Assembly: GCA_024644505.1 (NCBI GenBank) | Contig: JAHEHQ010000001.1 | Coordinates: forward strand, 1-28,820 | DNA length: 28,820 bases | From: Gammaproteobacteria bacterium | Lineage (GTDB): Bacteria > Pseudomonadota > Gammaproteobacteria > Chromatiales > Chromatiaceae | Direction: 5' to 3' | In this document: positions 1-28,820 of the stretch, in pieces | Numbering within the stretch: the stretch's first letter is position 1 | Layout of the letters: each line of letters opens with the position of its first letter | Made by a program: the position numbers and the translations under genes | The notes under the pieces: generated by a model | The model's database searches: none | What the model saw: only the letters and a program-made list of their open reading frames with translations | Told to the model about the DNA's origin: nothing

Positions 1-1
1 G

Positions 2-430
2 GATGCGGACGACCTGGCACAACTGCTGTTCGAATCGGCGGGTAAGAAGGCCTCCGGTATCTGGGTGGGACGGATGCCCGGCGGGGATGCCGTCACGGTC
101 GATGGGAAAACGCTGCCGGGGCAACTCTTTCCCCCGCTTTTTCTGCGCCCTGCCTGGGAGGTCGTGGGGAAGGCGCAGCTGGTAAAAGACTTTCTTTGCT
201 GGCAGGCACCCTGGCTGCTGCAGCTCGATTATCTTGATCACGCAACCCGGGACTGGCTGGAACAGGCGGCATGGCAAAACGCCATCGAAACGGACAGGGT
301 CTATCGATTGTTCCCCGAGGTCAGGGATTCAGACGGCCTTACCGCCGCCCGGGTCAGGGCACGGATGATCAGGGAATCCAACACCCCCCAGGGGGTTGCC
401 GAGGCATTCTATCCCTTCGTCAACGAATAG
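2..430 (+). CDS. Hypothetical protein, C-terminal part (5' truncated by window edge)
   Basis: The frame is open from position 2 (DADDLAQLLFESAGKK...) to TAG at 428-430. It has protein-like composition (PLFLRPAWE, WQAPWLLQL) and converges on the EAL gene with a 5 nt gap. No family recognised with confidence. Confidence 0.7.
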   Translation, partial: DADDLAQLLFESAGKKASGIWVGRMPGGDAVTVDGKTLPGQLFPPLFLRPAWEVVGKAQLVKDFLCWQAPWLLQLDYLDHATRDWLEQAAWQNAIETDRVYRLFPEVRDSDGLTAARVRARMIRESNTPQGVAEAFYPFVNE

Positions 431-435
431 AAGGT

Positions 436-2766
436 TCAGGAAGAGGCCCTGGGAAAACTTTTCTTGGCCTGTTCCCGGAGCATTTTTTCCATCGCGAATG
501 AGGGTACGGGTCTCCCGTAGAGATAGCCCTGGAGTTCGTCGCATTTGATGGATTTCAGGAAACCGGACTGATCGGGACGCTCCACGCCCTCGGCCATGAC
601 GCGCATCCCCAGGCTGTGGCCAAGCGCCACGATCGCCCGACAGATCATCTGGTCGCTGGCGTCAACGGCAACATCCCTTACCAGCCTGCTGTCGATCTTC
701 AGGCATTGAACCGGCAGCCTTTTCAAACGTGCCAGGGAGGAATAACCGCTGCCGAAGTCGTCGATTGCCAGACTGACGCCCAGGTCGCCCAGGGTTTCCA
801 GCAGCCCCACGATGCGCTCACCTTCGTCCATCAGGCTATGCTCGGTAATTTCCAGCTCGAGCCTACGGGGGTCAAAACCGGAATCGCGCAGGATCATGCC
901 CAGATTCCGGACGAGAGAATTCGGCGACATCTGGCGTGCCGAAAGATTGACCGCCAGACGAACTCTCGGGAGCCCCTGCTCATCCCATTGGCGTACCTTG
1001 CGGCAGGCCTCGGACAACTCCCACTCACCAACGCTTTCAATGAGGTGCGTCTCCTCCAGAACGGGCACAAAATTCCCGGGGAGGACGATCCCCAGCTTCG
1101 GATGGTGCCAGCGCAGCAGGGCCTCCACACCCACGATCTCCGGACTGCCCGCCAGCACCTGGGGCTGATAGAAGAGTTCGAACTGATTGCGCTCCAGGGC
1201 CCTGCGCAGGTGGGTCTCCAGAGACAGGCGCTCCCGTACCTTATCCGTCATGCTCGACTTGTAGAAACTGTAGCTTTGGCGGCCCTGCTCCTTGGCCCTA
1301 TACATGGCGATGTCGGCGTTCTTGAGCAGAATCTCCGGTGTCCTGCCGTCCTCCGGGAAGATCGTAATGCCGATACTGGGCGAGACGAACACCTCATTCT
1401 CGGACAGCTGGAACGGCTGCTCCAGGGCATCGATGAACTTCTGGGCAAGGTTGGCGGCATCCTCCGAGTGGGTCAGGCCCTCCAGGATCACCACGAATTC
1501 GTCACCGCCGATGCGCGCGATGGTGTCCTGCTCCCTCAACAGGGATCTCAGACGCTTGGACACGCTTATGAGCAGCCGGTCACCCTGGGCATGCCCATAG
1601 GTGTCGTTGACATACTTGAACCTGTCCAGATCGATGAACATCAGGGCAATGCAGGTCGGGTTCCGCTTGGCCTGGCCCAGAACGTGTTCCAGCCTGGCAT
1701 TCATCAACAGACGATTCGGCAACCCCGTCAGGGCGTCGTGATGGGCAAGATAAAACAGCTTGTGCTCGGACTCCTTCAACGAACTGATATCGGAGAACAC
1801 CGCAACGTAGTTGTGGGTTTCCCCCCGGTGATTGCCGATCCTGGAAATGCTCAACCACTGGGGGTAGATCTCACCGTCTTTTCTGCGGTTCCAGATCTCC
1901 CCCTGCCATTTTCCGGTGGCATTGATGCTGCCCCACATGGTCTTGTAGAAGGTCTCGTTATGGCGTTCCGACCTCATCATCTTCGGGTTATGGCCGCGCA
2001 CCTCCTCGAGACTGTACCCCGTGATCCGGGTGAACGCCTTGTTGACGTCGAGTATCGATCCGTCAGGCCCGGTTATGAACATGCCTTCATTGGCATCGTC
2101 GAACACCGTGCTCCACTGCAGGAGGCGCTGTTCCCGTCGCCAGTTCTTTATGGTGATCGCCGCCGCACCGGCCGCGGTTTCCAGGATGCGCCTGTGGAAC
2201 GGCGTGGGAATCTGGGGGCTGGTAAAAACCACGGCGAGCATACCGAGGATCTCCCGCTCATCGTAGACGATGGGCACGGACCAGCAGGCTCCGAGATTGA
2301 GGCGCAGGACCGCCTCCCGCAGCCCGTCCCACCTTGAATCGGACGCCACGTCGGTGGCGTATACCGCGTCAGCTCTGACCGCGCCCTCGCCGCCCGCGGG
2401 TAAAAGCGCCTCGAAATAAGGCAGGATTTCCGTGAGAAAAAAAGGCCCTGCCTGGAGTGTCAGTTCATCGTTTTCCTGCTTTAAAAGCATCACCGAGGCA
2501 TTGGCATCGGGCACCATGCTTTCCATCAACCTGCAGAGCTGTTCGATAATCAGTTCGAACCTTTCTCCGGTGGCGATGGATCCCAGGATAAACTGTTGCA
2601 GCTCAAGCAGCTGCGTGAGCTGTGCCGTATCCACGAACTCCTGATCCAGGGGATTCACGAACTGATTGTTTCCCGGGTCAACCTGAGTCGTACTGTCATT
2701 GATTGCAGGGCTCCATTGCGCATCCAAACTCCCTTGGCATGTTATCGGCCGATCATGACCGCGCAT
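436..2766 (-). CDS. GAF-PAS/PAC-GGDEF-EAL diguanylate cyclase/phosphodiesterase
   Basis: Contains HHDALTGLPNR, FIDLDRFKYVNDTYGH, RIGGDEF, VEALLRW and IDDFGSGYSSL. PAS motif NKAFTRITGY...W.GEIWNRRKDG and an N-terminal GAF-like region (CWSVPI...LGML). Exact start uncertain. Confidence 0.95.
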   Translation of the reverse strand: MRGHDRPITCQGSLDAQWSPAINDSTTQVDPGNNQFVNPLDQEFVDTAQLTQLLELQQFILGSIATGERFELIIEQLCRLMESMVPDANASVMLLKQENDELTLQAGPFFLTEILPYFEALLPAGGEGAVRADAVYATDVASDSRWDGLREAVLRLNLGACWSVPIVYDEREILGMLAVVFTSPQIPTPFHRRILETAAGAAAITIKNWRREQRLLQWSTVFDDANEGMFITGPDGSILDVNKAFTRITGYSLEEVRGHNPKMMRSERHNETFYKTMWGSINATGKWQGEIWNRRKDGEIYPQWLSISRIGNHRGETHNYVAVFSDISSLKESEHKLFYLAHHDALTGLPNRLLMNARLEHVLGQAKRNPTCIALMFIDLDRFKYVNDTYGHAQGDRLLISVSKRLRSLLREQDTIARIGGDEFVVILEGLTHSEDAANLAQKFIDALEQPFQLSENEVFVSPSIGITIFPEDGRTPEILLKNADIAMYRAKEQGRQSYSFYKSSMTDKVRERLSLETHLRRALERNQFELFYQPQVLAGSPEIVGVEALLRWHHPKLGIVLPGNFVPVLEETHLIESVGEWELSEACRKVRQWDEQGLPRVRLAVNLSARQMSPNSLVRNLGMILRDSGFDPRRLELEITEHSLMDEGERIVGLLETLGDLGVSLAIDDFGSGYSSLARLKRLPVQCLKIDSRLVRDVAVDASDQMICRAIVALGHSLGMRVMAEGVERPDQSGFLKSIKCDELQGYLYGRPVPSFAMEKMLREQAKKSFPRASS

Positions 2767-2859
2767 TAACGGGCAATTCTTATGGAATTACCCTGTTATT
2801 CCCCATAACGTGACGCAGGCCCGGTTTTTCATGGGGACCGAAGGCGGCCTCCCCACTTT

Positions 2860-3684
2860 TCAGCCTGCCGCCTCTCGCAGAGAGCGTATCACCGGTGCCG
2901 TGTCCGGACGCACCCCCCGCCACAGGTAAAAGGATTCGGCGGCCTGCTCGACCAGCATCCCCAACCCGTCCACCGCCCGGGAGGCCCGGTGGCGCTGCCC
3001 CCAACGGACCATGGCGGTGGGCTCGCTGGCATACATCATGTCGTAGACCCAGCCTCCGGGAGCCAGGATGTTATCCGGGATCCGGGGCAGTCGGCCGTCG
3101 AGCCCTGCCGACGTGGCATTGATGATCAGGTCGAACCCTTCCCTGTCCAGCTCGTCCAGACCACATCCCCTCAACGGCGCCCCGTCTGGGAACGCCCCGG
3201 CCAGTTCCACCGCCCGTGAGGCGGTGCGGTTGGCAATGACCAGACTTTCCACCCCGGTATCGAGCAGCGGGTGAACCACGCCCCGGGCCGCGCCCCCGGC
3301 GCCCAGCAACAGGACACGGCTGCCGCTCAGCAGATAACCCTGGTTGACCGTGAGATCCCGTACCAGGCCCACGCCATCCGTATTGTCCCCCTGCAGGCGT
3401 CCATCCCCATCAGGCAACAGGGTGTTGACCGCCCCCGCACCAAGGGCCCGCGCCGTGCAATGGTCCGCCAGCACACAGGCCCTTTCCTTGAAGGGCACCG
3501 TGACATTCAGTCCCTTGCCCCCTTCCCTGAAGAAACGGCGGACCTCTTCCTCGAATCCCTCCGGATCGCCCAGGAGCCGGGTGTATTGAAGATCCTGTGC
3601 CGTCTGCCCCGCAAATGCGTGGTGAATCAGCGGGGATTTGCTGTGCGCGATGGGATTGCCAATGACGGCATATCGGTCTGTCAT
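2860..3684 (-). CDS. aroE: Shikimate dehydrogenase
   Basis: Motifs GNPIAHSKSP, NVTVPFK, GAVNTL, GDNTDG, LGAGGAARG and GLGMLVEQAA. Confidence 0.97.
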   Translation of the reverse strand: MTDRYAVIGNPIAHSKSPLIHHAFAGQTAQDLQYTRLLGDPEGFEEEVRRFFREGGKGLNVTVPFKERACVLADHCTARALGAGAVNTLLPDGDGRLQGDNTDGVGLVRDLTVNQGYLLSGSRVLLLGAGGAARGVVHPLLDTGVESLVIANRTASRAVELAGAFPDGAPLRGCGLDELDREGFDLIINATSAGLDGRLPRIPDNILAPGGWVYDMMYASEPTAMVRWGQRHRASRAVDGLGMLVEQAAESFYLWRGVRPDTAPVIRSLREAAG

Positions 3685-3690
3685 GGATCA

Positions 3691-3705
3691 GAGCCTGTTA
3701 ACAGG
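3691..3705. repeat. Short copy of the GCCTGTTAAC dispersed repeat (contains perfect palindrome CCTGTTAACAGG)
   Basis: GAGCCTGTTAACAGG lies 6 nt from the aroE start codon and shares GCCTGTTAACA with the copy at 28219. Confidence 0.45.
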
Positions 3706-3733
3706 AACCAGTACTCTGTCAATGTGATATTGA

Positions 3734-4828
<1,095 letters not shown>

Positions 4829-4872
4829 TTATGGTATGTTTTGGGAGTTGTTTGAAAAGTTGGAAGTACATC

Positions 4873-5799
4873 ATGAATGGATCGATGAGGTTTCTCCAAA
4901 TAATACTGGTGCTGCTGCTCTCCTCGAATGCATGGGGCGCGGGACTGGAGGTACAGAAAGTTTCAGACCGGGTTTATGCCCTCGTCGGGGAAACCGCACA
5001 AAGGTCACCCGATAATCTCGGTAACAACGCCACCTTCGGTCTGGTCATCACCGACGAAGGGCTGGTACTTATAGACCCGGGCGGCAGCGAAAAGGGAGCG
5101 GCAATGCTGGATGCCGCCATTCGCACCGTATCAACCCGGCCCGTGGTGCTGGTCATCAACACAGGCGGCCAGGATCATCGCTGGCTGGGCAATCACTACT
5201 GGAAAGCGCGGGGTGCCCGGGTGATCGCCTCGACAGCGGCAGTTGAGGACCAGAAACAGCGCAGGGACCAGCAACTGGCCGCGCTCAGCCGCCTGGTTGG
5301 CGATGAGGGCATGGAAGGCACGGTACCCATGTATGCCGATCAAACCTTCGGGGAAACACACCGAATGGAGATGGGCGGCGTCCGTTTCCGGCTGCATCAC
5401 GCAGGTCAGGCCCACACGCCTGGCGATATCTATGTGCTCCTGCCCGATGAAGAGACGATCTTTACCGGTGATATCGTCTATCACGACAGGCTGCTGGGCG
5501 TAGGCCCGCAATCCAACAGCAAAAGCTGGCTGGAAGTGTTCGGGGAGATCGAGAAACTGGGCCCGGGCAAGGTCGTACCCGGGCACGGGAGGGCGGGATC
5601 GCTCGAGAAGTCCCGCCGGGAGACGGGCGATTATCTGCGAACCCTCAGGGCCAGGGTGGCGGAGTTCCTGGATCAGGGCGGCACCCTGGAGGAGATCAGC
5701 CGGGTGGATCAGTCGGAATTCCGTTTTCTGGCGGTTTTCGATCAGATTGCCGGCAGAAATGCACACCAGGTGTTTCAGGAGATGGAGTTCGACTTTTGA
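4873..5799 (+). CDS. Exported MBL-fold metallo-hydrolase, SoxH-like
   Basis: Sec-type signal peptide (MRFLQIILVLLLSSNAWG) and MBL motifs LVLIDPG, NTGGQDH, AHTPGD, FTGD and VVPGHG. Start is ATG 4873 or 4885. The SoxH-like label is from recall of the family, not a search. Confidence 0.85.
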   Translation: MNGSMRFLQIILVLLLSSNAWGAGLEVQKVSDRVYALVGETAQRSPDNLGNNATFGLVITDEGLVLIDPGGSEKGAAMLDAAIRTVSTRPVVLVINTGGQDHRWLGNHYWKARGARVIASTAAVEDQKQRRDQQLAALSRLVGDEGMEGTVPMYADQTFGETHRMEMGGVRFRLHHAGQAHTPGDIYVLLPDEETIFTGDIVYHDRLLGVGPQSNSKSWLEVFGEIEKLGPGKVVPGHGRAGSLEKSRRETGDYLRTLRARVAEFLDQGGTLEEISRVDQSEFRFLAVFDQIAGRNAHQVFQEMEFDF

Positions 5800-5800
5800 A

Positions 5801-6154
5801 ATGAAAACTGTTTCCCAGGCTGTTTTCGATGTGGACGAGCAGGGATTTCAGGATCGGGTCATCGAGGCCTCGAAACAGAAGCCTGTTCTGGTGGATTTCT
5901 GGGCCGAGTGGTGCGCCCCCTGCCTCTCCCTGGCCCCCGCGCTGGAGCGGGTAATCCGGGAACTCGACGGCACGGTGGACCTGGCCAAGGTGGAGGTGGA
6001 TGACAATATGCGCCTTGCCGGACACTATCGCCTTCGGGGATTCCCCACCGTGATCATGTTCTACCAGGGGCAGGAGCTGGGGCGTTTCAGCGGCTCCAGG
6101 CCGGTCCACTGGATCAGGGACTGGATAGACGAGCACGCCGGGCAGCAGCTCTAG
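5801..6154 (+). CDS. Thioredoxin family protein (WCAPC)
   Basis: Motifs VLVDFWAEWCAPC, LAKVEVD and RGFPTV. ATG lies 1 nt after the MBL stop. No signal peptide. Confidence 0.92.
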   Translation: MKTVSQAVFDVDEQGFQDRVIEASKQKPVLVDFWAEWCAPCLSLAPALERVIRELDGTVDLAKVEVDDNMRLAGHYRLRGFPTVIMFYQGQELGRFSGSRPVHWIRDWIDEHAGQQL

Positions 6155-6299
6155 TGGGTCGCCCACCAGGAGGCTGTTGGCGAAACTGTAGGGTCGAATT
6201 CATTCGACCTGCTGTCGGCCAAATATCACTAAAGTTTTCCCTCTGCCTGCCGACACCCATATCAAGTATTACGGGTTGTTTTGAACTCGTACTCAGGGG

Positions 6300-6334
6300 C
6301 CTCGGTGACCGGTGCAGTTTACCGGTCACCGAGG
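6300..6334. repeat. Perfect 14 bp inverted repeat
   Basis: CCTCGGTGACCGGT-gcagttt-ACCGGTCACCGAGG. Confidence 0.9.
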
Positions 6335-6383
6335 GACTCCGGCTCAATTGATCCTCCTCCGGCGCCACAAAAATGGCGCTTTC

Positions 6384-6418
6384 AGGGCTCATCTTCTCCC
6401 CAGATGAGCCCTTTTTTT
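6384..6418 (+). terminator. Rho-independent terminator, + strand
   Basis: AGGGCTCATCT-tctcccc-AGATGAGCCCT forms an 11 bp stem running into TTTTTTT. There is no U-tract in the minus direction. Confidence 0.8.
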
Positions 6419-6980
6419 ATGCTCTGATCAGCTTGCCGGTCCTCAGATCCCGAATGCTGGTGGGTGAGTCCGCCCCGCTTACGTCGCCGTGCACGATGAA
6501 ATCCACGGCGGACCCGAACATCAGCCTCACCCGCAGCGCATTTTGTGCCGGTGGCCGTCCCGCCGGATTGGCACTGGTGGAAACCAGGGGGGAGTCACAC
6601 GCCGTACACAAGGCTGCGGCCACCGGATGCGCCGTGACCCTGACCGCCAGGGTGTCGTGGGAACCGCTCAGCCAGCCCGGCAGGGCCGGGGCTGCCGGAA
6701 GCAGCCAGGTGTGAGGGCCGGGCCAGCTCTCCAGCGCCGGCCTAAGCCGTGCTTCGTCCACCTCTGCGACATAGGGGCGCAACTGCTCGAAGCGGGCCGC
6801 GATCAGTATCAGCCCTTTCTCAACGGGACGCTGTTTCAGCTCCAGCAGCCGATATACCGCTGCACCGTCCAGGGGATCGCAGCCCAGTCCATAGACGGCC
6901 TCCGTGGGATAGGCAATGATGTCTCCCCGGCGAACAGAACGGGCGGCCTCCCTGATACGGCCGGAACCGAATCCTTTCAA
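6417..6980 (-). CDS. tsaC: L-threonylcarbamoyladenylate synthase (YrdC/Sua5 family)
   Basis: Motifs IAYPTEAVYGLGCDP, LKQRPVEKGLILI, WPGPHT, LAVRV and VSTSANPAG. The TTG start overlaps the purE TGA (TTGA). Confidence 0.94.
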   Translation of the reverse strand: MKGFGSGRIREAARSVRRGDIIAYPTEAVYGLGCDPLDGAAVYRLLELKQRPVEKGLILIAARFEQLRPYVAEVDEARLRPALESWPGPHTWLLPAAPALPGWLSGSHDTLAVRVTAHPVAAALCTACDSPLVSTSANPAGRPPAQNALRVRLMFGSAVDFIVHGDVSGADSPTSIRDLRTGKLIRA

Positions 6981-7483
6981 CCCTTCAGTTCTGCCTGCAG
7001 CTGGGCATCCTTTGCCTTCACCGATTCGGCGTTTGCCTCTCGATCCGCCTTGACCCGCCCGGCCAGGGCCGGATCCACCAGGGACATGATCTGCGCGGCC
7101 AGGTAAGCGGCATTCTTTGCACCCGGCTTACCCACGGCCACCGTGGCAACGGGAATACCGCCCGGCATCATCACCGTCGAAAAGAGGGAATCCATACCCT
7201 GCAGGGGCCCCGCGTCCAGGGGAATACCGATCACCGGCTTGACGGTCAGACCGGCAACCGCCCCCGCCAGATGGGCCGCGAGCCCGGCGGCGCATATGAA
7301 CACCACGCATCCCCGGGCATCGGCATCCTTGACATAGGCATGGGTCGCGTCCGGCGTGCGGTGGGCGGAGGTGATCTTCGCCTCGAAGGGTACCTCGAGA
7401 TTTTTCAGGACATCCATGGTGGACTGCATCACCGGCAGGTCCGAGTCCGAGCCCATCAGGATAGCGACAAAAGGTTTGCTCAT
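6977..7483 (-). CDS. purE: N5-carboxyaminoimidazole ribonucleotide mutase
   Basis: Motifs ILMGSDSDL, SAHRTP, AGLAAHLAG, PVIGIP, MPGGIPVATV and NAAYLAAQI. Start placed at ATG of MSKPF. Confidence 0.95.
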   Translation of the reverse strand: MSKPFVAILMGSDSDLPVMQSTMDVLKNLEVPFEAKITSAHRTPDATHAYVKDADARGCVVFICAAGLAAHLAGAVAGLTVKPVIGIPLDAGPLQGMDSLFSTVMMPGGIPVATVAVGKPGAKNAAYLAAQIMSLVDPALAGRVKADREANAESVKAKDAQLQAELKG

Positions 7484-7561
7484 TGTTTTACGGCTCAATA
7501 TCAGTTTGAAAAGCGTTTAAAGATACCTGATTTTCGGTCCACAGGCCATGCTGGTACTCCG

Positions 7562-9388
7562 TCAATATAATAGTGACGGAGTACTGGCCTCACCCAGAGA
7601 ATGGCTGCGAAGCAGATCCAGAAATCGGCTTCCATAGCGTTTGAGCTTCTGTTCGCCCACACCGCTGATGCCGCGCATCTGCTCCGGGTTCTCGGGCTGT
7701 CGTTCCGCCATCTCATGCAGTGTCCTGTCGTGGAAAATGATATAGGGGGGCACCCCCTGCTCCCTGGCGATCTCGGTGCGCAGGTTTCGCAGGGCATCGA
7801 ACAAACCCGGATTCCGGGTTTGTATCGGAGGCTGTTTCGCCGGTTTCTTCGTCTGTTTTTCCCTGGGCTTGTGCTTGCGCAACTGCAGCCCCGTTTCACC
7901 CCGCAGCAGCGGCCGGCAGGTCCCGCTCAGGCGCAGCGCACCGTAGCCCCCCGGATCTATGTCGATATAACCCCGGGAGATCAGCTGACGAAACAGGCTG
8001 CGCCACTGCGCGACGCTCTGCTCCCCGCCGATGCCGAAGGTACTGATCCGGTCATGGCCATTGCGGCGGATGCGTTCATCCGCTTTTCCCCGCAGCACGT
8101 CGATCACATAATTCACCCCGAAACCCTGGCCCGTGCGGTAGACGCAGGAGAGTGCCATGCGTGCGTACTCGGAGGCATCCCAGGTCTGTGGGGGCCTCAG
8201 GCAGTTGTCGCAGTTGCCGCAGGGTTCTTGCCGGGTCTCGCCGAAATAGGCCAGCAGGGCCTGCCTGCGGCAACCGGTCAGATCACAGAGCCCCAGCAGG
8301 GATTCGAGCTTTTGATGGGCAATGCGTTTGAACTGCTCCTCGGCATCGGTGTCAAGAACGAACTGGCGCAGCGTGATGAGATCCTGCAGCCCGTACAGCA
8401 TCCAGGCATCCGCCGGTTCACCGTCCCGGCCCGCGCGGCCGGTTTCCTGATAATAGGCCTCCACACTCTTGGGCAGATTCAGGTGGGCGACGAACCGCAC
8501 ATCGGGCTTGTCGATCCCCATACCGAAAGCAATGGTCGCAACAATGACCAACCCGTCTTCCCTCAGGAATCTCTCCTGGTGAAGCCTGCGCTCCTCCTGG
8601 GAGAGCCCGGCATGATAAGGCAGGGCGGTTCGTCCCTTATCACACAGCCAGTTCGCCACCTCATCCACACGTTTGCGCGACAGACAATAGATGATCCCTG
8701 CATCGTCGGGGTGCTCCCGCTCCAGGAAATGCCACAACTGGCTCTTGGCGTTCACCGCCTCGCCTATGCTGTAGCGGATGTTCGGCCGGTCGAAGCTGCT
8801 GACGAACTGTCCCGCCCTGTGCAGATCGAGCTGATCGACGATCTCCCTGCGCGTGCGCATGTCGGCGGTTGCTGTCAGGGCGATGCGGGGAACCCGGGGA
8901 TAGCGTTCGTGCAGAACGGACAACTGCTGATAATCCTTTCGAAAATCATGTCCCCACTGGGAAACGCAGTGTGCCTCGTCGATGGCGAACAGGGCGACCT
9001 CCACCCGATCGAGAATACTCAGCATCTGGGGCATGAGCAGCCTCTCCGGTGCCACATACAGCAGGCTCAATTCGCCGTCGAGCAGATCCTGCTCGACCTG
9101 CCTTCGGCTCCGGGCATCGAGACTGGAGTTGAGGAAGGCCGCAGAGATGCCGAGCTGGCGCAGGGCGTCCACCTGATCCTGCATCAATGCGATCAGGGGA
9201 GAAACTACAATACCCACACCTTCCCGCACCAGGGCGGGAATCTGATAACAGAGGGACTTGCCGCCCCCGGTCGGCATCAGGATCAGGGCGTCGCCCCCAT
9301 TGATCAATGTCTCGATCACTTCCGCCTGGTTGTGGCGAAACCCATCGAATCCGAACACATCCTTGAGAATACGCCTGGCCTGCTCCAT
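7562..9388 (-). CDS. recQ: ATP-dependent DNA helicase RecQ (with RQC and HRDC domains)
   Basis: Motifs [61 protein letters not shown]...CGNCDNC and [19 protein letters not shown] upstream. Confidence 0.98.
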
Positions 9389-9458
9389 GGGTGTATTGTA
9401 CCTCAGGTAATCAGTATTCCATCAGTGCGTGCCCAATGCGGTTAATTCCCAGCCCCGG

Positions 9459-9467
9459 TGCTATACT
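9459..9467 (+). promoter_or_regulatory. Extended -10 sigma70-type promoter element
   Basis: TGcTATACT lies 47 nt upstream of ATG 9515. No good -35 is seen. Confidence 0.5.
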
Positions 9468-9514
9468 CCAAGCCGATCAAGATCGAAGCGCCGGAAAATA
9501 AAGAGGATAAGTCC

Positions 9515-11020
9515 ATGCAATTTTCTCGAAAGACCATTGTGCTCTTCATCGCCGCAGGATCCCTGATGCTGGGCATCCAGAATGCCTCGGCAATGGGCAT
9601 GGGGTGTTCCCCTCTTAACAAGCCATCCGGATACACGGAAAACCGATTCGACCGAACCCGGGCTGTTACCCACCGGGATTTCCGGCAATCCCCGCGGCCC
9701 GCCTACAGGCCTCCGGCGCCCGTGGGGCAAATGCCTGCCCGGCACCGATATGAAAGATATGCGATGCCGGGTCGCGGTTACCCGATCCGGCACAACCCCC
9801 GCGCCATGCGCCATGCACATCCCCACCCTATGCGTCATACCCCGCCCCGCCGTTGGGAGGCGCATGCCCAAAGAGGATACGGCAATCCCCAATGGCGCCC
9901 CGTACAGCACTTCAGCCCCCCCGGCAGCTTGCCATGGGGAATGCCCAGGCCCGGGTGGGGCACCGGCCCGGTTCATGCCGTTGGCTTAGATCCGCGCAGA
10001 CATGCCGCAAGATATCCTTATCCCCCCATGGGACGATACCTGGCACAGCCCTATCGAATACAGCCACCCTACCCCGGCATGCCGGGACCCGGCACCCGAA
10101 ATCACCATTATGGCCAGGGCAACCAGAACATCCCGGCCCGATGGCAGCGCCATGTGTACAGACCCATGCCGCCCCGCGCCTACGCCTATGGTCGGCCCGG
10201 CTGGTACGGCAGGCCGCCGGTTTATGCCTACCGCGGACCGGTCTGGCAGCCTCCCGGGGCAGCCTGGCGCCCATCTGCCGGCAGGCAGCTCCGCCCCTAT
10301 TACGCGATGCCCCACAGCGGGCCCGGCATGAGAATGGGGAGGCCTTTCAGCCCAATGGGGACCAGGCCCTGGACACGCTGGGAACAACACACCCCAAAGG
10401 CAGCGCGCACCGACGCAGACGCCAGGCGTGCACCGGCTCCCGCCACCCCTGTCTCCAACCAGACCGCGGAAATCCGGACGGAGCCGCAGACAGCGCCCCA
10501 TGGGATAGACCCAACAGTACCGGTATCGCTGCCGGAACCGGAAGCAGACCTGAAATCTTCGGAAACCCCGGCCGCCCCTGTTGCGGAAGATGATGCGGAC
10601 AGCCTGCCCGGCGTGGTCGAACCCTTCGACTCCTCACCCTCGCCCCGGGAACCGGCGGGAACCGGGAGAACGGCAGGGACCGCGGCCCTTGATGGGGTAA
10701 GAGAAGAAAGCCGCCCGGAAACCACCGATCATTCTCTGTCGACAAACGGAGTCCGGGGTGCCTACCAGACCTCTCCAGGCAAACGGCAAACTATGGCGAA
10801 TGAGGACGGGGTTAGATCCGCAGACCTGGGGGACGGGCGGAAAAACCTGGCGTCGTCAGATCCGGCAGACCCAATCGCAAAGCCGGGGGCGCCCCCGTAC
10901 GGGGATATGCCGACCGGAATTTCCGCGCCCCCCATCCCGACGCTTGCCGCCGGCGAGCACACCTTCCAACCAGGCTATGGGCGGGAAACCGGGGGGGCCT
11001 CTGTCTTGATAAGGCCCTGA
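9515..11020 (+). CDS. Exported low-complexity Pro/Arg/Tyr/Gly-rich protein of unknown function
   Basis: RBS AGAGGA precedes ATG 9515. Signal peptide MQFSRKTIVLFIAAGSLMLGIQNASA. It is the only ORF filling the 1.5 kb between recQ and topA, and its Tyr/Trp enrichment is not expected of a GC-rich shadow ORF. Confidence 0.75.
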   Translation: MQFSRKTIVLFIAAGSLMLGIQNASAMGMGCSPLNKPSGYTENRFDRTRAVTHRDFRQSPRPAYRPPAPVGQMPARHRYERYAMPGRGYPIRHNPRAMRHAHPHPMRHTPPRRWEAHAQRGYGNPQWRPVQHFSPPGSLPWGMPRPGWGTGPVHAVGLDPRRHAARYPYPPMGRYLAQPYRIQPPYPGMPGPGTRNHHYGQGNQNIPARWQRHVYRPMPPRAYAYGRPGWYGRPPVYAYRGPVWQPPGAAWRPSAGRQLRPYYAMPHSGPGMRMGRPFSPMGTRPWTRWEQHTPKAARTDADARRAPAPATPVSNQTAEIRTEPQTAPHGIDPTVPVSLPEPEADLKSSETPAAPVAEDDADSLPGVVEPFDSSPSPREPAGTGRTAGTAALDGVREESRPETTDHSLSTNGVRGAYQTSPGKRQTMANEDGVRSADLGDGRKNLASSDPADPIAKPGAPPYGDMPTGISAPPIPTLAAGEHTFQPGYGRETGGASVLIRP

Positions 11021-13296
11021 GACTCCTCCACAGGCTCTGAATAGCTGCAGGCCTTCTGGGGGCAAACCTTGGAAGTCCCCTTGGTCTTGGTCGTCTTGAC
11101 GGTCAGGATCGGCCAACCGCAGCGGGGGCAGGGCTCCGCCACCGGCTCGTTCCAGGTTGCGTAATCGCACGACGGGTAGGTGGAGCAGGAAAAGAATATT
11201 TTTCCACGCCGTGACTTGCGGCGCATCAGTGTACCCTTATTGCACTTCGGACAGGTCACGCCGGTATCCACCGGCTTCTCCAGGGGCTCGATAAAGCGGC
11301 AGCCTGGATAGCTGCTGCAACCGATGAATTTTCCGTATTTCCCTTTCTTGATCACCAGATCCGAACCGCACTCGGGACACTTGCGACCCTCTACGATTTC
11401 AGGCACCTCCTGCTCTCTGGCGTTGCCATTGAGGTCTCTGGTGTAGTCGCAAGTGGGGTAGTCGGTGCAGCCGACGAAGCGGCCGTGCCGACCGAGACGG
11501 ATGGACAGCGGCTTCCCGCACTTGGGGCAGGCCTCGTCCATCGCTTCCTGGGTCACGTCGCTGCGCTTGACGTTGTCCTGGGTGTGATCGATCCGCTCCT
11601 TGAAAGGCTGCCAGAACTGCTTCAGCAGCGGGACCCACTCTTCCTCGCCCCGGGAGACCGCGTCCAGTTCGTCCTCCAGCCTGGCGGTGAAATCATAGTC
11701 CACATAACGCGCAAAATAGCGGGTCAGAAAACGGTTTACCACCCGGCCCACGTCGGTGGGATGAAACCGCTTCTTTTCCAGCACCACGTATTCCCGGTCC
11801 TGGAGGGTGGAAATGATGGACGCATAGGTGGAGGGGCGCCCGATGCCATGCTCTTCCAGCGCCTTCACCAGGCTTGCCTCGCTGTACCTGGGCGGCGGTT
11901 CCGTAAAATGCTGCTCCGGCCGGATACCCTTTAACGAGACCGCCTCACCCTCCTTGAGAGGGGGCAGCATTTTCTCGTCATCGTCTGTTTTCTTGGCATC
12001 ATCCACGCCCTCCATGTATACCAGCATGAAACCGGGATTCGCTATGGTCGAACCGGTGGCGCGAAAGCTGTTGCCCTGACCGCATGCGAGATCCACCGTG
12101 ACCGTGTCGATGGTGGCGTGGATCATCTGGGACGCGACGGTCCGCTTCCAGATCAACTCGTACAGCCGGTGCTGATCCCGGGTCAGGTGGTCCTTGAGCC
12201 TGTCCGGGGTGCGCTCCACGGAGGTCGGGCGGATGGCTTCGTGGGCCTCCTGGGCGTTCTTCGCCTTGGTCTTGTAGCGGCGCGGCTCCGCGGGCAGGTG
12301 CGAGTTATCGAAGCGGTTCGCGATATAGGCTCGCAACTCGGTCAGCGCCTCGTCCGCCAGATTGACGGAGTCGGTACGCATGTAGGTGATCAGGCCCACC
12401 GCGCCCTCGCCGGTATCCATACCCTCGTACAACTGCTGGGCGGTGCGCATGGTCCGCTGGGCGGTGAAGCCGAGTTTTCGCGCTGCCTCCTGCTGCAGCG
12501 TCGAGGTCGTGAAGGGAGCGGCGGGGTTGCGACGGCGCTGCTTTTTCTGCACCTTGTCCACGATCAGGCGGCCGCCCGCCGCATCGTTCAGTATTTTTTC
12601 GGCAGCGGCCGCGCTTTCGCCATCGGTGATGCTGAACTGCTCCAGCCTGTTTCCCTGATAGGTGTGGAGCTTGGCGCTGAACGCCTGACGGTCCTTTTTC
12701 AGATCCGCTTCGATGGTCCAGTACTCCCGCGCCCGGAAGGCCTCGATCTCCTCTTCCCGCTCCACGATCATACGCAGCGCGGGGCTCTGGACCCGGCCGG
12801 CGGAGAGACCGCGGCGCACCTTCTTCCATAACAAAGGCGACAGATTGAAACCCACCAGGTAGTCCAGGGCCCGCCTCGCCTGCTGGGCGTTGACCAGATC
12901 CATGGACAGGTCCCGCGGGTGCTCTATGGCCTCCTGGATGGCATTTTTCGTGATCTCATTGAAGACCACGCGGTGCACGGTCTTGTCCTTGAGATGACGA
13001 CGGCTCTTGAGCAGTTCGTAGAGGTGCCAGGAGATCGCCTCCCCCTCCCGGTCCGGGTCAGTGGCGAGATAGAGGGCATCCGCCCCCTTGAGGGCCTTGC
13101 TGATGGCCTGCACATGGCGGTCGTTCCGGTCGATGACCTGGTATTTCATCCGGAACCCGCTTTCGGGATCCACCGCCCCCTCTTTCGGGACCAGGTCTCT
13201 GACATGCCCATAGGAGGCGAGTACCTTGAAATCTTTTCCAAGGTACTTGTTGATGGTCTTGGCCTTGGCCGGGGACTCGACGATAACAAGGTTCAT
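10975..13296 (-). CDS. topA: DNA topoisomerase I with four C-terminal zinc ribbons
   Basis: Motifs LVIVESPAKAKTI, ATDPDREGEAI, SAGRVQSPAL, ITYMRTDS, AHEAIRPT and GIGRPSTY. Zinc ribbons start CPKC, CPEC, CPKC and CPRC. Confidence 0.98.
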   Translation of the reverse strand: MNLVIVESPAKAKTINKYLGKDFKVLASYGHVRDLVPKEGAVDPESGFRMKYQVIDRNDRHVQAISKALKGADALYLATDPDREGEAISWHLYELLKSRRHLKDKTVHRVVFNEITKNAIQEAIEHPRDLSMDLVNAQQARRALDYLVGFNLSPLLWKKVRRGLSAGRVQSPALRMIVEREEEIEAFRAREYWTIEADLKKDRQAFSAKLHTYQGNRLEQFSITDGESAAAAEKILNDAAGGRLIVDKVQKKQRRRNPAAPFTTSTLQQEAARKLGFTAQRTMRTAQQLYEGMDTGEGAVGLITYMRTDSVNLADEALTELRAYIANRFDNSHLPAEPRRYKTKAKNAQEAHEAIRPTSVERTPDRLKDHLTRDQHRLYELIWKRTVASQMIHATIDTVTVDLACGQGNSFRATGSTIANPGFMLVYMEGVDDAKKTDDDEKMLPPLKEGEAVSLKGIRPEQHFTEPPPRYSEASLVKALEEHGIGRPSTYASIISTLQDREYVVLEKKRFHPTDVGRVVNRFLTRYFARYVDYDFTARLEDELDAVSRGEEEWVPLLKQFWQPFKERIDHTQDNVKRSDVTQEAMDEACPKCGKPLSIRLGRHGRFVGCTDYPTCDYTRDLNGNAREQEVPEIVEGRKCPECGSDLVIKKGKYGKFIGCSSYPGCRFIEPLEKPVDTGVTCPKCNKGTLMRRKSRRGKIFFSCSTYPSCDYATWNEPVAEPCPRCGWPILTVKTTKTKGTSKVCPQKACSYSEPVEESQGLIKTEAPPVSRP

Positions 13297-13330
13297 CTGA
13301 TATTCGACACCATTGGAAACAAAAATTGCA

Positions 13331-13361
13331 TAGGGCCTGTCAACACTGTGCGGATACTCAT
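13331..13361. repeat. Copy of the dispersed repeat (probable MITE end relic)
   Basis: TAGGGCCTGTCAACACTGTGCGGATACTCAT matches 28219-28249 at 28 of 31 positions and lies 34 nt upstream of the topA start. Confidence 0.8.
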
Positions 13362-13466
13362 GATTGGCTCATCCCCGCGGGCGGCATGCCGCACCGGGCT
13401 TTCCCGTCTCTGGGCAAAACCCTTAATTTTCAAGAGATAATTGAAGCCCGCCGTCCGGCGGCCAGA

Positions 13467-13943
13467 TCAATGCAGATAAACGGGGATGTCGTTGTACACC
13501 AAGTCTTCCATCTGTGCAAAGGCTGTTTCCTGACCGGGCTGGTTGATCAGTACCATGAGCACGATCCACTTCAACTCCTCGACCCCGATGGGCATCGACT
13601 CCAGGGCGATAGCCCTGTCGATCACCAGCTCGCGGCTGGAAGGGCTGAGGATACCGTTTTGTTCCAGGTAGAGCAGAAGCCCCCTGCACTCGACATCCAG
13701 ACGCCCCAACTCAGCGTCGGTATAGATCCGGATGGCATGGCTTGCGTGATCACGATTTTCCAGGGAACCCTGACTGCGGGCCAGTTCATCCATCCAGCGA
13801 AAGGCCTTGTCTATCTCGCCCTCCGGAAAACCTGCCTGCACCAGCTCTTCATGAATCTCATCCTGATTCGAAGGGGGGTTCTGTTCGCTGTCCATGTAAT
13901 TTTCGTAGAGATATATCAGGATATCGACAACATTTTCATTCAT
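13467..13943 (-). CDS. smg: Smg / DUF494 family protein
   Basis: Motifs VVDILIYLYENY, LVQAGF, AFRWMDEL, CRGLLLYLEQNGIL, RELVIDRA and LKWIVLMVL. RBS GAAGGA; conserved position after dprA. Confidence 0.92.
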   Translation of the reverse strand: MNENVVDILIYLYENYMDSEQNPPSNQDEIHEELVQAGFPEGEIDKAFRWMDELARSQGSLENRDHASHAIRIYTDAELGRLDVECRGLLLYLEQNGILSPSSRELVIDRAIALESMPIGVEELKWIVLMVLINQPGQETAFAQMEDLVYNDIPVYLH

Positions 13944-13953
13944 GTTACTTCCT

Positions 13954-15105
13954 TCACGGCAGCGCCTCCGCATCCCCACCGGTTTCCCCATGGTATTTCC
14001 CGGTCAGGCAGTACCTGCCACCCGGCGATGGTGACACATAGCCTTCAAGTTCAAGTAATAGAAGCATGGAGGAAACTGACTCCGCGGTCAATCCGGTTCG
14101 CTGTATCAGCAGATCGATGGATAGGGGTTCAAATCCCATACCTCCCAGCAACCGCTTGTACTCCGTGTCCCATTCGGGCGGACAATCCGACGGAGGGTCC
14201 ACCTCCGGGAGGGGGGTCCCACGCAGATGGGAGAGCAACGGCCCCAGCTCCTCTATCACGTCCTGGGCGCTCTCCACCAGCTTGGCACCCTGGCGTATCA
14301 GGGCATGGCAACCCCGGGCCAGGGGGTTATGTATGGAGCCTGGTATGGCAAACACCTCCCGGCCCTGCTCCGCGGCCTGCCGGGCGGTAATCAGCGATCC
14401 GCTTCTTTTGGCCGCCTCCACCACCAGGGTCCCAAGGCTCAAGCCGCTGATAATCCGGTTTCGCAGGGGAAAATGGTGGCGCCTCGCCGGCGTTCCCGGG
14501 GGAAATTCCGAGACCAGGGCACCCTGTTCGGCGATGCAATGGGCAAGCCTGCGATGCCTTGCGGGATAGACCCGGTCCAACCCCGTCGCGGCCACCGCGA
14601 TGGTTATGCCATCCGCATCGAGGGCCCCCTGGTGGCCGGCCGCATCGATGCCCGTGGCCAGACCGCTGGTGATCCCGACCCCGGTCGCCGCCAGGTAGCG
14701 TCCGAATTCCCTTGCCGTCTGCCGGCCGGCATGGCTGGGGTTTCGACTGCCCACAATGGCTATCTGCGGGTTGGAAAGGAGCGTCGGATCGCCTTTCAGG
14801 AACAAAAGCGGGGGCGGATCCGCGATCCGGGTCAGCAGATCGGGATACCGGGAACTCCCGATGGGGATGAGATGGTGACCCGGCTGCTCCAGCCATGCCA
14901 GCCCTTCGCTGATCGCTGACCAGTCCGGCGAGCGCAGCCATGCCAGCGACTCCGTTTTCAGATTAAGGCCTGGCGCACTTTTTCGGACCCTTTCGAACAA
15001 TTCCCGGGGGCTTTCGAACTCACCGAGAAGGCGGCCGACGGTGCGCGCCCCAAGGCCGGGCACCTGTTGCAGTGCCAGCCAGTACCTGCGGTCTTTTTCA
15101 TCCAT
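13954..15105 (-). CDS. dprA: DNA-processing protein DprA
   Basis: Motifs DPPPLLFLKG, IAIVGSRN, ITSGLATGID, ALVSEFPPG, FPLRNRIISGLS, VVEAAKRSGSLITA and VFAIPGSIHNP. Confidence 0.97.
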   Translation of the reverse strand: MDEKDRRYWLALQQVPGLGARTVGRLLGEFESPRELFERVRKSAPGLNLKTESLAWLRSPDWSAISEGLAWLEQPGHHLIPIGSSRYPDLLTRIADPPPLLFLKGDPTLLSNPQIAIVGSRNPSHAGRQTAREFGRYLAATGVGITSGLATGIDAAGHQGALDADGITIAVAATGLDRVYPARHRRLAHCIAEQGALVSEFPPGTPARRHHFPLRNRIISGLSLGTLVVEAAKRSGSLITARQAAEQGREVFAIPGSIHNPLARGCHALIRQGAKLVESAQDVIEELGPLLSHLRGTPLPEVDPPSDCPPEWDTEYKRLLGGMGFEPLSIDLLIQRTGLTAESVSSMLLLLELEGYVSPSPGGRYCLTGKYHGETGGDAEALP

Positions 15106-15125
15106 GAATCCGCCTTTTCTTTAGA

Positions 15126-16175
15126 TCACTGATCAGGCGATATGACACGGTCCCCGACGTGGATGCTGCGGCTGGCACGCATCACCAGGCCGAAACTGAC
15201 GCGCGAGAAGGTGCGGAATACTAACAGCGTGCCGGCGGGTTCGTCCGGCAGCGTGACATGGGTGCGGACGTTATCCACCCACTTTACCAGGTCCCTGATC
15301 TTCTCGCCCCGCTGATTGATGGTCAGGACGTCGCCGACAGCCAGACCGTCCTTTTCGCCCCGGTCCAGGACCACCACATTGAACTGTCCGATCTCCCTGA
15401 CGCCGTTGAGCACCGAAATGATACTGCCGGAAATCGGCCTGGAAGGCGCCTTCGGATAGAAGGAGTCCATGGCCACATCTTCGGTAACCGGGATCAGCCG
15501 ATCCCCGATGTTCACCTCCATCTGCACGGAGGTCATCAGGACAGTGGCAGGGTCGCCGGTGCGCTGCAGTTCCGCGTTCCCCACGTACTGCGCCTCGTAC
15601 CCCAGGATCTCCCCGGTGTCCGCATCCTTGTAGGGATCACCCGGCCGCACCACGTCGAACCTGATCTCCTCGTCGTTCTCGATGGCACGGACATAGGCCT
15701 TGTTGTCGGTGCTGCCCATCAGGTGCTCCCGGCCGAAGCTCACCATGTAGGGTTTTGAGTCGAGGTCTTCGCCCTCGATGACATAGGGCCTGGTAAGAAA
15801 CTGGTTAATCGCATCCAGGGGAATGAAGGGTATCGCATCGTCCAGGGGGGAGGAGCGAACCTCCGGCGAGAGTTTGACCAGGGAACCCCGTTCCAGGCTG
15901 AGACGGGGCTTGCCGTCCACGTAAGTCAGCACGATGACATCGCCGGGATAGATCAAATGGGGGTTCTGGATCTGAGGATTGACATACCATACGTCCGGCC
16001 AGCGCCAGGGTTCGCGCAGAAAGCGTGCCGAGATATCCCAAAGCGTATCGCCCCTTACCACCACGTATCGGTCCGGATGAGCAGGATTGACGGCAACATC
16101 CGATTGCGCCCAGGCTGACCAGGCAAGGAACAGGCCGATTACAAGGCTGGCTAACGTGTATTTGGATGAAGGCAT
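15126..16175 (-). CDS. Exported LysM peptidoglycan-binding protein (TsaP-like)
   Basis: Signal peptide ending AWA and LysM motif YVVVRGDTLWDISARFLREPWRWP...NPHLIYPGD. Conserved position upstream of dprA and divergent from def. Confidence 0.9.
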   Translation of the reverse strand: MPSSKYTLASLVIGLFLAWSAWAQSDVAVNPAHPDRYVVVRGDTLWDISARFLREPWRWPDVWYVNPQIQNPHLIYPGDVIVLTYVDGKPRLSLERGSLVKLSPEVRSSPLDDAIPFIPLDAINQFLTRPYVIEGEDLDSKPYMVSFGREHLMGSTDNKAYVRAIENDEEIRFDVVRPGDPYKDADTGEILGYEAQYVGNAELQRTGDPATVLMTSVQMEVNIGDRLIPVTEDVAMDSFYPKAPSRPISGSIISVLNGVREIGQFNVVVLDRGEKDGLAVGDVLTINQRGEKIRDLVKWVDNVRTHVTLPDEPAGTLLVFRTFSRVSFGLVMRASRSIHVGDRVISPDQ

Positions 16176-16475
16176 GACCGCTCCCTTGATAGCTTGCTTA
16201 CAACAAAAACAGGTTGACCAGCCGGTTTGGCGGCATGGAATCCTGTATTATCATAATGTTCTTGAATTGTATTATCCATGTACTATAAGAGCTTATCGGA
16301 ATATTGGCCCTTCTGCAGGGAAAACCCGGGGTAAGGCTCCAGTTTTTAAACATAATTGTTGGTTGGTTCTCAATATCACCGCCGGTCCCGGGAAGCGGGT
16401 TCCGGGGTGCAGTATCTTACTTGAACTGCAGCGGCCGCAACCGGTCTGATCTTGAGTTAAAAGCGGATAGACAAG

Positions 16476-17009
16476 ATGGCAATACTCGACATACTTCATT
16501 TTCCTGACCCCAGACTGCGTAATAAGGCGAAGCCGGTCAAGACCGTGGACGACTCGGTGCGTCGGCTCGTGGACGACATGCTGGAGACCATGTATGAGGC
16601 CCCCGGGATCGGGCTGGCATCCACCCAGGTCAATGATCCAAGGCGGGTGGTGGTCATGGACATTTCAGAGGAGCATGACCAGCCGCTATGCCTGATAAAC
16701 CCCGAAATCCTGGATAAGCAGGGTGAAGAGGAGATGGATGAGGGGTGCCTTTCGGTGCCCGATGTCTACGAGACGGTGATCCGGGCCGAGAAGGTGAAAG
16801 TCAGCGCCCTTGACCGGGATGGCAATCCCTTCGAGATGGAGGCGGACGGGCTGCTGGCTGTCTGCATCCAGCACGAGCTGGATCATCTCGACGGAAAACT
16901 CTTCGTCGATTATCTCTCGAACCTCAAACGCCAGCGCATCAGAAAGCGGCTCGAAAAAGACCAGAAGCAGAAACGCGCACCCAGGTCACCGGAACGAAAA
17001 GTGATCTGA
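16476..17009 (+). CDS. def: Peptide deformylase
   Basis: Motifs [13 protein letters not shown] and QHELDHLDG. Confidence 0.98.
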
Positions 17010-17014
17010 CGGCG

Positions 17015-17962
17015 ATGGGAGGCAATGGCAGACAGCTGAACATCATCTTTGCGGGCACGCCTGACTTCGCGGTGCCGCCACTGCGGGAGCTGATTGCCTC
17101 TGAACATCGGGTTATTGCTGTCTATACCCAGCCCGACCGCCCCTCGGGGCGGGGTCGGAAGCTGGTTTCCAGCCCGGTGAAGCAGCTCGCGGAGGCACAG
17201 GGTATTCCCGTGTTTCAACCCCTCAATTTCAGGGCCGAGGAGGATCTCGCCGCGTTGGAGGGCCTGGACGCCGACCTGATGGTTGTCGCGGCCTACGGCC
17301 TGCTGCTGCCCCGGCGGGCTCTCGATGCCCCCCGACTCGGCTGCGTCAACATCCACGCCTCGCTCCTGCCCCGCTGGCGGGGCGCGGCACCCATTCAGCG
17401 GGCGGTGCTGGCGGGTGACGCGGAGACAGGCGTGACCATCATGGAGATGGAGGCCGGGCTGGATACGGGACCCATGCTGCTCAAGAGATCATGCCCCATT
17501 GCCCGGGAAGATACGGGGGGGACCCTGCATGACCGTTTGTCGCTGCTGGGGGCAGAGGCGCTGATGGAGGCCTTGCCCGGCATCGCGGACGGGTCACTGG
17601 ATGCACAACCCCAGGCAGATGAGCTGGCCTGCTATGCCGCAAAACTGGACAAATCCGAGGCCCGGATCGACTGGGGCAGAAGCGCCCTGGAACTGGATCG
17701 CCAGGTTCGTGCCTTCAACCCCTGGCCCGTGGCGCAATGCGATCTCCAGGGAAAGACCCTTCGGGTGTGGGAATCGGCAACGCTTGCCGAACAAAGCACC
17801 GAGCAGCCGGGGACGGTGGTCAGGGCCACCAGAGCAGGTGTCGACGTGGCCACCGGGGACGGGATGCTGCGTATCATGAGGCTGCAGATGCCGGGGAAAC
17901 GCGCCATGAGCGCGGCGGATTTCGTCAATGCCCGCAAGCTGGACGGGGTGCTGCTTGGCTGA
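17015..17962 (+). CDS. fmt: Methionyl-tRNA formyltransferase
   Basis: Motifs IIFAGTPDFA, YTQPDRPSGRG, NIHASLLPRWRGAAPIQRA, GLDTGP and VRAFNPWP. Confidence 0.98.
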   Translation: MGGNGRQLNIIFAGTPDFAVPPLRELIASEHRVIAVYTQPDRPSGRGRKLVSSPVKQLAEAQGIPVFQPLNFRAEEDLAALEGLDADLMVVAAYGLLLPRRALDAPRLGCVNIHASLLPRWRGAAPIQRAVLAGDAETGVTIMEMEAGLDTGPMLLKRSCPIAREDTGGTLHDRLSLLGAEALMEALPGIADGSLDAQPQADELACYAAKLDKSEARIDWGRSALELDRQVRAFNPWPVAQCDLQGKTLRVWESATLAEQSTEQPGTVVRATRAGVDVATGDGMLRIMRLQMPGKRAMSAADFVNARKLDGVLLG

Positions 17963-19292
17963 ACAGGCCCGAGGTGCCAGGGGGGCCGGCCAGCACGACC
18001 CGCGGGCCGCAGCAGCACAGCTGCTGTTTCAGCTGACGGGTGGCAAGTCCCTCTCCATGCTGTTTGAAACGGGCATGGGCAATGTTGCCCGCGGAGACAT
18101 CGGCCTGGTCAAGGAACTGTGCTTCGGCGTCGCACGTTGGCAGTTGAGACTGGAGCAGGTCACCCGACTGCTGGTCAGGAAACCCCTGAAGAAAAAGGAC
18201 GGGGACATCCTGGCCCTGATTCACATTGGTCTCTATCAACTGCTCCATATGCGGATCCCTGCCCACGCAGCCCTGGCGGAAACGGTCAACGCCACACGGG
18301 GTCTGGGAAAGCCATGGGCCTCGGGTCTGGTTAACGGTGTGCTCCGGCGTTTTCTCCGGGAGCGGGAAAGGCTGCTGGTCGAGGCGGACAGATCAGACCA
18401 GGCCCGCCTGGCCCATCCGGCGTGGCTCGTTGAGGGTCTGCGGAACGCCTGGCCTGACCGGTGGCAGGACGTTCTGGAGGCGAACAACCTGCATCCGCCC
18501 ATGAGCCTGAGGGTCAACCTGAAAAAAACCACCCGGGCGGACTACCTCGCAATGCTCGGTGAGGCATCCATCGGGGCCTCACCGATCCCCCACACCGATG
18601 CGGGCATTGTCCTGGACCAGCCGATGCCCGCGGATGCACTGCCGAATTTCAGGGAAGGCCAGGTCTCGATCCAGGACGGAGGGGCTCAGCTGGCAGCGGG
18701 ACTACTGGACCTGCAGCCCGGTCACCGGGTGCTCGACGCCTGTGCCGCCCCGGGGGGGAAGACCGGACAGCTCCTGGAGACGGCCCCCGGCCCTGTCGAG
18801 CTGACGGCCGTGGACATTGACGAGCGCCGATTGAAGCGGGTTCGGGAAAATCTCGACCGCCTGGGATTTCGGGCCGGCATCCGGGCAGGTGACGCCTCGC
18901 GGCCCATTGGAGACTGGGCCGAAACCCTTTATGATCGCATCCTTCTTGACGTGCCCTGCTCCGCCACCGGAGTCATCCGCCGCCACCCGGACATCAAACT
19001 CCTAAGGCGAGCCGACGACATTCCCGCGCTCGCGGCAACCCAGGCACGTATACTCGACGCGATCTGGCCGCTGCTCAAGCCGGGAGGTCTGTTGCTGTAC
19101 GCCACTTGTTCATTGCTGCCCGAAGAAAACCAACGGCAGGTGTCCCGATTCCTGTCTAAGGGCCGCGGGGCACGGCTGCGGCCCATCGACGCGGCCTGGG
19201 GGCATCCGACGGATCCGGGGCGCCAGACGCTGCCCGGCGAATCCACCATGGACGGGTTCTACTACGCATGCCTGGAGAAACCGGGGCAATGA
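17955..19292 (+). CDS. rsmB: 16S rRNA m5C967 methyltransferase
   Basis: NusB-like N-terminus (ELCFGVARW, GLYQL, NGVLRRF) plus VLDACAAPGGKT, LDVPCSATG and YATCS. TTG start overlapping the fmt end is inferred. Confidence 0.96.
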   Translation: MAEQARGARGAGQHDPRAAAAQLLFQLTGGKSLSMLFETGMGNVARGDIGLVKELCFGVARWQLRLEQVTRLLVRKPLKKKDGDILALIHIGLYQLLHMRIPAHAALAETVNATRGLGKPWASGLVNGVLRRFLRERERLLVEADRSDQARLAHPAWLVEGLRNAWPDRWQDVLEANNLHPPMSLRVNLKKTTRADYLAMLGEASIGASPIPHTDAGIVLDQPMPADALPNFREGQVSIQDGGAQLAAGLLDLQPGHRVLDACAAPGGKTGQLLETAPGPVELTAVDIDERRLKRVRENLDRLGFRAGIRAGDASRPIGDWAETLYDRILLDVPCSATGVIRRHPDIKLLRRADDIPALAATQARILDAIWPLLKPGGLLLYATCSLLPEENQRQVSRFLSKGRGARLRPIDAAWGHPTDPGRQTLPGESTMDGFYYACLEKPGQ

Positions 19293-19867
19293 CTGAGGTT
19301 TATGGAAACCTGAAAACGTCTGCGGTTCGGTTTCTGTTACTGGTGCCTCTGCTGCTTCTTTCCCTGCCTTCCCAGGGTGAAGAGTTCCTGGTGAACGACC
19401 TTTCCACCAGACTGGTGGATGACACCTACCTGATGAATGCCAAGATCGAATACCGGTTCTCCGAAAACGTACTCGAGGCCCTGCAGAACGGTGTGCCCAT
19501 CACCCTGGAGATACATGTGCAGATTCGCCGCAAGGGGGCCTGGGTGTGGACAAAAGACCTGCTCGATTTTCGCTCACGCTACCAGATCCGCTATCACGCA
19601 CTGGCCTCGGTCTATCAGGTACTGGACCTGCAGTCCGGGAATCAGCAGAACTTTGCAACCCAGAGTTCGGCTCTCGATGCCCTGGGCAACATCGCCGACC
19701 TGCCGCTGTTGCGCAGCACCGACATGGAACCCGGCGAAACCTACATCCTGGCTGTACGCACCAAACTGGATATTGAGTCCCTGCCCCTGCCGTTAAGACC
19801 CGTCGCCTATGTCACCCCATCCTGGCGCCTGAACAGCGAGTGGAGCGAATGGCACCTCGAGCCCTGA
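19289..19867 (+). CDS. DUF4390 family exported protein
   Basis: ATGA overlap with the rsmB stop, hydrophobic signal segment, ALQNGVPITL, LDIESLPLPLRP and W.L.SEW. This is the usual gene between rsmB and ntrY-like kinases. Confidence 0.85.
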   Translation: MTEVYGNLKTSAVRFLLLVPLLLLSLPSQGEEFLVNDLSTRLVDDTYLMNAKIEYRFSENVLEALQNGVPITLEIHVQIRRKGAWVWTKDLLDFRSRYQIRYHALASVYQVLDLQSGNQQNFATQSSALDALGNIADLPLLRSTDMEPGETYILAVRTKLDIESLPLPLRPVAYVTPSWRLNSEWSEWHLEP

Positions 19868-22071
19868 AGCGTCTGACGAGCCGGGCGCTTCCCGTGGGTA
19901 TTCTGCTCGCGCTGATGATGCTGGCATTGCACCTGATGAGCAGCGCGGTTCAAAACACCGAGGAGCTGAGCAGGCTGTTCGTCCCGCTGCTGCTGGCAAC
20001 CGCCCTGGGCCTGTTCGCGTTGGTGATCATGGTCGCCATCAACCTGTTTCAGCTGGTGAGCAGATACCGACAGCAGGCGGCCGGTTCGAGATTGACACTG
20101 CGCATGGTGGCGATATTCGTGGTGATTTCGGTGGTCCCCGTAACCGTCGTCTTTTACTACTCGCAACAGTTTCTCATGCAGGGCATCGACAGCTGGTTCG
20201 ATGTGCAGATCGACCAGGCGATGGAAAGCGCCCTGAATCTGAGCCAAGCCTCACTGGATCTTCACAAGCGGGAAAGGATGAAGAGTACACAGCGCCTGAT
20301 GGAGGAGCTGAGCGGGATATCGGTGGCCGGACTGAGCCTCAGCCTTCAGGACCTGAGGGAGAAATACGGAGCAACCGAACTGGCTCTGCTGGAGCCCTCC
20401 GGCCGCCTGGTCGCCGTCAGCAACATCGACCCCACAATACTGGTGCCCGAGGAACCCGACAGCACCATACTGCAACAGGTGCGCGGCGGGGAGGATTTCG
20501 TCGGCCTGGACCCCACCCGCGGCGAAGAGGCTCAACTGCAGGTCCGGGTGGTTATCGGCGACTCCAACCGGGGTCTGCTGCTGCAGGCACTCTATCCCAC
20601 TTCCCTGAATCTCTCTCATTTGACCGAAACGGTACAGGAAGCCTACAACCGCTATAAGGAGCTGTCGTTCCTGCGGGAGAGCCTCAAACAGACCTTCACC
20701 ATGGCATTGGCGCTGGTGCTGCTGTTCGGGCTTCTGACGGCCGTCTGGGCGGCCATCTTTTCGGCGCGGCGGCTGGTGGCGCCCATCACGGATATCGCCG
20801 AGGGTACGCGGGCAGTTGCGAAGGGCGACTACGACACCCAACTCCCCCTGCCGCGGGCCAGGGATGAACTGGGATTTCTGGTTGCCTCTTTCAACACCAT
20901 GATGCGGCGCATCGCCCAGGCAAGGGACGAGGCCGCCGACAGCCAACGTCAGGTGGAAGCCCAGAGGGGCTACCTGGAGACCGTACTGGGCAGCCTCTCG
21001 TCGGGCGTGATGGCCCTGGATGACAAGGGGAACATACGCACCACGAATCAGGCCGCCCTCGACATTCTGCAGGTCAGGCTTGAAGACTATCTCAACCGTC
21101 CCCTGGATGAACTTGCAGGAGCGAGCCCTTTGCTGGGACAGTTCGTGGATGCCATCCGGGAAGTGATCAGCGAGAAAATGAAGGAGTGGCGCGAGGAACT
21201 CACGTTATTCAGCAATGACGGGAGAATAGTGCTCCTGTGCCGGGGCACGCCATTGGCACTTCCGGATGGCAAGGCCTCGGGTTACGTACTGATTTTCGAC
21301 GACATCACCACCCTTATCCAGGCCCAGAGAGACGCCGCTTGGGGTGAAGTGGCGAGGCGGCTGGCCCACGAGATCAAGAATCCACTGACGCCCATACAGC
21401 TTTCCGCAGAGCGGCTGCGTCACAAGTACCTGAAAAAAATGGACCCCAAGGAGGCGGAAGTGCTGGACCGTGCGACCCATACCATCGTCCAGCAGGTCGA
21501 GGCGATGAAAGAGATGGTCAACGCCTTTTCGGACTATGCACGCACCTCGACAATGAACCTGAAATCCCTGGTTTTCGACAGACTGGTCCAGGAAGTTCTT
21601 GACCTGTACAACAGCGCGGGTCTGAGATCCCTGTTCAAATCCCGGCTCGAGGCCGGGGTAGCCCGTATCGAGGCAGATCCGGTGCGTCTGCGCCAGGTGA
21701 TACACAACCTGGTCAAGAACGCGCAGGAGGCGGTGTCCGACGTGAAACACCCCAGGATCGAGGTAACGACCGGGCTGGTACACTCGGCAGACTATCAATT
21801 GATCGAACTCAGGGTTGCAGATAATGGCCCGGGGTTCGATGATGACACCCTGTCCCACCTGTTCGAGCCCTATGTGACCACCAAAGTCAAGGGTACGGGC
21901 CTGGGACTGCCGATCGTGAAAAAGATCGTCGAAGAGCATGGTGGCCTGGTAAGGGCCGAGAACCGGGCCGGCTCCGGCGCCTGTATCACACTCCGTCTGC
22001 CGCTGCCGGTTTCGCGGGAGAGGCTGACCGACGAACCGGCCCTGCGGCCGGTCAGGAGCAAAAACAAATGA
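19849..22071 (+). CDS. ntrY: NtrY-like membrane sensor histidine kinase (HAMP-PAS-HisKA-HATPase)
   Basis: TM helices, HAMP motif DELGFLVASFNTM, WGEVARRLAHEIKNPLTPIQLSAERL, NLVKNA, DNGPG, FEPYVTTK and GTGLGLPIV. GGAG RBS before ATG 19849. Confidence 0.9.
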   Translation: MAPRALKRLTSRALPVGILLALMMLALHLMSSAVQNTEELSRLFVPLLLATALGLFALVIMVAINLFQLVSRYRQQAAGSRLTLRMVAIFVVISVVPVTVVFYYSQQFLMQGIDSWFDVQIDQAMESALNLSQASLDLHKRERMKSTQRLMEELSGISVAGLSLSLQDLREKYGATELALLEPSGRLVAVSNIDPTILVPEEPDSTILQQVRGGEDFVGLDPTRGEEAQLQVRVVIGDSNRGLLLQALYPTSLNLSHLTETVQEAYNRYKELSFLRESLKQTFTMALALVLLFGLLTAVWAAIFSARRLVAPITDIAEGTRAVAKGDYDTQLPLPRARDELGFLVASFNTMMRRIAQARDEAADSQRQVEAQRGYLETVLGSLSSGVMALDDKGNIRTTNQAALDILQVRLEDYLNRPLDELAGASPLLGQFVDAIREVISEKMKEWREELTLFSNDGRIVLLCRGTPLALPDGKASGYVLIFDDITTLIQAQRDAAWGEVARRLAHEIKNPLTPIQLSAERLRHKYLKKMDPKEAEVLDRATHTIVQQVEAMKEMVNAFSDYARTSTMNLKSLVFDRLVQEVLDLYNSAGLRSLFKSRLEAGVARIEADPVRLRQVIHNLVKNAQEAVSDVKHPRIEVTTGLVHSADYQLIELRVADNGPGFDDDTLSHLFEPYVTTKVKGTGLGLPIVKKIVEEHGGLVRAENRAGSGACITLRLPLPVSRERLTDEPALRPVRSKNK

Positions 22072-23435
22072 GTACCTCCCACATCCTGGTGGTTGACGAC
22101 GAACCGGATATCCGGGGCCTGGTAAAGGAGATCCTCGAGGATGAGGACTACACCGTTGTGGCCGCGGACGGCGGGACTGCCGCCAGGCAGGCATTGCGTG
22201 ATCGCCGGCCCGATCTGGTGCTGCTGGACATCTGGATGCCGGACATCGACGGTATATCGCTGCTCAAGGAATGGGCCGAGGACGACGGCCTGCCCTGTCC
22301 GGTCATCATGATGTCGGGACACGGTACGGTTGAAACCGCCGTGGAGGCGACGCGGCTCGGGGCCTATGATTTCCTGGAAAAACCCCTGTCACTGGCAAAG
22401 CTCCTGCTTACGGTTGAAAGGGCCCTGGAGGCCGACAAGCTCCAACAGGAGAATATCGGCCTGCGGCGCCACAGCCAGCCGGTGGTCGAGCCGACGGGCA
22501 AAAGCGCCGTAATTCAGCGCCTGAGAGAGCAGGTCAAGCGCATTGCCCAACACGGAACCTGGGTGCTGATCACCGGGGAACCGGGCAGCGGCCGGGAAAC
22601 CTTCGCAAGATATCTGCACTCCCAGAGTCCGCGCCGAGACCTGCCCTTCATCGAGGTGAGTGTTTCTTCCATCGCAAAGGAGAATTCAGCGCGCGAGCTG
22701 TTCGGCAGCGAGGAAGGGGGTCATATTCATTACGGCGCCCTGGAGCAGGCGCGAAGAGGCACCCTGTTTCTCGACGAGGTGGCGGCCATGGGCATCGAGG
22801 CCCAGGCCCAGCTTCTGGGCGCCCTGGAATCCGGCTCCTTTCTGCGCGTCGGCGGTGTAGAGCCCGTGCAGATCGATGTCCGGATCATCGCCGCGACCCA
22901 GCGTAAACTGGAGGACGAGGTCCAGGCGGGAAATTTCAGGGAGGATCTGTTTTATTATCTCAACGTGGTGCCGCTTCATATACCACCCCTGCGGGACCAT
23001 CGCGAAGACGTACCGGATCTGTTGAACTATTATCTGGACTATTTCGTCGAGCATGAAAAACTGCCCTACCGCAGATTCGATATGAGCGCTCAGAATTTTC
23101 TGCGCAACCATCAATGGCACGGAAACATCAGGGAGTTGAAAAATCTGGTACAACGGTTATTGATACTCGGTGCCGGGGAAGAGATCACTCAGAACGAAGT
23201 GGAGATGGCCATCGGAGGAACGGGGCTTCCCGGAACCGAGGGAGCCGGTTTTCCCGTCTCCTTCGATCAACCGCTGCGCCAGGCCCGGGAGCAGTTCGAG
23301 AAGGCCTATCTGGAGTATCAACTGCACAAACAGTCGGGCAATGTCAGCCGGATGGCATCCGAGGCGGGGATGGAGCGCACCCATCTCTATCGCAAACTGC
23401 GCTCCCTGAATATCGAAATCAAGGACAGGAAATAG
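22068..23435 (+). CDS. ntrX: NtrX-like response regulator (REC - degenerate AAA+ - Fis-type HTH)
   Basis: Motifs ILVVDDE, LLDIWMPD, MMSGHG, FLEKP, GTLFLDEV, RIIAAT and GMERTHLYRKL. ATGA overlap with the kinase. Confidence 0.9.
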   Translation: MSTSHILVVDDEPDIRGLVKEILEDEDYTVVAADGGTAARQALRDRRPDLVLLDIWMPDIDGISLLKEWAEDDGLPCPVIMMSGHGTVETAVEATRLGAYDFLEKPLSLAKLLLTVERALEADKLQQENIGLRRHSQPVVEPTGKSAVIQRLREQVKRIAQHGTWVLITGEPGSGRETFARYLHSQSPRRDLPFIEVSVSSIAKENSARELFGSEEGGHIHYGALEQARRGTLFLDEVAAMGIEAQAQLLGALESGSFLRVGGVEPVQIDVRIIAATQRKLEDEVQAGNFREDLFYYLNVVPLHIPPLRDHREDVPDLLNYYLDYFVEHEKLPYRRFDMSAQNFLRNHQWHGNIRELKNLVQRLLILGAGEEITQNEVEMAIGGTGLPGTEGAGFPVSFDQPLRQAREQFEKAYLEYQLHKQSGNVSRMASEAGMERTHLYRKLRSLNIEIKDRK

Positions 23436-23480
23436 CCGGAACCAGCGAATCGTAAAATCATTGGCCGGGTTTAACAAAAA

Positions 23481-24854
23481 GTGAAGATAATCATTCTCGG
23501 CGCCGGTCAGGTGGGCAGCTCCGTTGCCAGTAATCTGGCCTCGGAGGCCAACGACATAACGGTGGTGGACACAAACCCGGAACTGCTGCGGGAGCTTCAG
23601 GACCGGCTCGACCTGAGTACGGTGCTGGGACACGCCGCCCATCCCGATATACTGCTTCGCGCCGGTGCCGAGGATGCGGACATGATCCTCGCGGTAACCA
23701 ACAGCGACGAAACCAACATGGTTGCCTGTCAGGTGGCCTACACCCTTTTCCACACACCGACCAAGATCGCACGGGTGCGGGAATCGGGTTTTACCCGCTA
23801 TCCCCAGCTTTTTGCGGAAGGGGCCCTCCCCGTGGACGTGCTGATAAGCCCGGAACAGATCGTCACAGATTACATCATGCGTCTCATCGAGAACCCGGGT
23901 GCCCTGCAGGTTCTGGATTTTGCCGGCGGCCGGGTAAGGCTGGTGGCGGTGATTGCCTATCACGACGGTCCGCTGGTGGGGCATCAGCTGCGCACGCTCT
24001 ACGACCACATGCCCAATATCGATGCGCGGGTTGCCGCAATCTACCGGAAGGGTCGCGCCATCCAGCCCGAGGGCAATACGGTCATCGAGATCAACGACGA
24101 GGTGTTCTTCATCGCAGCGACCCACAACATCCGGGCGGTGATGAGTGAGCTGCGCAAGCTGGAAACACCCTACAAGCGTCTGATTTTCGCCGGGGGGGGC
24201 AACATCGGCAAACGCCTGGCCGGGGCCCTGGAAAAGAGGTATCAGGTAAAGCTGATCGAGAAGAACAAAACCCGGGCGGAGTCAATCGCCGAGGACCTGC
24301 CGAAGACCATCGTGCTGCATGGCGACGTGGCGGATGAAGACCTGCTGCTGGAGGAGAGTGTGGAGAACACCGACGTGTTCTGCACCGTAACCAACGACGA
24401 TGAGGACAATATTCTGTCTGCCATGCTGGCGAAGCGGCTGGGGGCCCGCAAGGTGATGGCGCTCATCAACCGGCACGCCTACGTGGACATGGTGCAGAGC
24501 AGCCAGATAGACATCGCCATATCCCCCCAGCAGGCCACCATCGGCACGCTGCTGACCCACGTTCGCCGGGGCGACGTGGTGATGGTGCATTCGCTGCGCC
24601 GCGGCGCTGCGGAAGCGATCGAGGCGGTTGCCCACGGGGATATCTCGTCATCCCGGGTGGTGGGTCGATGCATCGAGGAGATCACGCTGCCGAGGGGCGC
24701 GAGCATCGGCGCCATCGTCAGGGGTGAAGAAGTGCTGATTGCCCATCACGACGTAGTCATCGAGTCAGAGGACCACGTGATCCTGTTCCTGATCGACAAG
24801 CGCCATATCTCGGAAGTAGAGCGCCTGTTCCAGGTCGGCATCACTTTTCTATAG
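23481..24854 (+). CDS. trkA: Trk potassium uptake NAD-binding subunit
   Basis: Two RCK_N motifs (GAGQVG, GGGNIG) plus VTNSDETNM and [14 protein letters not shown] start. Confidence 0.97.
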
Positions 24855-24857
24855 GCC

Positions 24858-26309
24858 ATGCAGTTCAGCGCGGTACAACGCATTCTCGGTATCCTCCTGA
24901 TGCTTTTCAGCATCACCATGGTGCCACCGCTCGTGGTGTCGGTCTGGTACCAGGACGGTGCGGCGGCACCGTTCGGCTCGGCGCTGATACTCACTTTCCT
25001 GGCCGGTGCCCTGTTATGGATGCCGGTACGAAAATACAGACGGGAACTGCGGCTTCGTGACGGATTCATGATCGTCGTCATGTTCTGGGGTGTGCTCGGC
25101 CTCATGGGGGCGCTGCCCTTCATGCTCGCCATTCGCCCGGACATGAGCACCACCGACTCCGTGTTTGAATCCATATCGGGCCTGACCACCACCGGAGCCA
25201 CCGTTATCGTGGGCCTCGACCTGCTTCCCCGTTCGATTCTCTATTATCGACAGCAGCTGCAGTGGCTCGGCGGCATGGGCATCATCGTGTTGGCGGTTGC
25301 GGTACTGCCGATGCTGGGCATCGGCGGCATGCAGCTGTATCGGGCGGAGACACCGGGGCCGATGAAGGATTCCAAGCTCACCCCCCGGATCACCGAGACG
25401 GCCAAGGCGCTCTGGTATATCTATCTGGGCCTGACCCTGACCTGCGCCGCCGCCTATTGGGCCGCGGGGATGACGCCGTTCGACGCCCTGGGGCATGCCT
25501 TCTCCACCATTGCCATTGGCGGCTTCTCCACCCATGACGCCAGTATGGGCTACTTCGACAGCACACTCATCGAGATGATCGCCGTGGTGTTCCTGCTCAT
25601 ATCCGGCGTCAATTTCGCGCTGCACTTCGTGGCCTGGCGCCAACGCAGCCCATTCGTCTACTTTCTCGACAGCGAATTCAGATTCTATCTTCTGGTACTT
25701 ATGATGGTGGCGGTCCTGGTCATCACGGCACTTTACTTCGGCGGTACCTATCACGACTGGGGCGAGGCGTTTACCAAAGGCCTGTTCCAGGCGGTTTCCA
25801 TCGGCACCACCGCGGGTTTCACAACTGCAGACTATTCGGTCTGGCCGGGCTTCATTGCCATCCTGCTTCTGTTTTCCAGCTTTGTCGGCGGCTGCGCAGG
25901 CTCCACCGGCGGCGGCATCAAGGTCATCCGTTTCCTGCTCCTGATCAAACAAGGCTTGCGTGAGATTGCCAGGCTGATCCATCCCAGCGCCCAGATCCCG
26001 ATCCGCATCGGGGACAAGACCATCAGTACCCGGGTGATAGAGGCCGTATGGGGGTTTTTCGCCCTCTACGTGGCCAGCTTTGTGACCATGTATCTCGCCC
26101 TGGCCCTTACCGGGCTGGACCTGATGACCTCCTTCTCCGCGGTGGCGGCTTCCATCAATAACCTGGGCCCAGGCCTTTCGACCGTTGGCGTCAACTATGC
26201 CTCCCTGAACGATCCCGCCAAGTGGATACTCTGTTTCGCCATGCTGCTGGGGCGCCTGGAGATCTTCACGCTCCTGGTGCTGCTGTCACCGACTTACTGG
26301 CGTAAGTAA
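24858..26309 (+). CDS. trkH: Trk potassium uptake membrane subunit
   Basis: Pore motifs ESISGLTTTGAT, IAIGGFS, GTTAGF and NNLGPG, plus QWLGGMGII, GGCAGSTGGGIK and MLLGRLEI. Confidence 0.97.
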   Translation: MQFSAVQRILGILLMLFSITMVPPLVVSVWYQDGAAAPFGSALILTFLAGALLWMPVRKYRRELRLRDGFMIVVMFWGVLGLMGALPFMLAIRPDMSTTDSVFESISGLTTTGATVIVGLDLLPRSILYYRQQLQWLGGMGIIVLAVAVLPMLGIGGMQLYRAETPGPMKDSKLTPRITETAKALWYIYLGLTLTCAAAYWAAGMTPFDALGHAFSTIAIGGFSTHDASMGYFDSTLIEMIAVVFLLISGVNFALHFVAWRQRSPFVYFLDSEFRFYLLVLMMVAVLVITALYFGGTYHDWGEAFTKGLFQAVSIGTTAGFTTADYSVWPGFIAILLLFSSFVGGCAGSTGGGIKVIRFLLLIKQGLREIARLIHPSAQIPIRIGDKTISTRVIEAVWGFFALYVASFVTMYLALALTGLDLMTSFSAVAASINNLGPGLSTVGVNYASLNDPAKWILCFAMLLGRLEIFTLLVLLSPTYWRK

Positions 26310-26316
26310 ACGCGAA

Positions 26317-26730
26317 TCAATACGTGATTATCTGGCCCTTGCCGAGTATCGCGTTGAACATGGCATGGAGCGACCTTGCCTCTATGGGTTTGGCAACGAA
26401 TCGGGATGCACCGCAGCGCTCGGCTTCAGACGCCTTTCCCCCTGAAGCCAGTCCGCTGTACAGGATTACCGGCAGACCCGGCTGCAGGCGGTGCAGTTGC
26501 TGCATCAGTTCGGTCCCGACACCGTCGGGCAGATTGTAATCGAGCAGTGCGAGATCGAACCGGGTTTCCGAGATCGCGTCCAGTGCCTCGCCGCAGCTGG
26601 CGGCAGTCGTGACCTGATACCCCAGTTCCTCGAACTCCCAGCGCATCATGCACAACAGGGATTTGTCATCCTCGGTTATCAGCAGCTTTCTGGCGGTCTG
26701 CTGATCGGACTCCCGGGAGTGAGGGGCCAT
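26317..26730 (-). CDS. Stand-alone receiver (CheY-like) domain protein
   Basis: LLITEDD, LALLDYNLPDG, VILYSG and FVAKP show the phospho-acceptor residues intact. No output domain and no evident SD sequence. Confidence 0.88.
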   Translation of the reverse strand: MAPHSRESDQQTARKLLITEDDKSLLCMMRWEFEELGYQVTTAASCGEALDAISETRFDLALLDYNLPDGVGTELMQQLHRLQPGLPVILYSGLASGGKASEAERCGASRFVAKPIEARSLHAMFNAILGKGQIITY

Positions 26731-27264
26731 TCAGGCAACCAGTGTATCGCGCAATTTCTGCTTGGCCCGAAACAGCCGGGTGCCGACACCGGCGGAAGAG
26801 ATACCAATCTGACCCGCTATCTCCTTCTGGGAGTAGCCTTCCACCACCTGTTTCACCAGTGGTACCCGGTATTCCTCCGGCAGGTTGTCGATGGCACGAC
26901 GCAGCACGAAGGCTTCAGTGGAAGTGTCGTAACTGGCCTCCCTGGCCTTGAGTTCGTCCAGCGGAATACTTGCTTCCTGGGGGCGATAACGCTCGAAGCG
27001 CCGCGCATTCTCCCGACGCAGGATGGTAAGCAGCCAGCCCTTGGCGGAATCGATGCTCTGGAGTTTGTCGAACGAACGCCAGGCTCTCAGCAACGCCTCC
27101 TGCACCAGGTCCTCGGCAATGTGCCTATCCCCGGCCAGCCAATAAGCGTATCGCTTCATGTCGGTTTCGTAGCGGGAGATCATGTCATTGAAACGCCGCT
27201 CCCGGGCAAATGCGAAAAAGTCTCTGTTTGTCTGGTTGTTTACTTCCAGGGCGGCGTCGGTCAT
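26731..27264 (-). CDS. ECF-family sigma-70 factor
   Basis: Region 2 motifs RYAYWL, AEDLVQEALLRAW and GWLLTILRRE. Region 4 motif LPEEYR...GYSQKEIA...TRLFRAKQKL. RBS GAGGA. Confidence 0.94.
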   Translation of the reverse strand: MTDAALEVNNQTNRDFFAFARERRFNDMISRYETDMKRYAYWLAGDRHIAEDLVQEALLRAWRSFDKLQSIDSAKGWLLTILRRENARRFERYRPQEASIPLDELKAREASYDTSTEAFVLRRAIDNLPEEYRVPLVKQVVEGYSQKEIAGQIGISSAGVGTRLFRAKQKLRDTLVA

Positions 27265-27314
27265 GGTCGTAGTCCTCTGAAATAATCATTGCAACTCTCT
27301 TGCCCTTAAGAGAA

Positions 27315-27330
27315 TGCAGATGCCATGCCA
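27315..27330 (-). promoter_or_regulatory. Sigma54 (-24/-12) promoter candidate for the ECF sigma gene
   Basis: The minus strand reads TGGCATGGCATCTGCA against consensus TGGCACGNNNNTTGCW, with exact GG-N10-GC spacing, 50 nt upstream of the start codon. Confidence 0.72.
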
Positions 27331-27335
27331 ACTTT

Positions 27336-27348
27336 TAACTAATTGAAT
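27336..27348 (-). promoter_or_regulatory. IHF-like binding site
   Basis: The minus strand reads ATTCAATTAGTTA against WATCAANNNNTTR (one mismatch), in an AT-rich tract just upstream of the -24 element. Confidence 0.45.
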
Positions 27349-27447
27349 TTAATATATTTAATGCCTTTCTAATAGACCTGTTCGTAACAAATCATTACAA
27401 CGATTCGTGGAACTTAACGAAACGTGAAACCCTCCGCCGGTGGCTGT

Positions 27448-28173
27448 TCACACACCCTTTTTGAGCAGACGACGCACCACGGAAAGATGCCGCCGGCTGA
27501 TCTCCAGACGCTCACCCGTGCCTTCCAGGCGTGCCAGGCAGCGCCCGTCCGGTTCCTTATCCAGACCCATCAGGCGCTGTTGCGACACCAGCGCATTGCG
27601 ATGAATCCTCACGAATCGTCCGGCATATCGGTCCTCGAGTGTTTTAAGACTCTCCTCGAGCAGCGCCTCACCCCCGGGATGACAAGCGGTTACGTACTTG
27701 TGATCCGCTCGAAAAAAGATAATTTCATCCAAGGGAATGCGCTTGATGCCACCCCTGTAAACGGTGCTGATATAGTCCTTGACCGGATCCTGGATCGCCT
27801 GGATCTGGGGCCGTGTGGGTACTTGCACTTGGTACAGCGCCTTCTTGAGGCGATAACTTCGAACCGGTTTGAGCAGATAGTTCAGGGCATGCCCCTGAAA
27901 GGCGTGGAGGGCGTGTTCCTCATAGGCAGACACGAAGATGACCGCCGGCGGATTGTCCAGTCGGGCAATCCGCGCGGCCGCCTCGACACCGTCCATGACA
28001 GGCATCCTGATATCCAGCAGAACCAGATCCACCTCCATTGCCTGGCAGCACTCAATGGCCTCACGACCGTTGGCTGCCTCACCGACAACGCGGTACGGCT
28101 CACCCATGTCCAAAAGCATCGAACCCAGGAGCTGCCGCGCCGGCGCCTCGTCATCAACGATCAGAATGTTCAT
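27448..28173 (-). CDS. LytTR-family response regulator (AlgR-like)
   Basis: Motifs ILIVDDEAPAR, LLDIRMPVMDG, IFVSAY, YLLKP, FRADHKYV, FVRIHRNALV and ISRR. Confidence 0.95.
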   Translation of the reverse strand: MNILIVDDEAPARQLLGSMLLDMGEPYRVVGEAANGREAIECCQAMEVDLVLLDIRMPVMDGVEAAARIARLDNPPAVIFVSAYEEHALHAFQGHALNYLLKPVRSYRLKKALYQVQVPTRPQIQAIQDPVKDYISTVYRGGIKRIPLDEIIFFRADHKYVTACHPGGEALLEESLKTLEDRYAGRFVRIHRNALVSQQRLMGLDKEPDGRCLARLEGTGERLEISRRHLSVVRRLLKKGV

Positions 28174-28218
28174 TCATCATTCCACAAATACCAGCTTTAA
28201 TTTTTTAACCCTCTGTAT

Positions 28219-28405
28219 TAGTGCCTGTTAACACTATGCGGATACTCATCGACGGAGGCCATTTTTTCACAGGACAAGGCGCACTGAGCGCAGTGTACCC
28301 GCCGTACATTCGCGGCTCCTGCGCATCCATGCGTCCGCGGCATACTGTACTTCCTGTACATAAGCGAAGTGCAACGCGGTCATGGGGAAAAATGGCCCCG
28401 TCCCT
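28219..28405. mobile_element. Truncated MITE-like palindromic repeat element
   Basis: Begins TAGTGCCTGTTAACACTATGCGGATACTCAT (shared with 13331) and has nested inverted repeats at 28257-28266 / 28388-28397 with internal hairpins. No transposase and no matching right end are seen. Right boundary approximate. Confidence 0.55.
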
Positions 28406-28820
28406 TATTCCTTGATGGGGCATACCTCTGTATACACTTTCCCGGCTATCTTATAGCCGTATATAACACGGTATCGACCCAGCCTCCATAAACCGCACAG
28501 CTAAACTATTCTCCACTTTCTCCCCTGCACGGTACAAGCGACCAAATACCTAATGAGTGTCTGTCCGGAAACAGCATCTTCCGGCATTCGCCGGTATGAC
28601 GTGGTTTCAGGAAAACATGTGCTTTTGGACAGACGCTAACTACTAACCAAGTAGTGGGCCGCGCGGATTCAGCAAATAGAAGTGAAGGCGCGGTATAAAT
28701 GCCGGAAGTGGTGTGAGCAAAATCGATTCAGGCTGGAGGATTTGCCGGGACAGGGCTCCCTATAATCGGTTCGTTCCTGGACTGGACCACCAGTTCATGT
28801 TTCACTTAACAGGGAATCCT

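Follow-up and report, generated by a model that had tools for sequence, protein, structure and literature searches.

What kind of protein is encoded by a 501-codon open reading frame (ORF) that lies between two housekeeping genes in a member of the Chromatiaceae, and is it a giant relative of the small proteins associated with sulfur globules? The ORF is located within a window of 28,820 nucleotides, the whole stretch of DNA analysed here (contig JAHEHQ010000001.1, assembly GCA_024644505.1, positions 1 to 28,820). A preliminary description made from these letters had presented the product as a novel exported low-complexity protein, with a basic, aromatic-rich block followed by an acidic tail, and had proposed an envelope scaffold such as a giant protein resembling the sulfur globule proteins (Sgps), an adhesin or a condensate former. 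We asked in turn whether the ORF is a gene, what its product looks like, how widely it occurs and which of these roles its features suggest.

The ORF is intact on the forward strand, running from the ATG at 9515 to the TGA stop at 11018–11020. It is flanked by recQ (7562–9388) and topA (10975–13296), both on the reverse strand, with topA oriented convergently to the ORF and the ORF's own stop codon overlapping the ancestral topA stop position on the opposite strand. The wider neighbourhood is one of housekeeping functions: hemB, aroE, tsaC, purE, recQ, the ORF, topA, smg, dprA, a gene for a LysM protein, def, fmt, rsmB and trkAH. No sgp, dsr or sox gene is linked to the ORF in the neighbourhood examined, and it is adjoined neither by a conserved partner gene nor by a gene for an outer-membrane barrel. 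Scans of the window for Rfam families and tRNAs returned nothing. Tandem repeats were limited to three trivial ones, with no nucleotide repeat array at the ORF and no internal repeats, so the ORF is not a repeat array. By our own estimate, based on about 0.025 stops per codon at the local GC content, the probability that a frame of 500 codons stays open by chance is P ~3e-6.

Comparison with homologous sequences supports this frame as coding. Seven homologous coding sequences were retrieved, including one duplicate record (L002 and L004 are a single locus of the same-genus genome G001) and a near-identical pair (L008 and L044). The frame is open over 481–513 codons in all seven, and each of the approximately 15 alignment indels has a length divisible by three. 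When substitutions matching the observed ones in number and type were placed at random, the frame survived in only 0.04–3% of simulations, depending on the pair. Deep pairs have a dN/dS of 0.49–0.54 in the frame of the ORF (Nei–Gojobori), which is the lowest of the six frames, and the bootstrap 95% interval of 0.38–0.69 excludes 1. Coding in another frame or on the other strand was rejected because four of the five other frames have a dN/dS of ~1 and the remaining one, antisense with values of 0.57–0.61, is interrupted by stops; a reduced value is expected for this frame if it shares the synonymous sites of the ORF. Judged by these comparisons, the ORF is a real protein-coding gene.

Constraint on the gene is nevertheless weak. 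The three closest sequences have dN/dS values of 0.76–0.87, with intervals that include 1, and the dN of the ORF is about six times higher than for topA and recQ, whose dN/dS on the same contigs is 0.05–0.1. Codon adaptation is poor, with a GC3 of 0.68 versus 0.755 and a mean log RSCU of 0.05 versus 0.14–0.29 in neighbouring genes. The N-terminal 60 residues are the most conserved part of the protein (34 of 60 invariant, dN/dS of 0.2–0.3 in most deep pairs) and the acidic tail is the least conserved (26% invariant, dN/dS ~0.6). Within the close family, Tyr (14 of 19), Pro (31 of 48) and Gly (14 of 27) are preferentially invariant in the basic block (Fisher p = 2e-8), a preference not found there for Trp, His, Met or Gln. 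The extreme C-terminus is unstable: a G7 homopolymer at 10991–10997 (forward strand) varies in length between strains and puts the last ~10 codons into a different frame. It is a G6 tract in the sequence of L005, and one nucleotide is omitted at position 10991 in three RNA runs.

The expression signals reported in the preliminary description are present and conserved. An extended −10 element (TG-c-TATACT, 9459–9467, forward strand), read from the sequence, places the predicted transcript start at ~9474, and a Shine–Dalgarno sequence (AGAGGA, 9502–9507, forward strand) lies 7 nt upstream of the ATG. Both the TG-n-TATACT element and the Shine–Dalgarno sequence keep a constant spacing from the ATG in seven of seven aligned upstream regions, including that of the divergent genome G002, whose spacer is otherwise unalignable with the other upstream regions; a purine-rich Shine–Dalgarno sequence is retained in all orthologues. 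A generic sigma-70 scan, which requires both hexamers, found no promoter. Turning to RNA, the ORF is covered in four sediment metatranscriptome runs of a single study by contigs whose word depths resemble those of recQ and topA, and 31-mers from the interior of the ORF were found in metatranscriptomes of several further studies. Depth is close to zero across the spacer between recQ and the ORF (9359–9509), and contigs start at 9487 and 9497. Sediment RNA libraries hold the ORF sequence, with the strand unassigned as the RNA contigs are unstranded; because topA is convergent and no terminator was detected, antisense read-through from topA is a possible source of this RNA.

The predicted protein falls into four segments, all encoded on the forward strand. 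A Sec-type signal peptide (residues 1–26, 9515–9592), called by eye and by rule, consists of a basic n-region (R5 and K6), a hydrophobic core of 14 residues and an A-S-A sequence before position 27, matching the A-x-A that precedes a predicted signal peptidase I site and the 26-residue length originally assigned to it. It is followed by a conserved mature head (residues 27–60, 9593–9694) with the pattern G-x-G-C-x-P, in which Cys31 (nt 9605–9607) is the sole conserved cysteine. The third segment (residues 61–295, 9695–10399) is a cationic, aromatic, Pro/Gly-rich block of 20.4% Pro, 14.9% Arg, 11.5% Gly, 8.1% Tyr, 6.4% His, 5.1% Met and 4.3% Trp. It carries 35 Arg versus a single Lys, a strong preference compared with a background in which 69% of basic residues are Arg (p = 4e-5), and only four acidic residues, resulting in a net charge of +32 and a pI of 11.7. 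The last segment (residues 296–501, 10400–11017) is an acidic tail in which Ala, Pro, Thr and Ser are abundant, with a net charge of −12, a pI of 4.6 and five aromatic residues; a short motif, P-x-P-T-L-A-A-G, is conserved within it near residues 473–480. Cumulative charge is highest at residue 298 (~nt 10408), inside the interval of 10400–10440 in which the abrupt change of composition had been noticed. By this charge-defined boundary, 34 of the 39 aromatic residues belong to the first block (hypergeometric p = 3e-5). Compared with shuffled sequences, they are not significantly more regularly spaced (p = 0.07–0.22), and a stickers-and-spacers pattern is therefore not demonstrated.

AlphaFold2, supplied with an alignment of five sequences, returned a mean pLDDT of 36.6, with values below 50 throughout the cationic block, and the sole predicted structure is the signal helix (residues 3–28). 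The tail is likewise predicted to be disordered. A PEP-CTERM or other C-terminal sorting signal was rejected by inspection: the protein lacks a hydrophobic C-terminal segment and its last ~10 residues are frameshift-variable. A composition scan of the whole metagenome-assembled genome (MAG) revealed no second protein of similar composition.

Searches for relatives returned a small family. A word-indexed search of 5.8 billion proteins with P0001 as query identified four full-length relatives with 55–78% identity in metagenomes, and the same search with P0008 matched only P0008 itself. The same-genus genome G001 carries an orthologue, and pattern scans of genome and metagenome contigs recovered this locus again together with one more full-length copy, all within the same two clades. 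Each of these relatives is open and adjoins topA, and synteny with topA is retained in all species. Scans against Pfam and NCBIfam at E <= 10 gave no match, phmmer against the PDB sequences at E <= 1 gave zero matches, and a profile run against 1.84 billion representative proteins retrieved only the family itself and two fragments. ESM Atlas look-alikes of the homologue P0005 (TIGR03000, RcnB and PXPV) were weak, scoring <=0.81, and were not taken as evidence; a weak match in G008 (E = 0.0015) proved spurious, being antisense to an unrelated gene. A described relative or analogue in sulfur oxidisers was not found in the literature. As far as these databases reach, the protein belongs to no known family, and we group it with exported low-complexity envelope proteins.

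Its distribution is equally narrow. With the full protein as query, G001 was matched but none of 22 other genera, and no comparable ORF was found beside topA in 24 other genera. A profile of the N-terminal region matched all three genomes of the genus and nothing credible in the 118 other genomes of the family (121 in total). Within the genomes searched, the gene was found only in one genus. The host genome is a MAG of 2.86 Mb in 461 contigs with 83% completeness, in which no photosynthetic reaction centre was detected. It contains dsrB and two true SGP (PF17228) genes scoring 61–62 bits, in keeping with a sulfur-storing host. Of 24 genomes sampled from the family, which is labelled Chromatiales, 23 carry SGP genes.

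The third species of the genus, represented by G002, shows what is kept as the sequence diverges. Its TopA is 87% identical, and a 535-codon open ORF sits at the same place, convergent on topA. The upstream neighbour is an efflux pump gene and not recQ; only the topA link and the gene's own promoter are conserved. The encoded protein has 25% identity to the 501-residue protein over residues 1–257 (BLASTP E = 3e-7) and keeps a signal peptide with V-Q-A as well as Cys31 in the context G-x-x-G-C-x-P. Its first block has a net charge of +17, 28 Arg versus 2 Lys and 14% aromatic residues, and its acidic tail has a net charge of −18 and 1.5% aromatic residues. Identity within the genus thus drops to ~25%, yet the signal peptide, the cysteine, the Arg/aromatic block, the acidic aromatic-poor tail and the promoter persist. 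Survival of the design through this sequence decay argues that selection acts on composition and on the pattern of charge blocks.

Individual conserved residues bear on how the chain might be anchored and what it might bind. The n-h-c signal and the A-x-A site (A-S-A, A-A-A or V-Q-A) are conserved in eight of eight sequences; by sequence rule the protein is Sec-exported, and the conserved A-x-A favours signal peptidase I, which probably cuts after this site. We consider it unlikely that the protein is instead a lipoprotein in which Cys31 is lipidated after a cut by signal peptidase II, leaving the disordered chain suspended from the inner or outer membrane. All eight sequences, G002 included, have Cys31, and seven of them have no other cysteine; Ser at +2 suggests the outer membrane, and a rule in the style of PROSITE PS51257 is passed by six of the eight. 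Compared with the lipobox [LVI][ASTVI][GAS]-C, however, the residues before Cys31 (G/V/N, then M/W, then G) are atypical, as −3 is G, V or N where Leu is usual and −2 is M or W, and the loose rule fails in L005 and G002. A canonical A-x-A signal peptidase I site lies four residues upstream in every sequence, and the hydrophobic core ends nine residues before Cys31. The abundance of His and Met in the block, including a local cluster that alternates His, Pro, Met and Arg, could also suggest a periplasmic metal-binding protein, for example for copper. The His cluster singled out in the preliminary description does exist (~residues 97–108), but a deletion of 10 residues takes it away in the second clade; of the 15 His and 12 Met, only 4 and 3, respectively, are invariant, and no metal-binding family was matched in Pfam or NCBIfam. 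Since the His/Met cluster is not conserved, a metal site is hardly credible.

The Sgp proteins of Allochromatium are repetitive, Sec-exported proteins of 11–13 kDa, and regularly spaced prolines along with Sec signal peptides have been described for SgpA–D (PMC10386293). SgpA/B/C (PF17228) and SgpD of the Chromatiaceae share with the 501-residue protein Sec export, low complexity and enrichment in Gly, Tyr, Trp and Pro, and they are encoded in the same genome; the first block is enriched in Arg besides, and a host with SGP genes and dsrB would offer a setting for a giant Sgp-like protein in the envelope of the periplasmic sulfur globules, or perhaps for a genus-specific accessory coat outside the Sgp family. 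The kinship suggested by the phrase “giant Sgp-like” is not supported, however. The SGP HMM gives no match at E <= 10, and in a BLASTP comparison with the host's own Sgps only the signal peptides align (E = 1.1). The mature length of 475 residues exceeds the ~105 residues of these Sgps more than fourfold. By the charge-defined boundary, the first block (residues 27–298) has a net charge of +36, 11% Gly and 12.5% aromatic residues versus a net charge of −1, 30–34% Gly and 23–25% aromatic residues in the host Sgps; it is Arg-cationic and dominated by Pro, and it is followed by an acidic tail. The ranges differ, with SGP genes spread across the family and the ORF confined to a single genus, where it sits between recQ and topA away from any sgp, dsr or sox gene. 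By these sequence measures the protein is not a member of the SGP (PF17228) family, and we regard a place in the globule envelope, even as an accessory component peculiar to the genus, as improbable.

A different objection is that the gene may be very young, possibly of de novo origin, and that its product may be expressed with little or no function under near-neutral drift. Such a history would fit the genus restriction and the profile search that returned only the family itself, the full predicted disorder, the high dN/dS of close pairs and the high dN relative to topA and recQ, the weak codon adaptation and low GC3, and the frameshift-variable C-terminal end. Retention of an open frame is very unlikely under neutrality, however, all indels are in frame and the deep-pair dN/dS is significantly below 1; moreover, the promoter, Shine–Dalgarno sequence, signal peptide, Cys31 and two-block design survive down to 25% identity. 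Near-neutral drift seems an improbable explanation for this combination; were it correct, the locus would document the persistence of an orphan gene between two housekeeping genes.

The product is very probably a genuine exported, disordered orphan protein. To our knowledge, little is understood about bacterial proteins that are exported and fully disordered, and the majority are set aside as hypothetical. For the locus as a whole, the best explanation, which we hold with moderate confidence, is a genus-restricted, Sec-exported, disordered diblock protein that acts by its composition. A scaffold, adhesive or condensate-type role, as had been suggested at the outset, is what a disordered Arg/aromatic block followed by an acidic tail most reasonably suggests; from such features we infer where the chain may be cleaved and located, what it may bind and which physiological role it may have.

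Two kinds of known systems offer a comparison. Arg/Tyr-rich sticker-and-spacer domains and block polyampholytes, such as FUS-type domains and marine adhesive proteins, drive condensation or coacervation in eukaryotic cytoplasmic or secreted glue systems. The 501-residue protein resembles them in its use of Arg over Lys together with Tyr and Trp, in its Pro/Gly spacers, in its predicted disorder and in the placement of opposite charges in separate blocks. It differs from them in its setting, which would be the bacterial periplasm or envelope, and in the spacing of its aromatic residues, which is not significantly even. TonB and TolA are Pro-rich envelope proteins that span the periplasm, and the likeness here consists of long extended Pro-rich regions, segregated acidic and basic stretches and a presumed location in the cell envelope. 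Unlike TonB and TolA, the protein is predicted to lack an uncleaved membrane anchor and has neither their C-terminal domain nor any Pfam domain; a C-terminal domain of this type was sought and no NCBIfam domain or, in the AlphaFold2 model, folded C-terminal domain was found. Glu-Pro or Lys-Pro repeats are also missing, with aromatic residues and Arg in their place.

Drawing on general knowledge of polymers and proteins, we can sketch how such a chain might work. The mature protein, an unfolded chain of ~475 residues comprising a head of ~35, a cationic block of ~240 and an acidic tail of ~200, would act through its composition and block pattern in the periplasm or cell envelope, behaving as a diblock polyampholyte. 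The sticky part would be its Arg/aromatic block, which would bind to itself, to an anionic envelope polymer or to a hydrophobic surface, and the acidic tail would form a solvated brush, while the cysteine of the head could tether or dimerise the chain. This division of labour between a sticky block and a brush is a tentative proposal that we think may well turn out otherwise. A more specific version is very doubtful: the protein could wet or disperse stored elemental sulfur or form an extracytoplasmic condensate around it, with the block adsorbing to the hydrophobic sulfur surface, the tail serving as a stabilising brush and the single cysteine of the head, flanked by Gly, covalently capping polysulfane chains. 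If true, sulfur globules would have a second type of associated protein, distinct from the Sgps, and the bacterial periplasm a rare case of phase behaviour. Should the general arrangement of sticky block and brush be true, the protein would be a tractable candidate for condensate or coating behaviour in the periplasm, and it could bear on how uncultured sulfur-oxidising sediment bacteria handle envelope polymers or insoluble sulfur.

Upstream of the ORF encoding the predicted exported, disordered two-block protein (window 9515-11020, forward strand), recQ is present only as a 47-aa HRDC remnant in the metagenome contig L005 (region 1973-2300), which comes from a close relative. The endpoint of this deletion lies about 100 nt upstream of the ORF start codon (ATG) and leaves both the promoter and the Shine-Dalgarno sequence of the ORF intact. 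In G002, a third species of the genus with a divergent counterpart of the ORF, recQ is replaced by an RND efflux pair consisting of a membrane fusion protein and a pump (L014:1-3447), and the convergent topA is the sole conserved neighbour.

At this convergent junction the ancestral topA stop has been lost in the window: the position reads CTG (11017-11019; CAG on the minus strand), whereas relatives carry CTA, which is TAG on the minus strand. As a result, topA runs 14 codons past the ancestral stop (10975-11019, minus strand) and overlaps the ORF by 46 nt. In RNA contigs from related strains, position 11019 is an A and the stop is thereby restored. The same region contains a G7 homopolymer (10991-10997) that was found to be polymorphic in length by sequence comparison and in RNA contigs, with G6 in L005 and a tract one nucleotide shorter in three of the four sediment metatranscriptome runs; the length seen in the window may stem from an assembly error. 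When the tract changes length, the final ~10 codons of the ORF are read in another frame. Among strains the protein ends in four different ways, which indicates that the extreme C-terminus is unconstrained. Further upstream in the tail, a 3-nt in-frame deletion at 10630, present in all four runs and in agreement with the state of other homologues, removes one of two adjacent serines around residue 372.

Near the window end, two forward-strand ORFs (26491-27285, 264 aa; 27424-28200, 258 aa) had no Pfam match at E <= 1e-5; opposite-strand features had been picked out in this area in the preliminary description.

Elsewhere in the source genome, a 220-aa exported Gln/Glu/Ala-rich protein (L019:707-1369, minus strand, contig C256) adjoins one of the genuine sgp genes. 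Like the Sgps, it has Trp-Trp at its predicted mature start. This protein could be a globule component resembling SgpD.

Follow-up and report, generated by a model that had tools for sequence, protein, structure and literature searches.

An ECF sigma factor gene and a single-domain receiver gene form a coupled pair, probably under sigma-54 control, in sulfur-cycling Gammaproteobacteria

In the 28,820-nt stretch of gammaproteobacterial DNA analyzed here (the window), the stop codon of an ECF sigma factor gene touches the start codon of a receiver gene in the same reading frame. Are these the halves of a single protein, interrupted or read through, or are they two genes? And if they are two, what does a receiver do beside a sigma factor? 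The elements of the pair are listed below.

27273-27278, minus strand: Shine-Dalgarno sequence AGAGGA, 8 nt 5' of the sigma ATG (direct reading)
27264-26731, minus strand: ECF (group IV) sigma-70 factor gene, 177 aa, from the ORF and Pfam; stop codon TGA at 26733-26731
26728-26733, minus strand: TGAATG junction of sigma stop and receiver start, with zero gap and in the same frame (direct reading)
26730-26317, minus strand: single-domain response regulator (receiver only) gene, 137 aa, from the ORF and Pfam; ATG at 26730-26728

We confirmed the coordinates and the reading of an earlier note on this DNA, in which the sigma TGA abuts the receiver ATG in frame. Because the gap is zero, the two ORFs necessarily share a frame. 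The same note saw no Shine-Dalgarno sequence for the receiver gene, and we likewise found no such run within 15 nt 5' of its ATG. In front of the sigma genes, an AGGA block could be aligned in 10 of 11 upstream regions.

The window's genome is a MAG, 83% complete, and its nearest public relative is a sediment MAG of the Chromatiales. Sediment metagenomes and metatranscriptomes contain near-identical sequence. Checking reads for the TGA had been suggested in the earlier note. When run contigs were compared over 26250-27450, neither a substitution nor an indel appeared at 26728-26733, the junction with its TGA, in four runs from three studies (two of DNA, two of RNA). The stop codon is therefore real and not a sequencing error. 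The zero gap and shared frame also occur in a ~96%-identical strain (run X16). RNA-library contigs span both the sigma and the receiver gene in two studies. These contigs cannot define a transcript end: the one from run X3 stops at 27263 in adapter sequence and the one from X16 at 27249 in unlike sequence, and since they end at different places we claim no 5' end.

The sigma protein matched Pfam families Sigma70_r2 (55.5 bits, residues 28-92) and Sigma70_r4_2 (53.6 bits, residues 121-171). Regions sigma-2 and sigma-4 are the only ones within its 177 aa, a length inside the range used to define ECF sigmas (170-200 aa). TIGR02937 (sigma70-ECF) scored 80.6 bits against a cut-off of 42.9. The best NCBIfam model was PRK12517 at 180 bits, which is below its cut-off of 197, and many ECF models also matched. 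A profile of the sigma searched against the PDB matched genuine ECF sigmas (SigE, SigL, SigW and SigH) in RNA polymerase holoenzymes, and PhyR was absent from those matches. Among 17 orthologues the mean column identity was 64%, with 52 invariant columns.

These results bear on an analogy drawn in the earlier note, which had compared the pair with PhyR. PhyR-NepR-EcfG is the alphaproteobacterial general stress partner switch (ECF15), in which the degenerate sigma-like decoy of PhyR titrates NepR. Both systems use sigma-type and receiver modules in ECF control, and both have them in the order sigma, then receiver. However, PhyR is one polypeptide with a decoy, whereas the pair makes two proteins, its sigma is genuine, and no fusion was found in relatives. 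The PhyR_sigma2 family scored 25.2 bits in the sigma, below its cut-off of 27, and the 25 best NCBIfam families listed did not include the PhyR model, either for the sigma or for the receiver. We rejected assignment to the PhyR family because there are two polypeptides, the PhyR_sigma2 match is sub-threshold and the sigma is well conserved, unlike a degenerate decoy. Judged from its sequence, the protein is a genuine ECF sigma factor and not a PhyR-like decoy. With a conserved sigma and two genes in all related loci, the analogy fails.

Sigma-receiver loci came from relatives of the window's genome, from a motif-based scan using a receiver alignment against 185,579 species genomes, and from a class sample of 300 genomes. 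A sigma gene lay directly upstream of the receiver gene in 15 of 15 receiver-derived loci, and more pairs were found in further gammaproteobacterial families. About six junctions were 4-nt overlaps (ATGA or TTGA) and three were 1-nt overlaps (TGATG). The remaining gaps were +2, +5, +12, ~+13, +31 and +24 to +69 nt (up to about +70), and five pairs in other families had gaps of ~+6 to +50 nt. The earlier note had proposed looking for conserved zero-gap, in-frame pairing. Zero gap was seen once among the loci compared, in the window, and only 4 of 21 junctions (the window plus 20 related loci) were in frame, against 7 expected by chance; 17 of the 21 were overlapping or out of frame.

Natural fusions had also been suggested as a check, since one reading of the locus was that an ancestral fusion of sigma and receiver, in PhyR-like order, had recently been split or interrupted by a nonsense codon. 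The order of the domains and the weak PhyR_sigma2 match speak for such a history. The 315-aa product that read-through would give served as query against 1.84 billion representative proteins. The highest scores went to single-stretch ECF sigmas (up to 211 bits) and to multi-receiver proteins, with nothing else among them. An orthologous fusion would have outscored all of these and none was there, so no natural fusion was found among the best 150 matches. All 20 related loci encode the sigma and receiver as two genes, and both proteins are conserved and full-length. In addition, the sister lineages described below carry a sigma gene paired with a DUF3379 gene, which indicates that the ancestral state was two genes. 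With frame and spacing varying freely as well, a split fusion is barely credible.

A second reading from the earlier note was programmed read-through of the UGA, by which the locus would make free sigma as well as a functional sigma-receiver fusion (315 aa). Of the stop codons UGA is the leakiest, and the zero gap and common frame are found in both the window's genome and the ~96%-identical strain. But the closest sequenced species (sigma 93% and receiver 90% identical) has TGATG at the junction, out of frame, and there read-through would enter another frame. The earlier note also pointed out a palindrome just inside the receiver gene, starting 10 nt after the TGA.

26709-26720, no strand: 12-nt perfect palindrome ACTCCCGGGAGT, judged not functional

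The palindrome exists, but it counts for little. The window holds 16 perfect 12-mer palindromes, against ~9 expected from shuffles. This one is altered in the nearest relative (G001), has two substitutions in the strain of run X16, and has no loop, leaving a stem of at most 4 bp possible. We rejected it both as a read-through stimulator and as an operator because it is at chance level, unconserved and able to form so short a stem.

The receiver's N-terminal leader fared similarly. The earlier note described ~15 aa resembling a linker. A segment of 14-15 aa is indeed present, but it is conserved less than any other part of the protein (top-residue frequency 0.26) and ranges from ~2 to 20 aa among orthologues. 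Given the four in-frame junctions of 21, the out-of-frame nearest relative and the unconserved palindrome, we rejected the junction as a programmed read-through site, and a functional read-through product seems highly improbable. Because frame and spacing vary, no fusion was found and the leader is unconserved, neither the split-fusion nor the functional read-through reading is supported. If a 315-aa read-through product is made at all, it would be present only in traces, as a by-product.

We are confident that the locus consists of two coupled genes with no functional fusion, as the compared loci indicate. On this comparison the two genes are coupled in translation in the ordinary way, by termination-reinitiation at the junction. 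The in-frame contact of TGA and ATG is, by the same comparison, an incidental state of a drifting junction, without any special mechanism.

Farther from the window's sigma, at 43-57% identity, 5 of 5 homologues were followed by a DUF3379 (PF11859) gene. PRK12517-like ECF sigmas with DUF3379, a putative membrane anti-sigma, are widespread in Gammaproteobacteria. The two arrangements have homologous sigmas and a coupled downstream gene in the same position; here, however, that gene encodes a cytoplasmic receiver. Our combined non-redundant set held 23 loci with DUF3379 and 23 with the receiver. Junction gaps were -4, -8 or +2 nt for DUF3379 and -4, -1 or 0 nt for the receiver, which is the same type of coupling. 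In a maximum-likelihood tree, 21 of 23 receiver-type sigmas grouped together inside the DUF3379 types, with weak support (85/63), and the receiver type may have had a single origin. The gene downstream of the window's sigma is the receiver and not DUF3379, and PF11859 was not found in the window's 83%-complete genome. Since DUF3379 holds the same coupled position in the sister lineages, the receiver occupies the anti-sigma slot; by position and homology, it fills the place of a putative membrane anti-sigma.

Upstream of the sigma gene, two further elements were recognized.

27315-27330, minus strand: sigma-54 type -24/-12 promoter element TGGCATGGCATCTGCA (TGGCAT-N5-CTGCA, matching TGGCAY-N5-NTGC)
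27381-27426, minus strand: conserved CGTTA/TAACG-type repeat block, a candidate enhancer (activator-binding) site, from 11 aligned upstream regions

A -24/-12 motif at the same distance from the sigma gene was present in 14 of 23 receiver-type loci versus 0 of 22 DUF3379-type loci. In the 11 upstream regions, the CGTTA/TAACG block lies ~50-110 nt upstream of the -24 element, with an AT-rich spacer after it. In several genomes (G006, G016, G020, G014, G298 and Sedimenticola genomes) the sigma gene is directly preceded by the gene of an NtrC-family activator, which combines a receiver with Sigma54_activat and HTH_8 domains. In the window's genome a LytTR-type response regulator (28173-27448) takes that place, and the activator orthologue (74% identical) is unlinked, on contig C328 at 4153-5505, followed by hemC and hemD.

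We then counted activator orthologues in the relatives, scoring 41 candidates per genome. The orthologue was found in 9 of 10 pair-carrying relatives, the exception being a 69%-complete MAG, versus 0 of 31 pair-less relatives; because the compared genomes are related, such co-occurrence counts overstate independence. It was also found in 5 of 5 further carriers, including Thiocapsa roseopersicina and S. selenatireducens, and in 4 of 5 carriers from other families. We infer that the CGTTA/TAACG block may be the activator-binding site and that the activator would act on the promoter in front of the sigma gene. The module is likely to be driven by sigma-54 and this activator.

The order of events that we propose begins with a histidine kinase, which would phosphorylate the NtrC-type activator. 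The activator would then most likely open the sigma-54 promoter of the operon, and the ECF sigma made in this way would be active without an anti-sigma and would redirect RNA polymerase to its regulon. As the receiver branch has no anti-sigma gene, control would be mainly at transcription, as it is for HrpL. The receiver made alongside the sigma would most likely compete for phosphoryl groups of the activator's kinase, giving negative feedback or pulse shaping.

The case for this last step comes from the receiver itself. Response_reg matched residues 17-125 of its 137 with 77.9 bits, and there is no output domain. D21, D64 and K114-P115 were invariant and E20 and S92 nearly invariant among 17 orthologues, and the protein is predicted to have all of the residues needed for phosphorylation. 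Helix 1 carries a motif of invariant, family-specific residues (M28, W31, E34, E35, G37) and is as conserved as the core strands (0.75), whereas the usual output face is lowest (helix 4, 0.33; helix 5, 0.44); helix boundaries were set by analogy with generic receivers and not from a model. In 5 of 5 genomes the best genome-wide paralogue of the receiver was the receiver domain of the NtrC-type activator, and the two have the helix-1 pattern L-x-Q-M-L-x-x-x-F-E-E-x-G in common. A kinase-facing helix 1 like the activator's, combined with an unconstrained output face, makes phosphate competition the most likely role. We hold it tentatively, at a little under an even chance. The common helix 1 may reflect common descent instead of a shared kinase. 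Moreover, in the neighborhoods of ten genomes no conserved gene other than the sigma-receiver pair lay near the activator, and no cognate kinase was found there.

The receiver might instead regulate the sigma directly. The earlier note had read the locus as a tightly coupled pair in which the receiver controls the sigma; the coupling has held up, in 15 of 15 loci and in further families, and direct control has become a rival account. The receiver would be a phosphorylation-gated ECF regulator (a cytoplasmic anti-sigma, stabilizer or co-factor) replacing the membrane DUF3379, which we consider possible but doubtful. Its gene lies exactly where sister lineages have the anti-sigma gene and is coupled in translation in the same way, and DUF3379 was not seen in the window's genome. 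The pairing persists even where the activator is unlinked or a sigma-54 motif was not seen, and helix 1 could be a sigma-binding face. On the other hand, few conserved columns distinguish the sigmas of the receiver type from those of the DUF3379 type, and the usual output face of the receiver is poorly conserved. The kinship with the activator's receiver domain fits phosphotransfer at least as well. Co-folding of the sigma with the receiver from alignments, run without controls, gave a score of 0.01 against a mark of 0.32, which we count neither for nor against contact. In its fullest form, direct control would have the receiver bind the sigma and free or activate it when phosphorylated, acting as a cytoplasmic anti-sigma or co-sigma inside a sigma-54/NtrC-type feed-forward circuit. 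That, too, we think rather unlikely.

A third role would be none at all in this pathway: the receiver could be a passenger, co-transcribed with the sigma, serving an unrelated pathway and linked to it for historical reasons. Stand-alone receivers are common and often orphan. But strict linkage across at least seven gammaproteobacterial families, despite drifting junctions, indicates selection on co-expression, and the three-way co-occurrence with the activator also stands against a passenger. We judge this account quite improbable.

Taken as a whole, the best explanation is a coupled operon, a sigma-54-to-ECF cascade and a receiver acting as a phospho-dependent feedback element, a combination to which we give about an even chance. 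Two observations fit it poorly. The adjacency of sigma and receiver is stricter than that of the activator, and several Chromatiaceae loci have no recognizable -24/-12 motif within 350 nt. For these reasons the primary partner of the receiver could be the sigma.

Among known systems, the nearest parallel to the proposed cascade is that of HrpL (ECF32) in Pantoea, Erwinia and Pseudomonas syringae, where HrpX/HrpY act through the sigma-54 activator HrpS on HrpL (PMC8103513; PMC7826278; PMC5263251). Both have an ECF sigma without an anti-sigma gene, a sigma-54 promoter and an enhancer-binding protein in a two-component pathway. However, HrpL belongs to another ECF lineage, and the window's sigma is nearest to PRK12517-like, DUF3379-associated sigmas. 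The activator of the module described here is itself a receiver-containing NtrC-type protein, and a co-translated stand-alone receiver is absent from HrpL systems. Within the window's own sigma family, the sigma-54 promoter and the NtrC-type activator go with the receiver type only.

Receivers without output domains have been tied to ECF pathways before. LovR and LovK feed back on the sigma-T pathway in Caulobacter. SdrG and MrrA are single-domain receivers that feed back on ECF pathways (PMC5964349). Like the receiver studied here, LovR, SdrG and MrrA are receiver-only proteins linked to an ECF pathway and are thought to drain or reroute phosphoryl groups. They act on PhyR phosphorylation in Alphaproteobacteria, whereas the gene of the present receiver lies within the sigma operon itself and its product would compete with a sigma-54 activator.

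Direct contact between a receiver-containing protein and a sigma factor has precedent as well. RssB binds sigma-S directly. PorX is described as binding the ECF sigma SigP (ECF228) directly in Porphyromonas (cited in PMC7826278), which is a precedent for direct control of an ECF sigma by a response regulator. Unlike the present receiver, PorX and RssB have output domains besides the receiver, and their genes lie outside the sigma operon. The ECF classification paper gives two-component links only for ECF15, 32, 39, 234 and 246, and PorX for ECF228. In the literature searched, there was no description of such a module, whether under DUF3379, as ECF-binding single-domain receivers or as operons combining sigma-54, an ECF sigma and a CheY-like protein.

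The sigma-receiver pair is conserved in sulfur-cycling Gammaproteobacteria. The module was found in sulfur-oxidizing and phototrophic members of the class, including the cultured strains Sedimenticola selenatireducens DSM 17993 and Thiocapsa roseopersicina DSM 217. In these bacteria an ECF lineage appears to have given up a membrane anti-sigma and to have gained in exchange a promoter of the sigma-54 type, an NtrC-type activator inherited along with the pair, and a single-domain receiver translated together with the sigma. ECF sigmas controlled by two-component systems and by sigma-54 are already known in general. Should the receiver turn out to target either the sigma or the kinase of the activator, this would be a new way of wiring ECF control, and the family would show how, in nature, two-component control can take over from anti-sigma control among related sigma factors.

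Upstream regions were compared between ECF sigma genes that have a receiver gene directly downstream and those followed by a DUF3379 putative anti-sigma gene. Two features before the window's sigma gene are kept across genera before receiver-type ECF genes:

27315-27330, minus strand: sigma-54 -24/-12 element
27381-27426, minus strand: CGTTA/TAACG repeat block

The DUF3379-type ECF genes lack both. The repeats at 27381-27426 may act as the enhancer at which the NtrC-type activator (receiver-Sigma54_activat-HTH_8) binds. In one Chromatiaceae MAG, G012, the sigma-receiver pair is present twice, on contigs C2 and C68 (loci L021 and L024; also L035 and L034). The copies are approximately 86% identical in the sigma protein and 73-75% in the receiver. 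Despite the two pairs, only one activator orthologue in G012 scored above threshold.

In the window, the receiver gene is convergent with trkH, which ends 7 nt away and closes the following block:

19840-23435, plus strand: NtrY-like kinase (domains NtrY_N, HAMP, PAS, HisKA and HATPase) and NtrX-like sigma-54 activator, whose genes overlap by 4 nt
23481-24854, plus strand: trkA, after the NtrX-like activator
24858-26309, plus strand: trkH, after trkA

The whole block is syntenic in the related genomes G002, G006 and G016, and trkA-trkH also in the closest relative, G001. In G006, the neighbours of the activator-sigma-receiver module (L017, 4017-7905) are, on one side, aprBA-like APS reductase genes plus a DUF423 gene and, on the other, glcDEF-like glycolate oxidase genes plus trkH. 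The module does not keep these neighbours elsewhere.

Upstream of the sigma gene, the window's genus has a LytTR-type response regulator (27448-28173, minus strand), whereas other genera have the NtrC-type activator there. In the minus-strand sequence upstream of the LytTR regulator (28174-28820), no ORF of at least 50 aa extends past the edge of the window, and therefore no cognate kinase gene is visible beside it up to the contig end. G001 and independent DNA contigs show the same junction at this regulator. On another contig of the window's genome, hemC-hemD come after the NtrC-type activator (G000:C328:2653-5899, L040). Since hemCD in Pseudomonas come after the LytTR regulator AlgR, it looks as if the two regulator genes have traded places upstream of the putative enhancer.
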